64,000 bases of DNA, from assembly GCA_044229845.1 (NCBI GenBank), contig JBGASG010000004.1, positions 256,001 to 320,000 of the forward strand, in the 5' to 3' direction. The notes beneath the pieces were generated by a model that saw nothing but the letters and a program-made list of their open reading frames with translations, did no database searches and had not been told where the DNA came from. Below are positions 1 through 64,000 of the stretch, piece by piece. Within the stretch, counting starts at the first letter, position 1. Each line of letters opens with the position of its first letter. Source of the DNA: Candidatus Obscuribacteraceae bacterium. Its GTDB lineage: Bacteria > Cyanobacteriota > Vampirovibrionia > Obscuribacterales > Obscuribacteraceae. The position numbers and the translations under genes are program-made.

Positions 1-111
1 TCCAACAATAGCAACAAATTGCCCTTGCTCAATCTGCAGGCTAACTTGAGAAACAGCTTCTACAGCGCGTTCGCCACCGAATGTCTTGCTCAACTGATCG
101 AGGGTCAGCAT
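1..111 (-). CDS. ABC transporter ATP-binding protein (LolD/MacB-like), 5' part only; runs off the window start
   Basis: Own translation from ATG at 111: MLTLDQLSKTFGGERAVEAVSQVSLQIEQGQFVAIVG, the typical lead-in to Walker A. Directly follows the permease stop. Confidence 0.85.
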   Translation of the reverse strand, partial: MLTLDQLSKTFGGERAVEAVSQVSLQIEQGQFVAIVG

Positions 112-112
112 G

Positions 113-1381
113 TCACTTACCCTCCCCATTGATCAGAACGTATGGCTCTCTGGCGGTTGCTCGCCAGGCGGGCAGCACCGCTCCGAGGGCACCCATGAGA
201 AACGCTACGCCCAGGCAGCCAACAGCAACGAGGGACATTTCAGCAAGCGAGGGCCAGATGAAATCCACATGCAGAGAGCGCAGCAGATATACCAACGAAT
301 GCTGAAAGCCCAGCATCAGTGCGCCGCCGATAATCAGTCCCAGCACGCCGCCAATACCGGTGGTCAGTCCGGCTTCAGTCAGCATCATCCAGACTATATT
401 GCCGCGATGGGCACCGATGGCTTGCAGCACACCAATCTCCCGTCGTCGCTCTTCAATAATTGCTGAGAATAGGAGACTGACCAGAATCATGGATCCCACA
501 ATCATCATGGCGGCAAAGCCCAGCAGCCCACCCAGCAATGCCGTAATCGTCTGTCTCGTAGACGTCACCAGGCTGGGACCTGTGATTACTTTGATACCTG
601 GCACTTTGCTGAGCGCAAACCGTACTTGCTCCGGAATTGCTCCGAATGAAAGGCGAATCAGTACAGCCGACACGCGCGACTTGTCGAACTTCGGGGATGG
701 CGCATTGTCTCCGGTAGCCTCTTTGACGATAGATTCAACGGTTTCGTACGGAGCAAATAACGATTCATCGAAGGGTCCGACCCCGCTTCGTCCGAGCTTT
801 CCATAGATATTTGCCGGCTTCAGACATGGCTGAATTTCCTGCCCGACGGATTCTATGCGCCGACTACCGGCGATCAGTTCGCCGGGTTTGATGGCACCCG
901 GTGCGCGCTCGCTCAACCAGTTCATGACTGTGAAATCACGAGCCGGGTCAAATGCAATCAAGTTGGTCTTGCAACCTGGCATGCCTGCCATTACGGGAAC
1001 GCGATATATAGTTTGTGGTGCTACTTGTGCAACGCCGCTCGTACGGGCAATCTCATCCACTTGTTTGAGATCTAAGCCGTCTTCAGTAGGTTGCACAGTC
1101 AGCAAAGCACTGGTGATGTTCACCATCGCCTTGGCAGGGACGACAATCAGGTCTGCGCCCATGCGGGCGAAGCTCTGTTCGGTACTTGCTTCTATGCCTT
1201 TGCCGACCAGAAAGGAAGCGAAGATCGCTGCCGTCCCCAGGGCCACAGCCAGAACCAGCATGCTGGTTCTGGTCGGGCGCCGCAACAGATTTTGGAACGC
1301 CATGCGCGCGAACACTTTGTTAGCCACAGCCCGATGACCATGGCGTGCCTCTGCGACAGCGCGCTTCACTACCGAGACCAT
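113..1381 (-). CDS. ABC transporter permease, FtsX/MacB family
   Basis: N-terminal 'AFQNLLRRPTRT' plus a TM helix, a periplasmic domain, and C-terminal 'EERRREIGVLQAIGA' and 'GAVLPAWRA' motifs. Confidence 0.92.
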   Translation of the reverse strand: MVSVVKRAVAEARHGHRAVANKVFARMAFQNLLRRPTRTSMLVLAVALGTAAIFASFLVGKGIEASTEQSFARMGADLIVVPAKAMVNITSALLTVQPTEDGLDLKQVDEIARTSGVAQVAPQTIYRVPVMAGMPGCKTNLIAFDPARDFTVMNWLSERAPGAIKPGELIAGSRRIESVGQEIQPCLKPANIYGKLGRSGVGPFDESLFAPYETVESIVKEATGDNAPSPKFDKSRVSAVLIRLSFGAIPEQVRFALSKVPGIKVITGPSLVTSTRQTITALLGGLLGFAAMMIVGSMILVSLLFSAIIEERRREIGVLQAIGAHRGNIVWMMLTEAGLTTGIGGVLGLIIGGALMLGFQHSLVYLLRSLHVDFIWPSLAEMSLVAVGCLGVAFLMGALGAVLPAWRATAREPYVLINGEGK

Positions 1382-1389
1382 GGCACCAC

Positions 1390-3126
1390 CTATAGTGTCG
1401 TGCAGCGACTGTTTCTGAGGTGCTCGGCCTTAGTGGGAACGATCACGCAGTCGTGGTGCCCGCCGAAGTTCGGGAGGTAACCATACGGCTCCAGAGTGTC
1501 TTGCCGGAAGATGAACACACCACTTTCATAACGCTGGAATCCGCTGAATATCTGAAAGACAAACTTCCCGTCATACGAGACGGCCATCGTCTGCGCGTCG
1601 TAGCCGATGTCAGGAAACTTGTGCGTGATCTTCCACGTTTTGGTATCAACCACGCAGCAACCGCTGCGCTTCGGATATTTGTCCAGAACGGAGACGAACA
1701 TCTTGCTGCCGTCCATAGAGAAGCACAGGTGGAAGGGACAAGGGAATTCACCGACCCACTTCTCGTCCTTCACATAAGTGATCTTCTTCCAGTTTTTCGG
1801 ATCCGGATCCGACGTATCAAACACAGCCATGTTGTTCTGCTTGATGTTGTTCATCATGGTGAAGAACTTGCCATCGGGCGAGAAACCGGCTTCGTGTCCA
1901 ACGCACTTTATGTCGTCGAACTTCACTTCCCATGTGTCAGGGGCGCCGTGCAGCTTCTTCACTTCAATGTTGCCGGGAGATCCTTCCGGGTTGTGCAAGC
2001 AGGCAACCATTTCCCAGTTGGTACGATCGACGATTACCGCGCACGAAAGCATGCGGATAATCAATGCCGAGTAGCGATTGCCCGGGTGGTGCACAACGGC
2101 ATCAAGACCGGTGAGTTCCTTCACCACCTCTTTGGGCTTATCGCCGGCGCCGGGAAGCCGTCCTGTGTAGACAAAGTTCTCTCCCATCGGCACCATTTCG
2201 TATTTGATCTTGTTTCCTTTGGTTCCTTCGAGATCAAACTTGCCGAGTTCGAGGGGCTGGATTAGTCTCGTTATCCGTAGCGTTCCGCCTTTTGCCCAGA
2301 CATCTTCCAACGGTCCATCCTGATGAGTTCCCTGCCAGTCTGCCTGGAACGCCGCCAGGCAGCTGGTCTTTTTGCCCAGGGAACCGTCGGGCATCAAGGC
2401 CGGTCGATCGAAAAATGCAGCGATGTCTTTCTGCCCGTCCGCCCCGGCAAAGCCGTTGCCATCCGGATAGATTGTCGTGTGAACGCCAAGCCCCATCCCG
2501 GTGGACTCAGCTACGTTCTCTACGAGATTCATTTTCTTGCCGTCAAACCAGACGCGATATATGTTGTTGCCCTGCCCGTATTTGTCGAGCAATCCCTTCT
2601 TCTTAATGTCGGTAGGAATTTCGTAGATCAAAAGGTTGTCGCCGCCCTGAGTGGAGTTGACGAACTCGAAGCCTTTGTATGGATCGGGCGATGGATAAGC
2701 TGCGAGGTGGTGCGAGATCGGGCACGAATCCCCGTAGTTCCAGTAGCTGATCCAGGCTGCGGTTTTCGAAGTTTCAAGATCAACAACGTGCGTGCCGCCG
2801 CCGAGTTTCTCCGGCGTCAAATACATGTATCTGCCAAGATCGGCTTTCGATTGTTTAAACTGCTGCGCATTGATTGACTTGATCGAGTTGGAAACCGTCT
2901 CGACAGCTTTCTCCTTGGCGAACAAATTCAGTCCCCAGCCGAACAGCTTATCGGCTGCAATCGCAGTGGAAGCCGCTCCGCCTGCCACAAGCATGTCGCG
3001 ACGCGACAGCGTCTGCCCGTTCAACAAACGATAAAGCTCGTACTTCACCACTCGATGGAAAGACGGTTTGAACCTCGTCGGATCCGGAAGTTCCTGACGT
3101 TCCGGAAGATCGGGAAAGTCGCTCAC
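1390..3126 (-). CDS. Thiocyanate dehydrogenase (TcDH)-like copper beta-propeller enzyme, Tat-exported
   Basis: Motifs recalled from Thioalkalivibrio TcDH: WNYGDSCPISHHLAAYPSPDPYKGFEF, STQGG, GLGVH, DGQKDI, GTKGNKI.YEMVP, GHEAGFSPDG, PFH, GHHD.VIVP...LRNSRCTT. Twin-arginine SRRDML followed by a hydrophobic stretch. Confidence 0.88.
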   Translation of the reverse strand: MSDFPDLPERQELPDPTRFKPSFHRVVKYELYRLLNGQTLSRRDMLVAGGAASTAIAADKLFGWGLNLFAKEKAVETVSNSIKSINAQQFKQSKADLGRYMYLTPEKLGGGTHVVDLETSKTAAWISYWNYGDSCPISHHLAAYPSPDPYKGFEFVNSTQGGDNLLIYEIPTDIKKKGLLDKYGQGNNIYRVWFDGKKMNLVENVAESTGMGLGVHTTIYPDGNGFAGADGQKDIAAFFDRPALMPDGSLGKKTSCLAAFQADWQGTHQDGPLEDVWAKGGTLRITRLIQPLELGKFDLEGTKGNKIKYEMVPMGENFVYTGRLPGAGDKPKEVVKELTGLDAVVHHPGNRYSALIIRMLSCAVIVDRTNWEMVACLHNPEGSPGNIEVKKLHGAPDTWEVKFDDIKCVGHEAGFSPDGKFFTMMNNIKQNNMAVFDTSDPDPKNWKKITYVKDEKWVGEFPCPFHLCFSMDGSKMFVSVLDKYPKRSGCCVVDTKTWKITHKFPDIGYDAQTMAVSYDGKFVFQIFSGFQRYESGVFIFRQDTLEPYGYLPNFGGHHDCVIVPTKAEHLRNSRCTTL

Positions 3127-3202
3127 GGCTGCACCCCTTTGCGTGTGTTGGAAGACGGAGACAACGTCTTCTAGAAGGGTGTGATTCTAAGCCATTGGAA
3201 AC

Positions 3203-4507
3203 TTACTCAGATGCAACCGCAGGGCCTTTTCCGTGCTCGTCGAAATTCCACTCTTTGTCCGCTTCGACCGTGCTCAATCCAAGATGCTCGTAAATGAGCC
3301 CAGCGCCGCCCTTGCTGACGAACACCGACAGTCTCGTGTCGTCAATCTCCCAGGTGTAATTCTGGTTGTTGGGGAATATCGATGCATGCGGCTCACCATA
3401 AATTCGGCGTGCCTGCTCAAGCATGTGCTCTACGTCACCTTTCACAAAAGCCTGCACCGAGCGAAGTCTGAAAACCCCTTCGTCCATGCAAAACTTCGCT
3501 GTCGGCTGCCCTCGCTCTATATAGGTGACGCCCGGCCACGGCGGTTGCGCATTGGCAAGCTGAAACTCCCTTGTTATGCCAGGGTAGCGTGAGGCGAGTT
3601 CGATCCACCTGATTTCTTGTGCATCCATGATGTCGCGCGTGCGCCGCGCCGATGCACCCAGCGGCACCTCGCCAAAAGCGACACCGTCGTGTTGTTCGTA
3701 ATCGTGCGGACATTCGTTGATCATTGCCGCATCTCCGCGGACGACCCAGCTCGGCGAGCTGGCACTGCATACGGTGGCATCGGTCCGCAGCGCCACTGCT
3801 TCCCATTCGCCAGCGGCCGCCACCAACTGCTGGACGTAGAGATTGCGTAATGGTTTGTATTCCCAGACCACCTCAGCGGTGTTGGCATCGATGGTCCGCA
3901 GAGTGACGTCTGTACATCCCTTGCACCAACGACTGACGGACCCCTCCTGTTGCGGCTTACCGAAATCATAGGTGAATGACCAGATAGCATGAGAGATGTC
4001 GCCTCGAATCAATCCGGAAATTTTGTAGAGGCGAAACACGTTTGCGTCATTGACGAAGTGCTCGCGAGGAGGCGCGGTCCATTGACACGTGCCGCCGGTC
4101 GGTGATGGGAAATAAGGCAAGGTCACTTCTCTGAGAACGCGCGGAAAGGGCACGTTCTCCACCGGCATCCAGCCGGTTTCGTGCACGCCGGACATTACCT
4201 TGGTCTGCGCCGCCGAACACCCCAACTGAATTCCAATAACTCGAATGCCGTCGTAGTTTTCGTCGTAGTCATCGGTGCGAGTCTTCTGCATCGCACTGTC
4301 GGTCGACAGGCGTGCCTTTCGCAACAGCTCCCGGCGCCAGGGCGGCGTGTTTTCATCGACCGCAAACGTTTGCGGATTGCGCACTGCCGCCGCCACCGAT
4401 TTAGCTGATAGGTCGGCATCGCCGGCACTGCAAGCGCCAAGCAATGACGTCGAAATGACAAACGCGAGCAAGTAGATGCCCGGGCGCAAGTTCCACGGCA
4501 TAAGCAA
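3203..4507 (-). CDS. Hypothetical lipoprotein with an internal duplication
   Basis: Lipobox LLGAC. The two halves share motifs (YDGI..I.LG.SA vs HDGV...V.LGASA; VFRLYKISGLIRGDI vs VFRLRSVQAFVKGDV). Confidence 0.65.
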   Translation of the reverse strand: MLMPWNLRPGIYLLAFVISTSLLGACSAGDADLSAKSVAAAVRNPQTFAVDENTPPWRRELLRKARLSTDSAMQKTRTDDYDENYDGIRVIGIQLGCSAAQTKVMSGVHETGWMPVENVPFPRVLREVTLPYFPSPTGGTCQWTAPPREHFVNDANVFRLYKISGLIRGDISHAIWSFTYDFGKPQQEGSVSRWCKGCTDVTLRTIDANTAEVVWEYKPLRNLYVQQLVAAAGEWEAVALRTDATVCSASSPSWVVRGDAAMINECPHDYEQHDGVAFGEVPLGASARRTRDIMDAQEIRWIELASRYPGITREFQLANAQPPWPGVTYIERGQPTAKFCMDEGVFRLRSVQAFVKGDVEHMLEQARRIYGEPHASIFPNNQNYTWEIDDTRLSVFVSKGGAGLIYEHLGLSTVEADKEWNFDEHGKGPAVASE

Positions 4508-4648
4508 TTCCTGACTGTCGGTCTAGTTAGTAAAGCAACGCGAGAAAGTGCATTGCACTGCCAGATTACAGGAAGCCGCCACATCGGGGACAGCACATCA
4601 TCCCGACAGACTTCCAGTGTTTCCCCCAGGTTTCAGGTGCAAGCAACC

Positions 4649-6028
4649 TCAGTGCGGCAGTCCGAATGCGTAGTAGACCAGACAGAGAAGCGCCAGCACA
4701 TAAGCTCCCGACTTCACTTCTCGAACCCTGCCGACCAACAGTTTGAACAGTGGGTGCAGGATCAGTCCAGCGGTCAATCCGTTGGCGATGTTGTAGCTGA
4801 AAATCATGACGATGATGGTGGCAAAAGCCGGCACAGCCTCCGACAAGTCGTCGAAGTCGACTTTGCGAATCGACTGCAACATCAATAATCCGACTGCCAT
4901 CAATGCTGGTGCATAGGCAAATTTCAAACTCTGCAGCGGCTCGAAAAGCGGAATGAAAAATATCGAGAGGAGAAACAAGAGCCCCACCACAACGGCGCAC
5001 AAACCGGTGCGCGCCCCTTCCTGAATGCCTGCAGCCGACTCGATGAAAGCGCCGCTGGTCGATGATCCAATCAACGCGCTCAACATGCAGGAAGCCGAAT
5101 CGACAACCATCGGTTTTTCAATCTCAGGAAAGTTTCCTTCCTCATCCAGCATGTTGGCGGCAGAACCCAGCCCCACCAGCGTTCCCAACGTGTCGAGGAA
5201 AGACATCAGAAACAGCGTCAGCAATATCGGCAAAAAGGAAACTTGCAAAACGCCTGCAATGTCCAGCTTTCCGGCAATCGGCTCTAATGTGTAGACACCC
5301 TTGAATGGCAGGTCGACCACCGCAGTTGGTGCCTTCGCGTAACCAAGCAAAACGCCGATTACCGCATTAACCACAATGCCGATTAAGATTGCGCCCCGCA
5401 CTTTCTTGTAGAGCAGCACGCTCATCAGCAAGAAACCAAAAACGGCCAGCAAAACTTCGGGGCTGTGGAAATTGCCGATCTTGAGCGGTACATCCGGCGC
5501 CCGCAGAAATTCGCTGTTGGGCAACATCAATGCGGCAGCAGGCATGCCGGCAGCGGCACTGGTGACGATGCCGGTTTCGTACAGTCCGATAAAAGTGAGA
5601 AACAAGCCGATGCCCGCGCCAAAAGAATGCTTCATGCTTTGCGAAACGGCATTAGCAAGCCATGGTCGCAGTCGCAATACCGAGAGCAAAAGAAACAGAA
5701 CACCGCTCACGAACACCGCACCCAGTCGCTGCTGCCAGCTGATGTGCATGGCAGCAAGCCCGAAAGCGATGAAGGCGTTCTCCCCCATATATGGTGCCAC
5801 CGCAATCGGACGATTGGCATAGAATCCCATCAGCAAACAACCAAATACCGCGGTGCAAATGGTTGCCACCGTCGACGGTCCGACCGGGATGCCGGCAAAA
5901 CTGAGAATGGCCGGATTGACAACGATGATGTACGCCATGGTGACGAACGTCGTCAGACCGCCCAGAATCTCTGTTTTGACGGTGGAGTTGTTGACGGAAA
6001 TCTTGAACAGCTTCTCGAGGAGATTCAC
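4649..6028 (-). CDS. NCS2 family (AzgA/PbuG-like) purine permease
   Basis: TEILGGLTTFVTMAYIIVVNPAIL, APYMGENAF, FLDTLGT, ESAAGIQEGARTGL and FSYNIANG motifs; many TM helices. Confidence 0.95.
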   Translation of the reverse strand: MNLLEKLFKISVNNSTVKTEILGGLTTFVTMAYIIVVNPAILSFAGIPVGPSTVATICTAVFGCLLMGFYANRPIAVAPYMGENAFIAFGLAAMHISWQQRLGAVFVSGVLFLLLSVLRLRPWLANAVSQSMKHSFGAGIGLFLTFIGLYETGIVTSAAAGMPAAALMLPNSEFLRAPDVPLKIGNFHSPEVLLAVFGFLLMSVLLYKKVRGAILIGIVVNAVIGVLLGYAKAPTAVVDLPFKGVYTLEPIAGKLDIAGVLQVSFLPILLTLFLMSFLDTLGTLVGLGSAANMLDEEGNFPEIEKPMVVDSASCMLSALIGSSTSGAFIESAAGIQEGARTGLCAVVVGLLFLLSIFFIPLFEPLQSLKFAYAPALMAVGLLMLQSIRKVDFDDLSEAVPAFATIIVMIFSYNIANGLTAGLILHPLFKLLVGRVREVKSGAYVLALLCLVYYAFGLPH

Positions 6029-6465
6029 CGCAAGTTCATCTCGAGCCGATCCAGAGCCTGATTGATGATGCTCAGCAACTCGTCCAGTTCTTCCGGCACG
6101 TTCAAAGCTTCGTAGATGGCTTCGGCTGCATTGGTGTCTGATTCAGGCTGGGACGCCCAGTAGACACAGGAAGCCGCGCGAGCTTGACTGAAATACACAG
6201 CCGATTGTTCGGGGTCGGCTTCGCGAGTCTGGAAGTATTGTTCGTCCAACGAATCGGCAACGCCACGCAGCCAATCGCGATCTTCGTCGCTGAATTCCTG
6301 ACGCATGACCAGCAACTCAAAAGACTGCATAATCGCCAGGTCTTCGATTCCGCTCACACGCACCGCATACTCGCAGGCATGCAAAACAGCCGCCCAACGT
6401 GCATCCGAAGTTGCTATCTGCAACTTTTCCCAGAGCCTTGGTTCGCTTTGCTGTAGCCTGTTCAT
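6025..6465 (-). CDS. Hypothetical acidic helical protein
   Basis: 146-aa ORF whose stop overlaps the permease start (GTGA); fills the gap between two same-strand genes. Confidence 0.65.
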   Translation of the reverse strand: MNRLQQSEPRLWEKLQIATSDARWAAVLHACEYAVRVSGIEDLAIMQSFELLVMRQEFSDEDRDWLRGVADSLDEQYFQTREADPEQSAVYFSQARAASCVYWASQPESDTNAAEAIYEALNVPEELDELLSIINQALDRLEMNLR

Positions 6466-6491
6466 GATTGTGGGCGCGTTAGTGCTGATTA

Positions 6492-7580
6492 CTAACCAAT
6501 GATCTCAGCCGCAATTTCCGTGCTGCCTGGAACAGCGGCAATTCTATCAACATTCTGACTATCTACGGCCGGAACTTGAAAATCATGTTGCTGCGCCTGT
6601 TCGGCAAGCGTCCGCTGCGCCTGTGATTGCTGCGCTTTCCAGCGTTTGAAAGCCGCACCCAGTGTCTCAGCGACTACATAAGTGGGGCGAGCCCGCACTT
6701 CATCGAGCACCTTGGACAGATAGGCGGCGATGCACCCCATGCAAAGGATCTGCAATCCGGCGAAAGCGCCCACAGAGAGGGCAAGAGCGATATTGTCAAA
6801 AGCCGGTCTGCCGGCCTGGGTCTGCAAAACCACCCAACTCACCAGGGCGAAAACGCAAACCGCCAGTAGCGTCGAGCCGATGGTGGAAATTAGATAGAGG
6901 GGCGAGCTGCTGAAGCCAAGCAGTCCATCCAGCGCCAGGGTGAAGAGCTTGCGGAGGGTGTAAGTGCTTTCTCCTACTTCGCGCGCACCGCGGTCGATAG
7001 GAATACCGATCTGTTTGAAGCCGAGCCAGGGAATCTGTCCGCGCAAGAAGCGGGTCTTCTCCGGCATGCTCTGCAGCGCTTGCACCACTTTGCGGTCTAT
7101 CAAGCGAAAATCGCCTGTGTCCCACGGAATGCGCACCGACGAGAATGCGCCGAGAACACGATAGAAAAGAAAGGCCGAAAACCGCTTCATGAACCGATCG
7201 CGGCGAGCCAGACGTTGCGCATAGACGACATCGTAGCCTTCCTGCCACTTCTGCACCATTTCCGGTATCAGCTCGGGCGGGTCTTGCAGATCGGAGTCGA
7301 TGTTGACGACGGCAGCGCCTTCGGCATAATCGAAGCCGGCAGAGATGGCGGCTTGCTGCCCGAAGTTGCGAGACAGCACAACCAGTTTGACATGGTCTAC
7401 CTGGCGAGCCAGCTGGACCAGCGCATCGCTGGTTTTGTCGCGACTGCCATCATTGACGAAAATTACTTCGTAAGACAGGCGCAGCGGGGACAGCACCTTC
7501 CAGAGGCGCTCCAGCATTGCTACTAAATTGCGCGGGTCCTCGTTGTAGACCGCAACGACAATGGACAGGTCAACAGTCAT
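6492..7580 (-). CDS. GT2 polyprenol-phosphate glycosyltransferase (GtrB/ArnC/YkoT-like)
   Basis: VNDGSRD, LSRNFGQQAA, IDSDLQDPPE, TGDFRLIDR, two C-terminal TM helices and EVRARPTY. ATG at 7580 preferred. Confidence 0.95.
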   Translation of the reverse strand: MTVDLSIVVAVYNEDPRNLVAMLERLWKVLSPLRLSYEVIFVNDGSRDKTSDALVQLARQVDHVKLVVLSRNFGQQAAISAGFDYAEGAAVVNIDSDLQDPPELIPEMVQKWQEGYDVVYAQRLARRDRFMKRFSAFLFYRVLGAFSSVRIPWDTGDFRLIDRKVVQALQSMPEKTRFLRGQIPWLGFKQIGIPIDRGAREVGESTYTLRKLFTLALDGLLGFSSSPLYLISTIGSTLLAVCVFALVSWVVLQTQAGRPAFDNIALALSVGAFAGLQILCMGCIAAYLSKVLDEVRARPTYVVAETLGAAFKRWKAQQSQAQRTLAEQAQQHDFQVPAVDSQNVDRIAAVPGSTEIAAEIIG

Positions 7581-7680
7581 AACCAATCTGGTCTTAACAT
7601 CTCAACAACCCCGCCATTGTCCTTGGTGATCGAGACAAAGATCAACATGACAATCCTAATTCTTAGACTAACGTTATCCG

Positions 7681-8619
7681 CTAAGTGAGAACTTTTTCGA
7701 GTGACTTGATCCAGCCCCACGTGTCGCGCAGTCCGTCCTTCAGATCGACTTGCGGCTCCCACTGCAAATAAGTTTTCGCGCGGGTGATATCGAGCACGTT
7801 GGCCGGCACATCCAGCGCGCGCGCCGGCGTGTATTGCACCTCCACCGGTACGTCCACGACTTCTTTGATGCGGGCGATGATGTCGTTAAGTGTGTACCCG
7901 ATGCCCGATCCGATGTTAAAAACGCGCGGCTCGTCAACCTTTGGCTTGTATTCGCCGGCTTTGACCAGCGCCCGGGCGGCATCTCTTATATATAGATAAT
8001 CTCTGACAGCACCACCGTCACCCCAGATAGTGATCGGTTTGCCCTGGGCGACATTGCCCAGAAACACGCCGACGGCGCCCTGCTTCGCATTCGGGTTCTG
8101 CCCCTCTCCATAAGGATTGGAAATGCGCGCCACCACAAACTCCAGTCCATGCAGGTGGTGGAAAAGACTGAGGTACTTCTCGATGGTCAGCTTGCTGATT
8201 CCATAAGAGCAGATGGGATCAGTCGGGTGCTCTTCTTTGATGGGCGTCGTTTGCGGTACACCATATATGGTGCCACCGGAAGAGATGAAGATCACTTTCT
8301 TGACGGCTGAAGCTACGCAGCATTGCAAGAGTTGCAGCGTATCTATGACGTTGGAACGCACGTCGTAGGTCGGGTCTTCATTGGAAGTCTGCGGCAAGGT
8401 CGTATAAGCGAGATGATAAATCCAGTCCATGCCGCGCACCGCTTCTTCCACTTCGCCGTGATTGGCGAAATCGCCGGTGAGGTATTCGACGCGAGCATCG
8501 GGCTGCCGGTAGCGGCTGGGATATCGGTCGAAGACGCGCACGCTGTGTCCAGCTTGCAACAACTCATCTACGAGATTGATGCCGATAAATCCGTTGCCGC
8601 CAATGACCAGCGCTTTCAT
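7681..8619 (-). CDS. NAD-dependent epimerase/dehydratase (extended SDR, GalE-like)
   Basis: GGNGFIG, SSGGTIYG, YGISK (YxxxK) and RISNPYG. ATG at 8619 follows a GAGG RBS. Confidence 0.95.
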   Translation of the reverse strand: MKALVIGGNGFIGINLVDELLQAGHSVRVFDRYPSRYRQPDARVEYLTGDFANHGEVEEAVRGMDWIYHLAYTTLPQTSNEDPTYDVRSNVIDTLQLLQCCVASAVKKVIFISSGGTIYGVPQTTPIKEEHPTDPICSYGISKLTIEKYLSLFHHLHGLEFVVARISNPYGEGQNPNAKQGAVGVFLGNVAQGKPITIWGDGGAVRDYLYIRDAARALVKAGEYKPKVDEPRVFNIGSGIGYTLNDIIARIKEVVDVPVEVQYTPARALDVPANVLDITRAKTYLQWEPQVDLKDGLRDTWGWIKSLEKVLT

Positions 8620-8636
8620 GTCACCTCTTCGGACCT

Positions 8637-10073
8637 TTAGACTCGAGCTTGGGCTTGGTCGCAAGACGCGCCCATCGGCTTTTCGGTGCAGCGTTCGCGA
8701 TATACCTTCTCGATATCGTCGACCATCTCAGCCGTAGTGCGCTCGGGGGGAATATTATCCGACAAGCGCTTCGCCAGGGAAGGGTCATCAAGCAAGCTTT
8801 GCAATTGCACTTTCAGCGACTCGACGTCGTTGAGGGTAAACAGAAGCCCGTTTTCCCCGTGCTTGACGATCTCGGACATGCCGCCCAGATCCGTCACCAG
8901 AAGTGGAGTTCTGGTCGCCAGCGACGATTGGATGACCAGCGGCGTATTCTCGTACCAGCGCGATGGCACGACCAGAATATCCAGATTGGCTAAGACTTCG
9001 CCCAGTTGCTCGTTCGGGAAGGTGCCCAGGAATTCGATTTGCTCCCTGTGCCTGCCCTCCGCCGCCAGTTTCTTTAACAGCGAACCGTATTCAGGAAACT
9101 GATTGGGGTCGCCGTAAATCTTCAAGACAGCCGGCGCATCGGCTGGGAGCTGATGGAAAGCCTTGATTAGCAGGTCGGTGCCTTTGTGCTCAAAAAGAGT
9201 CCCGATAAACCCAATCCGCAACACATTGGACGGCACCTTCTTCTGATAAGGAATTAAGGGCGCCGTATCGATGCCGAAAGGGACATGTTCGATTAAATCG
9301 GCACGGATGCCGTTTTCGACGAATATGTCACGCATGAGTTTCGTCGGCACCATGATCGCGCGGGTCCGGTTGGCCGCGTCGCGCAGCACGCCCGGGCGCT
9401 TCAATGTCGCGTCTTCAGCCTGCGGTCTCTTCTTAGTTTTGTAGGTCTCGAACAAAAACCGCGAAATCGGCTTGGCCGCCGAGAGAGCCGATGCCAGCCC
9501 CGGATAGCGTTTCGCCAGGGCCTCATCGAACTGACTCTGGGGCGGAAACAAGTTTGGTGTATAGCAGGTCAAACAGTTACGGCCGCCGGGTCCTGGACCA
9601 CGGCAGACACTGCCGTCGGGGCGCTTGAGTTGCACAATCGGGCAGACAAACCAGAAGTCGGTGGTCGAACAAACCACCGGTACGCCCCGCTCACAGGCTT
9701 CATCGATGATCGATGAGGAGAGATTTTGCGCATGGAATATATGCAAGATATCCGGTTTGAATCGCTCCATCACTTCCCCGAAGTGCGTTTTCACGCCGGG
9801 GTGAAAATATTCATGATGAAAGGTATATCCACGCAACCGCAAAGGCTCGCCGATTACGTGCACCGGAACGTCCTGAAATACGTAATCTTCCGTTTCATTG
9901 CCGACCGCGTGACGCGCATCGAGATCGGGCGGATTAGCCGTGACTACTAAAACTTCGTAGCCTCGAGCCATCAGTTCGCGAGCTACTTTCAACGTCAAAA
10001 CTTCAGTACCGGCGCGGTGTTCGGGGAAGAACTTGTGCACCGTTAATAAGATACGTTTCATTCCGAATGTCAT
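8637..10073 (-). CDS. GT4 family glycosyltransferase
   Basis: HKFFPEHRAGTE, DFWFVCP, GFIGTLFEHKG and PSRWYENTPLVIQ motifs. Confidence 0.93.
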   Translation of the reverse strand: MTFGMKRILLTVHKFFPEHRAGTEVLTLKVARELMARGYEVLVVTANPPDLDARHAVGNETEDYVFQDVPVHVIGEPLRLRGYTFHHEYFHPGVKTHFGEVMERFKPDILHIFHAQNLSSSIIDEACERGVPVVCSTTDFWFVCPIVQLKRPDGSVCRGPGPGGRNCLTCYTPNLFPPQSQFDEALAKRYPGLASALSAAKPISRFLFETYKTKKRPQAEDATLKRPGVLRDAANRTRAIMVPTKLMRDIFVENGIRADLIEHVPFGIDTAPLIPYQKKVPSNVLRIGFIGTLFEHKGTDLLIKAFHQLPADAPAVLKIYGDPNQFPEYGSLLKKLAAEGRHREQIEFLGTFPNEQLGEVLANLDILVVPSRWYENTPLVIQSSLATRTPLLVTDLGGMSEIVKHGENGLLFTLNDVESLKVQLQSLLDDPSLAKRLSDNIPPERTTAEMVDDIEKVYRERCTEKPMGASCDQAQARV

Positions 10074-10177
10074 GAAGAGACACCAATCATATCAGCCTGA
10101 GAGAGGTTTCAATAAATGATGCACTGACAACCGTAAAATATAGGCTGCACAGGCGTGTTACCCGCCGGGAGAAAGTT

Positions 10178-12901
10178 TTGCAATTGCAGTCGCAACTGAC
10201 GCCGCAGTCTGAACAAGAAGTTCAAGAAGTTCGGATCAGCGTCGAACGCAAACCCGAGCGCACCACCTCCCACCTGACCAATGTGTCGTTGGCAGCCGGA
10301 GTCTTTGTGGTGGCACTGGCACTGCGCCTGGCGTTCAACTTCGCCGGCGACCACTACAATGCCTTCGCCATTGGCGACGCGGCAGAATATTTGCGCAATG
10401 CGCAGGTGCTGTGCACATTCTCACAACATGCCGGCGCCGCTGATTTCGCGCAGCTGAAATGCCTGGGCATGTCCGGTCCGATCTTTCCCGGCTTCCTGGC
10501 TGCCTGCCATCTGATCTGCGGTGCGCCGGTTACAGCGGAGAACTGGGCGATTGCAGTGGTGCCGCAATGCATCGTCTCGGCGCTCACCAGTGTGTTGATC
10601 ATGCTGACTGCGTGGACTGCATACAATCGCAGAACCGCCATCGCTGCAGGCATCTTCGCGGCTTTCTATCCCGCCTTCATCGTCAACAGCGGTCGGCTGT
10701 GCAGCGAAACCTTCGCTGCGTTTTTGCTGGCCGCGATCTCGCTGCTGGTGGTGCGCGGATTTTGCGCTTCCGCTGCAGATAAGGGACCATCACTTTTGTC
10801 GGTGTTCGTCACCGGAGCTCTGACCGCCGCATTGCAGCTGACTCGCTCGGCGCTGATCGTCGTCTCACCACTGGTAGTGGCAGCAGCGTTTTATCAACGC
10901 TCAAGGAAGAAACTTCCGGCGGCCATCGTCGCCATGGTGCTCGGCTTCGCTTCCATACTTATGCCCTGGGCGACGGTGCAAAAGCTCGCTACCGGCGTAG
11001 CCAGCCCCTTTGTAGATCGGGTCGGCAACTACAACTTCTACACCGGCAACAGCACAGACGGGCTGGGATGGCTATCCTTTCCCTATCCCGACAGCCACGG
11101 CATGAACGAGAAATCGCTTTTGCAACTGGGCAAGGAAGCGATTGCTCCAAGTCCCGTCCGCTGGCTGCGGCTGATGCAGGACAAGCCGGCCAGACTCTTC
11201 AAATTTCCGTGGAACGACTTCCGCGTATCAATCGGACCGGTCAACTTTCAAATGCAGGTGTTCGCTCACCAGCTGCTGGTGCTTCTGGCAGCACTGGGCA
11301 TTTGTCTGACTCTCGGCGGCACTGCAACTGCCGGCAGCAGTAGCCACAGGGGTGCGCGCGCACTGTTTTTGGCTCGCCTGTTCCTGCTGACGGTCGTCGC
11401 CCTGCACTTGCCGTACTTCCTCTTTATCACCTTGCCGCGCTACAACCTGACTGCTATGCCGGCGCTTCTGGTCTTCGCGGCGGCCGGCGCTTTGTGCCTC
11501 TACAACCTGGTGACCAACCGGGCAACACGCGCCACTGGCTTGTTCGTGTTAAGCGGCGCATTGTTGTTTTTCTGCGCGCAACAGATCAACTGGTTTGCAA
11601 TCACCGAAAGTGTTTTGCTCGGCAAACACACCAATCTGTCGCTGGCTCTGGTGTCCCTTTTAAAAGCAGGCACCATCCTGGCATTCGTGTTTGCGCTCTG
11701 GAAAGCGGCCCCTTTCCAAGCCGGTCATAAAGTCGCCAGCCGCGCGCTCATAGTCGTCATGGCAATCGGCACCCTTGCCGTCGCCACAATTCCGGTGCGC
11801 GCCAATGGTCGTTGTTTCGAATGGACCTGCCCCTTAACGGCCGGATCGACAGTCACGCAGACAATCGTCCTCGACCCGGCAGTGCGACAAACTCTGCCCG
11901 GTCGGCAGGCATTCATCGCAGTCGATACCAATGGCGCTTCCGACCTGTCCAATCTATCCGTGAGCGTCAACGGCAAACCGCTGGACGTGGCCGGCATACC
12001 CGTCATGTCGTTGCATCAGTATTGCGGCAGCTGGGTCAATTCATCGCCGCAGATAATTTTGCGAGAGTGCGAATGGATCTTCGATTGCCTGGCCAAACCA
12101 GCCTCCACCAGCAACCGCGAACTAAGACAATGGTTCTTGCTGCCGGTGCCGCTGGATACGATGCGTGCCGGCTTGCAATCCGGAAAACTGGATGTAGTCA
12201 TTACGGCCAAAGGCCCCGCCACCTTATATGGTGCGTATGCGTCGCGCAAGACACACGCGCACTTGCCTGACTTTACCTATTACTCGTGGGAGAAAGCGTT
12301 CTACGGAGTCGAGAGCGACCGTGGATTGGGCGATGCGCGTTACGACACCCAGGTCGAAACCAGGGCAGTCGCGCCACGTTACACTGACCTCTCAGGCGAA
12401 CCCGGCGCTCAGACAGGCGCATACAACGTCAGACTTTTCGTGGGCTCCAATCTAGAGCTGACACACAATAAGATAGTACCGACCGAAGCCGATCAATCAT
12501 TTGCAGTACAGTCCCAACAGAACCAAGCAGCTGTCGCCATCGCCGAGCCTTTGACGCTGTCCTTCAAGGACTTCCCGAAAGGGAACGGACACGAAGTCTG
12601 GGTACTGCGGGTCTCAGGTGTGGCGATCGGCAAGCAACCGACACACATGAATGTTGCCGTCAGTGCCAACATGCCTGCTACACGCTACGACTCGCCATGG
12701 GGCGGGCGCGGCATCGAAGTCACCACCACACCAGAACCTTTTGATATTGCGGTGCCGCTCAATTCGGCGCCGCTGCCCGCCAATTTGCAGTCAATAGAGT
12801 CGGTGATTAGCGCCGACCAGCCCATCGAAATCAGGAATCTCAGAGCACAGTTAGTCAAGCTGCCCTGCAACCCCCTCTGGGGCGGGCACCACATATGGTG
12901 A
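10178..12901 (+). CDS. Large GT-C fold (ArnT/PMT, GT39/83-like) membrane glycosyltransferase with a C-terminal extracytoplasmic domain
   Basis: ALALRL...GDAAEY, P.FPGFLA, AAFYPAFI..SGRL.SET and PRY motifs; about 13 TM helices. Start codon uncertain. Confidence 0.8.
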   Translation: MQLQSQLTPQSEQEVQEVRISVERKPERTTSHLTNVSLAAGVFVVALALRLAFNFAGDHYNAFAIGDAAEYLRNAQVLCTFSQHAGAADFAQLKCLGMSGPIFPGFLAACHLICGAPVTAENWAIAVVPQCIVSALTSVLIMLTAWTAYNRRTAIAAGIFAAFYPAFIVNSGRLCSETFAAFLLAAISLLVVRGFCASAADKGPSLLSVFVTGALTAALQLTRSALIVVSPLVVAAAFYQRSRKKLPAAIVAMVLGFASILMPWATVQKLATGVASPFVDRVGNYNFYTGNSTDGLGWLSFPYPDSHGMNEKSLLQLGKEAIAPSPVRWLRLMQDKPARLFKFPWNDFRVSIGPVNFQMQVFAHQLLVLLAALGICLTLGGTATAGSSSHRGARALFLARLFLLTVVALHLPYFLFITLPRYNLTAMPALLVFAAAGALCLYNLVTNRATRATGLFVLSGALLFFCAQQINWFAITESVLLGKHTNLSLALVSLLKAGTILAFVFALWKAAPFQAGHKVASRALIVVMAIGTLAVATIPVRANGRCFEWTCPLTAGSTVTQTIVLDPAVRQTLPGRQAFIAVDTNGASDLSNLSVSVNGKPLDVAGIPVMSLHQYCGSWVNSSPQIILRECEWIFDCLAKPASTSNRELRQWFLLPVPLDTMRAGLQSGKLDVVITAKGPATLYGAYASRKTHAHLPDFTYYSWEKAFYGVESDRGLGDARYDTQVETRAVAPRYTDLSGEPGAQTGAYNVRLFVGSNLELTHNKIVPTEADQSFAVQSQQNQAAVAIAEPLTLSFKDFPKGNGHEVWVLRVSGVAIGKQPTHMNVAVSANMPATRYDSPWGGRGIEVTTTPEPFDIAVPLNSAPLPANLQSIESVISADQPIEIRNLRAQLVKLPCNPLWGGHHIW

Positions 12902-12904
12902 AGA

Positions 12905-15742
12905 ATGATAAGTCAAACCGTCAGCGCTAAAATCGACCGCAAATGGGGACAAGGTGAGGCTCAGAAGCCCTTCCCAGTGCTGGAGATACTCGCCCTGGGG
13001 GTTGTCTTCCTGATTGCGCTGGGGCTGCGGGTGTGGTTCGTGTTTCTGGAACCGCACATCAACATTGCTTCGGTATCTGATGCGTCGGAGTTTCTCCGCA
13101 ACGCACAGGCTATGCTCGACCTGCCGAAGCTGCCGACCGAGTTCGGCTGGCAGTGCTGGCAAGCATTGACCAGCGGCACAACGTCGCCGGAGTCGCTCGC
13201 CCAGATCAAGCAGACACTGTCTCCGTTAAAAGGACTGTACATCAGCGGTCCTATCATTCCGCTCTTCTTCGCATTCACATACGCCGTCTCGCTGACGCCG
13301 TTCAGCTTCGCCAACTGCACGCCTCCACTGGTCGGCAATGTCATCCTGTCCGCGCTTACCTGCGTCTTCTTCGCTCTGACAGCCACTTACGCCTTCGACA
13401 AGAAAACGGGTTTCTTAGCCGGCATCGGCTGCGCGCTCTATCCCGCCTTCATCATCAATAGTTCTCGCTTGTACTGCGAGACGCTGGCAGCGTTTCTTCT
13501 CAGCGTCGTCTGCTTCCTCACCGTGCGCGGTTTCGCCAAAGAACTGTCGATTAAGGACACGGTCTTCTCGGCTTTCGTGAACGGCATATTCGCTGCGTCC
13601 CTGCAATTCACCCGTTCGATAACTGTATTTATCTCGCTGGCGTTGTTGCCGGTTGTGTTTACGCAGCAGGGCTGGCGCAAGGGTCTTCTGGCATTGCCGG
13701 CGTTTCTTTTTGGATTTGCATTGGTTGCCTTGCCCTGGTTGGGCTTGCAGCAACTGACGTTCGGCTCAGCCGGACTGGTCGTCGACCGGGTCGGCAACTA
13801 CAACTTCTTCATGGGCAACCATGTAGACGGTGCCGGTTTCGTGACCTTCCCTTATGAAGACGGCACCGACATCGAAAAACGTCCGATGGCACAACTGGCG
13901 AAAGAAGCCATTTCGCGCAGCCCGTCGCGCTGGGCGCATCTGATGGTGCAGGACAAGCCGCTCCGGCTCTTCAAAATGCCGTGGAACGACTTCCGCATGC
14001 CACTCGGTCCCGTTTCTTTTTACTGGCAGACCATAATTCATCAGGCACTGCTACTGCTCGCCGCCGTCGGTGCTGCGCTCTGCTTCACGGTCGACTTCAC
14101 TAACCCTGACCGCAGCCGCCAGCCTCAATTGCGCCGCGTCAATCCGGTGACGCCCGCGAAAGTGTTTTTGCTTTCAATCTTTGTACTGCATTGCGCCTAC
14201 ATGCTCTTCATCACGGTGCCTCGCTACAACCTGACAGTCATGCCGATCGTGATCGTGTTCGCGGCCGCCGGCATCAGCTCGCTGGTGGCACTGTGCCGCG
14301 AGCGTGGCGGTTTCACAACCATCACGGGTTTAGGCATGAGCAGCCTGTTTCTCTTCGCCATCGCCAATATTCCGCTCGCCGCCTTCGTGCAAGTGGTCGG
14401 TGCAAAACAGGCAGCGATCGCGCTCACAGTGCAATGCACGCTCAAGTTTCTCGCTTTCACCAGTCTGGCATTCTGCCTCTGGCAAGCACTGATGATATTC
14501 GCCGGTGCCGCCAAACGCGGCTCCACTGCCGCCCCTCAGGGCGGGGCGATTTTAGGACGCGCAGCAGTGGCGATGCTCTTCGTGGCAGCGGTTTTGACGA
14601 TGGTGATTCCAGCGCGCGGCAATGGTCGCTGGGACGAATGGCAGGCGCCGGTCACCGCCGATCGTGCCAATTTAGAGCAGCAGCTCGTCCTGCCTAAGCG
14701 CGTCGTCAACGACCTCGCCCACGGCCGCCGTTCTGCCTATTTGTTGATCGACACCACCGATGCCGACGCGGCGCAGTCGCTGCGCGTGGCAGTCAACGGA
14801 CAGACTGTGCAGGCACCAGTGATCGCCGGCAACGCATTCGTGGACCAGAATGACTTCACCATGTTCGCCAAGCTTCCGGAAGGCGGTTTCATGCGCGAAG
14901 GCGAATGGGTCTTCCGATGCCTGACGGAACCGGCAGGCATCAGCAACGCCGACTTGCGTCAGTGGTTCATGGTGCCCTTGCCGGCAGAGTTAATCAGCGG
15001 CAAGCCGGAGGTCAAAGTTTCGCTCGCCAACAATCGCCCGGAAGACGCCGTACCGGTCGTCTTCGGCAGCTACAGCACGCGACGGGGCAAGTCCATCATT
15101 CCCGGACTGACACCATACTCTTGGGAGAAGACTTTCTTCGGCGTCGAAAACGACCGCGGATTCTGTGACACCAGATATGATACCAAGCTGGCCGAAGATT
15201 TGAGCGTTCCTCAATATAAGGATATGAGCCCGGCGCTCGGACTGCAGAGCGGACGCTACAACGTGCGCCTGTTGATGGACACGCCGGACGACGGGTCTAA
15301 GACAACTCTGGCACCGACTCCGGTGTGCACGGTGGACGTCGGCGAGGTGCGTTTGAGCAAAGCGCTGGCGCCGTTCAAAGTGTCGAGCGGCGAGTTGCCG
15401 GCTATCGGTGCCAATGACTGGTGGCTGGTGCGCGTACGCGGCAGCGTGCGCAGGCTGGGCGGCGAAGGCAAGGTAAATCTGGATGTGCGCGCCGCATCTG
15501 CCGACAACTTCTACCGCTCGCCATGGGCTGGTACGCTCTCTGCCGGCGAAAACTGGCGGACGTTCGACACAGCAGTACCTTTGATGCCGGGCAAGTTGCG
15601 CGACATCATGCCCAATGCAATCACGTGCCAGTTCAGTGCCACCGACAAAGATCGGGCGGCAGACACCGAATTCAAAAATGTCCAGTTCGAAATTCTGCAT
15701 ATCCCGGGCAATCCGTTAGCTCGCGGATATGAAGTCTTCTAA
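12905..15742 (+). CDS. Large GT-C fold membrane glycosyltransferase, tandem paralog of 10178..12901
   Basis: Same architecture, with shared DRVGNYNF, PWNDFR, LRQWF, YSWEK.F.GVE.DRG..D.RYD and G.YNVRL motifs. Confidence 0.8.
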   Translation: MISQTVSAKIDRKWGQGEAQKPFPVLEILALGVVFLIALGLRVWFVFLEPHINIASVSDASEFLRNAQAMLDLPKLPTEFGWQCWQALTSGTTSPESLAQIKQTLSPLKGLYISGPIIPLFFAFTYAVSLTPFSFANCTPPLVGNVILSALTCVFFALTATYAFDKKTGFLAGIGCALYPAFIINSSRLYCETLAAFLLSVVCFLTVRGFAKELSIKDTVFSAFVNGIFAASLQFTRSITVFISLALLPVVFTQQGWRKGLLALPAFLFGFALVALPWLGLQQLTFGSAGLVVDRVGNYNFFMGNHVDGAGFVTFPYEDGTDIEKRPMAQLAKEAISRSPSRWAHLMVQDKPLRLFKMPWNDFRMPLGPVSFYWQTIIHQALLLLAAVGAALCFTVDFTNPDRSRQPQLRRVNPVTPAKVFLLSIFVLHCAYMLFITVPRYNLTVMPIVIVFAAAGISSLVALCRERGGFTTITGLGMSSLFLFAIANIPLAAFVQVVGAKQAAIALTVQCTLKFLAFTSLAFCLWQALMIFAGAAKRGSTAAPQGGAILGRAAVAMLFVAAVLTMVIPARGNGRWDEWQAPVTADRANLEQQLVLPKRVVNDLAHGRRSAYLLIDTTDADAAQSLRVAVNGQTVQAPVIAGNAFVDQNDFTMFAKLPEGGFMREGEWVFRCLTEPAGISNADLRQWFMVPLPAELISGKPEVKVSLANNRPEDAVPVVFGSYSTRRGKSIIPGLTPYSWEKTFFGVENDRGFCDTRYDTKLAEDLSVPQYKDMSPALGLQSGRYNVRLLMDTPDDGSKTTLAPTPVCTVDVGEVRLSKALAPFKVSSGELPAIGANDWWLVRVRGSVRRLGGEGKVNLDVRAASADNFYRSPWAGTLSAGENWRTFDTAVPLMPGKLRDIMPNAITCQFSATDKDRAADTEFKNVQFEILHIPGNPLARGYEVF

Positions 15743-18257
15743 GGAGAAACTTTTGGTCGCCGTCCCTCAAAGCAGCAACGCCAGCACGACGCCGGATGAC
15801 AGCGCCGTCATCAGTGGCCATCCTGCCGTTGAAACCAAGCCGGTCCGCTGGCAACTGGTGACGGCGGTGCTCTGTTTTGTGCTGGTGGCAATGGTTGCCT
15901 TTTGCTATCGCAACACGCTCAATAGTTATTTCCTGGCCGATGACTTCGGCGAAGTCTTCTACATGAGTCGCATCTGGAACGGCGAGTGGAATCTCTACTT
16001 GTCAGACTGGATGTCCAACACCATGAACAATCCGGGCATGGCTGTGTACCGTCCCTGGTTCATCACCACGCTGGTGATTGATTATTTCTTCTTCCACGGC
16101 AACGCCGCCGGCTACTACGCAAGCAACATAGCCTACTTCGCCGCCGATGTGGTTTTGTTCTTCTTTGTCGTGCGGCAGTTGACGAGCACCTGGACGCCTG
16201 CGCGTTCGCTGGCATGCAGTTTTACCGCCGCAGCGTTGTTCGGCCTCAGTCCGCTGCATTGCGAGAGCATCTCGTGGGTGGGCGGGCGCACCGACACCGT
16301 TTGCGCAACCTTTTTCCTGGCTGGTTTGCTGTGCTTCTTGCTGGCACGAGCGCGCAATTCGTGGCTTCTGACTGCGGGCGCCGTTCTGGCATACACGCTG
16401 GGAATACTGACCAAAGAGATGGCTATCGGATTACCGGTGGTCGCCGCCGGCATCGCATTTATCTATCCCAAGAACGCGCCGCACCCAGAAACGCCGTTGC
16501 TGAGCAGCGTCTGGCAACGAGCTGCCGGCGCACTCAAAGAAACCAGCGGTCTCTGGATCGCCACCACGATCTATTTTGTTGCTCGCTACCTGGCGCTCGG
16601 CACCATGCTCGGTGGCTACACCGCCGGATTGGGAGCAGCACAATCGATGGGCGCGCTGAGCGCCTGGATGGATCTGGACAGCTATCGCCGTTTCATCCTG
16701 CCGTTCGGCATCGATATCGTCTCCCCCACGGGCTCGCTGGCATACATGCTGATCGCCGCTTATGCGGTCGCGACATTCTTATTGATATTGCGGCTGGGGC
16801 GCGGCGAGATTTCCGGTAAGAACCTGCTGCTCCTTGGCGTCTGGATTATCGCCAGCATCCTGCCGATCTACAAATTGTGGGGCATCGGTCCCAATCTCGA
16901 AGGTGCACGTTACTGTTTCTTCCTGACCATTCCGTGCAGTTTAGTCTTGCCCTTTTTACTCTTCTCGCCGCCCAAGTCTGCCGAGACGGAGAAATCCAAA
17001 TTCACAATCATGACCACGATTGTCGCGGTGCTGGCATTGGGGCTGATGCTTTTCGTGAATGCACGAGCGTTGATGCGAACCAACCGCGAGTGGGTGGCAG
17101 CCGGGCAACAAGTGCACGCCATTACCAATGGTGTCGTGCGGTTGGTTGAGAAACTGCCGCAGGGCAAAGAACGCGCGTTGATTTTCAGCGTGCCCAAAAC
17201 GCATATGGGTGCCCACATGATCTACAACGGTCCGACTCTGATGACGGCACTAAAACCGCCTTTCAGACAACAGGACTACGAAAGCAAAGTCGAATCTGCC
17301 GATCATCTGTTCTTCGGACTGGATCGGTTCATCAACGCGACCCGATTTAAACAACGGCTTGCCTCAGGTCGCGTCGATGGACCCTATGCCTGGGATTTGC
17401 GCAAACACAACTTCATCAAGATGAGCTATGGTGCCGTTTCTTCAACAGATGGCACGCGCGTGCTGCCTTTGAACGTCGCGACCACATCGGTGCAGGTGTA
17501 CACCAATGGCGGTGCCGAAGTGGCAGCCTCACCGGACGGGCAAACAGTGCACCTGAGCAAAGTCCGTCCCAACGAGGGACTTCGCTTTGGCGGTCTCAAT
17601 CTGAATCCGCTCGATGTTGATTTTGTCGAAATCCAGTACCGCTTTCCTAAAGAATCCCCGACTGGTGCCACTGCCTTCGAAGCGCGCTGGCAGGGCAGTG
17701 AGAAAGCCGCCAGCCTTCCTGAAGATCTGCGAGCCACCAGGGAAATCGACGCCGCTACGTCACCGGTACCGGGCGATTGGCAGACGGTGCGCATTCCACT
17801 TTCTCACTATTGGCGCTGGTATGGTTGCGGCAGAATTGATTCCGTATCGGTCTTTCCGCCGTCGGGATATGACGTGGAGATTCGCAAAATTGCTCTTCTC
17901 TCGGATAGCAGGGTGAGACCGCGCGTCAGTGTCGTCGGAGCAAAAGTCGATGGCTCGGGCGTTCACTACGTCAACAAAGACTGCACCATCACCTTCGATG
18001 CCAGCAAGATTCCAGGCGCCGCCGCACTGCGCATCGAGAACACGAAACAAGACTTCTTCTTCGACCAGGGAGCGAGCGCTAAGACCGGTTTGCACAGCAC
18101 TCAGAACACGCCGTCCGTGCAGGTAACGCTGCCATTCTCCTCTACCCTGTCTCCACGCAACTGTTTCTCCGAGATTCGCGCGCAAGCGCTGGACAGCCAG
18201 GGTCGCCCGATCGGTGAGCCCTCCGACGCCCAGGTCATCTTCGCCCAGGTCCAATAG
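15729..18257 (+). CDS. GT-C fold membrane protein (TMTC/PMT-like) with a large C-terminal soluble domain
   Basis: YFLADDF, YRP, PLHCESISWVGGRTD and TKEMA motifs typical of TMTC-like glycosyltransferases. Overlaps the upstream stop. Confidence 0.75.
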   Translation: MKSSKEKLLVAVPQSSNASTTPDDSAVISGHPAVETKPVRWQLVTAVLCFVLVAMVAFCYRNTLNSYFLADDFGEVFYMSRIWNGEWNLYLSDWMSNTMNNPGMAVYRPWFITTLVIDYFFFHGNAAGYYASNIAYFAADVVLFFFVVRQLTSTWTPARSLACSFTAAALFGLSPLHCESISWVGGRTDTVCATFFLAGLLCFLLARARNSWLLTAGAVLAYTLGILTKEMAIGLPVVAAGIAFIYPKNAPHPETPLLSSVWQRAAGALKETSGLWIATTIYFVARYLALGTMLGGYTAGLGAAQSMGALSAWMDLDSYRRFILPFGIDIVSPTGSLAYMLIAAYAVATFLLILRLGRGEISGKNLLLLGVWIIASILPIYKLWGIGPNLEGARYCFFLTIPCSLVLPFLLFSPPKSAETEKSKFTIMTTIVAVLALGLMLFVNARALMRTNREWVAAGQQVHAITNGVVRLVEKLPQGKERALIFSVPKTHMGAHMIYNGPTLMTALKPPFRQQDYESKVESADHLFFGLDRFINATRFKQRLASGRVDGPYAWDLRKHNFIKMSYGAVSSTDGTRVLPLNVATTSVQVYTNGGAEVAASPDGQTVHLSKVRPNEGLRFGGLNLNPLDVDFVEIQYRFPKESPTGATAFEARWQGSEKAASLPEDLRATREIDAATSPVPGDWQTVRIPLSHYWRWYGCGRIDSVSVFPPSGYDVEIRKIALLSDSRVRPRVSVVGAKVDGSGVHYVNKDCTITFDASKIPGAAALRIENTKQDFFFDQGASAKTGLHSTQNTPSVQVTLPFSSTLSPRNCFSEIRAQALDSQGRPIGEPSDAQVIFAQVQ

Positions 18258-18329
18258 CCACTCAGCTAGTGCGGGGAGTCAGAGCCGCAATCGGCGATAA
18301 TCCAGACCTGTAGAGTGAGACGGTTTGCC

Positions 18330-18357
18330 TTGCGGCGCGCGCAGAGCGGCTTATAAT
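18330..18357 (+). promoter_or_regulatory. Putative sigma70 promoter for the GT2 gene
   Basis: TTGCGG-N16-TATAAT, about 60 bp upstream of 18415. Confidence 0.4.
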
Positions 18358-18414
18358 ATGGCTTGCGCGGTCGGTCAGGGCTGCCGCTGTCAAGGCTGTA
18401 TGAGGAAGTGACTG

Positions 18415-19578
18415 GTGCAAGACGAACACACCAACGCCCAGCAACCCGAGATTTCGATCTGTTTGCCCGTTTACAACGGCGCCAAGTATCTGCGGCAGGC
18501 GATTGAAAGCGCACTGAGCCAGACTTACGCTGACTTCGAATTACTGATTTCAGATGACGGATCCAGCGACGATAGCGTTTCGATAGCACAAGAATATGCC
18601 GACAAAGACAAGCGCGTGATCGCCTGGCGCAACGAACAGAATCTTGGTTTGTTCGAGAACTACAACCTCTGCATGGAGAGGGCACGCGGCAAATTTATCA
18701 AGCTGTTCGCGCAAGACGATGTTTTCGCGCCCAAGCTGCTCGAAAAGATGCGCGATGCACTGCTTGAAGAAGAAGGCGTCAGCCTGGTGGTTTCAGGCAG
18801 AAAATGGATCGATGCCGAAGGCAAAGAGTACGAACCCAAGCATGAGTGTCTGCGCAGAATCTGGAAACCGTTTCCTTGCGTCACTCGCTTGCCGGGCAAG
18901 GATGTCATTGCAGAAACTCTGCGCACGCTCACTAACTGGATTGGCGAGCCGAGCACCGTCATGTTCCGCAAAGAACATCAGGGCGAGGGATTCGACTGTA
19001 ACTTCCGGCAGATTGGTGATCTGGAGTTGTGGTATCGCATTCTTCAACAGGGTGATTATTTCTATCTGTCAGAGCAGCTGTGCCATTTCAGACAGCACCC
19101 GGAGAGCACGACCAACAAGAACAAGAAGACGCTGATTGCGTGGTGCGATGCGTTTTTGATCGGCGAGAAACACAAAGCGTACTTCGAAACCATCGGAGAG
19201 TCCGAAGAGACTTATGCGGACAAGGTGACACAATTCCTGGGGACGTGGCTGGAATTCGATGTGCGCGATCAAGATGACTTGCTGTGGAGATTTCTGGGAG
19301 TGCCCGAAGAAGAGCGCGGCAAGCACGCGTCAGTATTGGCTTACATGGCCAACCTGCATCGCGACCGCGGTTCGGTGAATCAGACCAACCTGGCACTGGC
19401 AGTTTTGGCGCTGCGCGAAATCGGAAAACTGGTGGCGGCACGAGATGAAAACATCGCGCTGAAAAATGAAGTTGAAGAATTACGAGACGAATTAACCTTG
19501 ATGGGCGAGAGCACGTCATGGCGTATAACCGCGCCCCTGCGCGAGGTCTCGAAGATCCTCACCTCTCAGCGCACCTAA
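18415..19578 (+). CDS. GT2 family glycosyltransferase with a C-terminal coiled coil and an STSWRITAPLR motif
   Basis: LPVYNG, ISDDGSSD, FAQDD and NWIGEPSTVMFR motifs. Confidence 0.93.
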   Translation: MQDEHTNAQQPEISICLPVYNGAKYLRQAIESALSQTYADFELLISDDGSSDDSVSIAQEYADKDKRVIAWRNEQNLGLFENYNLCMERARGKFIKLFAQDDVFAPKLLEKMRDALLEEEGVSLVVSGRKWIDAEGKEYEPKHECLRRIWKPFPCVTRLPGKDVIAETLRTLTNWIGEPSTVMFRKEHQGEGFDCNFRQIGDLELWYRILQQGDYFYLSEQLCHFRQHPESTTNKNKKTLIAWCDAFLIGEKHKAYFETIGESEETYADKVTQFLGTWLEFDVRDQDDLLWRFLGVPEEERGKHASVLAYMANLHRDRGSVNQTNLALAVLALREIGKLVAARDENIALKNEVEELRDELTLMGESTSWRITAPLREVSKILTSQRT

Positions 19579-19604
19579 TTTACAACAGAGCAATTTCCTA
19601 AACA

Positions 19605-19636
19605 TTGACTGCCGATTTATTTTGTTGGCATATAAT
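19605..19636 (+). promoter_or_regulatory. Putative long-spacer (MerR-type) sigma70 promoter
   Basis: TTGACT-N20-TATAAT with an imperfect dyad TGCCGA...TTGGCA spanning the spacer. Confidence 0.45.
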
Positions 19637-19663
19637 GAATTGCATAGGGGGAATTGCCGGCAA

Positions 19664-20044
19664 ATGCTGAACCGCATCCTGAGCACGATATTCATGTTGG
19701 CGCTGTGCCTGTGCACCGGCTGCCCGACTGCGGATGCGTTCCCTGAGCTGCAGGCTGTTGCCCAACATGCTTGCTGCTGCGATGAGGAAGTCGCACAAGC
19801 TTGTTCAGTCTCGGATACCTGTTGCTGCACCATCTCCGATGCCGGTCATTCACTGCCGGTCAATTCAGAGTCGCCGTCAGTCCAAAGCGCTGACCAGCAG
19901 CCAATTGCGCCCCGCGACGTCGTAGCATTTCTCAGTCAGAATGTGCGCGTTTTAGACGCCGGCACCATCAGAGGTGCACAACGCAAACCGTTGCACCTGG
20001 CAAGCAATAAAGTCTATCTCTACAATCGATCTCTCCTGATTTAA
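19664..20044 (+). CDS. Small Cys-rich exported protein (putative metal-sensing leader protein)
   Basis: Hydrophobic N-terminus, ACCCDEE and TCCC clusters, C-terminal VYLYNRSLLI. ATG at 19664. Confidence 0.65.
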   Translation: MLNRILSTIFMLALCLCTGCPTADAFPELQAVAQHACCCDEEVAQACSVSDTCCCTISDAGHSLPVNSESPSVQSADQQPIAPRDVVAFLSQNVRVLDAGTIRGAQRKPLHLASNKVYLYNRSLLI

Positions 20045-20098
20045 AGCCGGTCTGCGAGCGTTTTTTAAATCAATTCAATTTCAATCAGGAGTAAAGTC

Positions 20099-20404
20099 AT
20101 GAAGAACTTTTTGACTCTAGTGGCCCTTGTCGTGTCTTTTATCGGAGCGCTCGCAGCCGCGCCCGCATTCGCTCAGCAATCCAGCAACGCAGCCAGCTGC
20201 TGCGCTGTCAGTGAGCCCTGCTGCGATAGCGGAGCCCCGTGCTGCCTTGGTGCAGTAGAAGGGCTGCAACAAGCAGCTGTCGGCGCATCGGGTCTGGCGG
20301 CAGCAGCCGTCAGCAAAGCAAGCAGTGCCACCGCTGACACGAAAGCGGCTGCCGAATGCTGCCCCGGAGCGTGCTGCGAAACCGCCGCGCCCTGCTGCGG
20401 CTAA
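20099..20404 (+). CDS. Small secreted Cys-rich (metallothionein-like) protein
   Basis: AGGAG RBS, signal peptide ending AFA, and two clusters of three CC pairs (CC..SEPCC..GAPCC and CCPGACC..AAPCC). Confidence 0.8.
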   Translation: MKNFLTLVALVVSFIGALAAAPAFAQQSSNAASCCAVSEPCCDSGAPCCLGAVEGLQQAAVGASGLAAAAVSKASSATADTKAAAECCPGACCETAAPCCG

Positions 20405-20429
20405 CAAGTAGCGAGTTCTACGGAACCAT

Positions 20430-20460
20430 GGAGGCACCGCGTACGCGGTGCCTCCGTTTC
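20430..20460 (+). terminator. Hairpin, probable terminator
   Basis: Perfect 26-bp palindrome GGAGGCACCGCGTACGCGGTGCCTCC followed by GTTTC, 25 bp after the stop codon. Confidence 0.6.
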
Positions 20461-20574
20461 GCGCCCGCACACACGGACGACCTGTCCAATTGCACATTCA
20501 ATTCGCGAACTGCAAATCATATAGTCATACAGGTGCCCCTGTGATTGCCACTCCTTTGCCAGAAGGACAGCGCT

Positions 20575-22386
20575 ATGACAGAACTCGAGACGTCCCCATT
20601 TAAGACGCAACAACGTCCAATCGGTGTTGAGCCCAGACTGGGCATAGACTCGTCTGATGAAGAAGGAGACGAGCCCATCGATCCGCAAGGCGGACTTGCC
20701 GACCTCTCGCACTCGCTCTTCGTCGCCCTCGACCAGAGCCTGCAAGGGCGACGCACCGCCTCAACGCGTACTGGCGCAGCTGAGGCTGAGTCAACGCCCC
20801 GAAGCGGCGCTGAGTCCCCGCCGGAAGCGGCACCGCACAAGCCGGAAGTTAAAGAGCAAACGCTCAATTTCCGCGACAGCAAAATTACCATCAAGACCAC
20901 CAACGGTGTCGCTACATACGTCAACGACGGCTCAAGCGAATGGGATAGTACCGACGGCAAGGTATGGACTCGCCGCGGATCTAACGGAGTGCACACCTGG
21001 CGCGGCACGATCCGATTTGACGAAAACAACAACTACATCGAAGAGGGCACCACCCACGGCGTGACGCGCATCAGCCGCCCGGACGGCAGCACCACCACGT
21101 CTATCAAGACCAAGGCAGGTAAGGAAATCAGCCTCACCGAGTCCAAAGACGGCAAACTGGAATATACCGGAACCGAGAAAAAGTGGCAAAGCAACGACGG
21201 CGGCAAGACCTGGACGAGCGGCACCAGCACCTGGAAAGGGCAGCTGGGCATCGACAGCATGGGTCGGATGTGGCGCGAGCCCGAAGGCGGCAAGCGCGAA
21301 ATCGGCGAGGTTTCTGAAAAGACTCAGGCGATCAACGAGCGCGTTGCCGCTCTGGAGAAGAAGTACAACATCTCAATCGGCGAAGCAGGCAAGCAAATCA
21401 AATACGACTACAGCGATCCGGAGACAGACACCACCAAGTCGGTGAACGTGGCGCTGCGTCTGCCTACCATGGATGAGCTGGACACGCTGGACAAATGCCT
21501 GGCGCAATACCAGCATCTGGCGCCGAAGACAGCCGACGGTTTCGACTTCAAAGGCATGAAGTTCAGTTTCGTCTCTGGGGCTGGCGATGGTGAGAAGGTA
21601 ACCCTCTGGGGCTGGTACAACGCCCAGAAAGAAGGATTGCCGCAGATATTCTTCGGTCCGCGCAACGCGGCTAATGCCCACGGCTGGGAGGGTTTCGAAG
21701 GAACTGTACTGCATGAAACAGCGCATCACCTGCAGTCCCAAAGATGGACTAAGGACGGCGGCAGAGAAGTTCCGAAAGACGTGATGGACACGCTTGGATG
21801 GCGCTACGACAAGGCAAGCGGCAACTATCAGCTGCGCGACAAAGACGGCAAGTACTGGGAAAACCACTCGGTGCGCCTCAAAGATAAGGACAGCGGCAAG
21901 TGGTACTACTCCAATCGCTGGTATCCAGTGGTTGACGGCACCGTGGTCAAAGAAGACTCGCGCGCTCGCACTACACGGCAAATGTTCGACAGCATTCCTG
22001 AGAAAAATCGCCCGTCCACTCAATACTTCACATACCCCACCGAGGCGCATGCGGAGGCACTGGCGATGCTCTTGCAGAATCCGGAGATGCTCTACAAGCG
22101 CAATGCCAACCTGTATCAAGCGACGCGCCGCTGGGATCAAGGCGACATCACCCAGCGGTATGGACTGAATGCGGACAAGCAACCAGCGATGATTCGGGGC
22201 GCCGACGGCAATATCATCGCCAACACGCCCGAAAATCGCAAGAAAGTCGCCGACATGGAAGCCAAATGGCGTCCCGCAGGCGACAACAAGGTCTCTGCGA
22301 CCAGCTGGGAAGAGATGACCGGTAGCGGCAATCGAGAAGAGCATCGTCCTGGGTGCGAGCACTGCCGCCCGCGCCGCGAGGCTTAG
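20575..22386 (+). CDS. Hypothetical protein with a zincin-type metallopeptidase motif
   Basis: VLHETAHH (HExxH) and a downstream Y...PTEAHAEA third-ligand motif. ATG at 20575 follows AGAAGGA. No signal peptide. Confidence 0.7.
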   Translation: MTELETSPFKTQQRPIGVEPRLGIDSSDEEGDEPIDPQGGLADLSHSLFVALDQSLQGRRTASTRTGAAEAESTPRSGAESPPEAAPHKPEVKEQTLNFRDSKITIKTTNGVATYVNDGSSEWDSTDGKVWTRRGSNGVHTWRGTIRFDENNNYIEEGTTHGVTRISRPDGSTTTSIKTKAGKEISLTESKDGKLEYTGTEKKWQSNDGGKTWTSGTSTWKGQLGIDSMGRMWREPEGGKREIGEVSEKTQAINERVAALEKKYNISIGEAGKQIKYDYSDPETDTTKSVNVALRLPTMDELDTLDKCLAQYQHLAPKTADGFDFKGMKFSFVSGAGDGEKVTLWGWYNAQKEGLPQIFFGPRNAANAHGWEGFEGTVLHETAHHLQSQRWTKDGGREVPKDVMDTLGWRYDKASGNYQLRDKDGKYWENHSVRLKDKDSGKWYYSNRWYPVVDGTVVKEDSRARTTRQMFDSIPEKNRPSTQYFTYPTEAHAEALAMLLQNPEMLYKRNANLYQATRRWDQGDITQRYGLNADKQPAMIRGADGNIIANTPENRKKVADMEAKWRPAGDNKVSATSWEEMTGSGNREEHRPGCEHCRPRREA

Positions 22387-22705
22387 CTGAAGCAGGCTTC
22401 ACATTTGGTCAAGGCTGGGCGAGAGGCACGCGGCGAGGCGCGCTCTCCCGTGAGCCACCGAATCTAGCCTGGCCTTGTTCGCGGCCGAAATACGATTATC
22501 CGGCCCGGCACCGGGCCGCGAAAGCTCGATTCAGCGGTGATAGCGGTTGACGCGGCCCGGTACGTGGCCACCATCGCGGCAGAATCAACTCCGTGGTGTC
22601 CATTTTTGGTCCCCAACCCGACCGATCGTCGCACCACTGGGGTTTGCTGCACATCCGTCCTGCTGACAACCGCTCGCGCGTCCGCACCCTTGTGAACGGG
22701 GGATA

Positions 22706-24427
22706 ATGCCCGCAGACTGGGCGATGGCGTATCATCCGGGCATGAGCATATCGGTAGTAGAGCGACCTTCGGCGGCAGGCGTTGAGCTTGCGTCTTCGCA
22801 GCATCATGGTCAGTCCGGCACGGCGTTTGGCTGGAAGCCGGCGGTGCTATTCTCGCTCGCCTGCGCCTCGTTGATCTTCGTATGGTTCGGCATCCACCGA
22901 CTGCAGCCACCCTGGGACGAAGCCGGACATATTCTCAACAGCTTGGCGGTCTGTGACTTGCTGCATCACACCAAGCTCTTCCGCCCGTCCTGGTGGCAAG
23001 AGTTATTGAGCGTCAATCACCTCTATCCGCCGTTTGTCTATCTCGTCAACGGATTCGCCAAACTGCTCTTCGGCGAATCAAGACTCGTCGACACCGCGGT
23101 CCTCGCACTCTTCGACTTCGTCCTCTCACTTTCCGTATTCGCTTCCACCCGCAAACTGAGCGGCTCCGTGGGCGCAGGTCTGGCCGCCCTGGTCGCCATC
23201 AACACCATCCCCCTGGTCACCTGGCTCAGCCATTCTTATTTGCTCGACTTTCCACTTATAGCCATGGTCTCCCTGGCTGTGTGGTGCCTCATCCAGTGGA
23301 GCGGCGCACCGACATGGCGCAATGCGCTCTTTGCCGGGGCTGCCGCATCAGCATGTTGCGCCACCAAGCACTTCGGTTTCCTCTATCTGGCACTACCGGC
23401 GGTGGCGTGCTTGCTGCGCACACCTACCCCGCTGCGTAAGCAAGTCGCCGCTCAGACAGCGTCTATGTGCGCGATTGTAGCAGCCGGCATTCTTCCGTGG
23501 CTGCTCGTCAACAAGGCAGCCATGGGCAACATTGCCGACGCCAATGTCACTCAAATGGGTTCGCGCTCTTTCGCTCAGCTCGCCTGGGAAAACCTGCTGC
23601 AATACACAAGTCATTTGCCCAACATGCTGTCGCCCCTGCTGTTGACGGCTGCGGCAATCTCGCTACTGATCATCTCGCGCAAAGAGCACCGCCAGCTCCT
23701 GCCTCTGTCCGCCCTCGCTGTAGGCGGTCTGATCGGTATCAGTTGCGTCACCGTCACTCCTGCACTGGACCGATATGCGGCACCACTTATGGTGGCAGCA
23801 GCCGCCTACCTGGGCATCGCCTTCAAAAACATTTGCCGAAACGCTTCGACCCCGATGCTCATAGCTGCCGTAGGCGCCGCCACTCTGGTCGTCTTGCAAT
23901 GCATTTCTTTCAACTGGACTCCGACGCCGATCAACGCACCACCTGGCATCGTCAGCCTCAGTAATGACCTGGGCGTCTGCCTGCTTGAATACCGCGGGCA
24001 ACGCATCGAGAAAGCCAGTCCTGTCGCCACATCCAGCTGGGGGCACGAGTGGGTTATGAAAACCGTCGGCGCCACCGACCCGGGCAAACCGGTATGGGTG
24101 CACATCACCCCCAATTCGCCGATTTTCAACGTTCACACATTTGAACTGATCGGCAGAGAGCAGGGCGTCAAGGCGCGCCCGACTACCTCTCGCGCCTGGT
24201 CTCTGAATGGGGATACGGTTGAGTTCAGTCCAAAGACTGCGCTTTATTACGACTGGTATGTAATCGTCACGGGCGACCAGCACCAGGGAAATATCTTCGT
24301 CACACCGGAGTCCGAGCGAGCCTACAAGGCACTCATTGACTTCGTCAGCACTGGCGGCAAGTTCCGTAAAGTGGGAGACTACCGCCTGCCCGACAACAAC
24401 GTATTGCAACTGTACCGGCAGAAGTAG
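22706..24427 (+). CDS. ArnT/GT83-like GT-C membrane glycosyltransferase
   Basis: PPWDEAGH, YPPFVY, YLLDFP, ATK, LPW and DRY motifs; multiple TM helices. Start may be 22742. Confidence 0.85.
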   Translation: MPADWAMAYHPGMSISVVERPSAAGVELASSQHHGQSGTAFGWKPAVLFSLACASLIFVWFGIHRLQPPWDEAGHILNSLAVCDLLHHTKLFRPSWWQELLSVNHLYPPFVYLVNGFAKLLFGESRLVDTAVLALFDFVLSLSVFASTRKLSGSVGAGLAALVAINTIPLVTWLSHSYLLDFPLIAMVSLAVWCLIQWSGAPTWRNALFAGAAASACCATKHFGFLYLALPAVACLLRTPTPLRKQVAAQTASMCAIVAAGILPWLLVNKAAMGNIADANVTQMGSRSFAQLAWENLLQYTSHLPNMLSPLLLTAAAISLLIISRKEHRQLLPLSALAVGGLIGISCVTVTPALDRYAAPLMVAAAAYLGIAFKNICRNASTPMLIAAVGAATLVVLQCISFNWTPTPINAPPGIVSLSNDLGVCLLEYRGQRIEKASPVATSSWGHEWVMKTVGATDPGKPVWVHITPNSPIFNVHTFELIGREQGVKARPTTSRAWSLNGDTVEFSPKTALYYDWYVIVTGDQHQGNIFVTPESERAYKALIDFVSTGGKFRKVGDYRLPDNNVLQLYRQK

Positions 24428-24438
24428 GAAGGTCTCCA

Positions 24439-25155
24439 GTGATTACGCAATCAAAGCGCCTCGCGGGTTTAGCGTCGTTGCCAATCGCCGCAGCGATTTT
24501 ATTAGCCACTTGCTGCACTGTCGCCGGTGCCGCGGACGATTCCGAAAAGCAGCTGGCCACCGCTTCTACAGCCACCACTCTGCAACTGACGGATGAACAG
24601 TTCGACATGATGCATAAAATGGTTGATGATATCCATCGCGACCTTGGGCATATTGACGAAGAGATGAACCGGCACGAAGAGATTGCAAACTATCCCTGGT
24701 ATAGCGATATGGGCTACGGATGGTACCCCGGACTCTACGACTCGTTTGGCGGCATGGGATACGGCGGTTTCATCGGCGACCCCTACACCGAAGGTCCTTC
24801 TTTGCCACCGCGCCAAGATGTGCTACAACGCTGGATGGGCTCACTCAACGGCAGCATCCAGGCGCTCTCGCAACACGTCCAAGCTGTGCAATTACCAACA
24901 GGCACCCCCGACGACATCACCGTGCAAATGAGAGTGTTGCAGGGCATCGTGCCGTCTCTCCAGGGCGACTACACGAAACTGACCGCTCTGCTCAATCCAC
25001 CGGCAAACTCTGCCTCGAACAACTCCAGCAACAACGGCAACAACAACTATGACCGTCAAGCGATTGCCCGCGAAACAGAACGTATCAAGGACGACCTGGG
25101 CGGCATCGACATTCTGCGCAAACGTATTCACCGCCTGCTAAAAGACGACAAGTAA
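24439..25155 (+). CDS. Hypothetical secreted helical protein
   Basis: Signal peptide; AGGAAGG RBS before GTG; operonic spacing. Confidence 0.7.
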   Translation: MITQSKRLAGLASLPIAAAILLATCCTVAGAADDSEKQLATASTATTLQLTDEQFDMMHKMVDDIHRDLGHIDEEMNRHEEIANYPWYSDMGYGWYPGLYDSFGGMGYGGFIGDPYTEGPSLPPRQDVLQRWMGSLNGSIQALSQHVQAVQLPTGTPDDITVQMRVLQGIVPSLQGDYTKLTALLNPPANSASNNSSNNGNNNYDRQAIARETERIKDDLGGIDILRKRIHRLLKDDK

Positions 25156-25177
25156 CCTGAGAGGAATTCGCGAAACC

Positions 25178-26005
25178 ATGCTTGGATTTGGATTTGGACA
25201 ACGCCGCCAACACGTTCTCGTCAGCCTGCTCTTGCTGATCGGCTTCGCAGCGGAACCGGCGCTGGCAGCCTACAGACCGGATACAATGCCACGCAACGCA
25301 CAAATTGAACAAGACATCAGTGACGGTGAAGCCGCTGAACGCGCAAATCAATTGGACGTCGCCGAAGGGCACTACAAATCCGCTGAAATCAAGTTGACCG
25401 ACATGGTTGGTGCCAACGACAACCAGCTGGCTGATGTGTACATGCTCTTGCGAGGCTTGCTCCGCAAAGAAGGCAAGTACACCGAAGCTGTCGACTATGG
25501 CGCTAAGCTGGTTCAGCTCGAACAGCGCCTCTACGGTCCCGATCACGTTTATGTCGCCGACGACACCAAACAGCTCGCCGATGTGCAGACGGATGCTCAA
25601 CAATTCGACGATGCGCGCGCCAACTACACTCGCGCCGCCGCCAGCCCTGCCCGCGGTGCGGTCGAGGATTACGCGATGACGAACTATCGCCCCGCCGTCA
25701 AAATCAGCCGCAAAGACCTGGTGCTCTCCTGCTATGACGGCATCGCTAAAACCTACGAAGCAGAGAACAATCTGAAAGCCGCGGTTGACACTTACAAGCG
25801 CGCGATGACTCAGTACTCCAAGTACTCCCACGGAGACAAGTACAGAGCACAGATGCAATCGTCGCTCTTCTCCCGCTATCGCAATTACATCGCCAAGCTC
25901 AACGAGCAAGCCGCGGCGGCGGACGCCGATCCAAACGTGACAGAAGTGCGTCGGCAAGAGTACGGCAATCAAGAATATCCGCCGGGCGTGTTGCCTCCGT
26001 TCTAA
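25178..26005 (+). CDS. Secreted tetratricopeptide-repeat protein
   Basis: Signal peptide (ALA); kinesin-light-chain-like TPRs (GKYTEA...LYGPDHVYVA). Confidence 0.8.
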   Translation: MLGFGFGQRRQHVLVSLLLLIGFAAEPALAAYRPDTMPRNAQIEQDISDGEAAERANQLDVAEGHYKSAEIKLTDMVGANDNQLADVYMLLRGLLRKEGKYTEAVDYGAKLVQLEQRLYGPDHVYVADDTKQLADVQTDAQQFDDARANYTRAAASPARGAVEDYAMTNYRPAVKISRKDLVLSCYDGIAKTYEAENNLKAAVDTYKRAMTQYSKYSHGDKYRAQMQSSLFSRYRNYIAKLNEQAAAADADPNVTEVRRQEYGNQEYPPGVLPPF

Positions 26006-26044
26006 GCCGGCTTCTTAAGTCCGCCTTACGGGAATAATTCCCAC

Positions 26045-28201
26045 ATGGCAGAGCTTGATGAAAACACTCCGCAACTAAACGAAGAACTGGACGACACGGT
26101 GCTCACGGTCGGCACCGTCATCGAGGAGCGCTATCGGATTAGCGAGTTTCTCGGCATGGGCGGCATGGGTTCCGTCTATCGAGCCAAGCATCTGGAATTC
26201 GGGCGCGATGCCGCCATCAAGATTTTGCATGCCAGATACACATCGGACATCGCTGCCGTCAAACGGTTTCAGCGCGAAGCCCGGATTATCTCGGGACTCA
26301 ATCACACAAACATACTCTCCGTCTACGCATTCGGCGGCTACAAGGGTTTCGTCTATCTGGCGATGGAATTTGTCGAGGGCAAGTCCCTCGCCAAATTGAT
26401 CGCCGAGAAAGGCACACTCATACCCGACGAAGCTCTACCGCTGCTGCTGCAAATCTGTGAAGGCATGGCGCACGCGCACAAAAACGAAGTTCTGCACCGC
26501 GATCTCAAACCCGACAACGTGATGATCGTCATCGAAGACAACGGCGCGCAGTGCGCGAAAGTCGTGGACTTCGGACTGGCGAAATTACAGGATACTCCAG
26601 ACGGGCAGCGCCTGACAAAGACCGGTGAAGTAGTCGGCGACCCGCGCTACATGGCGCCGGAACAGTGTCGAGGGCTGCCTCTCGATGCGCGCTCCGACCT
26701 ATATTCATTCGGTTGCCTGATGTACGAAGTCTTCACAGGCCTCTCGCCATTTGAATCCGACGATCCAGTCAGCATTATGCAGAAGCAAGTCGGCATGGAC
26801 CCGGAGCCGTTTGCGCAAAGTCTGGGACTGCCACCAGCCCTGGAGGCAATCACATTCAATTGCATGGCCAAAGATCGCGACGAACGCTACGATTCTTTCG
26901 ATGAAGTGGGCAAACTGCTACGCCAGGTGGCTGCCGATCCCAACGTAAAAATTGCAGCCACCGCTACACGCCACTCAGGGAAGAAACCACTTGAACGCCG
27001 GCTACTGGCCACGGTCATTGCCGTCGTCTGCGTCGGAGCCCTGGCTTTGACAGTCGCTCTCTCGACTGACTTGTCGGTGCTGCCGATGAAATTGAAAATG
27101 CAGTCCGGCAGCGATCAAGAAAAGATGATTGCAGCATTGTCTCTAGCCGAACATTACGAGCTAAAGAAAGACCAGGACCAGGCGCTGATCTGGTATGACA
27201 AGGCAAGCCAACTGGCAGCTGCTGCCAAAGATCAAAAATCGATATTGATCAGTTTTGGCGGCAAGGGCAGAATTTTGTGTGCGAAGCAACGGCGTCACGA
27301 AGCCATTCCACTCTTGCAGCAAGCCGCCATGGCAGCGCGCGACCTGGTTATGCACGGCAACACCGATCCACAGGTCTACGATGCAACCCGCGCTGCGCTG
27401 CTGGACTATGAGGGCATGGATGCCGTGGCGCCGATTGTCACCCATGAAATTGCCGCCGGCTACCTCAACTCGCACAAGAAAGACTGGGCGGTCGGGATAC
27501 TGAAGACGGTGCCCGACAGTGCACCGAAAGCGGTGCGCTCCACCACGCAATTCATTCTGGGCGAGCTATGCCTGGAAGAAGGAAACAAGAAAGAAGCTCT
27601 TCAATACTTCGAGCGCGCCATTGAAATTGCCGATGTCCGCTACAATCGCTTCTGCGGCATGCGCACCATCGCCGGCGCCTGCATCAAGAATCACGAGAAT
27701 CAACTCGCTCTCGAATATCGCAAACGTGCGCTCAAAGAAGTGGAACAGACCACCCAATACGATTTGATTGCGTTGATTTATCAGGAAGTCGCTGAAGCGG
27801 AACTTCTGGTCAAAGACATCAAAGCAGCTAACGCTGAGTATGTACTGGCAGTTGCCGCAGCCAGAAAGGTTCAACCCAGTGCTCAGAATAACGCAGTCCT
27901 GGCCAAAAGCTTGCACGGACTGGCCCATACGCAGTATCACAGCGGCGACAGGACCGGGGCAGAGAAGACCTATCGCGAAGAAATCGCGCTGCTGAAGAAA
28001 CAGCCGCAGCTCGACAAGCCGGCTCTGGCTCAGGCGCTGATTTTGCTTGGAGATACACTGACTTTGGAGAATCGCGTTCCCGAAGCGGCCGTCTCATTGC
28101 AACAGGCAGTGGATGTCATCGATAGCGCGGGTCACCTGACTCCCGAGTTGCAGGAAGCCCGCCGCACCGCCGCGCAAAAGCTCAGCCAGATGCACATCTG
28201 A
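26045..28201 (+). CDS. Hanks-type Ser/Thr protein kinase with a TM helix and C-terminal TPRs
   Basis: LGMGGMGSVY, AAIK, HRDLKPDN, DFG, YMAPEQ and SDLYSFG motifs. Confidence 0.95.
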   Translation: MAELDENTPQLNEELDDTVLTVGTVIEERYRISEFLGMGGMGSVYRAKHLEFGRDAAIKILHARYTSDIAAVKRFQREARIISGLNHTNILSVYAFGGYKGFVYLAMEFVEGKSLAKLIAEKGTLIPDEALPLLLQICEGMAHAHKNEVLHRDLKPDNVMIVIEDNGAQCAKVVDFGLAKLQDTPDGQRLTKTGEVVGDPRYMAPEQCRGLPLDARSDLYSFGCLMYEVFTGLSPFESDDPVSIMQKQVGMDPEPFAQSLGLPPALEAITFNCMAKDRDERYDSFDEVGKLLRQVAADPNVKIAATATRHSGKKPLERRLLATVIAVVCVGALALTVALSTDLSVLPMKLKMQSGSDQEKMIAALSLAEHYELKKDQDQALIWYDKASQLAAAAKDQKSILISFGGKGRILCAKQRRHEAIPLLQQAAMAARDLVMHGNTDPQVYDATRAALLDYEGMDAVAPIVTHEIAAGYLNSHKKDWAVGILKTVPDSAPKAVRSTTQFILGELCLEEGNKKEALQYFERAIEIADVRYNRFCGMRTIAGACIKNHENQLALEYRKRALKEVEQTTQYDLIALIYQEVAEAELLVKDIKAANAEYVLAVAAARKVQPSAQNNAVLAKSLHGLAHTQYHSGDRTGAEKTYREEIALLKKQPQLDKPALAQALILLGDTLTLENRVPEAAVSLQQAVDVIDSAGHLTPELQEARRTAAQKLSQMHI

Positions 28202-28246
28202 CTCCCGAGAGCCGGCGCACTGCCGCCTTTCCAAGTTATCTCAACC

Positions 28247-28361
28247 TGACCGCCGTGACGGCCAGGACTTCTCGAATTTGACCGCCATGGCGGCCAATCC
28301 ATGTCGTGCTGGCCGCAGTCGCGGTCAAATCCAGCATTTCATGGCCGCCATGGCGGTCAAA
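28247..28361. repeat. Array of four 18-bp imperfect palindromes, consensus TG(A/G)CCGCCATGGCGG(C/T)CA, period 31-32 bp
   Basis: Copies start at 28247, 28279, 28310 and 28342. 28277-28296 is the exact reverse complement of 28342-28361. Confidence 0.85.
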
Positions 28362-28461
28362 AGCAAACTGCGATGCGGGGCGCTTTACAGTAGCCGTCAA
28401 TAGAGACTGAAACCGCGTATCATATTGGCTCCCAGTCCATCAAAAATCAGGATCGGCACCT

Positions 28462-30045
28462 ATGAACCGTACGCAAATGCTGGAACGTCTCCGGGCACGC
28501 AAGACTGCCTGGGACATGGTGATCATCGGCGGCGGCGCCACCGGTGTCGGCGTGGCGGTCGATGCCGCCTCCCGCGGATATCAGGTATTGCTCCTCGAAC
28601 AGCATGACTTCGGTAAAGGCACCTCGAGCCGCAGCACCAAGCTCGTGCACGGTGGTGTGCGTTATCTGGAACAGGGAAATATCCCGCTCGTCATGGAAGC
28701 GCTCAAAGAGCGCGGACTGCTGCGGCAAAATGCACCGCACCTGGTACACGATCTCTCGTTCATCGTGCCGAACTATGACTGGTGGGAAGCACCCTTCTAC
28801 GGCATGGGATTGAAGGTCTATGATTTGCTGGCGGGCAAGTTCGGGTTTGGCAAGTCGCGCATTTTGTCGCGCGATGAGATTACAGAGAAGATTCCCACGA
28901 TCAAGCAAGAGGGGCTGCGTGGCGGCGTCATCTATTACGATGGACAATTCGACGATTCGCGATTGCTGATCAACCTGGTGACTACCGCAGTCGAGCAGGG
29001 TGCCACCATGCTCAACTACCTGCCGGTCACTGGTATCACCAAAGATGCCGAAGATTATGTGGATGGTGTCATCGCTCGCGATGAAGAAACCGGCGAGTCC
29101 TTCACCATCAAAACAAAAGTATTGATCAACGCCACCGGTGCCTTCACCGACAACGTGCGCCGGCTTGCGGATGCAGAGGTGAAACCGATGATCGCCCCCA
29201 GCCAGGGCATTCACCTGGTGTTCGAGCGCTCGCTGATGCCGGGAGACAGCGCAATTATGGTGCCGCACACGAGTGACGGACGCGTCATGTTTGCGATTCC
29301 CTGGCACGACCATGTGCTGGTCGGGACTACGGATACGCCAATCGATCAGCCGACGCTGGAACCGCTGGCTATGGAGCACGAGATTGAATTTATTCTGGAA
29401 ACGGCCGGTAAGTACTTGAGCCGCCCACCATCGCGCGCGGACGTGCTGAGCGTCTTCGCCGGCATTCGCCCCCTGGTGAAAGCCGATGGCGCCGGCAGCA
29501 CCGCGGCTTTGTCGCGCGACCACACGATTCACATCGATAACTCAGGGCTGCTCACCATATGTGGTGGCAAGTGGACGACCTATCGCCGAATGGCAAAGGA
29601 CTGCGTCGATCATGCACTGACGCTGGCAAAACTGGACGAAGTAGAATCAGCCACCGAAAGCCTGCGCATTCACGGCTATCACGCCCAGCCTGAGTCATTC
29701 GGCGAACTGTCAATCTACGGTTCCGACGCCCATCGCATCGAGGATCTGATCAGACAAGACAAGAAATTAGGCGAACGTCTGCACGCCGACCTGCCCTACA
29801 CTCGCGCCGAAGTTGTTTGGGCCGTGCGCAACGAAATGGCGCAGACAGTCGAAGACTTTCTCGCTCGGCGCGTGCGGGCGCTGTTTCTCAACTCGCACGC
29901 AGCTCTAGAAATGGCGCCCCAAGTCGCCGACATCATGGCTGCCGAATTGAAAAAAGACGACGCCTGGAAACAAGACCAGCTCCACAAATTCGAAGCCGTC
30001 GCCCGGGTTTATAAACTGCCAGCCACGGTCACCGCCAGCAACTAA
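28462..30045 (+). CDS. glpD: FAD-dependent glycerol-3-phosphate dehydrogenase
   Basis: IIGGGATG, DFGKGTSSRSTKLVHGGVRYL, YDGQFDD, GTTD, AGIRPL and GGKWTTYR motifs. Confidence 0.95.
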   Translation: MNRTQMLERLRARKTAWDMVIIGGGATGVGVAVDAASRGYQVLLLEQHDFGKGTSSRSTKLVHGGVRYLEQGNIPLVMEALKERGLLRQNAPHLVHDLSFIVPNYDWWEAPFYGMGLKVYDLLAGKFGFGKSRILSRDEITEKIPTIKQEGLRGGVIYYDGQFDDSRLLINLVTTAVEQGATMLNYLPVTGITKDAEDYVDGVIARDEETGESFTIKTKVLINATGAFTDNVRRLADAEVKPMIAPSQGIHLVFERSLMPGDSAIMVPHTSDGRVMFAIPWHDHVLVGTTDTPIDQPTLEPLAMEHEIEFILETAGKYLSRPPSRADVLSVFAGIRPLVKADGAGSTAALSRDHTIHIDNSGLLTICGGKWTTYRRMAKDCVDHALTLAKLDEVESATESLRIHGYHAQPESFGELSIYGSDAHRIEDLIRQDKKLGERLHADLPYTRAEVVWAVRNEMAQTVEDFLARRVRALFLNSHAALEMAPQVADIMAAELKKDDAWKQDQLHKFEAVARVYKLPATVTASN

Positions 30046-30056
30046 ATTCACCCTGG

Positions 30057-31301
30057 CTACCTATTAGTGCCCCACACCGCCGACACTGGAATAGCCTGAA
30101 AGTGCTGCTCGAATGTGAGCGTGTGATTTCCAAGATACAGTACAAATCCGCGATGGAATTTTTTTCCTGCAATCTCCCGCAAGGACTTGAGTCCTTTTAG
30201 CGTGTCACTCCCTACGCGCTTTCCGCTCTTGCACTCGATGCCCACTATTCGGCCATCTGGTGCTTCAAGCACAATGTCAACCTCATGCCCCGCTTCAGTT
30301 CGAAGATGATAAAGTTTCGGTCTAACGCGACTCCATGAGAGTTGTTTGACTAACTCCATCATCACAAAGTTTTCAAATACCGCGCCCATCAAGCCAGGAT
30401 CAGCGAGCAGTGCTTGCGCATCGCAGCCGAGCAAGTGACACAGAAGTCCAGAGTCGTTCAAATGAATCTTCGACGACTTGATTAGTCGTTTGCCCCTGTT
30501 GGAAAACCACGGCGAAATAGGCACAAAGACAAACAGCAACTGCAGCAAAGACAGATAGGTTTTCAGCGTAGTTTGTCCAATCTCTAAAGACCTCGCTAGA
30601 TCCGCATTGTTCAGCAAATTTCCAGATCGTGAGGCGACTAACTTGAGCAGCTTTGGCATGACCGTCAATTGCTCTACGTTCCGCAGTTCCCGTACCTCTC
30701 TCTCTATGAGAGTTGTAATGTAACTCGCGAACCAGTCCTGCCGTCGTTCAAATGATTCGCGCTGGACGACATCCGGGTACCCACCAGTCACCAGAATATT
30801 GACCAAGTCATCGAAGTCCACCGGCGTTTCGACAGCGATCAATCCATCACCAAAAGCGGTGTCTACGAACGATTCGCGAACGCCCCGTAGCTCACCCTGC
30901 GACAGAGGCCACAATGAATGAATCTCGATGCGTCCAACCAGAGTGTCAGCAATTTTTGGAAGGGCAAGAACATCAGCCGAGCCAGTGAGAATAAATCTCC
31001 CAGGTTGCCTATTTTGATCGACCGAATACTTAATGGGTAACATCACCTCGGGCGCACGTTGAATCTCATCAAGAATGACCCTCTCGGGCAGACTCTCAAC
31101 AAAACCCTGCGGGTCGCTGCGCGCCGAATCAAGTATCGCAAGATTGTCGAACGAGAAGTACGGATATGAATTCTTTGGTCCGGCAAAAAGTTCCTTAACC
31201 AACGTGCTCTTACCTGTCTGCCGCGCACCATTGATCAAGATCACCGGAGTATCTCCGGACGCCTGCAAAATCTTCTCTTTCAGATGTCTGGGGTAGAGCA
31301 T
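30057..31301 (-). CDS. AAA_14/DUF4143 ATP-binding protein with a C-terminal PD-(D/E)xK-like domain
   Basis: GARQTGKST, ILDEIQ, LTGS, GGYP, FENFV and EVDIVLE...IECK motifs. Confidence 0.92.
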   Translation of the reverse strand: MLYPRHLKEKILQASGDTPVILINGARQTGKSTLVKELFAGPKNSYPYFSFDNLAILDSARSDPQGFVESLPERVILDEIQRAPEVMLPIKYSVDQNRQPGRFILTGSADVLALPKIADTLVGRIEIHSLWPLSQGELRGVRESFVDTAFGDGLIAVETPVDFDDLVNILVTGGYPDVVQRESFERRQDWFASYITTLIEREVRELRNVEQLTVMPKLLKLVASRSGNLLNNADLARSLEIGQTTLKTYLSLLQLLFVFVPISPWFSNRGKRLIKSSKIHLNDSGLLCHLLGCDAQALLADPGLMGAVFENFVMMELVKQLSWSRVRPKLYHLRTEAGHEVDIVLEAPDGRIVGIECKSGKRVGSDTLKGLKSLREIAGKKFHRGFVLYLGNHTLTFEQHFQAIPVSAVWGTNR

Positions 31302-31305
31302 ACGG

Positions 31306-31363
31306 GAATTATAGCACTAGGGTGTCGGATTCCAGCACTTAAAGTGATGATTTCCAGCTTTTA
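31306..31363. repeat. Three degenerate direct repeats (period 21-22 bp) immediately upstream of the ATPase
   Basis: GAATTATAGCACTA / GATTCCAGCACTTA / ATTTCCAGCTTTTA. Confidence 0.45.
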
Positions 31364-31420
31364 ACTCAAAACGCTCTCTCAGTGGGGCATAGAGGCTCCA
31401 AGGCTCCCAACCCACGCTGC

Positions 31421-33589
31421 CTAGCTACCAGTCACTCGGGTAACAGTGCCCGAATCGGCGTCCAGCAGGAGGCTGTCGCCATCGCGAAAGCCTTGAGTGG
31501 CGCCTTGCACATTGGTAATCGCCGGCAGTCCAATCTCGCGCAGAATAATCGAGCCGTGCGACAGGTCCCCGCCGATTTCGACGACCACGCCTTTGACTTG
31601 CGAAAACACAGGTATCCACCCGGCATCGACAGAACGCGCGACGAGAACAATCGGTTTGCCGTCTAACTCAGGGGGAAGTGCGCGCGGCGGCTCCCGCAAA
31701 ACAAGCGCGATACCGCTGACCCGTCCCGATGTCAGACTGACGCCCTTCAATCTCTCGGTGCCCGACAAATCTGTCAGCGCATTCCGGTTTCTTCCAAACT
31801 GCTCGAGATCATCAAAGCGAATCAGACCGGGATCGACTGCATTCAGACCATCCAGCGAACGCGCTTCATCAATCGACAGCAGCCAGAGATCATCGGGCTG
31901 CGAGAGCTTGTCTCTCGTGATGCGCAGCAAGTTTTGCCGGATGCGTCCCATCGCCTTCATCGACTGATAGCGCACTTGCTCGCGTCCGGTGATGGCACGC
32001 CGCGCCCACCACCAGATTGGCTGCGTTAGAAAGCCCGCGATAGTGCGCGGAGGCAGTGGCTTCGCGGGCGGCTGCGGCGCACTCAGGGCGCCGAGCAACC
32101 AACCTGGATCTTCACTGAGTCGCGGTCGGGCGATGTCGCTTTCGTAAACGCCACGATGTCCGTGTTTGGCAAGATATGCAAGCCAGAGTTCCTGAAACCT
32201 CTGATCCTCCGGAACCTGCCCGGCCAGCACGGCCGCCCGCAGCGTCGCATCCGAAGCCACGAGATCACGCAGTGGAGCCAAGTCCGTGTACATCTGACTG
32301 GAGATTGTCGAGTGCCTGGCTGTGTGCTCCTCAAGTACGTTCAGACGTCGCAGTATCGCCAGTGGTGCGCTCATGGCGGCCGTCAGCGCCTGCATGTTTC
32401 GCACAATAGAACAGTACAGCCATTGCAGCAGTTGCACGCATTCGCTGACCGTGCCCCGCTCTTCGCTGGTCCTGCGAAACATTTGTTCCGTGGCAGCGCG
32501 GGCTCTACCGGTAGCCTGAAGTTGCGACATGCCCATCGCCAACAGCACCGGCAGTTTCCTGACCAGTCGTCCACCGTTGAGCGTATTGCCACCGTAGTCG
32601 ACACCACCGATGTTTCTGGTCACGAGGGTGCTGGGCAGTCCCAGGATGCGCATCATGTCTGTGAGAAGCGAGAGGTTGATCAGCGGGCGACCGGCGAAGA
32701 CCTCGATGAACGGTCGTCCAGCCGGCAGCGTCCCGTCGAATTCGCGGTAGTAATCGAAGAGCTTATCCGCGCACGACGCAATCAAACTGGTCATGAACGG
32801 AGACGGCAGATCAGGCAGTATTTCGCGATGATTCGCCAGAGTGAAAGCCTCATTGCGACGGCTGTGCCGCGTGATCGGGCGAATCTGCACCAGATAGCAG
32901 TGAGCACCGTTGTCCGCCCATTCGATATCCCAATCTCCCTCGCCGAACAGGAGACGCACATCGCGCAGCAACAGTTGCAACCGCTGAAGAAACGGCTGCA
33001 CGCTCGCGGACTCCGGCAGTGACTTTTCAAACGAGCGCAGCTTGGGTAGGCTCGTCGCATCACCGGCAACCTGTCCGGAAACGAGAGCTTCCGCGGTGCC
33101 CGCGCAGTAGTTGATCAGGTCGTCTTCAAAATCCCGCTCGGTGAAGGCAACCCCTGCCTTCATCGCATCCACCATGCTCATGATCATTATGTCGCGGCGG
33201 ATGCCCTGCCCGTGCGCATCGGCGGAGTGCCAGACGTCGATGAACGCGTCTCCCACGTCAGCCTGATCGACAAACAGCTTCGACTTGAAGTGCCCAGCCA
33301 TCGCGCTGCCTTGCGTATCTTCGGCAGAGAATGCGGAGCGCACCGCATACGGTTCTCTAATTCCCAGAGTGGTCAGCCTCTCCACGAGCTGCTGGGAAAT
33401 GCGTGTCAGTTTCTGGTCCAGGTCTGGAGAGCCGGCGAGCAATCCGTCAAAAGTTTCGTCCAACACGAGAATTCCATTCGGCACCATCAGGTTGGCCCGC
33501 TTAGCCCGGTCAAGCAGACGCCCCTTGTTGCCCACCGCATCGCGCTGCGCGTTTCCCGTGCCGAGAACTGCGAATTCCAGTTTGCTCAT
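31421..33589 (-). CDS. PEP-utilising enzyme / PPDK-like phosphotransferase (ATP-grasp, middle domain, phospho-His domain)
   Basis: VGNKG, AVRSAFSAED..SAMAGHF, DIEWA, VQIRPIT and C-terminal GGDLSHGSIILREIGLPAI. Start placed at ATG 33589, which overlaps the upstream stop (ATGA). Confidence 0.88.
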   Translation of the reverse strand: MSKLEFAVLGTGNAQRDAVGNKGRLLDRAKRANLMVPNGILVLDETFDGLLAGSPDLDQKLTRISQQLVERLTTLGIREPYAVRSAFSAEDTQGSAMAGHFKSKLFVDQADVGDAFIDVWHSADAHGQGIRRDIMIMSMVDAMKAGVAFTERDFEDDLINYCAGTAEALVSGQVAGDATSLPKLRSFEKSLPESASVQPFLQRLQLLLRDVRLLFGEGDWDIEWADNGAHCYLVQIRPITRHSRRNEAFTLANHREILPDLPSPFMTSLIASCADKLFDYYREFDGTLPAGRPFIEVFAGRPLINLSLLTDMMRILGLPSTLVTRNIGGVDYGGNTLNGGRLVRKLPVLLAMGMSQLQATGRARAATEQMFRRTSEERGTVSECVQLLQWLYCSIVRNMQALTAAMSAPLAILRRLNVLEEHTARHSTISSQMYTDLAPLRDLVASDATLRAAVLAGQVPEDQRFQELWLAYLAKHGHRGVYESDIARPRLSEDPGWLLGALSAPQPPAKPLPPRTIAGFLTQPIWWWARRAITGREQVRYQSMKAMGRIRQNLLRITRDKLSQPDDLWLLSIDEARSLDGLNAVDPGLIRFDDLEQFGRNRNALTDLSGTERLKGVSLTSGRVSGIALVLREPPRALPPELDGKPIVLVARSVDAGWIPVFSQVKGVVVEIGGDLSHGSIILREIGLPAITNVQGATQGFRDGDSLLLDADSGTVTRVTGS

Positions 33590-34323
33590 CGGGCTGCAAG
33601 TTCCCTGGCGATGCGCGCCACCACCGTCGCGTAATCCTGTGGTTGTTCGATCATCGGCCAATGCGTCCATGCCTCGACGATCTGTGTTGATGAGTGAGGA
33701 AACAACTTCGCGAATTCCGGTGCGTGTGTCGAGGAGAGAACTCGGTCTTGCCCTCCCCATAGAATACAGGCTGGGAGCGCAATCGGCCCAAGCGACGAGA
33801 ACCACTGGTGAGTGATGAGATGAAACATCTCCTCGAACACCGAGCACGAGACGTACTCGTTGAAGAATTGTTCGACAAAGTCCTTGGGCACAGCCCTAGC
33901 GAATAGCCTGGCAGCAAAGTAGGGACGAAGCAAGCGATTCGTGAAGATCGCCTTGCCAAGCCGTGCCATGCCCGGCAGCAACATCAGCTGAGGAAACTGT
34001 CGCCTGTCGAGAAACGCTCCCACCGGCGCATGCAGAATGATTCCGTCCAGCGCATCGGGAAACTGCTGCGCCAATTGCAGCCCCAATGAACCACCGATAC
34101 CGTGTCCGAGAAGAATCCGCGGGCGAGGTTCACGCTCAACAATGGTGCGCAGCGCGTTGCCATAGTCATCGATTGTTTTTAGAGCGGCATCGCGCGGCTC
34201 CCCCGCGAATCCAGGCAATGTCGGCGCCACGAATATCACATCAGACGGAAAGTACTGAGCGGCGCGCTGAAAGCGAAATCCGCCACCACCATTTCCATGA
34301 ATCGCAATTACCGCGACGCTCAA
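33586..34323 (-). CDS. Alpha/beta hydrolase fold protein lacking the canonical nucleophile Ser
   Basis: IHGNGG, LPGF, GHGIGG (instead of GHSxGG), WGGQD and H.P.IEQP motifs. Confidence 0.88.
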   Translation of the reverse strand: MSVAVIAIHGNGGGGFRFQRAAQYFPSDVIFVAPTLPGFAGEPRDAALKTIDDYGNALRTIVEREPRPRILLGHGIGGSLGLQLAQQFPDALDGIILHAPVGAFLDRRQFPQLMLLPGMARLGKAIFTNRLLRPYFAARLFARAVPKDFVEQFFNEYVSCSVFEEMFHLITHQWFSSLGPIALPACILWGGQDRVLSSTHAPEFAKLFPHSSTQIVEAWTHWPMIEQPQDYATVVARIARELAAR

Positions 34324-34357
34324 TTTGTCACTTGAACGATTTCATTCAAAGTTTGTA

Positions 34358-34588
34358 TCACGCATTGAACTCTGGTGTGATATCCACTCCCTCGAAGGAT
34401 GGTGCATTGAAGAGGTGAGCCTTTAGTCCAGTGCTTTTGCGACTCGTTCGATTATACTCCGTCGCCGAAATGACGAAGACCTCGTCTTTGTGCCGTCGTA
34501 TCCGTTGCGGTCCTTTCGTCAGAGCAAGATTGACCACCTCAGAAAGTCTATTCTGTGCTTCGGCAAAATTCCAATCTGTCAATTGCAA
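34358..34588 (-). CDS. Phd/YefM family antitoxin, orphan
   Basis: W..AEAQNRLSEVVNLAL.KGPQRIRR....VFVISA.EY. Confidence 0.8.
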   Translation of the reverse strand: MQLTDWNFAEAQNRLSEVVNLALTKGPQRIRRHKDEVFVISATEYNRTSRKSTGLKAHLFNAPSFEGVDITPEFNA

Positions 34589-34603
34589 TTCCTTATCAGG
34601 CGG

Positions 34604-35347
34604 TCACGGCTTTTGGAGACTAGTATTAACCGTCGAGAAAAAGGTTCCTCGTTCGATGCGCTTTAAGGCTCTTGGATGAGGCAGGCGATCATAGTCAAGT
34701 ACGCCGATCTCGCGACCGGACAGCTTATCTCGCCATTCCTGCGCTGTGTCCGCGTTCATCAATGAGATTTCCTCACCAACCTCGATATCTGCTGTAGCAC
34801 AGCTGCCTATGAACAAAGCCTTGGACCGAAATTCGGGATCACTGGCATCCAAAATTGCGTTAAACGCCTCCCCGCTACCCATGCACACAATGTACACGAA
34901 ACATGCATCAGGAGCGCCGTCCCTCCGAATGAGTTCCCCCGCTTGTCCACACTCAAAGCAAACGATAAATGTGTGGGATTCACACCCTTTAGAAAAGCGA
35001 ATTACGTGGTGAGGATTGAAGCAAAGAGCCGAATGACTGCCTGTATCAACAGCCAAACGGAAGGCTGATATTAGGACCTTCTTGGTCTCCTCCGTTTTTA
35101 TCTGAGCGTGCGCCAGAATTGGGTAGCCTTGGATGCCGCTGGGGTCAGGCTTTTCCGGATGGGCCGGAATCGCATAAAGATCGACTTGGTCGGCATGGAG
35201 CATAAACTCAATTTCTTCTTCAGTAACATGTTTGGCGATAGTTGCCTTGGGCATTTCCTCCGCTTGAGCGATGGTGGCGATCCCAAATGCAATCAGGATC
35301 GCCAGAAAAGAAGCGAAACGCACAGTAGGAATTAGGATTGAGTGCAT
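34604..35347 (-). CDS. Hypothetical secreted protein, possibly with a C-terminal SAF-like domain
   Basis: Signal peptide; CFNPHH and VCFEC motifs; ATADIEVGEEI...RALKRIERG resembles SAF. Confidence 0.65.
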   Translation of the reverse strand: MHSILIPTVRFASFLAILIAFGIATIAQAEEMPKATIAKHVTEEEIEFMLHADQVDLYAIPAHPEKPDPSGIQGYPILAHAQIKTEETKKVLISAFRLAVDTGSHSALCFNPHHVIRFSKGCESHTFIVCFECGQAGELIRRDGAPDACFVYIVCMGSGEAFNAILDASDPEFRSKALFIGSCATADIEVGEEISLMNADTAQEWRDKLSGREIGVLDYDRLPHPRALKRIERGTFFSTVNTSLQKP

Positions 35348-35464
35348 CCGCAGAAGTTTGGGTCTCTATGAGGCGAGCATTTTGCCAGTCGGCTTCGGTT
35401 ATGGGAGTATTGTAGTATCAACAGGGCAGGTCGCGCTCTTCGCAGCGCGAATCCACGTGCAACC

Positions 35465-36100
35465 ATGACCCGAACCATGCAAGACAAAAGAAGACTTTTC
35501 TTCGGCAACCGGAAGAAGAATGTCATCGTGACAATCAGCGGCACGATAGTGATCCTCGCGCTCCTGGAATTGTGGATTGCAGCTAAAACCGTCTTGTCCG
35601 CGTTAGGCTTATCCTCAGCACTTCTAGTACTTCTAGCACCGATCGCTTTATTGTGGCGTTATCCGATTGCAATGTTTTTTGTGATGATCGGATATCCGAA
35701 TTTGACATGTAAAGTCAATTTTCTTCTCTTCAATCGCTGCTTCGGAAAACTTCCCGAACCAGGGTTAGCGCTAGGGATTCTAGTCGTTACGGTACCGATT
35801 ATTGTATCGCTTGTGCTTCCATCGACCCAGATACCACTTTTGCAATTGCAGATGCCGCCCTGGCTTGACGGCAGTTTCGTATACGCCTTCGGGTACCGAG
35901 CTGGTCTCGTCTGGCACTGTTGCGTGTGCGCATCTTGCCTGATACTCATGGATGCAGCCGGATTTTTGCTCATTCGAGCTTACTACCAAGAGAGGTTCAG
36001 CTGGTCGACATTTTGCTGGTTCGTTCTGGCAGACGTTCTATGCTCTCCATTGCTAGATTGGATCAGCATATTCTACAGAGTGTGGCCTAATGAACCCTAG
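35465..36100 (+). CDS. Hypothetical integral membrane protein
   Basis: About 5-6 hydrophobic segments; its 3' end overlaps the convergent 36053..37255 gene. Confidence 0.55.
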   Translation: MTRTMQDKRRLFFGNRKKNVIVTISGTIVILALLELWIAAKTVLSALGLSSALLVLLAPIALLWRYPIAMFFVMIGYPNLTCKVNFLLFNRCFGKLPEPGLALGILVVTVPIIVSLVLPSTQIPLLQLQMPPWLDGSFVYAFGYRAGLVWHCCVCASCLILMDAAGFLLIRAYYQERFSWSTFCWFVLADVLCSPLLDWISIFYRVWPNEP

Positions 36101-37255
36101 CTGTTTCAGTATGGCGCTATGTTCCCTCTCTGCGACGAATTTACCCGCGGCATTGAAGTGCCCGAGTTCCTTAATCCGACCAGCTGCAACCGCCTGAGCA
36201 TGAGTACTAATATGCATTTCTGGAGAATACATAAGCAATTTGTTTTCGGGTGGAGGCGTTAGGAGGAAGCTTCTGAAGTTTGGATTGAGATTCACTAATT
36301 GGTCAGCTTGGTGAATATCGTCATAGGAAAATTCGGAATAACCCTTTCGGTGCGGGTGTGAGTGGATGATTGCATCGAGTTTATACTGATTCGTTGCCAT
36401 CTGCACCAAATCACTAGCCGTGTGATTCTCACTCTGGTCTGGGGCGGTCTCGGGAGATGTCGTGTACCACAAGCTGCTTGCCGACAGAGGTCCCCCAGAT
36501 TGGCGCCCGAAGGCGACGTGAAACTCGCCCCCTTCTGTGCGCCTGGGATCATTCAGGATCGAGTTACAGCTCTCGAGAATGCCCTGCCCCACTGAAGGCA
36601 CCGGATGAATCTCTCCATAGGATTTGCCAAACCAACCTTTTGTTACCTCTGCCGCAGGTACTCCATGCTTTTTGGTTAAGTCCCAAATGATTCCATTTAG
36701 AAAATCCGTAGGTCTCTCATCCGGTGCCGGCTTAACGTCAGCGGCATCAGATTTTTTGTCAGGAGATTTTTTGTCAGAGCTCGGGTTCAAGGCTATCAGG
36801 TCGATATCTTGTGCTCCATTGAGTTTAGTGGGCTGGGAAAAGCCCATTAGTTCTTTTGCTTTACGCATCATGTAGTCAATCGAAAAAACGCTCTGGAGGC
36901 GCTCGCGTTCCTCCGCCGTCGGGGCGTCCTTCGTGGCTGCTTGCAATCCAATTAGAAACGACAGCCGCGGGCGGTAGGAATTCTCCATACCGTGTTCGCC
37001 GCTTGCTGTGTAGATGCGCCCCTTTTCTTTATCTTCGATGGCAAACTCTGATACCGCCTGCCCTTGCTTCGAAACCGCGGAAAGGAATTGATCATTACCG
37101 CCCGAAAATGTTTTGAACTTCGGTTCGTAAGGCGCGGCTTGCGGATCGTCTGTGATGGCGTCCTTCGCTATGTGTCCGCTGAGAAGAATCGTTTCCTTCG
37201 GGTGGTCGTCAAATTTATCGCCACCGCTCCCGCTCTCCTTGCCTTTTCCGACCAT
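36053..37255 (-). CDS. Putative polymorphic effector: conserved N-terminal domain plus JAB/MPN (DUF4329-like) C-terminal domain
   Basis: E...IIHSHP.......FSYDD...SFLLTP. N-terminal domain shared with 45064..46129. Confidence 0.7.
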   Translation of the reverse strand: MVGKGKESGSGGDKFDDHPKETILLSGHIAKDAITDDPQAAPYEPKFKTFSGGNDQFLSAVSKQGQAVSEFAIEDKEKGRIYTASGEHGMENSYRPRLSFLIGLQAATKDAPTAEERERLQSVFSIDYMMRKAKELMGFSQPTKLNGAQDIDLIALNPSSDKKSPDKKSDAADVKPAPDERPTDFLNGIIWDLTKKHGVPAAEVTKGWFGKSYGEIHPVPSVGQGILESCNSILNDPRRTEGGEFHVAFGRQSGGPLSASSLWYTTSPETAPDQSENHTASDLVQMATNQYKLDAIIHSHPHRKGYSEFSYDDIHQADQLVNLNPNFRSFLLTPPPENKLLMYSPEMHISTHAQAVAAGRIKELGHFNAAGKFVAEREHSAILKQLGFIRPHSVEYADPI

Positions 37256-37444
37256 ACCGCACCACCGACTGAGCTATCGTTCAGGTTATATACCCAAGGA
37301 GTGCAATCCTGGTGCTTCTTGCCCCTCAGAGTAGACCCTTCGCAGTCCAGTCGACTTTAGCATCCGGTCGCTTGTGAGTTACATACCTCTGCGTTCGTTC
37401 TGTCTTCAACGTGGAATAAATCCGAAGCCAACGGATTTGCACAC

Positions 37445-39619
37445 ATGCCCGAAGACCATACAGTGCAGCGCGACGAACAGCTCCAGTCACCGACCCAACT
37501 GCGGCGGGGCACGGTGTTGGACGGTAAATATGAGATTACCGATTACCTCGGCTCCGGTGGCATGGGCGCGGTGTACAAAGCCCGGCAGACCGACTTCGAC
37601 CGGTCTGTCGCCATCAAAACTCTGCATGCTCGGTTCACTTCTGATGTATCAGCCGTTAAGCGGTTTCAACGCGAAGCGCGCATCATCTCGCAATTGACGC
37701 ACAAGAACATCCTCGCCGTTTACTCATTTGGCGGACACCAGGATTTCATCTATCTGGCGATGGAGTATGTGCAGGGTACTTCGCTGGGACGTCTGCTGGC
37801 GGAGAAGGGCAAGATGACGCCGGAGCAGGCGCTCCCGATGCTCTTGCAAGTCTGCGACGGCATGGAACACGCCCACAAACACGAAGTGCTGCATCGCGAT
37901 TTGAAACCGGACAACGTGATGATCGTGACCTCTGGGCTTGCGGGTTCAGTTGTGAAGGTCGTGGACTTCGGGTTGGCAAAGTTGATGGATGGTCCCGATG
38001 GTCAGCGCCTGACGCGCACGGGCGAGGTCGTGGGAGATCCGCGCTACATGAGCCCGGAGCAGTGCGGGGGAGAAACTCTCGACGTGCGGTCAGATATCTA
38101 TTCCTTCGGTTGCTTGATGTACGAAGCATTGACTGGTAAGTGGCCGTTCGATGCCGATGATCCCGTAGCGATTCTGCATAAGCATATCGAACAAGATCCG
38201 GAACCATTCGCAAAACGGCTCGGGCTGCCGCCCGCCATTGAGGCAATAACTTTTACGGCAATGGCAAAAAATGCCAAAGACAGATACGAATCTTTTGGTG
38301 CAGTTGCGAAAGCACTACAGGATTTCGCCAGCAACCCGAATGCAAAGGTGGCTGCACCAGCAAGACGTGCCCGCGGGAAGAAACCTTCGAAGCTCGCTTT
38401 GGCAGGGATTGCCGTCGCTGTCGGTGTCGTCGCTGTCGGCGGCGCAGCCGCGCTTTTCGTAAGTCCATCGGATTGGTCGATTCTCCCGACCAAGTTGCAG
38501 TATCAAGCAGCAAGTTCACCCGGAGAAAAACTCAAAACCGGCATGCAACTAGGCGAGTACTACCTCGCGCACAACGCGCTTGACGAGGCGGCTGGCTACT
38601 TCACGGCAGTCAGAAAGCTGGCGGAGGCTGCCAATGACCGCGAAGCGAGTTTCTACAGCACCGCTGGGCTCAGTCAAGTTTTCGCCAAACAAGGGCGAGA
38701 GTCCGATGCGAGCAGTGCTGCAGTGTCATCCATCGCAACCGGACTCAATATGATCAATGCAGGGAACACAGACCGCAAGGTGTGTTACACAATCTGCACA
38801 GTGCTGCCGCTGTACAGCAGATCAGCGCCAGGCGACATGGTTGCCGCGGCTCACGAAGTCGCGAACGTTTACATAACACACAAACAACTGTCCAACGCGC
38901 GCACCGTGCTGGAGCAAGTGGCACCGATCGGAAACGGCGCCGCGAGGACATCAACGCTGATATTGCTCGGCGACCTCAGTCTGCGCATGAATGACAGAGC
39001 GAAGGCACAGCAATACTTCGGCGCGGCCGCCGCTATGGCGGAAAGTGCACAACCTAAGGCTGTGATACTGCAGATGGTCGGCGCCAGAGCTATGGCAGGC
39101 GGCGATGGGGAATTGGCAGCTGACTATTTCAAACAGGCATTGCAACTTACACCGAAAGCGATAGGTGCCCCTTTCGTTATGCTGCAACTACAGGTCGCGG
39201 ATTGCTACGCATCGACACAGAATTTGCGAGCAGCCAAACAGGCATACTCCGATGCGCTTGGGTACGCGCGCACTTTACCCAATGCGGAACCTCTGGTTAT
39301 CCGCAGCCTGCACGGGCTTGGTCAGGTGGAATACCACCTGGCGGATCACGCAGGCGCGGAAAACGCGTTCAAAGAAGAAGTAAGTGTTATCACTCACAGT
39401 CCAGCGCCAGATGTCGCTCAGCTAGCCAATGCAACATGCATGTTGGGCGACTCGCTAAGTAGGCAGAAAAAGTACTGCGAGGCGGCATCTCAATTCGAGC
39501 GGACCATGCAAATCATCACCGCCACTCCAAATCAGAACTCCTTAAATGAGCTGCTAGCTACGGCTACTGAAAAACATCGCACAAATGTCATCGATTGTGC
39601 CAACAGCAAGGGCAAGTAA
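37445..39619 (+). CDS. Hanks-type Ser/Thr kinase with TM and TPRs, paralog of 26045..28201
   Basis: LGSGGMGAVY, VAIK, HRDLKPDN, DFG and YMSPEQ motifs; kinase domain highly similar to the paralog. Confidence 0.95.
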   Translation: MPEDHTVQRDEQLQSPTQLRRGTVLDGKYEITDYLGSGGMGAVYKARQTDFDRSVAIKTLHARFTSDVSAVKRFQREARIISQLTHKNILAVYSFGGHQDFIYLAMEYVQGTSLGRLLAEKGKMTPEQALPMLLQVCDGMEHAHKHEVLHRDLKPDNVMIVTSGLAGSVVKVVDFGLAKLMDGPDGQRLTRTGEVVGDPRYMSPEQCGGETLDVRSDIYSFGCLMYEALTGKWPFDADDPVAILHKHIEQDPEPFAKRLGLPPAIEAITFTAMAKNAKDRYESFGAVAKALQDFASNPNAKVAAPARRARGKKPSKLALAGIAVAVGVVAVGGAAALFVSPSDWSILPTKLQYQAASSPGEKLKTGMQLGEYYLAHNALDEAAGYFTAVRKLAEAANDREASFYSTAGLSQVFAKQGRESDASSAAVSSIATGLNMINAGNTDRKVCYTICTVLPLYSRSAPGDMVAAAHEVANVYITHKQLSNARTVLEQVAPIGNGAARTSTLILLGDLSLRMNDRAKAQQYFGAAAAMAESAQPKAVILQMVGARAMAGGDGELAADYFKQALQLTPKAIGAPFVMLQLQVADCYASTQNLRAAKQAYSDALGYARTLPNAEPLVIRSLHGLGQVEYHLADHAGAENAFKEEVSVITHSPAPDVAQLANATCMLGDSLSRQKKYCEAASQFERTMQIITATPNQNSLNELLATATEKHRTNVIDCANSKGK

Positions 39620-39627
39620 CGGTCAGT

Positions 39628-40050
39628 TCACAGCGCTCGTTGTAAAAAGTATCTCTGATGAGAACTTGGGAAATCGTCCAGGGTTCCAAATATCGTATAA
39701 CCCAACTTCTCGTAAAACGGCAGCGCTTGAAAGCTGAAAGTGTCGAGCCATGCATGGTGGCAGCCGCGACGCCGAGCTTCATCATGAGCTGCTTCCAACA
39801 GCTTGGTTCCCCAACCAGATTTGCGGACACTTTCATCGACAGCCAAGTTTTCGATGAATAGCCAACCAAAGTACGTATGCCCCTCCAGTCCGCCGAGTAC
39901 CGTTCCCTGCGAATCCTTGAGAAGCAGTATCAGTTTCCTGAAGCTGGAGACCCCGACCTCGCTCTTGTTGTAAGCACGCAAGATAGCGAAGAACGATTCC
40001 ATCTCCTCTTTCGGAGGGGTTTCTTCGAAATGCTGTTCGAGAACTATCAC
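39628..40050 (-). CDS. GNAT family N-acetyltransferase
   Basis: LAVDESVRKSGWGTKLL and LDTFSFQALPFYEKLGY motifs. Confidence 0.93.
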   Translation of the reverse strand: MIVLEQHFEETPPKEEMESFFAILRAYNKSEVGVSSFRKLILLLKDSQGTVLGGLEGHTYFGWLFIENLAVDESVRKSGWGTKLLEAAHDEARRRGCHHAWLDTFSFQALPFYEKLGYTIFGTLDDFPSSHQRYFLQRAL

Positions 40051-41108
40051 TGCTCACGAGCGCCGCGCATGCTACGCAGCGGTGCAGTGATTTTCCAGGA
40101 TGTGCTATTCCGCATATCGCTCAACTGAGCCTCCAGCAATTCCCGCTCGCCCCGAGTGCGACACCTCAAATCATCGAACTGAGCAAGAACATCCGTCAAA
40201 TACCTCAGCGTTCGATACGCGAGTTCCTTATAGCCCTGCGCTAACATCCGAGCGTCGGCATAGACAGGCATTTCCAGAATCTGCGGGAGCGTTATGCCTT
40301 CGTCTTTGATCAAGTGATTTAGCTCCAGAGCGATGGTTTCGCACGCCCGCGCATAGATTTGCTCTGATGATTCGCCAAAGTCCTCGAGAAATCCTCGATA
40401 CTTCTTACCGAGCGCGAGAATGTCTAGCGCAAACAGCAATTGACTGAGGTTTTTCGACGTGCTGCTTTCCTCGTGCCGCCGAAAGCTGCACAGGACCTCG
40501 TCGATGTAGAAGTACTGAGCATCCATCAATATCCGAAACCAGTATTCGATATCTCCGTAGTGGAAAAACTGCGTGTCAAAACCACTCCCGGTTCGGTCTG
40601 CACGAAACATCACTGTACTCGGCTCGCCGACCCAGTTCGTCCATCGAAGCAGGTTGTACAGCACCACTTCGCGCCCCGAAATTTTCCGGCTACTCGGGAA
40701 CGGATGAAGCGTCTTCGTGACCGAGCCGTTTTTGTCTATCCATTGCTTTGCAGTGCTGATCAAAGTAACATCCGGGCTTTGCTCAAAGCGCGCGAGCATT
40801 CGCTCGAGCATTGAGGGCTCCAACTTGTCATCTTGCGCAAATGGTTTGATAAAAGCCCCTGTCGCACTCTCCAGACAGCGATTGTAATTAGCAAACAATC
40901 CCTTATTGGAATCATTGACCCAAGCGTTAATGCGGCTATCTTGCTTCGCATATCGGCTGATCACAGTCCAGCTATCGTCATCCGAACAGTCATCACCAAT
41001 CAAGAGTTCCCAATCCGGTGTGGATTGTGCCAACACGCTCTCGATTGCCTCTGGCAAGTAGCGAGAACCGTTGTAGACAGGCAGAAGCACAGACACACGG
41101 GGAGCCAC
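40047..41108 (-). CDS. GT2 glycosyltransferase, paralog of 18415..19578
   Basis: LPVYNG, GDDCSDD, FAQDD, NWVGEPSTVMFR and C-terminal STSWKITAPLR. Confidence 0.93.
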   Translation of the reverse strand: MAPRVSVLLPVYNGSRYLPEAIESVLAQSTPDWELLIGDDCSDDDSWTVISRYAKQDSRINAWVNDSNKGLFANYNRCLESATGAFIKPFAQDDKLEPSMLERMLARFEQSPDVTLISTAKQWIDKNGSVTKTLHPFPSSRKISGREVVLYNLLRWTNWVGEPSTVMFRADRTGSGFDTQFFHYGDIEYWFRILMDAQYFYIDEVLCSFRRHEESSTSKNLSQLLFALDILALGKKYRGFLEDFGESSEQIYARACETIALELNHLIKDEGITLPQILEMPVYADARMLAQGYKELAYRTLRYLTDVLAQFDDLRCRTRGERELLEAQLSDMRNSTSWKITAPLRSMRGAREQ

Positions 41109-41111
41109 GGT

Positions 41112-42644
41112 TCACCTCGTGTTTGTACTGAGAGCTAAAATCTCGTCGTCGTGCTGCTTCTGTTTCACATCGTTTTCCAACTTCGCCACGAGCTTTTGAA
41201 GGCCCGCAGGAGTTTTTCCGCGAAACACCAAGCGACAGCAGGACAACGCTGCCTTTGCAACAGAAAGCTTCGGACGCTTCTTAATCAGCCGCCACCAGTG
41301 CCAGATGCGGAAGCGGTAGGACTTCAGATACAGCAGGTCGTAAATCATGCGGTCGTACGCAAAAAGAAATGCCTTCGCGTCGAACATCGCATCGCTCGGT
41401 TCCTTCAAATAGAGCCGATGCGGGTGCCGCGCCACAAATCGTTGGCACGCGAGTTCGTATATCTCAGCCGTTTGGCGCGCGATTTCCGTGCGTTGAAACT
41501 TATCGAGAGTCCGCTGCCGCGCGGCTTTCCCCATGGCGATGCGTTCGGCATCGTTCTCCAGCAAACGCAAAATTGCATCGGCAAGTGCATCACCGTCGCG
41601 GGGCGGGACAATAATCCCCGACTCGCCGTCCGTCACATATTCACGCGTCCCGCCCGCCGAGGTGCCCACCACGGGGCGCCCGCAGGACATCGCTTCCAGG
41701 CAGGTATAAGGCGAGTTGTCGTACACCGACGGCACCACACAAATGTCGGCTGAGCGGTAGTGCGCAGGCAGTTCCTTCAATGGGATGCGAGGAATGAACA
41801 GCAAATTGCCGGCACAACCGCGGTCGGCGATTTGCTTATCCAGTTCAGCCTTGACCGACTTCTGTCCCTTGCCGTTATTGGTGTCATCGCCGATGATGAC
41901 GAAACGGACATTGGGAAACTTCGCCACCACTTTCGGCACTGCATCGATCAGATATCTGATGCCCTTGCGTTCTTCGAGGCGACCGACAAACAGCACGGTC
42001 AGCCGACCATCGGGCTTGATAGCCTTGTCCCCGTCGGGAGAAAACTCTTGCGGGTCAATCGGATTACGGATAATCCGTATTTCGTTGCGCGGATAATGCA
42101 AATCACTCGCCACGAAGTCAGCCAGATCCTCGCTCGGAGAAGTAATCGCGTCGGAGGAAACCATCGCCACCCGCTCAAGCATGGCGACAAACTGGTGATC
42201 GAAGGTCGGCGTGACGTTGTGCAGACCTTCGGCAATGAACTTGGAATGCGGTGTATAGAGCCGCACCACCAGCGGTGCCGCTTTAGTGATGGCGGGCACC
42301 AACCCCTCGGCAAGCAGTTCGGGCGTGTCGATTACATCGAAGGGACGTTCATTGTGCAGTTCGAAAAACTTTTCCCAGAGCGCCGTCGTCGTTTGCAAAA
42401 CATAACGACTGTAGGGCATACAAAAGGCAACACAGCCCAGATTTCCGGGGATATCGGTTGGGACGACCCGGTGCACCCGGATTCCGTCTTGAACGACGGT
42501 TTTCGCCGTATCCCTGGCCAGCGCTACGACTTCGACTTCATGCCCGATCTCCTTCAGCCCATTTGCCAAATGGTTGCTGAAGGTGGCAATGCCGCCGAAA
42601 CCGGTCTCTGGCGGATATTCACGCGAGATGATGCAGACGCGCAT
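41112..42644 (-). CDS. GT4 family glycosyltransferase
   Basis: SREYPPETGFGGI, FVGRLEERKG and VPSVYDNSPYTCLEAMSCG motifs. Confidence 0.94.
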   Translation of the reverse strand: MRVCIISREYPPETGFGGIATFSNHLANGLKEIGHEVEVVALARDTAKTVVQDGIRVHRVVPTDIPGNLGCVAFCMPYSRYVLQTTTALWEKFFELHNERPFDVIDTPELLAEGLVPAITKAAPLVVRLYTPHSKFIAEGLHNVTPTFDHQFVAMLERVAMVSSDAITSPSEDLADFVASDLHYPRNEIRIIRNPIDPQEFSPDGDKAIKPDGRLTVLFVGRLEERKGIRYLIDAVPKVVAKFPNVRFVIIGDDTNNGKGQKSVKAELDKQIADRGCAGNLLFIPRIPLKELPAHYRSADICVVPSVYDNSPYTCLEAMSCGRPVVGTSAGGTREYVTDGESGIIVPPRDGDALADAILRLLENDAERIAMGKAARQRTLDKFQRTEIARQTAEIYELACQRFVARHPHRLYLKEPSDAMFDAKAFLFAYDRMIYDLLYLKSYRFRIWHWWRLIKKRPKLSVAKAALSCCRLVFRGKTPAGLQKLVAKLENDVKQKQHDDEILALSTNTR

Positions 42645-42770
42645 GGGCTAGATGTTAGCACCAACCCCTTTACGTCTCATGAGATCCAGCATAACTCGAT
42701 GCGGTCAGGGAGCCCCGGCGCTTGGAAACCAAAGCCGAAGAACCGCAAATATGAGCGCTTTCCAACAGAG

Positions 42771-44330
42771 TCAACTTTGCTCCATTCGATCCAGGAGGTC
42801 TTTGGAGTCATCAACGTCGACTCCGGGCAGAGCCCCACCCCTTGTGCGACAAACAGGTAGCCACTCAGGTTGATCGACACCGAAGGGCTGTAACTTGTCG
42901 AGTTCCTTATGCGGAAGTCCTTCGACCGTGACCGCTGGTGCCAGCTCTGTGACCCGTCCGGCTCTCGTATCGACGGTGCGCAATTTCGTCGGGAATTCGT
43001 CTTTTTCGGGAGCATCCTCGAATGCGCTCTCCGGCAATAGACCGAGATCCTGCACCCACATCGCAGTGCGCGCCAGCGAAACTTTCACATGGTAGCTGCC
43101 ACCATCCGTCGCCCGCTTCAGAAGCGCGGTCATAACCCCGCTCGCAGCCAGATAGCCTGTTAGGAAATCGTTGAGATAGAAGACCGGCGAAAACGTCGGC
43201 GCGCCGCCTCGCCCTTCCGTTGCCGCAAAACCTGTAGCGACCTGCGCGTTTTGATCAAAGCCGGGGCGCGCCTTCCATGGTCCTTCGAATCCATACGCAT
43301 TCACGGACAAACATATAATCCCCGGGTGCTCTTTCGCTAGTTCCGCAGGCGAGAGCCCGAACCTTTCCGCCACGCTAGGTCTGTAGGAGCAGGCAAACAC
43401 GTCCGCCTCACTGAGCAGTCGTTTCATTTTTTGTCTGTCTTCTTCCAGAGTGAGATAGAGGTATGCCGAGCGTTTCCCCATATTCACCAGAAGATTTTGC
43501 GAAATCGTATCTCTGTGATAAGGAGAGCTGATGTGCATTACATCAGCTCCGTACTGAGCGAGACTGCGCATACTTCTAGGTCCGGCCAGCACGTGCGTGA
43601 AATCCACGACCTTGATGCCGTCGAGAGGAAAGCTACATCCCGGCTTCAATCCGTGCGGTTGCCCATCGCCGATTTTTTCAATTTCAATCACCGGCTTCGT
43701 CAGCAGCGCTTGTCCCTGCGGGTGTCGCCGCCATTCATCGGCTTCGTATGCAATGCAGGCAGGCAGACCAAGAGCCGACAGCTTCTCCTGAAGATCTTCG
43801 GCATCGTACTTCGCAATCTCTCTGCCAATCGACTCGCGATTGTTGCCGCAGTCGAAGAAGTTGAGATAGCCGCGTTCCAGTTTCGTATACGGAGGTCCGG
43901 CTTCAGTCATGATGTAGCGACCATCCGCGCAACGAAAGATGCCGTTGGTTGGCACCAGCTCTGCGCCGACCGTCAGCGCATAACCGTTGTGCCAGAGGAA
44001 GTGCGTCGAGTGCAGTGCGTGAATTGCATCATGAACGTCTATGTCGGCTACAAGATTCTCATTCGCGGTGCCTGTGCGATGTTTCCATATCGCTGCTGCT
44101 GCAATAACTTCGAGCAACAACGTGTATGCCGTCGCCTCGGACAGATGATGTGGAGACCTCAAGATCGGATCGGCACCGGTCAGGCGCGCGTCACCGTTGT
44201 AGGCGGCATCCAGCCCCAGTCCGCGCATCAAGTTGGATAGGTCCGGCAACTTCTGACTGCGGAGCGTTCTTATCACCTGGGTGACTGGTGTTGTCATTTC
44301 ATCAATCTCCTCGTCTATGCGACGCAGCAT
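42771..44330 (-). CDS. Family III CoA transferase (CaiB/BaiF), long form
   Basis: PLDGIKVVDFTHVLAGP, GADV, NMGKRS, YRP and RPGFD (catalytic Asp). Start may be 44297. Confidence 0.92.
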   Translation of the reverse strand: MLRRIDEEIDEMTTPVTQVIRTLRSQKLPDLSNLMRGLGLDAAYNGDARLTGADPILRSPHHLSEATAYTLLLEVIAAAAIWKHRTGTANENLVADIDVHDAIHALHSTHFLWHNGYALTVGAELVPTNGIFRCADGRYIMTEAGPPYTKLERGYLNFFDCGNNRESIGREIAKYDAEDLQEKLSALGLPACIAYEADEWRRHPQGQALLTKPVIEIEKIGDGQPHGLKPGCSFPLDGIKVVDFTHVLAGPRSMRSLAQYGADVMHISSPYHRDTISQNLLVNMGKRSAYLYLTLEEDRQKMKRLLSEADVFACSYRPSVAERFGLSPAELAKEHPGIICLSVNAYGFEGPWKARPGFDQNAQVATGFAATEGRGGAPTFSPVFYLNDFLTGYLAASGVMTALLKRATDGGSYHVKVSLARTAMWVQDLGLLPESAFEDAPEKDEFPTKLRTVDTRAGRVTELAPAVTVEGLPHKELDKLQPFGVDQPEWLPVCRTRGGALPGVDVDDSKDLLDRMEQS

Positions 44331-44333
44331 GCA

Positions 44334-45092
44334 TCAACGATACATGCTGCGCCAGAAAAGTTCGGTACAGATCCCAAGAACCACAATTACTATAGCCACC
44401 ACAACCCATTCCGACTTCGATAGATTTTCTCTCTTCGCCTCTCCTGCTGCACTAACCATGCGCAACGCCTGAAAGGACAACAGCATTCCGCAAGTCTGAA
44501 AAATCCGAAGCGCGAAGGAAAACGTGACGGGCGAGACTGCGGACTCATGAGCCGTCGAAAGTACGAGAATGTTGGACAGAAGGGACAATCCAAGCGGCAC
44601 AACAAATGGCGCAGTCAAGCCAGTCCAGACCGTCGTCACAAAGAGGGACCGCTTCCCGTTACGATCAAACAACCCGCGGGCCAACCAACAAGAAGCGGGC
44701 AAACCGCCAATCAGCGGACAGAGCAGCGCAGATAGAAGCAGCATTGCGCGGGGGTGCACGCCCATTCCGTTATTCTTAAGTTCACTTAGCTCGAGCAAAC
44801 AATACGACACGGCTAGTCCACTCAGAAAGATTGTCACAAGCGCCAAGTTATCCGTGGTGCCGATCGCGTGCTCCGAGTGATTCTTCAGGGCTCTCGCAAC
44901 GCGACGACACCAATACAGCCACGGAAGGGAACAGGCTAGTTGGGCAAGTATGTACAAGCGGACGCCATTTGGAATAGCTGCGAAGGAGTGCAATCCAAGC
45001 GCGCCTACAATGAGTGGAACCAGACACAAAAACTGGTCCCAAGGCACCCGATGGATGTGCTTCCTATTTGCGAGTCTCTGGCTTTCTGACAC
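44334..45092 (-). CDS. Hypothetical integral membrane protein (candidate immunity or partner protein)
   Basis: About 7 hydrophobic segments; its start overlaps the end of the upstream effector-like gene. Confidence 0.6.
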   Translation of the reverse strand: MSESQRLANRKHIHRVPWDQFLCLVPLIVGALGLHSFAAIPNGVRLYILAQLACSLPWLYWCRRVARALKNHSEHAIGTTDNLALVTIFLSGLAVSYCLLELSELKNNGMGVHPRAMLLLSALLCPLIGGLPASCWLARGLFDRNGKRSLFVTTVWTGLTAPFVVPLGLSLLSNILVLSTAHESAVSPVTFSFALRIFQTCGMLLSFQALRMVSAAGEAKRENLSKSEWVVVAIVIVVLGICTELFWRSMYR

Positions 45093-46129
45093 CCGACCTC
45101 GCCATTTCCTCGACCTTTGACCACTCTTCTTTTGTGATCGGTTGTTTCATCGTATAGATTACTTCGCCACCACCGGGAGCGATTAGCTGATAGCCTGTCG
45201 GAAGATACTCAGGGCTGCCATCGCGCTGTTTGACGGAGTGAAACACCTGCCCATTTTCTCTCGCAACTTTGTCTGGTGCTGCCAAAACGTACATCCCTGT
45301 CTTGTCAGCCATCATCGCGGCCAGACTCTTCCCTCCTTCTGGAACCGCTCCGCCGTCACACACAACTAATATCATCAACGGAGGTGCGTCGGGATGACTC
45401 TCCCGATGGGCTTTCAACGAAATATCGATTTTCTTCATAGCTTCATCTGGAGAGATTTTCGCTCCTGCCCACCACGGGATGCCACCAAACTCTTTTCAGA
45501 ATCGCACCAGGAGTGCCATGTGCAGAGACGGCAAAGATTTCGGGCGGAGCGGTAGTCTTCGGAAGTCCCATATGCAGGTCCAGCGGACCAATTGCAATGC
45601 CAATATCTCCTGCGAAATCGCAATCGGCGTTACGGACTGATCCCTCCGGCGGTCCAATCTCCACGGCTGGGTGCTTGATGCGTTCACTTGCCTCATCCTT
45701 GTTCTGAACCTCGCCAGGCAACATGAGGGTAGAAAAACGCTTCGAAACCGCAGACTGAGCCGATTCGAGCAGTCCGCTCGCCTTTCTCACAATGTAGTCA
45801 ATCGAAAAGATGGCCCTAATTTCGGCCTCTTGCTCTGGCGTTTCAGCCACCGAAAGTGCGTTTTTCAACCCTTCCATGAAAGAGTGTCGAGGCACATGGC
45901 TCTCACCACTAGCTCTATATTCTTTGCCGGCGGCCTTGTCTTCCAAAACAAATTCGGCACCTGAGCGCGCAGCGGACAGCGCCTGATCGCCAACACCCGA
46001 GAACGTCTTAAACTTGGGCTCATATCCGGCCGCCTGCTGCTCCTCCGATATGTTCTCCTCTGCGGCTTTACAGCCTGATGTCCCGTCGGGTTTCTCCGAG
46101 TTCTTATGAAAGTTTCTCTCTAGCGACAT
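45064..46129 (-). pseudogene. Frameshifted putative polymorphic effector: conserved N-terminal domain plus a His/Cys (caspase/C80-like) peptidase-like C-terminus
   Basis: ORF from ATG 46129 ends at 45443 just after VSAHG. The next frame is open from about 45496 through ILVVCDGG...LAAMMADKTGMYVLAAP to 45064. Confidence 0.65.
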
Positions 46130-46295
46130 TCCAACACGCTCAATACCAGTCAATAGAGATGTTCCCAGTTTCAGTTGGAGCAAAAACTGAGAATCCAACA
46201 CACGTGACGCGGAATGTCCTCTGATTCTTGACCCCAGAGCTGTTTCGCGATAACATAGCCATATAGATAGCCATCTGCAGAACTCAGCAAAATCG

Positions 46296-46577
46296 ATGTC
46301 CAAACGATACTCTATAGCCGAGGCGCGAGATAATCTTGCAGCCATCCTTTACGAACTCGAACACGAAAAGAGCGTCGAGATCACTAGGCGAGGGCAGCCT
46401 GTTGCAGTTTTGGTATCGAAGGCGGCCTATGATCGAATGAATTCCCCGGGTCAAGGTTTCTGGAACGCATACGAAGCCTTCAAACGAAGGGTGAATCTTA
46501 GTGAACTAAACATCGATCCCGACGAGGTTTGGGGTAATGTACGCGACCAGTCACAGGGGCGCAGAATCGACCTTTGA
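46296..46577 (+). CDS. Phd/YefM family antitoxin
   Basis: YSIAEARDNL...VEITRRGQPVAVLVS; overlaps the toxin start. Confidence 0.92.
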   Translation: MSKRYSIAEARDNLAAILYELEHEKSVEITRRGQPVAVLVSKAAYDRMNSPGQGFWNAYEAFKRRVNLSELNIDPDEVWGNVRDQSQGRRIDL

Positions 46578-46981
46578 ACAGATTTCTGCTCGATACGAAT
46601 GTCGTTTCAGAGCCGCTCAGACCGAAGCCGAACCGCATTCTAATTGCCCGTCTGAGAGAGCACGAAACGGAATTAGCGCTACCCTCGATCGTCTGGCATG
46701 AACTCCTATTTGGCTGCGCCTCTCTGCCCGTCGGTGTGAAACGCACTGCTATAGAAGATTATCTGAATTCGATACCCTGGATCATTTTGCCTTATGATTC
46801 CGAGGCCGCAGAATGGCACGCACAAGAGCGCGCGCGTCTTCAGCGGCTCGGAAAGACGCCCACCTTCCCTGATGGGCAGATAGCCGCTATTGCGGTCACT
46901 CAAAAGCTCACGCTAGTCACACTCAACCGCCGCGATTTCCAGAACTTCAAAGGAGTGAATCTTGCCGACTGGACTCGCTAG
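46574..46981 (+). CDS. vapC: VapC/PIN domain toxin
   Basis: LLDTNVVSE, EL.FG, DGQIAAIA and LVTLN.RDF motifs. Confidence 0.93.
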   Translation: MNRFLLDTNVVSEPLRPKPNRILIARLREHETELALPSIVWHELLFGCASLPVGVKRTAIEDYLNSIPWIILPYDSEAAEWHAQERARLQRLGKTPTFPDGQIAAIAVTQKLTLVTLNRRDFQNFKGVNLADWTR

Positions 46982-47005
46982 CTTATCGGAGTTCGCCACT
47001 GAAAC

Positions 47006-48541
47006 ATGAGCAAATTCAGCGAACTATCCGCCGCCAAGAAAGTGTTGCTCGTTGTGGGCGGGCTTCTCCTGCTCAACATAATTGGCTTCACGGCGCTGTT
47101 CTTTCTGCTCGGCGGTCCGCACCTGGCGCAAACCATATCCAGCATCTTCACATACAAACCAGGACCTGACGAGGACTACAGCCCCGAAGGGCGCATCAAG
47201 TCAAACTCTAAGAAAATCGCAGAGAATCCACGCGATGCCAATGCTTACGAGCAACGCGCCCAGGCATACGAAAGCCTCGATAACTACCAGTCTGCGTTGA
47301 AGGACATGAACTCCGCAATATCACTCAAAGATGGTGAAGCGGACTGGTACAAAGATCGCGCCGACATCCACGAACGGCTTGGACACTTGGACGCGGCCAT
47401 CGAAGATTACGCGCGCGCTATAAAACTAAATCCGAGCGACGACAGCTTATACGTGGATCGCGCTCATTGCTACAGCAAACTGAACAAACAAAAAGAAGCT
47501 TTCGCGGACTATGCAAAAGGGCTGGAAGTGAGCAAAAGCAAGAGCTGGATCTACTTCAACCGCGCCAGATTGTATGAGGATCTCGGTGACGACAAAAATG
47601 CGATCATCGACTACAACAAGGCGATCGATACGGCCGACAAGTCTCAGGGCGATCCGCAATCAGTGCGCAACCTGGTTGAATTGCATGATCGACTCGGCGA
47701 GACGGAGCAAGCTATAAAAGATTGCGCCCGCTGGGTGTCCATGAAACCATCCAGCTATGACGCGTACGAGATGCGCGGCGATCTCTACGAGCAATCCGGT
47801 CAGCCTGACAAAGCGAAAGCGGACTACGAACAGGCAGAGAAACTGCTCACCGAGGAGATCGAAGAAGATCACAACGCCTCCGTCCTCGACAATCGCGCTG
47901 AAATTCGGAAGAAGCTGGGTCGCATGGAAGACGCGAAAAAAGACTGGCTGCGAGCGATCGAGCGATACAAAAACAAAGAAGTCCATTTCACGGGCGACTT
48001 ATCAGAATACGACTCGATTGCCGAACTCTACGACAAGATTGGCGACACGGCATCTGCCAAGGAATGGCGGCAAAAGCATGTCGATCAGCTGTCCGAAGAG
48101 ATTAGGAAAAATCCGGAGAATGCGGATAAGTGGCACGACCGCGGCGTCGTCTATTCCGATATGAATGAGCAAGACAAAGCGCTGTCCGACTTTTCGAAGG
48201 CACTAGCATTATCGCCCTACGACGGCGACTACCACCACCACCGTGCAGTGTGCTACATCAAGCAAAAGAACTATCCACAGGCGCTCGCAGAAGCACTGAG
48301 AGCAGTCGAGTACGCCAGGGGCACCGGGAGCGATTTCCACGAAACGCTTGCCCACGCGCTTGAACTGACAGGAAGACATCAGGCTGCCATCATCGCAGCC
48401 AATCAAGCTCTAGCACGTTTTAAATCAGACGGACGCGCGCTCTATTGGCGCGCGCAAGCGGAACAAAATCTGGGACAAACCGAAGCGAGCAAGCGTGATT
48501 TCGCCCGCGCCAAGCGTTTCGGATGTGTCTCCCCGGACTGA
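47006..48541 (+). CDS. Membrane-anchored TPR protein
   Basis: N-terminal TM helix followed by many TPRs (AIEDYARAIKLNP, ALSDFSKALALSP). Confidence 0.9.
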   Translation: MSKFSELSAAKKVLLVVGGLLLLNIIGFTALFFLLGGPHLAQTISSIFTYKPGPDEDYSPEGRIKSNSKKIAENPRDANAYEQRAQAYESLDNYQSALKDMNSAISLKDGEADWYKDRADIHERLGHLDAAIEDYARAIKLNPSDDSLYVDRAHCYSKLNKQKEAFADYAKGLEVSKSKSWIYFNRARLYEDLGDDKNAIIDYNKAIDTADKSQGDPQSVRNLVELHDRLGETEQAIKDCARWVSMKPSSYDAYEMRGDLYEQSGQPDKAKADYEQAEKLLTEEIEEDHNASVLDNRAEIRKKLGRMEDAKKDWLRAIERYKNKEVHFTGDLSEYDSIAELYDKIGDTASAKEWRQKHVDQLSEEIRKNPENADKWHDRGVVYSDMNEQDKALSDFSKALALSPYDGDYHHHRAVCYIKQKNYPQALAEALRAVEYARGTGSDFHETLAHALELTGRHQAAIIAANQALARFKSDGRALYWRAQAEQNLGQTEASKRDFARAKRFGCVSPD

Positions 48542-48561
48542 TTCTAAAATCACTGACGCGT

Positions 48562-49542
48562 CTATCGCGTCCGACCCGACTCGCGCACTGAATGCGATAC
48601 CATAGGCCGCTCAGCGACAGACCCGGATTTCGATTGACCCGCTTGGGCACCGGAAGAAACAGCTGCAGCAGCCAGCGTCGGCGTGGAACCATTGCGCAGC
48701 TTGTACGCAGCAATCCGAACATAAGCCAGAGACATCAACCCGAAGGCTACGAATGGATCCAGCCACATGCGGTCTTCGCGATAGTGCTTGCGCCAGAAAC
48801 GAATCAATCCGCGGTGCGAAGAAAGGATCATCTTCGCCTTCACTTGTTTAATCGATTGACCGTAGTGATGCACGACTTTAGCGTCGGGCGTAAACCAGAT
48901 ACTCATGCCGGCTTTCTTGATGCGGTAGCACCAATCTACTTCCTCGAACAACATGAAGTAACCTTCATCGAGGGTGCCGACTTCTTCGAGCAGCGTTTTG
49001 CGAATCATCAGGCAGGCGCCTTCCGGCTGGTCGACTTCGCGGGCGTGGTCGTGCTCGAAGTCGAGCATCTTATATGAACCGAATCGCGGGTCTTTCGGAA
49101 ATAGTTTGCTGAGCCCGAGCAATTCATAGAACATGGCGGTGAATGTCGGGAATTGGCGGCAGGAGCGTTGAATAGATCCGTCCGAATTCAGCAACTGCGG
49201 TGCCACGACTGCGATGCTGGGGTTTTTGTCCAGCACCTTCATAAGCGTGCGAATCGCGCCGGGTTTCACTTCCGTGTCGGGATTGAGAAGCAACACCTTT
49301 TCACCGCGAGCGATTTCAAAAACCTGATTGTTAGCCGCCGCAAAACCGCGATTGTCTTCATTCGCAATCAGACGAACCCATGGATAATCGCGCGCCACCA
49401 TGTCGGCTGAACCGTCCGCGGACGCGTTGTCGACCACATAGACTTCCGCCGCCAGCCCATAAAGCTCATGGCGCAGGCTCTCCAGACAAGCAGCCAGGAG
49501 CGCTTGTGTGTTCCAACTAACGATGACGACGGTCAACTGCAT
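48562..49542 (-). CDS. GT2 glycosyltransferase (WbbL-like, possible rhamnosyltransferase)
   Basis: IVSWNT, VDNAS.DGS, N.GFAAANN, LLNPD, GACLMIR and EEVDWC motifs; adjacent to the rfb genes. Confidence 0.92.
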   Translation of the reverse strand: MQLTVVIVSWNTQALLAACLESLRHELYGLAAEVYVVDNASADGSADMVARDYPWVRLIANEDNRGFAAANNQVFEIARGEKVLLLNPDTEVKPGAIRTLMKVLDKNPSIAVVAPQLLNSDGSIQRSCRQFPTFTAMFYELLGLSKLFPKDPRFGSYKMLDFEHDHAREVDQPEGACLMIRKTLLEEVGTLDEGYFMLFEEVDWCYRIKKAGMSIWFTPDAKVVHHYGQSIKQVKAKMILSSHRGLIRFWRKHYREDRMWLDPFVAFGLMSLAYVRIAAYKLRNGSTPTLAAAAVSSGAQAGQSKSGSVAERPMVSHSVRESGRTR

Positions 49543-49575
49543 GGGCGTTTTGCGTGGTATCTGAAGAATCGGAGA

Positions 49576-50202
49576 CTAATTGCCACCACGTCCGGTGAGG
49601 ACCGTGCTGACTGTAAGCGCGATTATCCGCCAGTCGAGCCAGTAATTCCAGTTGTCGCAATACCACTTATCGAAACTAACTTTTTCATCATCCGCCAGTT
49701 CGTCTCGACCATTAACTTGCGCCCATCCGGTAATGCCCGGTGGAAACCGCAGTACGCCTGCTTCCTGCCGTTTCTCATTGAGAGAAACCTGATTGTGCAA
49801 CGCCGGTCGTGGACCAACGATGGTCATGTCGCCGCGTAATACATTGATCAATTGCGGCAGTTCGTCGATGCTCGTAGCGCGAATGAATTTGCCCAAACGC
49901 GTCACAGGGCTGGGCATTTTGAGCATCTGGTCGGTGGGGATATCCGGCGTATCGCAGCGCATGCTGCGAAACTTATAAATTTCGAAATACTCGCCGAAGC
50001 GACCAAAGCGTTTTTGCTTGAAGATAATCGGCCCAGGTGAATCGATTTTTATCAATGCCGCCGTCACCAGCATGATCGGCGAAAGTGCAACCAGCGCCGA
50101 TCCCGCAAGCACTACGTCCGTCACGCGCTTGCATGTTAAACCGATCTTCGTTTCCGAATTCTTAACTGGCACCGGTGCGAGTTCACTGGAAGTGTTTCTC
50201 AT
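49576..50202 (-). CDS. Initiating phosphoglycosyl transferase (PglC/WbaP-type sugar transferase)
   Basis: KR..DVV, FKQKR.G, YKFRSM, SIDELPQL.NVLRGDM..VGPRP and PGITGWAQVNGR motifs. Confidence 0.95.
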   Translation of the reverse strand: MRNTSSELAPVPVKNSETKIGLTCKRVTDVVLAGSALVALSPIMLVTAALIKIDSPGPIIFKQKRFGRFGEYFEIYKFRSMRCDTPDIPTDQMLKMPSPVTRLGKFIRATSIDELPQLINVLRGDMTIVGPRPALHNQVSLNEKRQEAGVLRFPPGITGWAQVNGRDELADDEKVSFDKWYCDNWNYWLDWRIIALTVSTVLTGRGGN

Positions 50203-50262
50203 TCTACGTTGTCACGCCTTAGGTAGAATCAGCAGCCGTCACCTAAACAGGTACTTTAGCAG

Positions 50263-51339
50263 ATGAAAGGACTAATTCTAAGCGGTGGCAAGGGTACGCG
50301 GATGCGTCCAATCACGCACACCGCGGCAAAACAGCTCTTGCCTGTGGCGAACAAACCTATTTTGTTCTATGCCGTCGAAGCCATTAAAGAAGCCGGCATC
50401 AACGAAATCGGGATCATCATCAGTCCGGAAACCGGCAATGATGTGCGTGCCACCGTCGGTAATGGCGAGCGCTGGGGCATCAAAATTGAGTACATCGTGC
50501 AGGACGAACCGAAAGGTCTGGCGCACGCTGTAGTCACCGCCCGCGACTTCCTCAAAGACTCGCCTTTCGTAATGTACCTGGGCGACAACCTTATTAAGAA
50601 TGGAGTGGCTCCTCTGGTTCGTCGGTTCGATGAATCTAAAAAGGATGCGCTGATTCTTCTTAAAGAAGTACCGAATCCTGCATCGTTCGGCGTGGCTCAA
50701 TTGAGCGACGACGGCAGCCGCATCATCTGCCTGGAAGAGAAGCCCGCCAAGCCCAAATCGAATTTGGCGCTGGTCGGTGTTTATCTCTTCAATCCACATA
50801 TTCACACCGCCATCGATCAAATCAAACCAAGCAAACGCGGCGAACTGGAAATCACCGACGCCATTCAAAAGATGATCGACCTCAGCTATCACGTCGACAG
50901 CCACGTGCTGAAGACCTGGTGGCTCGACACTGGAAAGAAAGACGACATGCTGGAAGCCAACCGCGTCGTGCTCGACGAAATGGAAGACTTCTTGATGCAC
51001 GGTCAACTGGAAGGCAACACGATCATCTCCGGTCGTGTGCACGTCGGCGTCAACTCCGTACTGCGCAACTGCACGGTGCGCGGACCGGCCGTCATCGGCG
51101 ACAACTGCGTTCTGGAGAACAGCTATGTCGGACCGTTCACATCGATCGGCGACGGCGCCAAAGTCAGCCATGCGGAAATCGAACACAGCATCTTGCGTGA
51201 AAACTGCCAGATGCTGGACTTCAATGGACGCATCGAAGATTCACTGATCGGCGTCAATGTCGAACTGACTCGCGGTCACCGCAAACCAATCGCCTACAGA
51301 TTTATGCTCGGCGACGACAGCAAAGTCGAAGTCGTTTAG
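50263..51339 (+). CDS. rfbA: Glucose-1-phosphate thymidylyltransferase, long form
   Basis: LSGGKGTRMRPIT...KQLLPVANKP, YLGDN, RGELEITD and WLDTG motifs; C-terminal left-handed beta-helix. Confidence 0.95.
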   Translation: MKGLILSGGKGTRMRPITHTAAKQLLPVANKPILFYAVEAIKEAGINEIGIIISPETGNDVRATVGNGERWGIKIEYIVQDEPKGLAHAVVTARDFLKDSPFVMYLGDNLIKNGVAPLVRRFDESKKDALILLKEVPNPASFGVAQLSDDGSRIICLEEKPAKPKSNLALVGVYLFNPHIHTAIDQIKPSKRGELEITDAIQKMIDLSYHVDSHVLKTWWLDTGKKDDMLEANRVVLDEMEDFLMHGQLEGNTIISGRVHVGVNSVLRNCTVRGPAVIGDNCVLENSYVGPFTSIGDGAKVSHAEIEHSILRENCQMLDFNGRIEDSLIGVNVELTRGHRKPIAYRFMLGDDSKVEVV

Positions 51340-51353
51340 GAGGAAACTAGCGC

Positions 51354-52427
51354 ATGCAATTGCTCATCACCGGCGGACTCGGATTCATCGGCAGCAACTT
51401 GATCCGGTACATCCTGGAAAAATATCCGCAATACAAAGTGATCAATCTCGATGCCGAGACTTATGCCGGTCACCGCGAAAACGTAGCGGATCTGGAAGGC
51501 AACCCGCGCTACACCTTCGTGAAAGGACGCATCGAAGACCAAGCTCTCGTCAATAGCATCGTATCTGGTGCCAAGTTCGGTCAGGTCGACGGCATTATCA
51601 ACGTCGCCGCCGAGACCCACGTCGACCGTTCGATCACCGACCCGTCGGTTTTCGTGCATACCAACGTGCTCGGTACGCAAGTGCTTCTGGAAGCCGCCTT
51701 CGAGTACGGCATGCGCCAGAACGGCGGCAAGCCGCGCATCCGTTTCGTCAACGTGTCGACCGACGAAGTTTATGGTTCGCTCGGCCCCACCGGTTTCTTC
51801 ACTGAAGAAACCCCCTTGCAACCAAACAGCCCGTATTCTTCCAGCAAAGCCGGGTCGGATCTTCTGTGCCGCGCTTACTTCCATACTTATGGGCTGCCGG
51901 TCATGATCACCCGCTGCTCCAATAACTATGGGCCCTTCCAGCATCCCGAAAAGCTGATTCCGTTCTTCATCAACAGCCTGCTCAACGGCAAGCAAGTGCC
52001 GGTTTACGGCGACGGCTTGAACGTCCGCGATTGGCTGCATGTCGAAGACCATTGCCAGGCGATTGATCTGGCTTTCCAGAAGGGCGTGCCCGGTGAGGTT
52101 TACAACATCGGCGGCAACAACGAGCGCACCAACATGCAGATCACCCGCCTGATCCTCAGCAAGATGGGCAAGGGCGACGAAATGATCAAATATGTTGAGG
52201 ACCGTCTCGGTCACGACAAACGTTATGCCATCGATTCGACTAAAATTCAGCGTGAACTTGGCTGGAAGCCCAAGCATACCTTCGAAACTGGCATCGTCAG
52301 CACCATCGACTGGTACTTGAGCAACACCACATGGCTGCAATCGGTCGTCAAACACGCCGATCACGCACCGCAAGCGGCCCCGGTGGTCATCCCGCCAGTT
52401 CCAACCACAACCACGGCGGTCGTCTAA
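51354..52427 (+). CDS. rfbB: dTDP-glucose 4,6-dehydratase
   Basis: GGLGFIGSN, AAETHVDRSI, STDEVYG, PYSSSKA and DRLGHDKRY motifs. Confidence 0.97.
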   Translation: MQLLITGGLGFIGSNLIRYILEKYPQYKVINLDAETYAGHRENVADLEGNPRYTFVKGRIEDQALVNSIVSGAKFGQVDGIINVAAETHVDRSITDPSVFVHTNVLGTQVLLEAAFEYGMRQNGGKPRIRFVNVSTDEVYGSLGPTGFFTEETPLQPNSPYSSSKAGSDLLCRAYFHTYGLPVMITRCSNNYGPFQHPEKLIPFFINSLLNGKQVPVYGDGLNVRDWLHVEDHCQAIDLAFQKGVPGEVYNIGGNNERTNMQITRLILSKMGKGDEMIKYVEDRLGHDKRYAIDSTKIQRELGWKPKHTFETGIVSTIDWYLSNTTWLQSVVKHADHAPQAAPVVIPPVPTTTTAVV

Positions 52428-52436
52428 AGGTAGAAA

Positions 52437-53300
52437 ATGGCCAAGCGATCTATCCTCGTCACCGGGTCCGGTGGCATGCTCGGACAAGCACTCACATCGT
52501 GCCTGGAAAGCAAAGGTCACAGCGTGCGCGGCATGCCGAGGGAAGAGCTTGATGTCACAAACTTCGAGCAGGTCAATCGGCTGATCAAAGAAGCGCAGCC
52601 GGATCTGGTCATCCATCCGGCTGCGTACACGCGCGTCGACCAGGCTGAATCGGAAGCCGACCTGGCCTTCCTGATCAACGGTTATGGCACCGAAAACATT
52701 GCCGTCACCTGCAATAACCTGCACATCCCGATGATGTACTTGAGCACCGACTATGTGTTCGACGGCGTCCAGGATCGCCCCTATCAACCCTGGGACGACA
52801 CTCGCCCCATCTCAATCTACGGCAAGTCCAAACTAGCCGGAGAGCGTGCCGTCGCGCGACACCTGAAGCGTTTCTACATCGTGCGCACCAGCTGGCTGTA
52901 CGGCCCGCACGGACGCAACTTTGTAGAAACGATTCTGCAAATGGCCAAAGAACGCGATGTGCTTCGTGTAGTTTCGGATCAGTGGGGTTCGCCCACCTGC
53001 ACTCTCACTCTGTCGGAAGTGATCGCCGAACTGATCGAGCACGATCGCTGGGGCACCTACCACGCCACCGACGGTGGTGTCACTAACTGGTACGAATTCG
53101 CCAAAGAAATTCTCAAAGACCAGAACAATGTCGAAGTGGTGCCCATCGAAACACGCGAATTTCCGCGCCCGGCTACCCGTCCGAAATACTCCGTGCTCGA
53201 CAAGACAACACTCATCCACACGATCGGTCGCGAGCCGGTACCGTGGCAGCAGGCACTCGATGAATATCTCGAGTTGCGCACCGCCAGACCGACGGTCTAA
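52437..53300 (+). CDS. rfbD: dTDP-4-dehydrorhamnose reductase
   Basis: GSGGMLG, AAYT.VDQAE, STDYVFDG, YGKSK and RTSWLYG motifs. Confidence 0.96.
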   Translation: MAKRSILVTGSGGMLGQALTSCLESKGHSVRGMPREELDVTNFEQVNRLIKEAQPDLVIHPAAYTRVDQAESEADLAFLINGYGTENIAVTCNNLHIPMMYLSTDYVFDGVQDRPYQPWDDTRPISIYGKSKLAGERAVARHLKRFYIVRTSWLYGPHGRNFVETILQMAKERDVLRVVSDQWGSPTCTLTLSEVIAELIEHDRWGTYHATDGGVTNWYEFAKEILKDQNNVEVVPIETREFPRPATRPKYSVLDKTTLIHTIGREPVPWQQALDEYLELRTARPTV

Positions 53301-53429
53301 CTATTTGGTTTTGGCGCCCTGAGTTTTTACGGACACGACAATCACAGACTTAGCTGCTGCGGGAGGTTTCTTCTCTTTCGTGCACGCCGGCTGATTCTTG
53401 CCGCCCACGGCATCTAGTCATAGATGGCG

Positions 53430-53627
53430 AGTTGGACGGACACTTCGAGTTTTGACCTCCTCCCTTTCCTCTCGGAAGGGGATTCCGGCTGGGAGTCCTG
53501 ATGGACGCCGACACGGTGGGTTCCTGCTTCATCAAAGCTGCCAGAATCTCTTCTGGTCTTGCGTCCTCTCCACAGGCTCATCGGGCGAGCCCCGCCCTGT
53601 TAGTCCCAAGCTTGTTTGCCAGGACCA
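53430..53627 (-). ncRNA. TnpB-type omega/reRNA scaffold (IS200/IS605 right end) plus putative guide, with no tnpB gene
   Basis: Minus strand reads AGGGCGGGGCTCGCCCG..GCCTGTGGAGAG..GAAGCAGGAACC..GGAATCCCCTTCCGAGAGGAAAGGGAGGAGGTCAA. This matches the recalled IS605/IS1341 3' end, with TCAA ending at 53452 and two stems capped by GAGA tetraloops. Boundaries approximate. Confidence 0.75.
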
Positions 53628-53633
53628 TACGTA

Positions 53634-53662
53634 TGTATACCACATATATTCCGTGCATGCAA
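53634..53662 (-). promoter_or_regulatory. Putative sigma70 promoter for the omega-like RNA
   Basis: TTGCAT (53662-53657), N17, TATACA (53639-53634), with an extended -10 TG. Confidence 0.55.
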
Positions 53663-53906
53663 CATCAGCCGTGCATCTGCCGGCTTCGCCGGCGGTGCCA
53701 ACTTCGGACCGCCCAGGCTGGGTCATCAGAGCAGTTTTTCAAGTATTTCGAGCTGGCCGCCTATGCCACCCGGGTTAAAAAAGACTGACTTTGATGTCAT
53801 GAGGCACTTCCAATGCGGTTCTCTGCCGATTCAGCTTCAAGATAGCTGGACTGGCAGCCGGTCTCACTGATATTCTTACCAACCGATAGACCGGAAACGA
53901 GCCTCA

Positions 53907-54473
53907 ATGCTGCAGCAAAAGATGAAATCCCTGACAAAAGACGCCATCGGTACGGAGTTCTCCAACGACATCTCCGTCCAGGACTACACTAAAAAGCCCA
54001 CAATCGAAGGTGTGCAGTTAATCAATCTGCAAATGTTCGTCGACGATGGCGGTTCGCTGGCGGAGATTGTCCGCTTCGACGACGACGGCTCGCTGCAAGT
54101 GATCCCCGAGTTCAAGGTCAAGCAATCGACCTTCTCGATGATGTTGCCGGGGACAATCAAAGCTTTCCACCTGCACTTCAACCAGGAAGATGTCTGGTTC
54201 ATCCTGCCGACCAGCCGCGTGCTGATCGGTCTTTTCGATGCCCGCAAAGACTCACCCACCTACCGCAACTCGATGCGCTTCGTGATGGGTGCCGGGCGCG
54301 CCCAGATTCTCTATCTGCCGCGCGGAGTCGCTCATGGTCTGGCTAACCCGTGGACCGAACCGGCTCACATGATTTACTTCGTCAACCAGTGCTTCAATGC
54401 TGACGATCCCGATGAGCGCCGCCTCCCCTGGGACGCTCTGGGCGCCGATTTCTGGGAAATCCGCAAGGGCTAA
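53907..54473 (+). CDS. rfbC: dTDP-4-dehydrorhamnose 3,5-epimerase family cupin
   Basis: IEGV, DDGG...E, PGTIKAFHLH..Q.D, DARKDSPT and PRGVAHG motifs. Confidence 0.88.
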   Translation: MLQQKMKSLTKDAIGTEFSNDISVQDYTKKPTIEGVQLINLQMFVDDGGSLAEIVRFDDDGSLQVIPEFKVKQSTFSMMLPGTIKAFHLHFNQEDVWFILPTSRVLIGLFDARKDSPTYRNSMRFVMGAGRAQILYLPRGVAHGLANPWTEPAHMIYFVNQCFNADDPDERRLPWDALGADFWEIRKG

Positions 54474-54661
54474 ACCGATTCATCGTTAGGCTTAGCTGCC
54501 TTACCGGCACGACGAAGTTCTTCAGCAAACTTCTGCAAGTCCATCAACTTTCGGAATCGCTGCTCCACAGTGAGCTTCAAATTTTCCCGCAAGAGAGTAA
54601 TATCGACGTCCTTTTTGTAGAACTCAATTACCGGGTCGATTTCGTGATTTTGCTCTTTCAA
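54470..54661 (-). CDS. Small hypothetical protein of the type usually paired with nucleotidyltransferase genes
   Basis: DPVIEFYKKDVDITLLRENLKLTVEQR; AGAGGA RBS. Confidence 0.65.
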   Translation of the reverse strand: MKEQNHEIDPVIEFYKKDVDITLLRENLKLTVEQRFRKLMDLQKFAEELRRAGKAAKPNDESV

Positions 54662-54713
54662 GGTTTATCCTCTGTCCTAATTATGACAGGAGAAACTTAG
54701 ATGAGACCGAGCC

Positions 54714-56051
54714 TCAGTCGCGGTAATGGCGCAGCCAGGCGCGTTCGACGGCATCAGCGACATGCTGGTGCACCGAACGATCGAGAATGCTGGGTACCAG
54801 GGTGTCTTCCTTCGCCAGTTGCGAAATAGACTTGGCGGCGGCGATCTTCATTTCATCGGTAAATATCTGAGCACCGGCGCGCAGGGCGCCGCGGAACAGT
54901 CCCGGAAATGCCAGCGCGTTGTTGATTGTGCGACCGTCTGCCGCAAAACGCGCGCCTTGAGCGATAGCTACATCAGGATGGATCTCGGGATCAGGATTGG
55001 AAAGTGCCAGGATCACCTGCCCCTTCTGCACCTTCTCGGCGGGCACCAGTCCCGGGCGCCCGGTCGTCAGCACGACAACGTCGGAATTTTCCATGACACC
55101 ATCGAGAGTGGCACGCTTGCCGCCCGCCGATTCCAATCGAGCCATCGCTTCATCGCGCAGGTCGCAACCGATGATCTCTTTGACGCCGTAGGCGAGCAGC
55201 AGTTTCGCAATGCCGGTGCCGGCAGCGCCCAGTCCGACGATGCCGACCACCGAATCGGATAGCGTCGGCAGCATGCGCCGCGTAATCGTAAGCAGCGCCG
55301 CCAGTACAACCACCGCTGTTCCATGTTGATCGTCGTGCAATACAGGAATCGACAACTCGCGCTGCAAGCGCTCTTCGATATCAAAACACTCCGGCGCTGC
55401 GATGTCTTCCAGTTGAATCGCTCCAAATGTCGGCGCGATTGCCTTCACGGTTTTGATGATCGTTTCGCTGTCCTGAGAATCAATCAAAATCGGATACGCG
55501 TTGATACCAACCAGTTCGCCGAACAGGACGCTTTTGCCTTCCATAACCGGCATGCCGGCCACCGGTCCGATGTTGCCCAGTCCGAGAATGGCAGTGCCGT
55601 TAGTGACAACCGCCACGCTGTTGCCGATAGTGGTATAGCGCCGCGCCAGAGAGATGTCCTTCTGAATCAATCGACAAATCTGAGCGACGCCGGGCGTATA
55701 AATTTTGCGCATCTCGGCGATGGTCTCCAGCGGAAACCGGCTTCGCACCGCGATCTTGCCGCCCTCATGCACTTGTTGCACGGGGTCGATGATTGATTCG
55801 ATAGTGATGCCGTCTAAGTCGCGAAGCCCTTTCTCGACGTCGCGCAGATGCTGGTCGTCATCGAGCTGCAAGCTGATTTCGCGGATTATGAAATCGGGTC
55901 CTTGCGCAACGATGGTAATTTCGCCGATGTTGGCGTGCATGTTGCCGAGGAGGGTGGCAATCTGCCCTAGAAAACCGGGCTTGTCCGTGACCCGCAAACG
56001 AAAAATTCGAATCAGTTTTTGATCCGGTCGGGTTGAAACCATGCCTGCCAT
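54714..56051 (-). CDS. NAD(P)-dependent malic enzyme with an N-terminal ACT domain
   Basis: DKPGFLG (ACT), [42 protein letters not shown] and NNALAFPG motifs. Confidence 0.95.
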
Positions 56052-56180
56052 CGTTACCTCCAGAAGGTCCCCTATTCTAGGCGGGTTTTAGGTTCTGATC
56101 GCCTCGATGGGCGCCGGTCGTTATCTTGTGTAAGAAACATCGCCTATGCGCGGCAAGAAAGGCAGCGTTTTCAAGCGAAA

Positions 56181-57500
56181 CTACTTGCGAGTTGCAGCTT
56201 GGGCTAGCAATAGAGCCTTCAACAGTTGTGCATCTGCGCACTTCGCAGTACCAGGCTCATTGAGTTCGTCCGCCAGCCACCATGGACCCTTGCTTATCAG
56301 GTCCTTGTCCGACACTACAACCAGCTCGTCGGGCTTGATGCCTTTATTGAGGATGCTTTTGCCCTTCGGCGTCGTCCACTCAGCGATGCTGATGGTGATC
56401 GCCACCCCATCGCCCAGCCGGTTGATCGCATCGATTGTGGAACTGCCCTTGGACGGTTCGCCCACAACCTGAGCGTCGGCAGATTCCTGCAAAGCAGCGG
56501 CGATTATTTCTGCAGCGGCGGCAGTCTCGCGGTTGACCAAAACGAACACGCGCCCCTTGTAAACCGGCGGCTTCTTCTGCACCTGCACGGTCTTGTAACC
56601 GGCATTGTCCACCACAGACATGATGTACTTTCCTTGCTGCACGAAGAGCATGCTCAGTTCGATCGCGTTGGACAGCAGTCCGCCACCGTTATCACGGACA
56701 TCCAGAATGACACCAGGAGCGGTGGCAATTTTCTGAAACTCGTCTCTGAACACATTCATGAAATACGTGCTGTGCATATCGTCCAGTCTTATGTAGCCAA
56801 CGCCACCGGGCAGGGTGCGCACACACAGGAGATCCGCCTCGGGTGTCGCTCCTCGTTCAGCGGTAATTTTCTTGCTTGCGCCCTTGCGCAGGACAGTGAC
56901 AGTGGTTTTTGTGTGTTCCGGACCGCGCAGCATATCGGCGGTTTCGTCCAACGACTTACCAACAACGGACTTGCCGTCGACTGCCACCAGCACATCGAAA
57001 GGTCGCACACCTACTTTCTGCGCCGGGCTGCCCGGAGTCACTTCAACAATTACGGTCGGATCTTTGTCTAACTTCTTGCGCAGCTTCAGCCCGATTCCAA
57101 AAAGATTGGGATCGCTTTTCTTGGCTGAACCGGATTCAATCAGCTTGGTGTGCTGGTTATTGAGGCTGTCCAGCATGGCTTTGATGGCGCCGCGAGCATC
57201 CTCTGTCGACTTCAACTTGCCGTCGTACTTATGTTTCCACTGCTCCCAGTCCTGCTTATTAAAGGTGCGATCGAAGTAGGTTTCGTTGATCAAGTTCCAG
57301 GCTTTTAGATAAATAGCCTGCGCATCTTGATGGACGCCGGTTTGTGCGGGGCGTGTCGTGCCGTCTTGTCTCTCGGCCCTGCCCGGCACATCCGGACGTC
57401 CGCTTTGCGACGTTGCCGGCAAAACACTGACGATCAGCGACCACGCGAGCAATCCGGAGAGCAAGGGCCGTTGCACGTTTCTCACTGGCACATTTCTCAT
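56181..57500 (-). CDS. CtpA/S41A-like PDZ protease homologue, catalytic dyad substituted
   Basis: GIGL PDZ, VGYIRL, LDVRDNGGGLL, LVNRETAAAAE, VGEPSKGS, I.I..W.TP.G.SI..KGIKPD. Start placed at ATG 57500 (signal peptide); the longer ORF overlaps the divergent kinase. Confidence 0.88.
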   Translation of the reverse strand: MRNVPVRNVQRPLLSGLLAWSLIVSVLPATSQSGRPDVPGRAERQDGTTRPAQTGVHQDAQAIYLKAWNLINETYFDRTFNKQDWEQWKHKYDGKLKSTEDARGAIKAMLDSLNNQHTKLIESGSAKKSDPNLFGIGLKLRKKLDKDPTVIVEVTPGSPAQKVGVRPFDVLVAVDGKSVVGKSLDETADMLRGPEHTKTTVTVLRKGASKKITAERGATPEADLLCVRTLPGGVGYIRLDDMHSTYFMNVFRDEFQKIATAPGVILDVRDNGGGLLSNAIELSMLFVQQGKYIMSVVDNAGYKTVQVQKKPPVYKGRVFVLVNRETAAAAEIIAAALQESADAQVVGEPSKGSSTIDAINRLGDGVAITISIAEWTTPKGKSILNKGIKPDELVVVSDKDLISKGPWWLADELNEPGTAKCADAQLLKALLLAQAATRK

Positions 57501-57645
57501 TGAGTAAAACCTCGATAGTTTAACACCAGCGCCGGGTTGAGCGACTTTGTGGCAGTCTTCATCACCTTGAGTATGAGAATTAAGCCTTGGGGCGTCGGCT
57601 ATTCGTGGCCTGTGGGAACTTAGTAAATAGATCTCGGTGAGGCGA

Positions 57646-59367
57646 ATGAGCGACCACGAATCAGGGTCGGTAGTAGACGGCAGGTTCGAAATCGTGTCCC
57701 AGCTTGGCGAAGGCGGCATGGGCACGGTGTATCGCGCCATCCACCGGGAAATGGACCGGCAAGTCGCGCTGAAGGTCCTGAAAGCATCCCTGTTGTCGGC
57801 CCCGCAGCAGCAAATGCGCTTCCGCAATGAGGCGCAAGTGATCAGCACGCTCGACCATCCGAACATCGTTTCCATTTATTCCGTCGGCATAGCCGAGACC
57901 GGTGCGCCCTACATCGCAATGGAACTTCTCGAAGGCAAGCCTCTTTCCGACATCGTCAAAGAAGCGCGGTTTCTTTCCTACAAAGATGCCGTGCCGCTCT
58001 TCATCCAGGCATGTCACGGGCTGGAACACGCCCACGAACAGGGAATTATTCACCGCGACATCAAACCCAGCAATCTGGTCGTCATGCAACATGGCGACCA
58101 GCAGCCAAAGGTGAAGGTCGTCGACTTCGGCATCGCCAAAGCTCTAGAAGGCGATAGCATCACGCAGACTTCAGTCGTAATCGGCAGCGCTTTCTACCTG
58201 AGCCCCGGACAGTGCGAAGGACGGCAGGGCGATGCGCAATCGGACATCTACGCGCTCGGTTGCAGTATGTTCGAAGCTCTGACAGGCAGACCGCCGTTTG
58301 TGGGCGACTTCTATTTCGAAACCATGCAGAAACATCGCAGCGCGCCGCCGCCGAAAGTGAAGGAAACTAATCCTGATGCCGATCTGCCGGAATCTCTGGA
58401 ATCGATCATTGCCTGCTGCTTGAGCAAAAATGTTGAAGACAGATATAAATCGGTAAGCCAGGTGCGCGCTGACCTCCATAACATCTTGAACGGCAAGCCG
58501 CCGCAGCACATTCCGAAAACACCGGATAGCCAGCAGACGGCATCGACTTCAGCGAAGAAGTTTGCCGGCTCGCGCCGGCTGCTGATCACCATATGTAGTG
58601 TCATAGCCGTGACGGCGGCTCTCACCATCTTCATCGAGCGACAGTCGCATCAGCTGTCGGCGGTCCCCATCGCCGACATTGATCTGGTTGGAGAGAGAGA
58701 CCGCATCCGGCAAAAGAATGCTGCTCTCTGGCCAGTGGTCGAGCAGGGACAAATCACCCCTGAAGTGCTGCACGTACTGCTCGCTAACTGTCAGGCCGCG
58801 CACAGAATATCGTATTGCCAGGAAGAGCGGACCGCAACCATTCTGATTGGAATCGCCAGCACCAAGCTATTAGCCGCGTCGAGTTCTGATGCAGATGCAA
58901 CCAGAGCAATTCTCAAGGAAAGCGAAGAGGCTCTGCGTATGACCGTGTCCGACTATCAAAAAGCCATCCGGCTTCGCAAACTCCCTGATACACATGTCGC
59001 TCACGAGCAACTTGCTTCGCTGGCAGCAGCACTGGCCGCCTGTTATGCAAACCAAACGCGCTATGCAGAAGCCAAGGCAGCTCAGGAGATTGCTCTCGAT
59101 GCGCTCCGCAAAGCCGGCAACGACAAGCCGGGCGACCGGGAGCTGCCGGATTACATTCACAATCTCGGACAACATGTCCTCTACAGCCTCCTCGTTGATG
59201 GAGAGAAAACCTCCTTGCAGAACGTGCAGGCATTGGTGAACTACGGAAAAGCAGATCCTGTCCTGCAAAGTAATGTCACCATCGAGTTGAATAAAATCGA
59301 GGGGTTAGCTCGGCAATTCCACTACGTCAAATTCGCAGACGCGGTTGAACGCCTTTCCGCCAGGTAG
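57646..59367 (+). CDS. Hanks-type Ser/Thr kinase with TM and a helical C-terminal domain
   Basis: LGEGGMG.VY, VALK, HRDIKPSN, DFG, YLSPGQ and SDIYALG motifs. Confidence 0.94.
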   Translation: MSDHESGSVVDGRFEIVSQLGEGGMGTVYRAIHREMDRQVALKVLKASLLSAPQQQMRFRNEAQVISTLDHPNIVSIYSVGIAETGAPYIAMELLEGKPLSDIVKEARFLSYKDAVPLFIQACHGLEHAHEQGIIHRDIKPSNLVVMQHGDQQPKVKVVDFGIAKALEGDSITQTSVVIGSAFYLSPGQCEGRQGDAQSDIYALGCSMFEALTGRPPFVGDFYFETMQKHRSAPPPKVKETNPDADLPESLESIIACCLSKNVEDRYKSVSQVRADLHNILNGKPPQHIPKTPDSQQTASTSAKKFAGSRRLLITICSVIAVTAALTIFIERQSHQLSAVPIADIDLVGERDRIRQKNAALWPVVEQGQITPEVLHVLLANCQAAHRISYCQEERTATILIGIASTKLLAASSSDADATRAILKESEEALRMTVSDYQKAIRLRKLPDTHVAHEQLASLAAALAACYANQTRYAEAKAAQEIALDALRKAGNDKPGDRELPDYIHNLGQHVLYSLLVDGEKTSLQNVQALVNYGKADPVLQSNVTIELNKIEGLARQFHYVKFADAVERLSAR

Positions 59368-59373
59368 GTCCAG

Positions 59374-61149
59374 ATGGGTGAAGATTTGACCGATCAACCA
59401 GGCGGACGGGCGATCGAACCTGTCGTCGACGGTCGTTTCGAAATCAAATCGCTTCTTGGTGAGGGCGGGATGGGTGTTGTATACGAAGCCTTGCACCGTG
59501 ACATGGAGCGTATGGTGGCATTGAAAGTACTGAAGTCGATGGCAGCTTCCCCAGAGCAACAAGCACGGTTCAAGCAAGAAGCGCAGGTAATCTGTAAGCT
59601 CAAACACCCCAATATCGTTTCCATTTATTCAGTTGGACTTTCGCAGAGCGGCGCACCATACATCGCGATGGAAATGTTGGATGGAAAGCCGTTGGCAGAA
59701 CTGATCAACGAGTGCGGACCGCTGCCTTGGCGGTCTGCGGTGCGATTGTTCGTGCAAGCCTGCAATGCCATCGAACACGCGCACAGCAAAGGCATCATCC
59801 ACCGAGACATCAAACCGAGCAATCTCGTGGTGATTGGCGATCCCGCGTCGGCGGACGCACAATTGAAGGTTGTCGACTTCGGCATCGCCAAGGTGCTGGG
59901 CAGCGACTCGATAACTCGCACCAACGTCATCGTCGGCAGCGCCTTCTATCTCAGCCCCGGACAATGCGAAGGACGCGCACCGGACGTGCATTCCGATATC
60001 TATGCCATGGGTTGCAGCCTGTTTGAAGTACTGGCGGGAAAGCCGCCCTTCGTCGCAGACTTCTATTTAGAAACTATGTCCAAACACCTTAGAGAAGAGC
60101 CGCCCAGAATCAAAGATGTAAATGCAAACGCCGATTTTCCCGACGATCTCGAGCAAGTGATCGCCTGTTGCTTGCGCAAAGACAGCGCGGGCAGATATGC
60201 GAACACGGCGGCGCTGCGAGAAGATCTTGAGCACGTGCTGTCCGGCACCGCTGTGCAGAACATTCCAATAGGCACCGGAAAAGAACTCCCGCGAGGGGCT
60301 TCTGTGCACCACGCTCAGCGAGTCTCGTGGCGAATTCCGGCAATTGTAATCGGCATCGCAGCTGCAATCGGACTTGGCGTTTGCGCGGTGTTCCAGAGCG
60401 TCAAAGATCGAGGTGACATGCCGGTTTCATCCGATGTCGTTCGTTCGCAAGCACTGGCGACGCTCGATCAGCAACAGCTTCAAATATACGCACTTTTGCA
60501 TGAGCAAGATCCTGAAGCATACCGGTCTGCCGCACGCGTACTGCTATCCGCAAGCAAAACGGCACAAAAACTTGGCGAGCTGGCGCAAGAGGCGGAAGTC
60601 ATGGAAACATCCGCATACGACTGGCGCCATCTGATTGACTTTGGCATGAGTACGAAGCACTCTCCTCCAGAGGCTCGCAATGAACCGCTGGCAAGAGAAT
60701 TGGAACTGAGCGTAATCGCCGCCCTGGAGCGGGTCGGAGAGAGCGCTGCGAACTCGCGCGCCTCATCTCACAAACGCCTGCACGAAAACTGCATGATGAC
60801 GGCAGGAAACATGGCTGTGGGCTACTACGAACTGAATGAAACTGAGCAAGCATCTCGACTTGCAGAACGAGCCTTGAAAGAACTGATGTATCTAGATGTG
60901 GTTCGAGATCGAGAAAATTGCCAGGACTATCAGCACATGATGCAGAATTTGATCTCCCCGGCCCTTGCTCACAATCAACCAGAGCTGGCAATCCGCCTCC
61001 TGAAAGAACGAGTGAAGTGGATGAAGCGCGCTCCCTGGGCGTCCGGCGACATGCTCGAGGTGCTGTCCCAATACGAAGCGCAGGCCAGGCAGCTGGGTCA
61101 CGTCAGAGCGGCAGCCGAGATAAGAGCCATAGCCCGCGAGATTAAATAG
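59374..61149 (+). CDS. Hanks-type Ser/Thr kinase, tandem paralog of the preceding gene
   Basis: Same motifs including YLSPGQ; divergent C-terminal domain. Confidence 0.94.
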   Translation: MGEDLTDQPGGRAIEPVVDGRFEIKSLLGEGGMGVVYEALHRDMERMVALKVLKSMAASPEQQARFKQEAQVICKLKHPNIVSIYSVGLSQSGAPYIAMEMLDGKPLAELINECGPLPWRSAVRLFVQACNAIEHAHSKGIIHRDIKPSNLVVIGDPASADAQLKVVDFGIAKVLGSDSITRTNVIVGSAFYLSPGQCEGRAPDVHSDIYAMGCSLFEVLAGKPPFVADFYLETMSKHLREEPPRIKDVNANADFPDDLEQVIACCLRKDSAGRYANTAALREDLEHVLSGTAVQNIPIGTGKELPRGASVHHAQRVSWRIPAIVIGIAAAIGLGVCAVFQSVKDRGDMPVSSDVVRSQALATLDQQQLQIYALLHEQDPEAYRSAARVLLSASKTAQKLGELAQEAEVMETSAYDWRHLIDFGMSTKHSPPEARNEPLARELELSVIAALERVGESAANSRASSHKRLHENCMMTAGNMAVGYYELNETEQASRLAERALKELMYLDVVRDRENCQDYQHMMQNLISPALAHNQPELAIRLLKERVKWMKRAPWASGDMLEVLSQYEAQARQLGHVRAAAEIRAIAREIK

Positions 61150-61248
61150 TCGAAAACTAAAAATGCTACCTTTGGCAGACGACCGACGACGAATTGTCCT
61201 AGTCCTGGGGTTTTTACTAGACCATTCTCGCGCCGCAATCCGCAAGCA

Positions 61249-63282
61249 ATGCCCTTTCCTGAATTTGAACCAACACCTCCCGCCGTCCCGGAGGCTAGTT
61301 TCGATGCTAGCCAGGTTTCGGGCGTCGAATCCACTTCAGGCTTGACCGGCGCTGAAACGCAGCTCAATGCGCCCCAGGACGTCTCCTCGGCCAGCCAATT
61401 TTTCCAGCCCGGCAGCGGCACGGCCCTGCCCGAACTGCATATTTCTGACGGTGGTGCCAGCGCTTCCTTAGGCTCCGGCGCCGAACAAATGATGATGCAC
61501 CCGACCGAAGCGATGCTCGGCTCGGGTGTCGGTCCTTCCGGTGCCGAACTGGCGGTCTCGGCACCCACCGTGCCCGGCGCCGAATCGGCCGCCCTGACCT
61601 TCGCGCCAGGTAGTGAATCAGCCGCGATGTTGGGCAGTATGGCTCCCGTACCCCCAGGTGGCGAGCCGATTTCCCCCCTCATCCAGCTGATCATGAAGAT
61701 GCCCGGCATGATGGGCGTCATCAATAACCTCTTCGAGTTCTTGGGTGCTTTGTTTGGCGGCGGAAACTTAATAGCGCTATTCGATCCTATTCTGTGGATG
61801 CAGCATGCCTCTTCGGCGATCGCCACGTTTACGATCTCCTTCGTGGAAAACCTGCCGCAGGCGTTGATGAACAACATGTTCTCGGCGAACAACAACTTCT
61901 TCTTCAACACGATGGCGGATCATCTGCAGAAGTTCGCCGTCTCATCGACATCTACACAAATCGCGCCGATCGCGTCCGAGCCTCTTGCCGGCGGCGGTGG
62001 TCTCAATTTGAACATCAGCGGACCGGCCGATCTGAATAAGCCGATGTTCGAAAATTCCGACTTGATCGCCCAGGGTCCGTCCGGTCCAAACATGTATGGT
62101 GACTGGGGTCCGCAAAGCTTCTATGCCTCCAACTCCGGACAGCAGTTGATGGGCAACTACTCGCAAACGCCTGCTTTGCCAAACACCACCACTCCGTCCA
62201 CACCGCAATTCAATCAAGGAACTCCAGCTCCGGCACACGCGCCAAACGCGCACGCCTCGACCGGGCATGCACCATCCGCGCAAGGCGGCATGCACCATCC
62301 GCGGTACCACGCTCCGGCGCCCAGCGAGACCAGCGCCGTTCAGAACGGCAACCCAGACGGCAGCCAGTTCGGCAACGCCGACGGCAGCCAGATTGCTTCC
62401 AGCGATGCTCCGGCGCAGCCGAGCGAACCTTATCAAGTACAGCAAGGCGACAACCTCTGGGATATTGCTCAAAATCAATTGGGCGACGGCACGCGCTGGC
62501 ACGAGATTTATCAGCTCAATCAAGCCACCATAGGTGGTGACCCCAATTTGATTCATGTCGGCACGCAATTGCAAATGCCTGATGCCACCAACCTGACCGC
62601 CGACGGCGGCCACTACATGGTGCAGCCCGGCGACAACCTGTGGGACATCTCCCGCCATCAACTGGGTGACGGCAGCCGCTGGACGGAGCTTTACCAACAA
62701 AATCAGTCGGTGATCGGCGACAACCCCAATCTGATTCACCCCGGACAGCAGCTGGAAATCCACGGGGGCGGCGATATGTCCGCCGTAGCCTCCAATCCGC
62801 CTTCCGTACAAGCGCCCGTACACACGCCGGTGCACACACCGATTCATGCCCCGCTGCACACAGCCGCTGCGCAGCCTATCACTCATCACGTCACCACGGT
62901 CGGTCACGGACCGCAACTGGCGCAGGCAACTCCGAACACTCACGCCATCACAACTCACGCCACCGCCACCGTACCGGCCGCGCACGCGCCGGTCACTCAC
63001 GCACCGGTCACTCAGGCACCGGTGGCTCACTCGCCGGTCAACCAGGCTTCGCCGCTCGGACAGTTGCAAGCGCAGCAACCGATGTTCGACCTCGGTCGCC
63101 AGGCGCCTGTCGATGCGGTGCCGCCACAAGCTTCGACCACCGTGCCCACTTCCTTCGCCCGCGGTGTCGGCGGCATGGGAGACGGCGGCGTCTCGACAGC
63201 CGGCTCACCCGGCGCGGGCATGGATGCCACCGGCGGCGCCGGCAGCAACATCGACCCATCCTACTTCAACAAGCAACCCTAG
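61249..63282 (+). CDS. Protein with two LysM domains and low-complexity Pro/His/Thr-rich regions
   Basis: [25 protein letters not shown]...IG.DPNLIH.G..L, present twice. Confidence 0.9.
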
Positions 63283-63355
63283 CTGAGCTGACTGGCCGGA
63301 TTGGCAAATTTCTCGCATTGGAAATTGCCAATCTGGCCAGTCATCTCAGCTAGGG
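63277..63355. repeat. Long inverted repeat (about 35-bp arms, 8-nt loop) between convergent genes
   Basis: CCCTAGCTGAGCTGACTGGCCGGATTGGCAAATTTC ... GAAATTGCCAATCTGGCCAGTCATCTCAGCTAGGG; two mismatches and one bulge. Confidence 0.85.
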
Positions 63356-63463
63356 CTGGTGCAGATCAAAAAACGCCACTACAAAAACAACAACGCGCCG
63401 CACTAGGCGACGCGGGGCTGCTCAGACTTGCCACTGGTAGAGGAGAGCCGTCTGATGTTTAGA

Positions 63464-64000
63464 CTAGACGACGAAGTCCGGTGTTTCAGCAACTTTATCG
63501 TTGTGAATGACTTCGATGCGATACTGTCCGGGCCCGACATGCACGTTCGGTGCAACAATCGCGCCATCTTCATTGGTCTTGCGCGAGAACACCACACCGC
63601 GATTGACTTCGCGAATGCGCAGTTCGACATCGCACAGAGCTTCGTCTTGAGTATCTTTTGCTTGCAGCAAGATTCTCAGGTGCTCTTTATCCACCAGCCA
63701 GCCAAGGTTGATTTGCACGTTCGCATCTTCAAGCTGTTGCTGGAATGTGCCGAGCGATACCATCTGCGTACCGACACCGCGCATGGCACCGGCGGGAACC
63801 ATTTGCTGCCACGCCATACCAGCAAGCATGTCTTGCCAGGTATTGATGGCGGCTTCGCGCGATTGACCGATGAGGTCCTTGAGCTTGATGACGCCTTTCT
63901 CGACGACGTCGACCACGCTCTTCTCTTCACCAATCAGCTTGGCGGTCACTCGTTTGAGAATGCTCTCGTCATTCGACGTTAGCGGCAGATGCTCCGACGC
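63464..64000 (-). CDS. Hypothetical protein, 3' part; C-terminal beta-sandwich (prealbumin-like); 5' end outside the window
   Basis: Frame is open to 64000 (ASEHLPLTSNDESILKRVTAK...); C-terminal TNEDG......V.PGQYRIEV. Confidence 0.7.
   Translation of the reverse strand, partial: ASEHLPLTSNDESILKRVTAKLIGEEKSVVDVVEKGVIKLKDLIGQSREAAINTWQDMLAGMAWQQMVPAGAMRGVGTQMVSLGTFQQQLEDANVQINLGWLVDKEHLRILLQAKDTQDEALCDVELRIREVNRGVVFSRKTNEDGAIVAPNVHVGPGQYRIEVIHNDKVAETPDFVV

Follow-up and report, generated by a model that had tools for sequence, protein, structure and literature searches.

The gene at positions 1390..3126 on the minus strand of the window (the whole 64,000-nt stretch of DNA analysed here, to which all positions refer unless a contig is named) encodes a 578-residue thiocyanate dehydrogenase (TcDH)-like protein in which one histidine of the active site is replaced by Gln512. 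As judged from our alignments and trees, this His-to-Gln change defines a large and old branch of the family and is not peculiar to the window gene or its host. The fold, 12 of the 13 active-site residues, a fixed Gln512/Glu412 pair, purifying selection and an operon with an ABC module are established for the Gln-type protein. We propose, with moderate confidence, that it would be exported by the Tat route, hold two coppers and act on a C1 compound resembling thiocyanate, the canonical oxidation with sulfur capture being absent.

The open reading frame begins with a GTG codon preceded, 7 nt upstream, by the SD-like sequence AAAGGGG, and it contains zero internal stops. A predicted Tat signal is formed by the twin-arginine motif SRRDML (residues 41–46; 2989..3006, minus strand) and a short Ala-rich stretch, where the PF10518 match is weak and below the cut-off. 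The RR motif was recovered by regular expression in 65 of the 72 loci having an N-terminus, and TatC is present in the host genome. From about residue 93, the protein forms a seven-bladed beta-propeller. In a phmmer search of PDB sequences it matches nine distinct chains, all of them TcDH, with 465–468 bits for the Pelomicrobium methylotrophicum enzyme and 393–399 bits for the Thioalkalivibrio paradoxus enzyme (5F75, 399 bits), at E values of 2e-118 or better; NCBIfam and Pfam returned no family for it (E 0.001–0.01). The AlphaFold2 model (pLDDT 88.9), which is predicted and metal-free, aligns to pmTcDH with a TM score of 0.94 by target, and the structural alignments to solved TcDHs give 40–47% identity. 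Against 5F75 the model reaches Z 57.5, 458 residues superposing with an rmsd of 1.4; the row that follows stands at Z 32.5. Sequence and fold homology thus place the protein in the TcDH family, as originally predicted, yet its aligned active site departs from that of EC 1.8.2.7. RNA runs contained just 5–8% of the words. Among three such runs, one covered the gene with two contigs of 151 bases at depth 4, and the other two touched the permease or flanks only; as DNA carry-over is possible, these reads are not evidence for expression or for a habitat. Upstream of the gene lies an ORF (3203–4507, minus strand) of 434 residues whose N-terminus resembles that of a lipoprotein; it matches neither Pfam nor NCBIfam and is not conserved next to the Gln-type gene at other loci.

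The Fig. 4 legend of PMC6504805 gives 13 active-site residues of TcDH: Lys103, His135, His136, Gln156, His206, Glu288, Asp314, His381, His437, His482, His528, Asp529 and Arg544. In the alignment to 5F75, 12 of them are kept as Lys107, His139, His140, Gln160, His216, Glu310, Asp342, His411, His466, His558, Asp559 and Arg574. The 13th, His482 of T. paradoxus TcDH, corresponds to Gln512 (CAG; 1591..1593, minus strand), the change that defines the clade. The segment GYDAQT (residues 508–513) aligns to GPDMHT of 5F75, exactly as anticipated from the sequence, and a one-residue gap ten positions upstream of Gln512 leaves the G-x-D-x-[H/Q]-T register unchanged. We take His482 of T. paradoxus TcDH to be a ligand of the third copper (Cu3), and His437, retained here as His466 (1729..1731, minus strand) and in 240 of 241 Gln-type sequences, to be the other. 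Following the T. paradoxus structure, Cu1 is presumably held by His216, Asp342 and His411, and Cu2 by Lys107, His139 and His558.

All motifs that the original prediction listed as retained are present in the 578-residue protein. One of them, GHEAG, is itself changed: both solved TcDHs read GHQAG, so that Gln382 of T. paradoxus TcDH becomes Glu412 (GAA; 1891..1893, minus strand), a second fixed swap beside the conserved His411. This column holds Glu in 240 of 241 Gln-type sequences and Gln in 78 of 79 His-type sequences. In 325 pooled rows, which contain protein/locus duplicates and omit five short loci, the residues at positions 382 and 482 are Glu/Gln in 240, Gln/His in 80, Glu/His in 2 and other combinations in 3. 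A third near-fixed difference between the branches is Ser488 (1663..1665, minus strand), equivalent to Asn459, with Ser in 238 of 241 Gln-type and Asn in 77 of 79 His-type sequences. After reduction at 80% identity, only columns 412 (E/Q), 488 (S/N) and 512 have a different residue in each group with fixation of 95% or more, column 512 separating the groups by definition. Beside Pro291, Gly292 is replaced by Met314 (2185..2187, minus strand; Met in 227 of 241 Gln-type, Gly in 79 of 79 His-type sequences), possibly an extra soft ligand or a lid change. By comparison with TcDH (EC 1.8.2.7; P. methylotrophicum 8Q9X and 8Z75, T. paradoxus 5F75 and 6UWE), the window protein therefore shares the fold and twin-arginine motif and differs by His482 to Gln, Gln382 to Glu, Gly292 to Met, Asn459 to Ser and an altered WWPSP loop. 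The other published active-site residues, including His437, Phe436, Pro291, Gln156, Asp529 and Arg544, are equally well conserved in the two branches. Several His-type sequences (P0305–P0325, one named Nitrospirota) carry Ser, Ala or Pro in place of His527 and keep His528.

According to their PDB titles, the same substitution has been engineered twice at the aligned position, as His482 to Gln in tpTcDH (6SJI) and as H447Q in pmTcDH (8YU5 and 8YU6); chain 8YU5 reads GPDMQT where the window protein has GYDAQT. These mutants reportedly lose Cu3 and activity. They are single changes on a His-type background, whereas the natural branch carries further changes fixed together with this one and evolves under purifying selection. 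Alignment to T. paradoxus TcDH thus upholds the predicted replacement of the histidine, and the co-fixed Gln382-to-Glu change may amount to the nearby compensation that the original prediction gave as grounds for refutation.

Gln occupies the site in 120 of 120 best homologues (the best 120 of 591 matches), which argues that Gln512 is neither chance nor sequencing error, and in all 77 genome loci that cover the site, out of 79 loci. Its codon is CAG in 56 and CAA in 21 of these 77 loci; a residue that is fixed and yet encoded by both codons points to selection for Gln rather than drift. An unconstrained site would vary, so the invariant Gln indicates that the position has not merely been freed from constraint. 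Consistent with this, pairwise dN/dS is 0.010–0.066 in nine of ten pairs of relatives, one pair being saturated, and the window gene shows pN of 0.18–0.22 against six relatives with synonymous sites near saturation. The Gln branch is under strong purifying selection.

The original prediction placed the change in an unexpected host; it is not peculiar to that host, Gln being fixed across several phyla. By record title, the carriers are Obscuribacterales/Melainabacteria, Planctomycetota, Verrucomicrobia, Methylococcaceae and Alphaproteobacteria, with a few probably mislabelled bins, and the named isolates comprise Methylocella tundrae (on a plasmid), Singulisphaera spp., Tautonia sociabilis and Rhodoligotrophos appendicifer. 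A search with a His-type query gave 75 His-type, 44 Gln-type and 1 truncated sequence among its best 120 matches. At 90% identity, we count at least 164 Gln-type clusters and at least 75 His-type clusters, numbers that depend on the queries and on the best 120 matches of each. His-type comparison loci were found by a motif scan in which six of seven matches were homologues. A literature search found no description of natural Gln-type TcDH homologues; the TcDH structure papers and supplements, outside that search, may mention some. In some Gln-type proteins of about 592 residues (P0016, P0017, P0020 and others), the twin-arginine region is preceded by an N-terminal match to HTH_Tnp_1 (PF01527), and others of about 743 residues have an unexplained N-terminal extension.

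Trees were quick LG+G4 inferences. In a 70-row tree from which columns 412 and 512 had been left out, the Gln/His label needs two changes. Once the longest outgroup row is dropped, the 39 Gln rows form one side of a branch with SH-aLRT 96.6, so that the Gln and His variants part as distinct groups. The distant His-type TcDH-like proteins P0136, P0150 and P0235 have His at the site; His is therefore the likelier ancestral residue, with long branches leaving the root unsure. These three and P0233, at 31–37% identity, carry further changes near the site, and P0136 combines Glu382 with His482. The Glu/Gln pairing corresponds to about one event on the tree, which indicates shared ancestry and gives no independent proof of compensation.

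The TcDH-like gene is the first of a three-gene operon. A MacB/FtsX-type ABC permease of 422 residues (113..1381, minus strand; PF02687, PF12704) follows 8 nt past its stop, and then the 5' end of an ABC ATPase gene (1..129, minus strand), which runs off the window; the ATPase is fused to a C-terminal domain that belongs to no Pfam family and ends in WIPMPPH. The permease adjoins the Gln-type gene in 68 of 79 loci; of the 11 misses, five have less than 900 bases of downstream flank and the three from Methylococcaceae are without it. In these three Methylococcaceae loci (L020–L022), the Gln-type gene has no adjacent ABC module; in L022 an RND efflux pair comes after the gene, and a bbp2 porin lies ahead of it on the opposite strand. 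At the His-type locus L083, the permease is 35% identical to that of the window, and a stand-alone gene is 27% identical (E 6e-22) to the ATPase-fused domain. The presence of an ABC module beside both Gln-type and His-type genes makes this accessory module a family trait, and it likely serves maturation; a role in copper loading is our guess. The W-x-x-M-P-x-H ending occurs in 46 of 60 ATPase ORFs and is absent from the L083 stand-alone gene. A feature/structure atlas search with the fused domain gave scores of at most 0.83 to unnamed clusters, its structural rows falling below the bar.

Thioalkalivibrio TcDH clusters contain ABC genes together with fccAB, a cytochrome c and copCD (PMC5328954). 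The window locus resembles TcDH clusters in its downstream ABC genes, a comparison made with metagenomic His-type loci and not with Thioalkalivibrio itself. Unlike the four ABC subunits of TcDH, however, it has one permease and a fused ATPase, and unlike the Thioalkalivibrio cluster it has no fccAB, cytochrome c or copCD among its neighbours. Across the Gln-type loci, no cytochrome c, Fcc or CopC/D family was found among the 74 scanned of 161 neighbour ORFs (E 1e-8). An AhpC/TSA-like gene is present at 39 of 79 loci, none of them melainabacterial; Thiohalobacter and Guyparkeria have a thioredoxin-like gene upstream (PMC6504805).

The host RecA is 75–83% identical to those of nine Obscuribacterales/Melainabacteria genomes and 54–68% identical to those of eight others, with four of the 21 giving no match at the threshold. 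By RecA the host is Obscuribacterales-like, as had been presumed. TcDH is known mainly from sulfur-oxidising chemolithotrophs; in this host, none of the sulfur-oxidation markers tested was found. Searches whose controls were each positive (for cyanase in only 1 of 14 genomes) found no photosynthetic reaction centre, RuBisCO, SoxY, Fcc flavin-binding domain (PF09242), cyanase or CopC (PF04234) in the host genome, which is 88% complete. With neither SoxY nor RuBisCO found, at this completeness, the genome does not show the Sox or rDsr and CO2-fixation genes of a chemolithoautotrophic sulfur oxidiser, which, together with the missing Fcc and the gene neighbourhood, agrees with the view that the host is no ordinary sulfur oxidiser with a canonical cluster. 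DsrA was found neither in the host nor in any of 50 carrier genomes, in a search without a positive control. SoxY was present in 6 and cyanase in 9 of these 50 carriers (the host and 49 of the 79 loci), most of which are incomplete bins; Verrucomicrobia-titled bins of 1.4–2.1 Mb are among them. The host has three heme-copper oxidase family matches. Its gene clusters for c-type cytochromes and members of the heme-copper oxidase family (G000:C20, about 16000–116000; C22:353839–357783; C1:894160–896796) are candidate periplasmic electron acceptors.

The gene occurs in 8 of 36 genomes of the same family, whereas the 23 genomes that represent other families of the order or class gave 0 occurrences; its absence from the same-genus genome G001 is an artefact, because the contig stops inside the permease. 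A tree of 38 rows places the window protein with the melainabacterial ones (support 83, not starred) as sister to Methylococcaceae, and both lie inside planctomycete rows (supports 97, 95 and 100). The protein is 68–69% identical to those of the planctomycete loci L023 and L024, while RecA is only 60% identical to that of the L023 genome. GC3 of the window gene is 0.68, the 76th percentile of 2584 long ORFs, spurious frames included; given this ordinary value and the presence in 8 of 36 same-family genomes, we reject a recent transfer into the host. The proposed horizontal acquisition is thus supported by the tree and its timing revised: an old, order-level transfer from a planctomycete-like donor, followed by patchy retention, is likely.

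TcDH binds three coppers, with thiocyanate N on Cu1 and S on Cu2 and Cu3, and an electron exit via His528 or Lys103 and Tyr164 has been proposed (PMC9456337). In the two-copper enzyme that we favour, Cu1 and Cu2 would both be loaded, the substrate would bind Cu1 through nitrogen, and water held by His140/Glu310 would attack the substrate carbon. With the second histidine for the sulfur-binding Cu3 missing, bridging sulfur capture and oxidation would be lost or slow. This reading rests on the fixation of Gln in all best homologues and covered loci, the low dN/dS and the engineering of the same change in both solved enzymes. The carriers mostly lack downstream machinery (SoxY in 6 of 50; no Fcc, RuBisCO or CopC found in the host), which argues for different chemistry, and substrate or activity may have changed, as first suspected. 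The likeliest use would be periplasmic nitrogen scavenging or detoxification by heterotrophs, not energy gain, with cyanate, cyanamide, and thiourea-like or thiocyanate-like compounds as candidate substrates. Against it, the conservation of the other active-site residues and of Tyr164 (kept in 233 of 241 Gln-type sequences) favours redox chemistry and a substrate that is unchanged or closely similar. In addition, a third metal site could be rebuilt by Glu412 and Met314, and the Gln-type operon L033 comes from a bin titled 'scnpilot' whose genome has cyanase. Some true thiocyanate oxidisers are without cyanase (PMC6504805, PMC6934394). A more speculative and rather unlikely extension is that this branch, the larger one of the family, is a naturally two-copper form that catalyses a new reaction, such as periplasmic hydrolysis of cyanate or cyanamide. 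If so, it would supply C1 nitrogen to heterotrophs that have no cyanase, as in 41 of the 50 carriers searched, trinuclear TcDH would be the minority form, and records automatically named 'thiocyanate desulfurase' in soil and freshwater metagenomes would be misread.

A remodelled three-metal site is a possible though less probable explanation. Here His466, with Glu412, Gln512 and/or Met314, would hold a third copper, and thiocyanate or selenocyanate would be converted to cyanate and sulfur for detoxification or nutrients. All other site residues are invariant, including the His437 equivalent, Glu412 is co-fixed with Gln512, the ABC module is the same as at His-type loci, and several JGI records are automatically named thiocyanate desulfurase, a transferred label. 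However, Gln is a poor copper ligand, the laboratory His-to-Gln mutants are said to be inactive, sulfur and cyanate sinks were mostly not found in carriers, and the Glu/Gln pairing, having originated about once on the tree, carries no weight as independent proof of compensation.

We consider it improbable that the protein is a non-catalytic periplasmic copper-binding or buffering protein, a partner of the MacB/FtsX ABC module in copper handling. The tight three-gene operon, the Met/His tail on the ATPase-fused domain and the failure to find CopC in the host would suit such a role, but non-ligand catalytic and pocket residues (the His136, Glu288, Phe436, Pro291 and Arg544 equivalents) are invariant, and the ABC module adjoins His-type genes too. 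A copper thiol oxidase like methanethiol oxidase (MTO; SELENBP1/MtoX) is about as improbable. MTO (SBP56) likewise has a seven-bladed propeller, a central His/Asp/Glu copper site and a small sulfur substrate, with about 1.2–1.4 Cu and a His-His motif (PMC10362175); methanotrophs are among the carriers, and one Gln-type record (P0354) bears the automatic UniRef name 'Methanethiol oxidase'. Yet a search of 20 proteins with E values as high as 1 allowed gave no SBP56 family match, and the TcDH fold match lies far above all other propellers, SBP56 being absent from the best 50 fold rows. MTO would be a functional analogue at most. A decayed gene or sequencing error has next to no probability: the longer end branch of the window protein (0.25–0.28) than those of its neighbours and the odd residues near the site (Tyr509, Ala511) are outweighed by the open frame, the existence of a database protein (P0002) with 98% identity, the fixation of Gln across 241 sequences and strong purifying selection in relatives, and for the whole branch the same idea is refuted by the universal Gln, its two codons and the low dN/dS.

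The three-copper centre of TcDH has been called unique. The same substitution that crystallographers engineered there is fixed naturally in no fewer than 164 protein clusters over several phyla. Either a two-copper form with other chemistry occurs in common heterotrophs, or a third site has been rebuilt without the histidine, and both alternatives bear on the role of Cu3. 'Thiocyanate desulfurase' labels should not be read as thiocyanate oxidation. Because named isolates carry the Gln type, the question is open to bench testing, and the Methylocella tundrae plasmid carrier is tractable. On that plasmid (L088, NZ_LR536451.1, 9578–14306), the Gln-type gene, permease and ATPase are accompanied by the accessory domain as a separate gene.

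Follow-up and report, generated by a model that had tools for sequence, protein, structure and literature searches.

The organization of two genes in a 64,000-nucleotide stretch of DNA from an Obscuribacterales genome (the window; genome G000) raises the question of whether a common N-terminal leader followed by unrelated, enzyme-like C-terminal domains (tails) marks a polymorphic toxin family, and how the products of such a family might leave the cell. Genes 1 and 2 likely belong to a lineage-restricted polymorphic toxin-immunity family with an undescribed leader, a reading to which we assign a probability of roughly 0.7.

Two genes with a common leader and different tails

The leader cores of genes 1 and 2 (Table 1) are 46% identical (52/112; E 2e-25), confirming the shared N terminus described in the initial annotation; both peptides quoted there are present, and nothing further aligns between the two genes after the shared region, as had been stated. 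The hydropathy scan finds no hydrophobic start on either protein, in agreement with the reported lack of a signal peptide. A multi-transmembrane (TM) gene abuts each of them as described, although the adjacent-partner layout of gene 1 is tail-to-tail, with the partner on the opposite strand.

Table 1. Coordinates of the two leader genes, their partners, and the 17-bp match within the window
Feature	Coordinates	Strand	Basis
Gene 1: leader plus JAB-domain protein, candidate toxin	36053..37255	-	Intact ORF, 400 aa
Gene 1 conserved leader core, aa 30-141	36833..37168	-	Alignment, model
Gene 1 JAB/MPN-like domain; E244, H298, H300, S310, D313	36086..36628	-	Alignment A3
Gene 1 partner: orphan, 211 aa, about 6 TM, candidate immunity	35465..36100	+	ORF, TM count
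17-bp match, copy 1, codons of FSIDY motif	36870..36886		No special element
17-bp match, copy 2	45792..45808		FSIDY codons
Gene 2, 5' frame: leader plus first part of caspase/CPD-like domain, HG motif, 228 aa	45443..46129	-	ORF
Gene 2 conserved leader core, aa 23-125	45755..46063	-	Alignment
Gene 2, 3' piece, other frame: remaining caspase/CPD-like domain, conserved Cys	45064..45495	-	Match to P0010
Gene 2 partner: orphan, 252 aa, about 5 TM, directly downstream, candidate immunity, intact	44334..45092	-	ORF, TM count

Gene 2 had been annotated as a single gene (45064..46129) and is instead frameshifted: the 228-aa frame ends with a stop at 45443-45445, and what remains of the domain is read in another frame, with the frame change falling between the His and Cys motifs. 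An identical split is present in G208/L092 and, without indels, in a contig of run X8, possibly the source of the DNA of the window. The 3' piece is 43% identical over 136 aa (E 4e-34) to the intact relative P0010, and gene 2 is probably a decayed copy that has retained its partner; decay is also seen in the C3 copy and in two G208 copies. CPD-like members on C15 are intact. RNA libraries from three runs (two studies) that were selected using gene 1 yield short contigs on gene 1 and few on gene 2; DNA carry-over is a possible source of all of these contigs, which are not taken as a sign of expression.

The 17-bp identity was confirmed at both coordinates and encodes the conserved FSIDY motif, and its interpretation as a junction just before the divergence point is unsupported. 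Synonymous recoding of the two proteins gives an exact match of at least 17 in 12 of 200 trials, and the protein likeness continues about ten codons beyond the 17-mer. Because of this recoding result, and because in other gene pairs it is not the longest match, the 17-mer was also rejected as a recombination site. The Phd-type genes noted nearby are present (one at 34358-34588, the other, together with a PIN gene, at 46296-46577), but a role in the system is unsupported, and Phd/PIN genes were set aside as system components since they are not constant neighbors in the loci read.

The leader is restricted to one family among the genomes searched

Searching the source genome and its relatives with the shared region, as the initial annotation had proposed, gives eight leader genes in G000; 30 of the 104 genomes in the same family have a match, and the genomes searched beyond it have none. 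The leader is carried by 54 protein clusters and is N-terminal in every one; 54 of 55 library hits re-match, all starting at or before residue 67 and 46 of them at residue 1, and P0046 was discarded as a low-complexity false hit. A scan of metagenome contigs returned 320 pattern matches, of which none was confirmed.

The leader spans about 130 residues without a signal peptide, with three conserved blocks within a mostly extended, charged chain, and is under purifying selection (dN/dS 0.09 and 0.16; two pairs were informative). It was described earlier as not recognized, and it indeed matches nothing in Pfam, NCBIfam, PHROGs, or PADLOC and has no usable hit in the Atlas. The model of the gene 1 leader core (pTM 0.36; helices 98-137 with pLDDT about 90) has an extended segment, a beta-hairpin, and a helical hairpin, and a fold search with it returns generic helical hairpins only (best Z 5.9), a result that speaks neither for kinship nor for a novel fold. 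Clustering of N termini in search of further leader families recovered that of genes 1 and 2, and no second comparable family is found among the 22 clusters shown, apart from one four-member cluster. Main texts of openly accessible papers on polymorphic toxins of Obscuribacterales or Melainabacteria, or on Obscuribacter immunity proteins, yielded nothing on the leader family.

Tails and partners are exchanged repeatedly

The family is modular, and exchange is repeated and occurs at the strain level, so that the proposed layout of a constant N terminus, swapped enzyme-like C termini, and an adjacent partner is upheld by both phylogeny and strain comparison. Starred branches of the leader tree (38 rows) force at least five changes each for the JAB and CPD-like tails. 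P0011 and P0012 have 124 of 131 leader residues in common and diverge at residue 209, where one continues into a CPD-like tail and the other into a JAB tail, and P0041 and P0049 diverge after about 420 residues. Between G000 and its sister genome G208, a giant member is identical at 1740 of 1777 body positions and at 228 of 478 in the tail, and the partner that stands first in either strain persists at a later position in the other strain's array (98% and 95%), the array of partner paralogues being reordered between the two. At a second locus, the flanks are 97.5% and 99.6% alike, with no nucleotide match in tail and partner.

Tails resemble known toxin classes

Cataloguing the C-terminal domains and their neighbors, a further proposal of the initial annotation, gives 17 tail clusters among 44 tail-bearing proteins, with varied enzyme-like tails and small neighboring genes. 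The toxin classes listed in PMC3482391 include JAB, caspase, papain-like, REase, and RelA/SpoT domains. The catalytic motifs of the tails are intact, and toxin folds already described, with their active sites preserved, are represented by the JAB domain with its invariant motif, the CPD-like tail of P0010 with its H/C pair (a moderate fold match: Z 6.8, rmsd 3.3, 133 aligned), and P0041, whose score against the CDI toxin REase domain of Pfam exceeds the cut-off; in gene 2, the domain is split. The kinase-, lyase-, lysozyme-, and RelA-like tails are presumed to be such from motif readings, with library searches giving no confirmation for them, and PDB sequence searches with P0049 and P0027 gave nothing useful.

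The C-terminal JAB domain of gene 1 contains the full Tox-JAB-2 motif (E, H[ST]H, S, D; PMC3482391), and E244, H298, H300, S310, and D313 are invariant in all 12 rows of alignment A3. Library scores lie below cut-off, both for gene 1 against Prok-JAB (E 0.007; 16.7 bits, cut-off 25), with no DUF4329 row, and for P0025 against DUF4329 (25.7 bits, cut-off 28.6); gene 1 Atlas features score 0.92 to Toxin-JAB1 and DUF4329 clusters. P0015 is a full-length relative of gene 1 (56% identity), and a PDB sequence search with the JAB alignment gave nothing useful. Judged by their sequences, the JAB tails are a clade separate from Tox-JAB-2/DUF4329 that is predicted to work likewise.

The papain-like tail also occurs behind at least 10 other leaders, in untagged proteins of the same genome, and the leader is therefore not the sole address for this tail type. 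That these genes are instead intracellular toxin-antitoxin or abortive-infection modules, with a regulatory or auto-inhibitory leader and no export signal, is very unlikely: the lack of a signal peptide and of nearby export genes, the Phd/PIN genes near several loci, and the patchy distribution would fit, but PADLOC matches none of 14 proteins, partners include membrane and lipoprotein-like proteins, members reach 2300 aa with long bodies, and a single leader heads many unrelated enzymes.

Partner genes are linked to tails

The partner genes are tail-linked. A small multi-TM gene is the 3' neighbor at 8 of 10 JAB/CPD loci in G000 and G208, against a background of 52 of 1935 genes (2.7%), and two of the loci have no TM neighbor. 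Three of these eight partners are on the opposite strand, as are the partners at most of the distant loci, whereas classical immunity genes are co-transcribed with their toxins. That of gene 1 is tail-to-tail with a short overlap and is not co-transcribed; it has no relative in the 103 other family genomes or in a protein search, and the gene 2 partner occurs in just two of the 104 genomes, G000 and G208. Modeling the JAB domain of gene 1 and the neighboring TM protein as a complex, both without alignment, gave no answer (score 0.00), a PDB sequence search with one partner gave nothing useful, and promoter and terminator scans were at chance level. In two proteins, the partner of the papain-like tail forms a fusion with that tail, and several copies of this partner lack a TM segment; it could be an adaptor instead of an antidote.

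The partners at one JAB locus and one CPD-like locus are related to each other (31%, E 2e-7), which fits poorly with strict enzyme-specific immunity. This kinship of TM partners across tail classes would suit non-toxic envelope or signaling enzymes with membrane receptors, acting for example in kin recognition to Ser/Thr kinase-TPR receptors, and G000 has 85 Ser/Thr kinase genes by motif, found within two genes of two of the eight leader genes (background 5.6%). Such a role is the least probable of the alternatives, as the other six leader genes have no kinase neighbor, the tail repertoire is that of known toxin classes, and frequent decay with partner retention fits conflict systems.

In the toxin-immunity reading, the leader would head the protein, followed by a variable linker and a C-terminal enzyme domain, and the tail (JAB-, caspase/CPD-, papain-, kinase-, or REase-like, among others) would recombine together with the small gene at its 3' end. 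Tails would harm rival bacteria, the partner would shield the producer, and the leader would be recognized by a chaperone or by the ATPase of an export machine. JAB and CPD-like tails most likely act at the target envelope after one-step delivery, because their partners are membrane proteins while the tails lack signal peptides; kinase-like tails, with soluble partners, may act in the cytoplasm.

Candidate delivery routes

It is plausible that the leader serves as a trafficking tag, as the initial annotation suggested. No secretion genes adjoin the loci read, and no markers of T3SS, T6SS, eCIS, or WXG100 systems (FHIPEP, VipB, sheath, and WXG100 were looked for) are found in G000, which is 88% complete. 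T4SS-like parts include two VirB4/TraC-like ATPases, a TrwB-like protein that scores above cut-off, and four weak TrbI matches, with no VirB9/CagX match in this genome; Tad parts are also present. Both sets of parts are candidate export routes, and both are unlinked to leader loci. A VirB4-like gene occurs in 103 of 104 family genomes (mostly 75-86% identical) and the leader in 30; the candidate machines are too widespread for co-occurrence to discriminate between them. Some other or unrecognized route is slightly favored, a T4SS-like machine is a tentative option, and Tad is improbable. It is possible, if doubtful, that the leader is one address label for an undescribed Obscuribacterales interbacterial injection system (a chromosomal T4SS-like machine or Tad pili) and that the JAB and caspase/CPD-like tails are new envelope-acting toxins neutralized by tail-to-tail polytopic membrane proteins.

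The same VirB4-like and coupling-protein-like genes in G000 could serve delivery into eukaryotes such as algae or protists, as prey or as hosts, with the JAB, CPD-like, papain-like, kinase-like, and annexin-bearing proteins acting on eukaryotic targets and their neighbors being chaperones or adaptors. For the related predator Vampirovibrio, a T4SS has been proposed to deliver enzymes into Chlorella (PMC4451040), and the annexin-like repeat in giant members and the fusions of partner and papain-like tail point the same way. We nevertheless consider this unlikely, since partners swap with tails and displaced partners are kept in arrays, which is expected only where kin bear rival toxins (the same argument is made for JAB toxins with immunity genes in PMC3482391), and a CDI-type nuclease tail exists.

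Relationship to known systems

The polymorphic toxin systems described by Zhang et al. 2012 (PMC3482391) have the same constant N terminus, swapped C-terminal enzyme, and adjacent partner; in their homogeneous polyimmunity loci, as here, partner genes stand in tandem and the array varies from strain to strain. The JAB motif and the caspase-like H and C also recur among the toxin classes described there, which include Tox-JAB-2/DUF4329, Tox-JAB-1, and Tox-Caspase. None of the leaders in Table 1 of that study equals the present one, and the Obscuribacterales lineage is not covered there. The JAB and CPD-like members here differ in having no RHS or other repeat body and few or no leaderless cassettes, and their partner genes, often convergent, encode polytopic membrane proteins, unlike Imm-NTF2-2, Imm65, and Imm36. 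Whether the substrate of JAB-type bacterial toxins is that of a peptidase or a nuclease is unsettled (PMC3482391), and the candidate JAB toxins here, which are small, soluble, and paired with membrane proteins, point to the cell envelope.

LXG/WXG (T7SS), MIX/FIX/RIX (T6SS), and TANFOR are leader domains that mark many unrelated toxins with downstream immunity genes, the same one-domain-many-toxins layout, whereas the leader here is mostly extended, less compact, and without a Pfam or NCBIfam match, in a genome where, at 88% completeness, VipB, sheath, and WXG100 were not found. Xanthomonadales X-T4SS effectors are antibacterial, lack signal peptides, are scattered, and are exported by a chromosomal T4SS, with upstream, envelope-located immunity and a C-terminal XVIPCD signal; the lack of a signal peptide and the scattered organization are alike, as would be the envelope-located immunity, but the constant part here is N-terminal and the T4SS link is putative. 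T3SS effector leaders have a chaperone-binding beta motif within extended, charged N-terminal 100-130 residues, and the extended charged N terminus with a short hydrophobic beta segment is similar, although no FHIPEP export gate was found in G000 and the partners are immunity-like rather than class I chaperones.

The leader provides a sequence marker for finding toxin and immunity families in an uncultured sludge and soil sister lineage of the cyanobacteria. If it does feed the conserved T4SS-like machine, this would explain the family-wide retention of that machine.

Modular architecture of the leader family

Gene 1, with a JAB tail, and gene 2, with a caspase/CPD (cysteine protease domain)-like tail, share an N-terminal leader of ~130 residues that aligns over residues 30 to 141 and 23 to 125, respectively (46% identity; E = 2e-25). 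There is no further alignment between the two proteins outside this core, in agreement with the initial annotation of a shared N terminus followed by complete divergence. The gene 2 stretch had been described as a single gene, but it contains two frames; the split is also present in the sister genome G208, where the region is 99.975% identical over 12 kb, and in an indel-free contig from a sequencing run that is possibly the source sample. A 17-mer found in both genes and earlier noted just before the divergence point encodes the FSIDY motif, and a match of equal or greater length arises in 12 of 200 trials when both proteins are recoded with genome codon usage. Synonymous sites of the two leaders are saturated, so that the genes are old paralogues rather than products of a recent swap. 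On either side of the region are Phd-type genes: an orphan antitoxin-like gene on one and a complete Phd-PIN pair on the other.

The leader is organized in three conserved blocks separated by inserts of variable length: a segment reading K-x-A-x-E ... Y-E-x-x-F-x-S-F-S, a beta-hairpin with F-x-[IL]-E-D, and a helical hairpin with a terminal F-S-I-x-Y-x-x-R-K-A. Its predicted structure is extended up to residue 70, and only the hairpins are modelled with confidence (pTM, 0.36). The leader has no match in any library searched and its model returns only generic helices in a fold search. With dN/dS values of 0.09 and 0.16, it is under purifying selection. A short L-I-A-x-N motif follows the leader in 10 of 29 shorter members (4.9% background) and is perhaps a junction or processing site. 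A GGG-[TC]-A-[TC]-A-[AT]-like word lies about 20 to 40 nt before the start of gene 1 and several other members (about 7 of 12, read by eye; pattern background, 61 of 3,250 upstream regions), perhaps as a shared promoter element.

Features of the leader family and associated loci
Feature	Position	Strand	Description
Gene 1	36053-37255	minus	400-aa ORF
Gene 2, first frame	45443-46129		228 aa
Gene 2, second frame	45064-45495
Phd antitoxin-like gene	34358-34588		orphan
Phd-PIN pair	46296-46981		complete
Kinase-TM-TPR gene	37445-39619		Ser/Thr kinase
Kinase-like paralogues	L004:1263-6160		tandem array of five behind 2319-aa member; three in G208, order different
C3 JAB member	L002:5322-6799		split in G000; single 495-codon frame in G208
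JAB relative, G258	L120:1480-2481		leaderless, no TM neighbor
JAB relative, G270	L121:1384-2259		leaderless, no TM neighbor; one metal-binding His missing
T4SS-like kit	L053:10258-19984 (G000:C17), L054:8090-10912, L133:4903-15337		chromosomal, amid housekeeping genes

Distribution

Profile searches of this and related genomes bear out the proposed family, with eight genes in the genome of the window (G000), a number unchanged on iteration. With a 7-row leader profile, matches fall in 26 of the 96 other genomes of its family (Obscuribacteraceae) and in none of 204 from ten other families of the class; with a 26-row profile, built in part from first-round matches, they fall in 30 of the family's 104 genomes and in none of 400 others sampled from the phylum. 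Because of this partial derivation, and because most of the distant matches cover chiefly the last helical block (first-round E of 1e-4 to 1e-11), the close family is best regarded as the genus (8 and 12 copies) and one further genome. Among 1.84 billion representatives there are 55 matches, one of which (P0046) is a low-complexity false match; in the other 54 the leader begins within the first 67 residues. No hydrophobic N-terminal signal was seen except in over-extended starts, consistent with the reported absence of a signal peptide. A Candidatus Obscuribacterales locus (L035) is 99% identical to gene 1, and window DNA is present in sludge and bioreactor sequencing runs. The protein of G208 locus L037 is also encoded, unchanged, on a 3.7-kb contig (L036) assigned to a Bdellovibrionota MAG; this contig is probably mis-binned rather than transferred.

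Tails and their exchange

The 44 tail-bearing proteins form 17 tail clusters. The largest contain 12, 9, 5, and 3 proteins; several of the single-member clusters are fragments. In the gene 1 JAB tail, E244, H298, H300, S310, and D313 are invariant across 12 rows, the same E, H, H, S, D set as the Tox-JAB-2 motif in PMC3482391. JAB tails score below the Pfam cut-off, and that of gene 1 scores 0.92 in Atlas features to Toxin-JAB1 and DUF4329 clusters. The gene 2 tail belongs to the 12-member cluster; P0010, an intact relative, has a predicted fold (pLDDT about 90 to 96 over most of residues 270 to 420) that most resembles CPD cysteine protease domains and a CHAT caspase-like domain (Z of 6.8, 5.9, and 5.4; Foldseek E about 0.02). 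The CPD-like profile also weakly matches a G000 caspase-like protein (E = 6e-4); in these tails the Cys is near-invariant and the His variable (EG in some members). P0041 has a C-terminal CDI-type REase domain, above cut-off, and P0065 a papain-like one; the kinase-, lyase-, lysozyme-, and RelA-like names of other tails are presumptive motif readings.

The leader tree comprises 38 rows, without fragments or near-duplicates. On it, CPD-like tails need 8 changes and JAB tails 11, at least five each under starred branches, and the leaders of P0011 and P0012 are identical at 124 of 131 residues with different tails, upholding the claim of a constant N terminus with swapped C termini. The leader closest to that of gene 2 (P0020; support 94/91, not starred) is followed by a JAB tail. 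On contig C15, one JAB gene and two CPD-like genes are each paired with a transmembrane (TM) gene, giving three pairs in tandem; G208 has two pairs at this site. The giant C8 member and its G208 orthologue share 1740 of 1777 body residues and 228 of 478 tail residues, with five and three partner paralogues behind them, respectively, and each strain's first partner recurs later in the other's array (98% and 95%). Such strain-variable homogeneous arrays are termed polyimmunity loci in PMC3482391. At another locus on C8 the flanks are 97.5% and 99.6% identical in the two strains, but the tail and its partner have both been replaced, and the G208 version is broken; decay of leader genes is frequent.

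Partner genes

A small 3' gene with at least three TM segments is present at 8 of 10 distinct JAB/CPD loci (G000 and G208), compared with 52 of 1,935 comparable genes; three of the eight are convergent, and convergent genes with two to three TM segments are common at distant loci. A multi-TM gene adjoins each window gene as described, although the orientation differs, being convergent for gene 1 and co-oriented for gene 2; both are orphans. Partners of kinase-like tails are soluble, and the papain-like tail partner family has ten members in G000. That the adjoining gene is simple immunity is harder to reconcile with one partner pair common to different tail classes, and with one partner type fused to its own tail.

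A Ser/Thr kinase-TM-TPR gene is often found upstream of a leader gene (in the window and at L001, L088, and L091), and a TPR fragment of such a gene lies between the C3 member and a TM gene; G000 has 85 kinase genes, and two of its eight leader genes are within two genes of one.

Export and the wider repertoire

FHIPEP, contractile sheath, VipB, WXG100, T4SS-DNA_transf, and CagX were not found in G000 (88% complete). The searches did recover two VirB4/TraC-like ATPases, one TrwB-like membrane ATPase, two loci of Tad type, a pair of secretins, and four weak matches to TrbI. Of the 104 family genomes, 103 have the VirB4-like gene, mostly at 75 to 86% identity, and co-occurrence therefore cannot link it to the leader. 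Large unnamed membrane proteins lie on both sides of it; at other sites the T4SS-like kit includes TrwB-like and HerA-like ATPases and giant proteins (1388 and 3443 aa) in one run. The kit appears to be a domesticated machine. T4SS delivery is proposed for Vampirovibrio in PMC4451040. Tad-dependent contact killing is reported in Myxococcus.

The papain-like tail seen in the C8:74914 member also stands behind other unstructured N termini in at least ten further G000 proteins (C1, C3, C8, and C18), most of them followed by a related 200- to 260-aa partner of the same type, which is fused once. A JAB tail also occurs leaderless in two other family genomes. The leader therefore counts among several, and within a wider repertoire it may serve as a label specific to a chaperone or adaptor. 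Rhs fragments and Rhs-type proteins that have signal peptides also occur in G000 (C13:31647, C1:1039850, C3:95982, C3:66870, and C22:403416); we take these to be a second, separate, classical polymorphic toxin set. The leader family, of which no description was found in the literature searched, is real, modular, and strain-variable, and by genomic criteria it works like polymorphic toxin systems, with candidate toxins and putative export.

What the first reader, a model, noticed from the sequence alone, without database searches (positions are those of the whole stretch)
53405..53662. Stand-alone TnpB-type omega (guide) RNA with its own promoter and no tnpB
Seen: on the minus strand, TTGCAT-N17-TATACA is followed by a structured stretch of about 175 nt. 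It contains a GGGCG/CGCCC hairpin, GCCTGTGGAGAG, CCAGAA-GAGA-TTCTGG, GAAGCAGGAACC, GTCC-ATCA-GGAC, TCCCCTTCC-GAGA-GGAAAGGGA, and then GGAGGTCAA. After TCAA comes AACTCGAAGTGTCCGTCCAACTCG and a CATCTA/TAGATG hairpin. The scaffold translates as RAGLAR*ACGE and KQEP...NPLP, like TnpB tails, but upstream there is no DRDxNAAxNI, no RuvC coding and no tnpA. Established: IS200/IS605 right ends ending in TCAA encode the TnpB reRNA, with the flanking DNA acting as guide. Inference: the cassette is trimmed to the RNA scaffold and has a promoter at the right distance. It may be a trans-acting guide gene for a TnpB or a nuclease-dead TldR-like regulator encoded elsewhere, rather than random IS decay.
Basis: partly seen in the sequence, partly recalled or inferred. 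Interest (0 to 1): 0.85.

Follow-up and report, generated by a model that had tools for sequence, protein, structure and literature searches.

The report
Damage-controlled guide-RNA mini-transposon
This is a gene-less jumping element that keeps a transposon guide RNA, a known kind of element, but its promoter carries what looks like the host's DNA-damage repressor site, so the guide is probably switched on when DNA is damaged.

Summary
It is one of 5 tnpB-less copies in this genome of a 220-294 bp non-autonomous IS605 derivative (PATE-like: left end, promoter, omegaRNA scaffold, right end TCAA). Three sister copies have exact empty sites in a same-genus genome. Guides differ at every copy and show no TAM-linked target. 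All 4 tnpB genes keep their catalytic residues, so no TldR was found. Guide-only PATEs are published, and this scan saw one before in an archaeon (e1-5512448).

The new feature is a palindrome, YATAC-N4-GTATR, over the -10 box. It lies upstream of lexA in 28 of 28 family genomes, ssb in 24 of 27 and dnaE2 in 13 of 28, but not recA. It is most likely this lineage's LexA box. It is perfect in 11 of 16 tnpB-less elements, weaker in 7 of 30 tnpB loci, and absent from tnpA-linked ones.

Best reading: an SOS-inducible guide RNA used in trans by host TnpB to cut empty sites. Binding, induction and loading are untested.

The parts
53722..53726 (-). Probable target motif (ATGAC; family TAM is NTGAC). 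It marks the inferred left boundary, giving an element of about 270 bp (53452-53721).
   Evidence: Inferred by analogy with sister copies whose exact empty sites end in TTGAC or CTGAC; no empty allele of this copy was found.
53699..53721 (-). Decayed first left-end hairpin; the left-end DNA guide tetramer is lost, so this copy may no longer be excisable
   Evidence: One search finds no guide tetramer here, nor in C7, C18 or C13.
53679..53698 (-). Second left-end hairpin, shared with full IS605 elements and sister copies
53634..53662 (-). Sigma-70-like promoter: TTGCAT, 17 nt, TG-extended TATACA
   Evidence: -35, TG and -10 columns conserved, spacer not, in 16 tnpB-less elements; same geometry as the lexA promoter; missed by the strict scan.
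53626..53639 (.). Predicted LexA (SOS) box YATAC-N4-GTATR over the -10 and the start site
   Evidence: One of 15 perfect sites in 5.16 Mb; footprinted upstream of lexA, ssb and dnaE2.
53452..53628 (-). omegaRNA scaffold: 5' hairpin 53602-53626, stems derived from the tnpB tail, and the right-end hairpin
   Evidence: Model R1 201.6 bits (built partly from this copy); covariation; RNA-run contigs at 53433-53620 and 53389-53617 (weak).
53452..53486 (-). IS605 right end: GAAT, subterminal hairpin, terminal TCAA
   Evidence: Homology of copies stops exactly at TCAA. The GAAT/TCAA rule for IS608 is recalled, not from a call.
53432..53451 (-). Predicted guide = host flank
   Evidence: Differs at every copy; no TAM-linked seed over 8 nt in the genome; 0 viral hits.
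52437..53300 (+). rmlD (host gene upstream; the element is antisense to the rml cluster)
   Evidence: Pfam RmlD_sub_bind.
53907..54473 (+). rmlC-like epimerase (host gene downstream)
   Evidence: Pfam dTDP_sugar_isom.

Best explanation
A gene-less IS605-family element (PATE-like) that arose from a tnpB-only (IS1341-type) parent by loss of tnpB, keeping the left end, the tnpB promoter, the omegaRNA scaffold and the right end. SHOWN: family anatomy, mobility of sister copies, intact tnpA and tnpB elsewhere in the genome with the same target motif, RNA-level covariation, and identity of the promoter palindrome with the motif upstream of lexA and other SOS genes. INFERRED: LexA represses the promoter. 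After DNA damage the roughly 195-nt RNA is made, loads onto TnpB from full IS605 copies, and guides it to TAM plus flank, that is the empty allele. The cut is repaired from the filled copy, so the element is retained or spreads when single-stranded DNA favours excision and recombination is active. This copy has lost its left-end guide, so it probably persists or spreads by such homing, not by TnpA excision.
For: Exact empty sites in G001 for C7, C18 and C3 (294, 277, 220 bp). Left-end guide and target motif covary: CAAG/TGAC 8, AAAG/TTAC 8, other 2, among 18 of 31 ends where both were read. Three intact 403-aa TnpB plus TnpA copies, with TTGAC or GTGAC at their left ends. De novo dyad ATAC-N4-GTAT upstream of lexA in 28 of 28 other genomes, next dyad 9 of 28, far control 0 of 25. 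Perfect box upstream of ssb 24 of 27 and dnaE2 13 of 28 (19 of 28 at 9/10 or better), against 2 of 1350 and 4 of 1400 shuffles. Of 15 perfect sites in G000, 4 are in these elements; others precede lexA, dnaE2, imuA/B-like, ssb, rmuC-like, nrdB and rpsB. LexA keeps its Ala-Gly, Ser and Lys autocleavage residues. Box perfect in 11, 9/10 in 3 and 8/10 in 2 of 16 tnpB-less elements from 9 genomes. 7 of 30 tnpB loci carry the same left end and promoter with an 8-9/10 box, all without tnpA. Helices outside the right-end hairpin: 98.4% paired, 7 of 27 pairs with two-sided change.
Against: recA has no box (0 of 27 perfect, like shuffles). The left half of the box coincides with the -10, so part of its conservation could be promoter selection. 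Model R1 included the right half-site, so only the left half and the -35 are independent of selection. This genome's own tnpB genes lack the box. 4 of 5 copies here have lost the left-end guide, which weakens the need to protect against excision. No empty allele was found for this copy, and its G001 copy lies in a 17.6-kb tract 99.94% identical to G000, so it is not independent. RNA evidence is contigs only, shallow, unstranded, without a silent control, and absent in 1 of 3 RNA runs laid. Binding, induction and TnpB loading are untested.
Confidence: 0.6

Rival explanations
1. Silenced passenger. Same mobile PATE, with promoter and box inherited from the IS1341-type parent. The box is kept because repression makes a stray promoter or guide harmless; any SOS induction is incidental, and this copy is a dying relic.
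For: Parents carry the same promoter and a weaker box; the left end is decayed in 4 of 5 copies; C3 has lost 70 nt of scaffold yet keeps the box.
Against: The -35, TG and -10 are conserved along with the box across copies only 56-91% identical; losing the promoter would silence it more simply. Internal helices keep pairing.
Confidence: 0.24
2. Portable SOS promoter or TnpB decoy. The RNA or promoter matters to the host: it drives or interferes with neighbours (here antisense into the rml cluster), or it titrates TnpB during damage.
For: A scaffold-bearing leader with this promoter precedes an imuA-like gene in G115, and a similar promoter precedes two orthologues; a truncated copy abuts sbcC in L212; C7 sits at the addB start.
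Against: Most copies have unrelated neighbours; the element is absent from 28 of 28 orthologous rml junctions; the imuA leaders of L216 and L261 do not score with the model.
Confidence: 0.11
3. One reading: a domesticated guide gene for a TldR-like repressor or for defence, with a fixed target.
For: Promoter and structured scaffold without tnpB; the genome is 88% complete, so a partner could be unassembled.
Against: Mobile family with a different guide at each copy; 4 of 4 tnpB genes have D-E-D and no other homologue was seen; best TGAC-linked seed is 8 nt, as for control guides; 0 viral matches; locus not conserved.
Confidence: 0.04

Closest known systems
PATE-like gene-less IS200/IS605 elements encoding omegaRNAs (Meers et al., 10.1101/2023.03.14.532601; passages read)
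   Same: Left end, right end, no protein; the paper says PATEs often encode omegaRNAs that TnpB must act on in trans.
   Different: Here a conserved promoter overlapped by a predicted LexA box; no such control appears in the passages read.
Standalone omegaRNAs of OMEGA systems (PMC10691335 introduction; passages read)
   Same: Mobilised, effector-less, in genomes with effector loci; act in trans; role stated to be unknown.
   Different: This family suggests a condition for use (DNA damage) and an origin from an IS1341-type tnpB promoter.
ISDra2 TnpB-reRNA (PMC8612924, passages; PMC2806898, abstract and passages)
   Same: RNA from the tnpB 3' end and right end with a flank-derived guide; donor-joint cleavage model; damage stimulates IS605 transposition.
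   Different: In ISDra2 the RNA overlaps tnpB, and the abstract links induction to genome fragmentation producing single-stranded DNA; here the RNA is separate and has a repressor site.
LexA-repressed ISCR transposases (PMC13393415; passages)
   Same: A LexA box overlapping the promoter of an HUH-type mobile element.
   Different: It controls a transposase there; here a guide RNA, and tnpB in the parents.
Cyanobacterial and Bacillus LexA boxes (AGTACWNWTGTACT, CGAAC-N4-GTTCG; PMC3091678 passages)
   Same: 14-bp palindrome with a TAC-N4-GTA core shared with the cyanobacterial box; targets lexA and ssb.
   Different: Outer bases differ (YA...TR), and recA is not a target here.
TldR repressors (10.1101/2023.11.30.569447; passages)
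   Same: TnpB-type guide scaffold.
   Different: TldR loci have a dead nuclease beside the guide, no transposon ends and a conserved promoter target; none of these is met here.

Membership tests
Non-autonomous IS200/IS605 element (PATE-like) | Right end with subterminal hairpin ending in TCAA | tested here: met
Non-autonomous IS200/IS605 element (PATE-like) | Left end 3' of a target motif, with hairpin and DNA guide | tested here: inconclusive
   Met for the family (guide and target motif covary); in this copy only the second hairpin remains and the guide is lost.
Non-autonomous IS200/IS605 element (PATE-like) | Precise insertion after the target motif, no duplication, empty allele exists | tested here: met
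   3 of 4 sister copies exact in G001; C13 is rearranged. Not shown for the window copy.
Non-autonomous IS200/IS605 element (PATE-like) | No tnpA or tnpB inside; tnpA available in trans | tested here: met
TnpB omegaRNA | Scaffold homologous to tnpB 3' ends, structure conserved, guide is the variable flank | tested here: met
   Rfam HgcC only below gathering.
TnpB omegaRNA | Expressed as a discrete minus-strand RNA | tested here: inconclusive
   Contigs in 2 of 3 RNA runs laid cover the scaffold and stop 7-10 nt short of the predicted start; unstranded, shallow.
TnpB omegaRNA | Binds TnpB and directs cleavage | not testable with these tools
   Needs RIP or a plasmid interference assay.
LexA (SOS) regulon | Motif upstream of lexA itself across relatives | tested here: met
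   28 of 28, found de novo.
LexA (SOS) regulon | Motif upstream of canonical SOS genes | tested here: met
   ssb 24 of 27, dnaE2 13 of 28 perfect; imuA/B-like in G000.
LexA (SOS) regulon | Motif upstream of recA | tested here: not met
   0 of 27 perfect, 1 at 9/10, like shuffles. Common, but not universal in cyanobacterial regulons.
LexA (SOS) regulon | Site overlaps promoter elements; LexA cleavable | tested here: met
LexA (SOS) regulon | LexA binding and induction by damage | not testable with these tools
   Needs EMSA, reporter or damage RNA-seq.
TldR system | Nuclease-dead TnpB next to the guide | tested here: not met
   (genome 88% complete).
TldR system | Conserved guide with a TAM-flanked promoter target | tested here: not met

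The most novel reading that the evidence does not exclude
In this lineage the host SOS repressor gates RNA-guided homing. Gene-less elements and their tnpB-only parents place guide (and nuclease) expression under LexA, so empty sites are cut only when recombination repair is on; a TnpB break could itself feed the signal. Copies that have lost their left end would then be pure, damage-triggered gene drives, and the promoter is at times exchanged with host repair genes (imuA, sbcC).
Probability: 0.4. Interest if true: 0.78.

Novelty: new variant of a known kind. Interest (0 to 1): 0.6.

Why it matters
The role of standalone omegaRNAs is stated to be unknown (PMC10691335), and nothing on host control of TnpB guides turned up in my searches. 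A LexA site on the guide promoter gives a concrete, cheap test: the guide should appear upon DNA damage and protect the element when excision and recombination peak. The work also yields a candidate LexA motif and regulon for Obscuribacterales, which I did not find in print, and a natural damage-inducible guide cassette.

Tried and rejected
Guide targets: none above chance in the genome for any of 10 guides, except a nearby 16/20 match for the unrelated C1 copy; 0 viral hits with or without TAM.
DNA search of 61 relatives found only G001 and one weak hit; the class-wide model search added only tnpB-bearing hits in one other family.
Idea that the ATG after the -10 is the old tnpB start: rejected. 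In parents the start lies 61-66 nt after the box, so the GTATG is the box half-site.
Seed mismatches at empty alleles as a sign of escape from cutting: seen in 1 of 3 (C7, 3 of 12 against 5 of 360, p 0.0013; C18 and C3 not). It is also explained by loss of addB coding constraint, so not counted.
G001's copy as conservation evidence: rejected (99.94% tract).
The left-end pattern search with 1 mismatch was mostly noise.
G092 model hit lies in coding sequence and was dropped. G115:C121 may be an imuA promoter; without it the count is 10 of 15 perfect.
The 5' hairpin covaries in the fitted alignment but is not recovered in the independent one.
RNA run X19 has no cover over the element, and DNA run X14 shows no empty-site joint; neither proves absence.
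Supplements were not read; Extended Data of Meers et al. on PATEs may bear on promoter novelty.

Full report
Observation. Alone the evidence is modest: fold z -1.3 to -1.5, Rfam HgcC and RAGATH-18 below gathering, and no hit in the strict promoter scan. That HgcC is an omegaRNA class is recalled, not from a call. The same-genus genome G001 carries a record title naming Candidatus Obscuribacterales.

Copies in the genome. BLAST, nhmmer and a covariance model find 10 scaffold copies in G000. Three are full IS605 elements with tnpA and a 403-aa tnpB. One is tnpB-only with a frameshift near the start. One is a deletion derivative of the full element. Five lack tnpB and share a left-end hairpin, the promoter, a 5' hairpin and the scaffold. 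Homology ends exactly at TCAA, so the guide differs at each copy. All four tnpB genes keep D-E-D, and no other homologue was seen; the genome is 88% complete.

Mobility. In G001 three of the four sister sites are empty, with an exact join after TTGAC, TTGAC and CTGAC (294, 277, 220 bp); the fourth is rearranged. Of 31 left ends examined, 18 gave both a DNA guide and a target motif: CAAG with TGAC 8, AAAG with TTAC 8, other 2 (the script only looked for motifs ending in TAC or GAC). This matches the IS608-type pairing rule as I recall it. The G000 copies use TGAC, like the intact tnpA-tnpB elements. The window copy keeps only the second left-end hairpin, and its boundary at 53721 is inferred. 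It is also in G001, but inside a tract of at least 17.6 kb at 99.94% identity, which is not independent. In 28 other genomes rmlD and rmlC are adjacent (gap 33-250 bp in 25) and none has the element.

Family. The model matches 16 of 104 family genomes. Of 24 loci examined outside G000 and G001, 12 carry tnpB, 11 lack it (8 genomes, 4 genera) and 1 is a false hit. On an independent MAFFT alignment of 14 tnpB-less copies, the helices outside the right-end hairpin are 98.4% paired, with 7 of 27 pairs changed on both sides, above shuffles and slid controls. Relatedness inflates such counts, and part of the pairing is inherited from the parent. It still points to selection on RNA, since TnpA needs only the end hairpins (established knowledge).

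No fixed target. The guide has no TGAC-linked seed longer than 8 nt in the genome, like control guides, and no viral match. The TldR features (dead nuclease beside the guide, no ends, conserved promoter target; passages of 10.1101/2023.11.30.569447) are not met.

The new feature. All five copies carry ATAC-N4-GTAT over the -10 and start site (53626-53639). A de novo dyad search upstream of lexA, not using the elements, gives this dyad in 28 of 28 other genomes (next dyad 9; far control 0 of 25), in the same -35/17/-10 geometry. The 14-mer YATAC-N4-GTATR is perfect upstream of ssb in 24 of 27 and dnaE2 in 13 of 28 (19 at 9/10 or better), against 2 of 1350 and 4 of 1400 shuffles. recA is negative: 0 of 27. 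G000 has 15 perfect sites: 4 in these elements; 7 before lexA, dnaE2, an imuA/imuB-like pair, ssb, an rmuC-like gene, nrdB and rpsB; and 4 unassigned. LexA retains its autocleavage residues. The core matches the cyanobacterial box AGTACWNWTGTACT (PMC3091678 passages), and imuA-imuB-dnaE2 and ssb are documented SOS members (PMC8565304 passages). I therefore read it as this lineage's LexA box.

The box in the elements. It is perfect in 11, 9/10 in 3 and 8/10 in 2 of 16 genome-derived tnpB-less elements. The left half-site columns are 15-16 of 16 conserved, while most columns of the 17-nt spacer are 6-10 of 16. The model contained the right half-site, and one element may be an imuA promoter (10 of 15 without it).

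Origin. Of 30 tnpB loci, 7 have the same left end and promoter with an 8-9/10 box about 61-66 nt before the start; all 7 lack tnpA. The 13 tnpA-linked loci and 10 others score 7 or less. The elements most likely descend from such IS1341-type parents by loss of tnpB.

Expression. Six RNA runs in 3 studies hold part of the region; 3 were laid. Contigs cover 53433-53620 in one and 53389-53617 in another, close to the predicted RNA; the third has none. Contigs give no strand or start, depth is below 10, and rml genes are partly covered too, so this is a weak hint.

Mechanism. Shown: anatomy, family mobility, trans-available TnpA and TnpB with a matching motif, structure conservation, and motif identity. 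Inferred: LexA repression, induction by damage, loading on TnpB, cutting of the empty allele, and repair from the filled copy as in the published retention model. Damage raises IS605 transposition in Deinococcus (PMC2806898 abstract), so the timing would fit. Loss of the left-end guide in 4 of 5 copies here is unexplained by simple retention and fits either homing or decay. Confidence 0.6; silenced passenger 0.24; promoter or decoy exaptation 0.11; TldR-type 0.04.

Novelty. Guide-bearing PATEs and standalone omegaRNAs are in print, and this scan noted one in an archaeon. LexA control of IS transposases is known. Searches for LexA or SOS with TnpB, IS605 or IS1341 and for LexA in Melainabacteria (listings only) showed no report of an SOS box on an omegaRNA or tnpB promoter, nor of this motif. 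The library lacks most subscription papers, and supplements were not read. Verdict: new variant of a known kind, interest 0.6.

Noticed in passing
L150 (G115:C121), L216, L261: Orthologous imuA-like genes preceded by an element-like promoter with the box; the G115 leader scores 55.8 bits with the scaffold model, the other two do not. Possible exaptation of the element's promoter, or its source.
   Followed up: partly
L212:1401-1547: Truncated element (left end, promoter, box, half scaffold) directly upstream of sbcC.
   Followed up: partly
G000:C7:43151-43444 (L127): Sister copy inserted at the 5' end of addB on the opposite strand; the first bases of its left end supply an ATG for the gene.
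   Followed up: partly
G000:C7 and G124:C66 left ends: Left end turned into one long near-perfect palindrome that replaces the DNA guide, in two genera.
   Followed up: no
G000:C1:561996-562319: Deletion derivative of the full IS605 upstream of dnaE2; its guide has a TTGAC-linked 16/20 match 197 bp away. G121:C243 has the full element with the same flank.
   Followed up: partly
L156 (G108:C91), L138 (G061:C138): Second, shorter tnpB-less subfamily from another parent, also with the box or its right half before the scaffold.
   Followed up: no
recA loci L082-L111: recA lacks the box across the family; a different dyad (GTTG-N5-CAAC, 12 of 27) is the commonest upstream.
   Followed up: no
window 54476-54710: 235-bp stretch after rmlC that is absent from G001.
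   Followed up: no
window 53628-53578 (minus): A 15-16 codon ATG-to-TGA frame at the RNA start is open in 3 of 4 full-length copies, without conserved residues.
   Followed up: no
G000:C14:119927-121342: tnpB-only element with a frameshift near the 5' end; the two G001 copies are shifted at other places, possibly assembly errors.
   Followed up: partly
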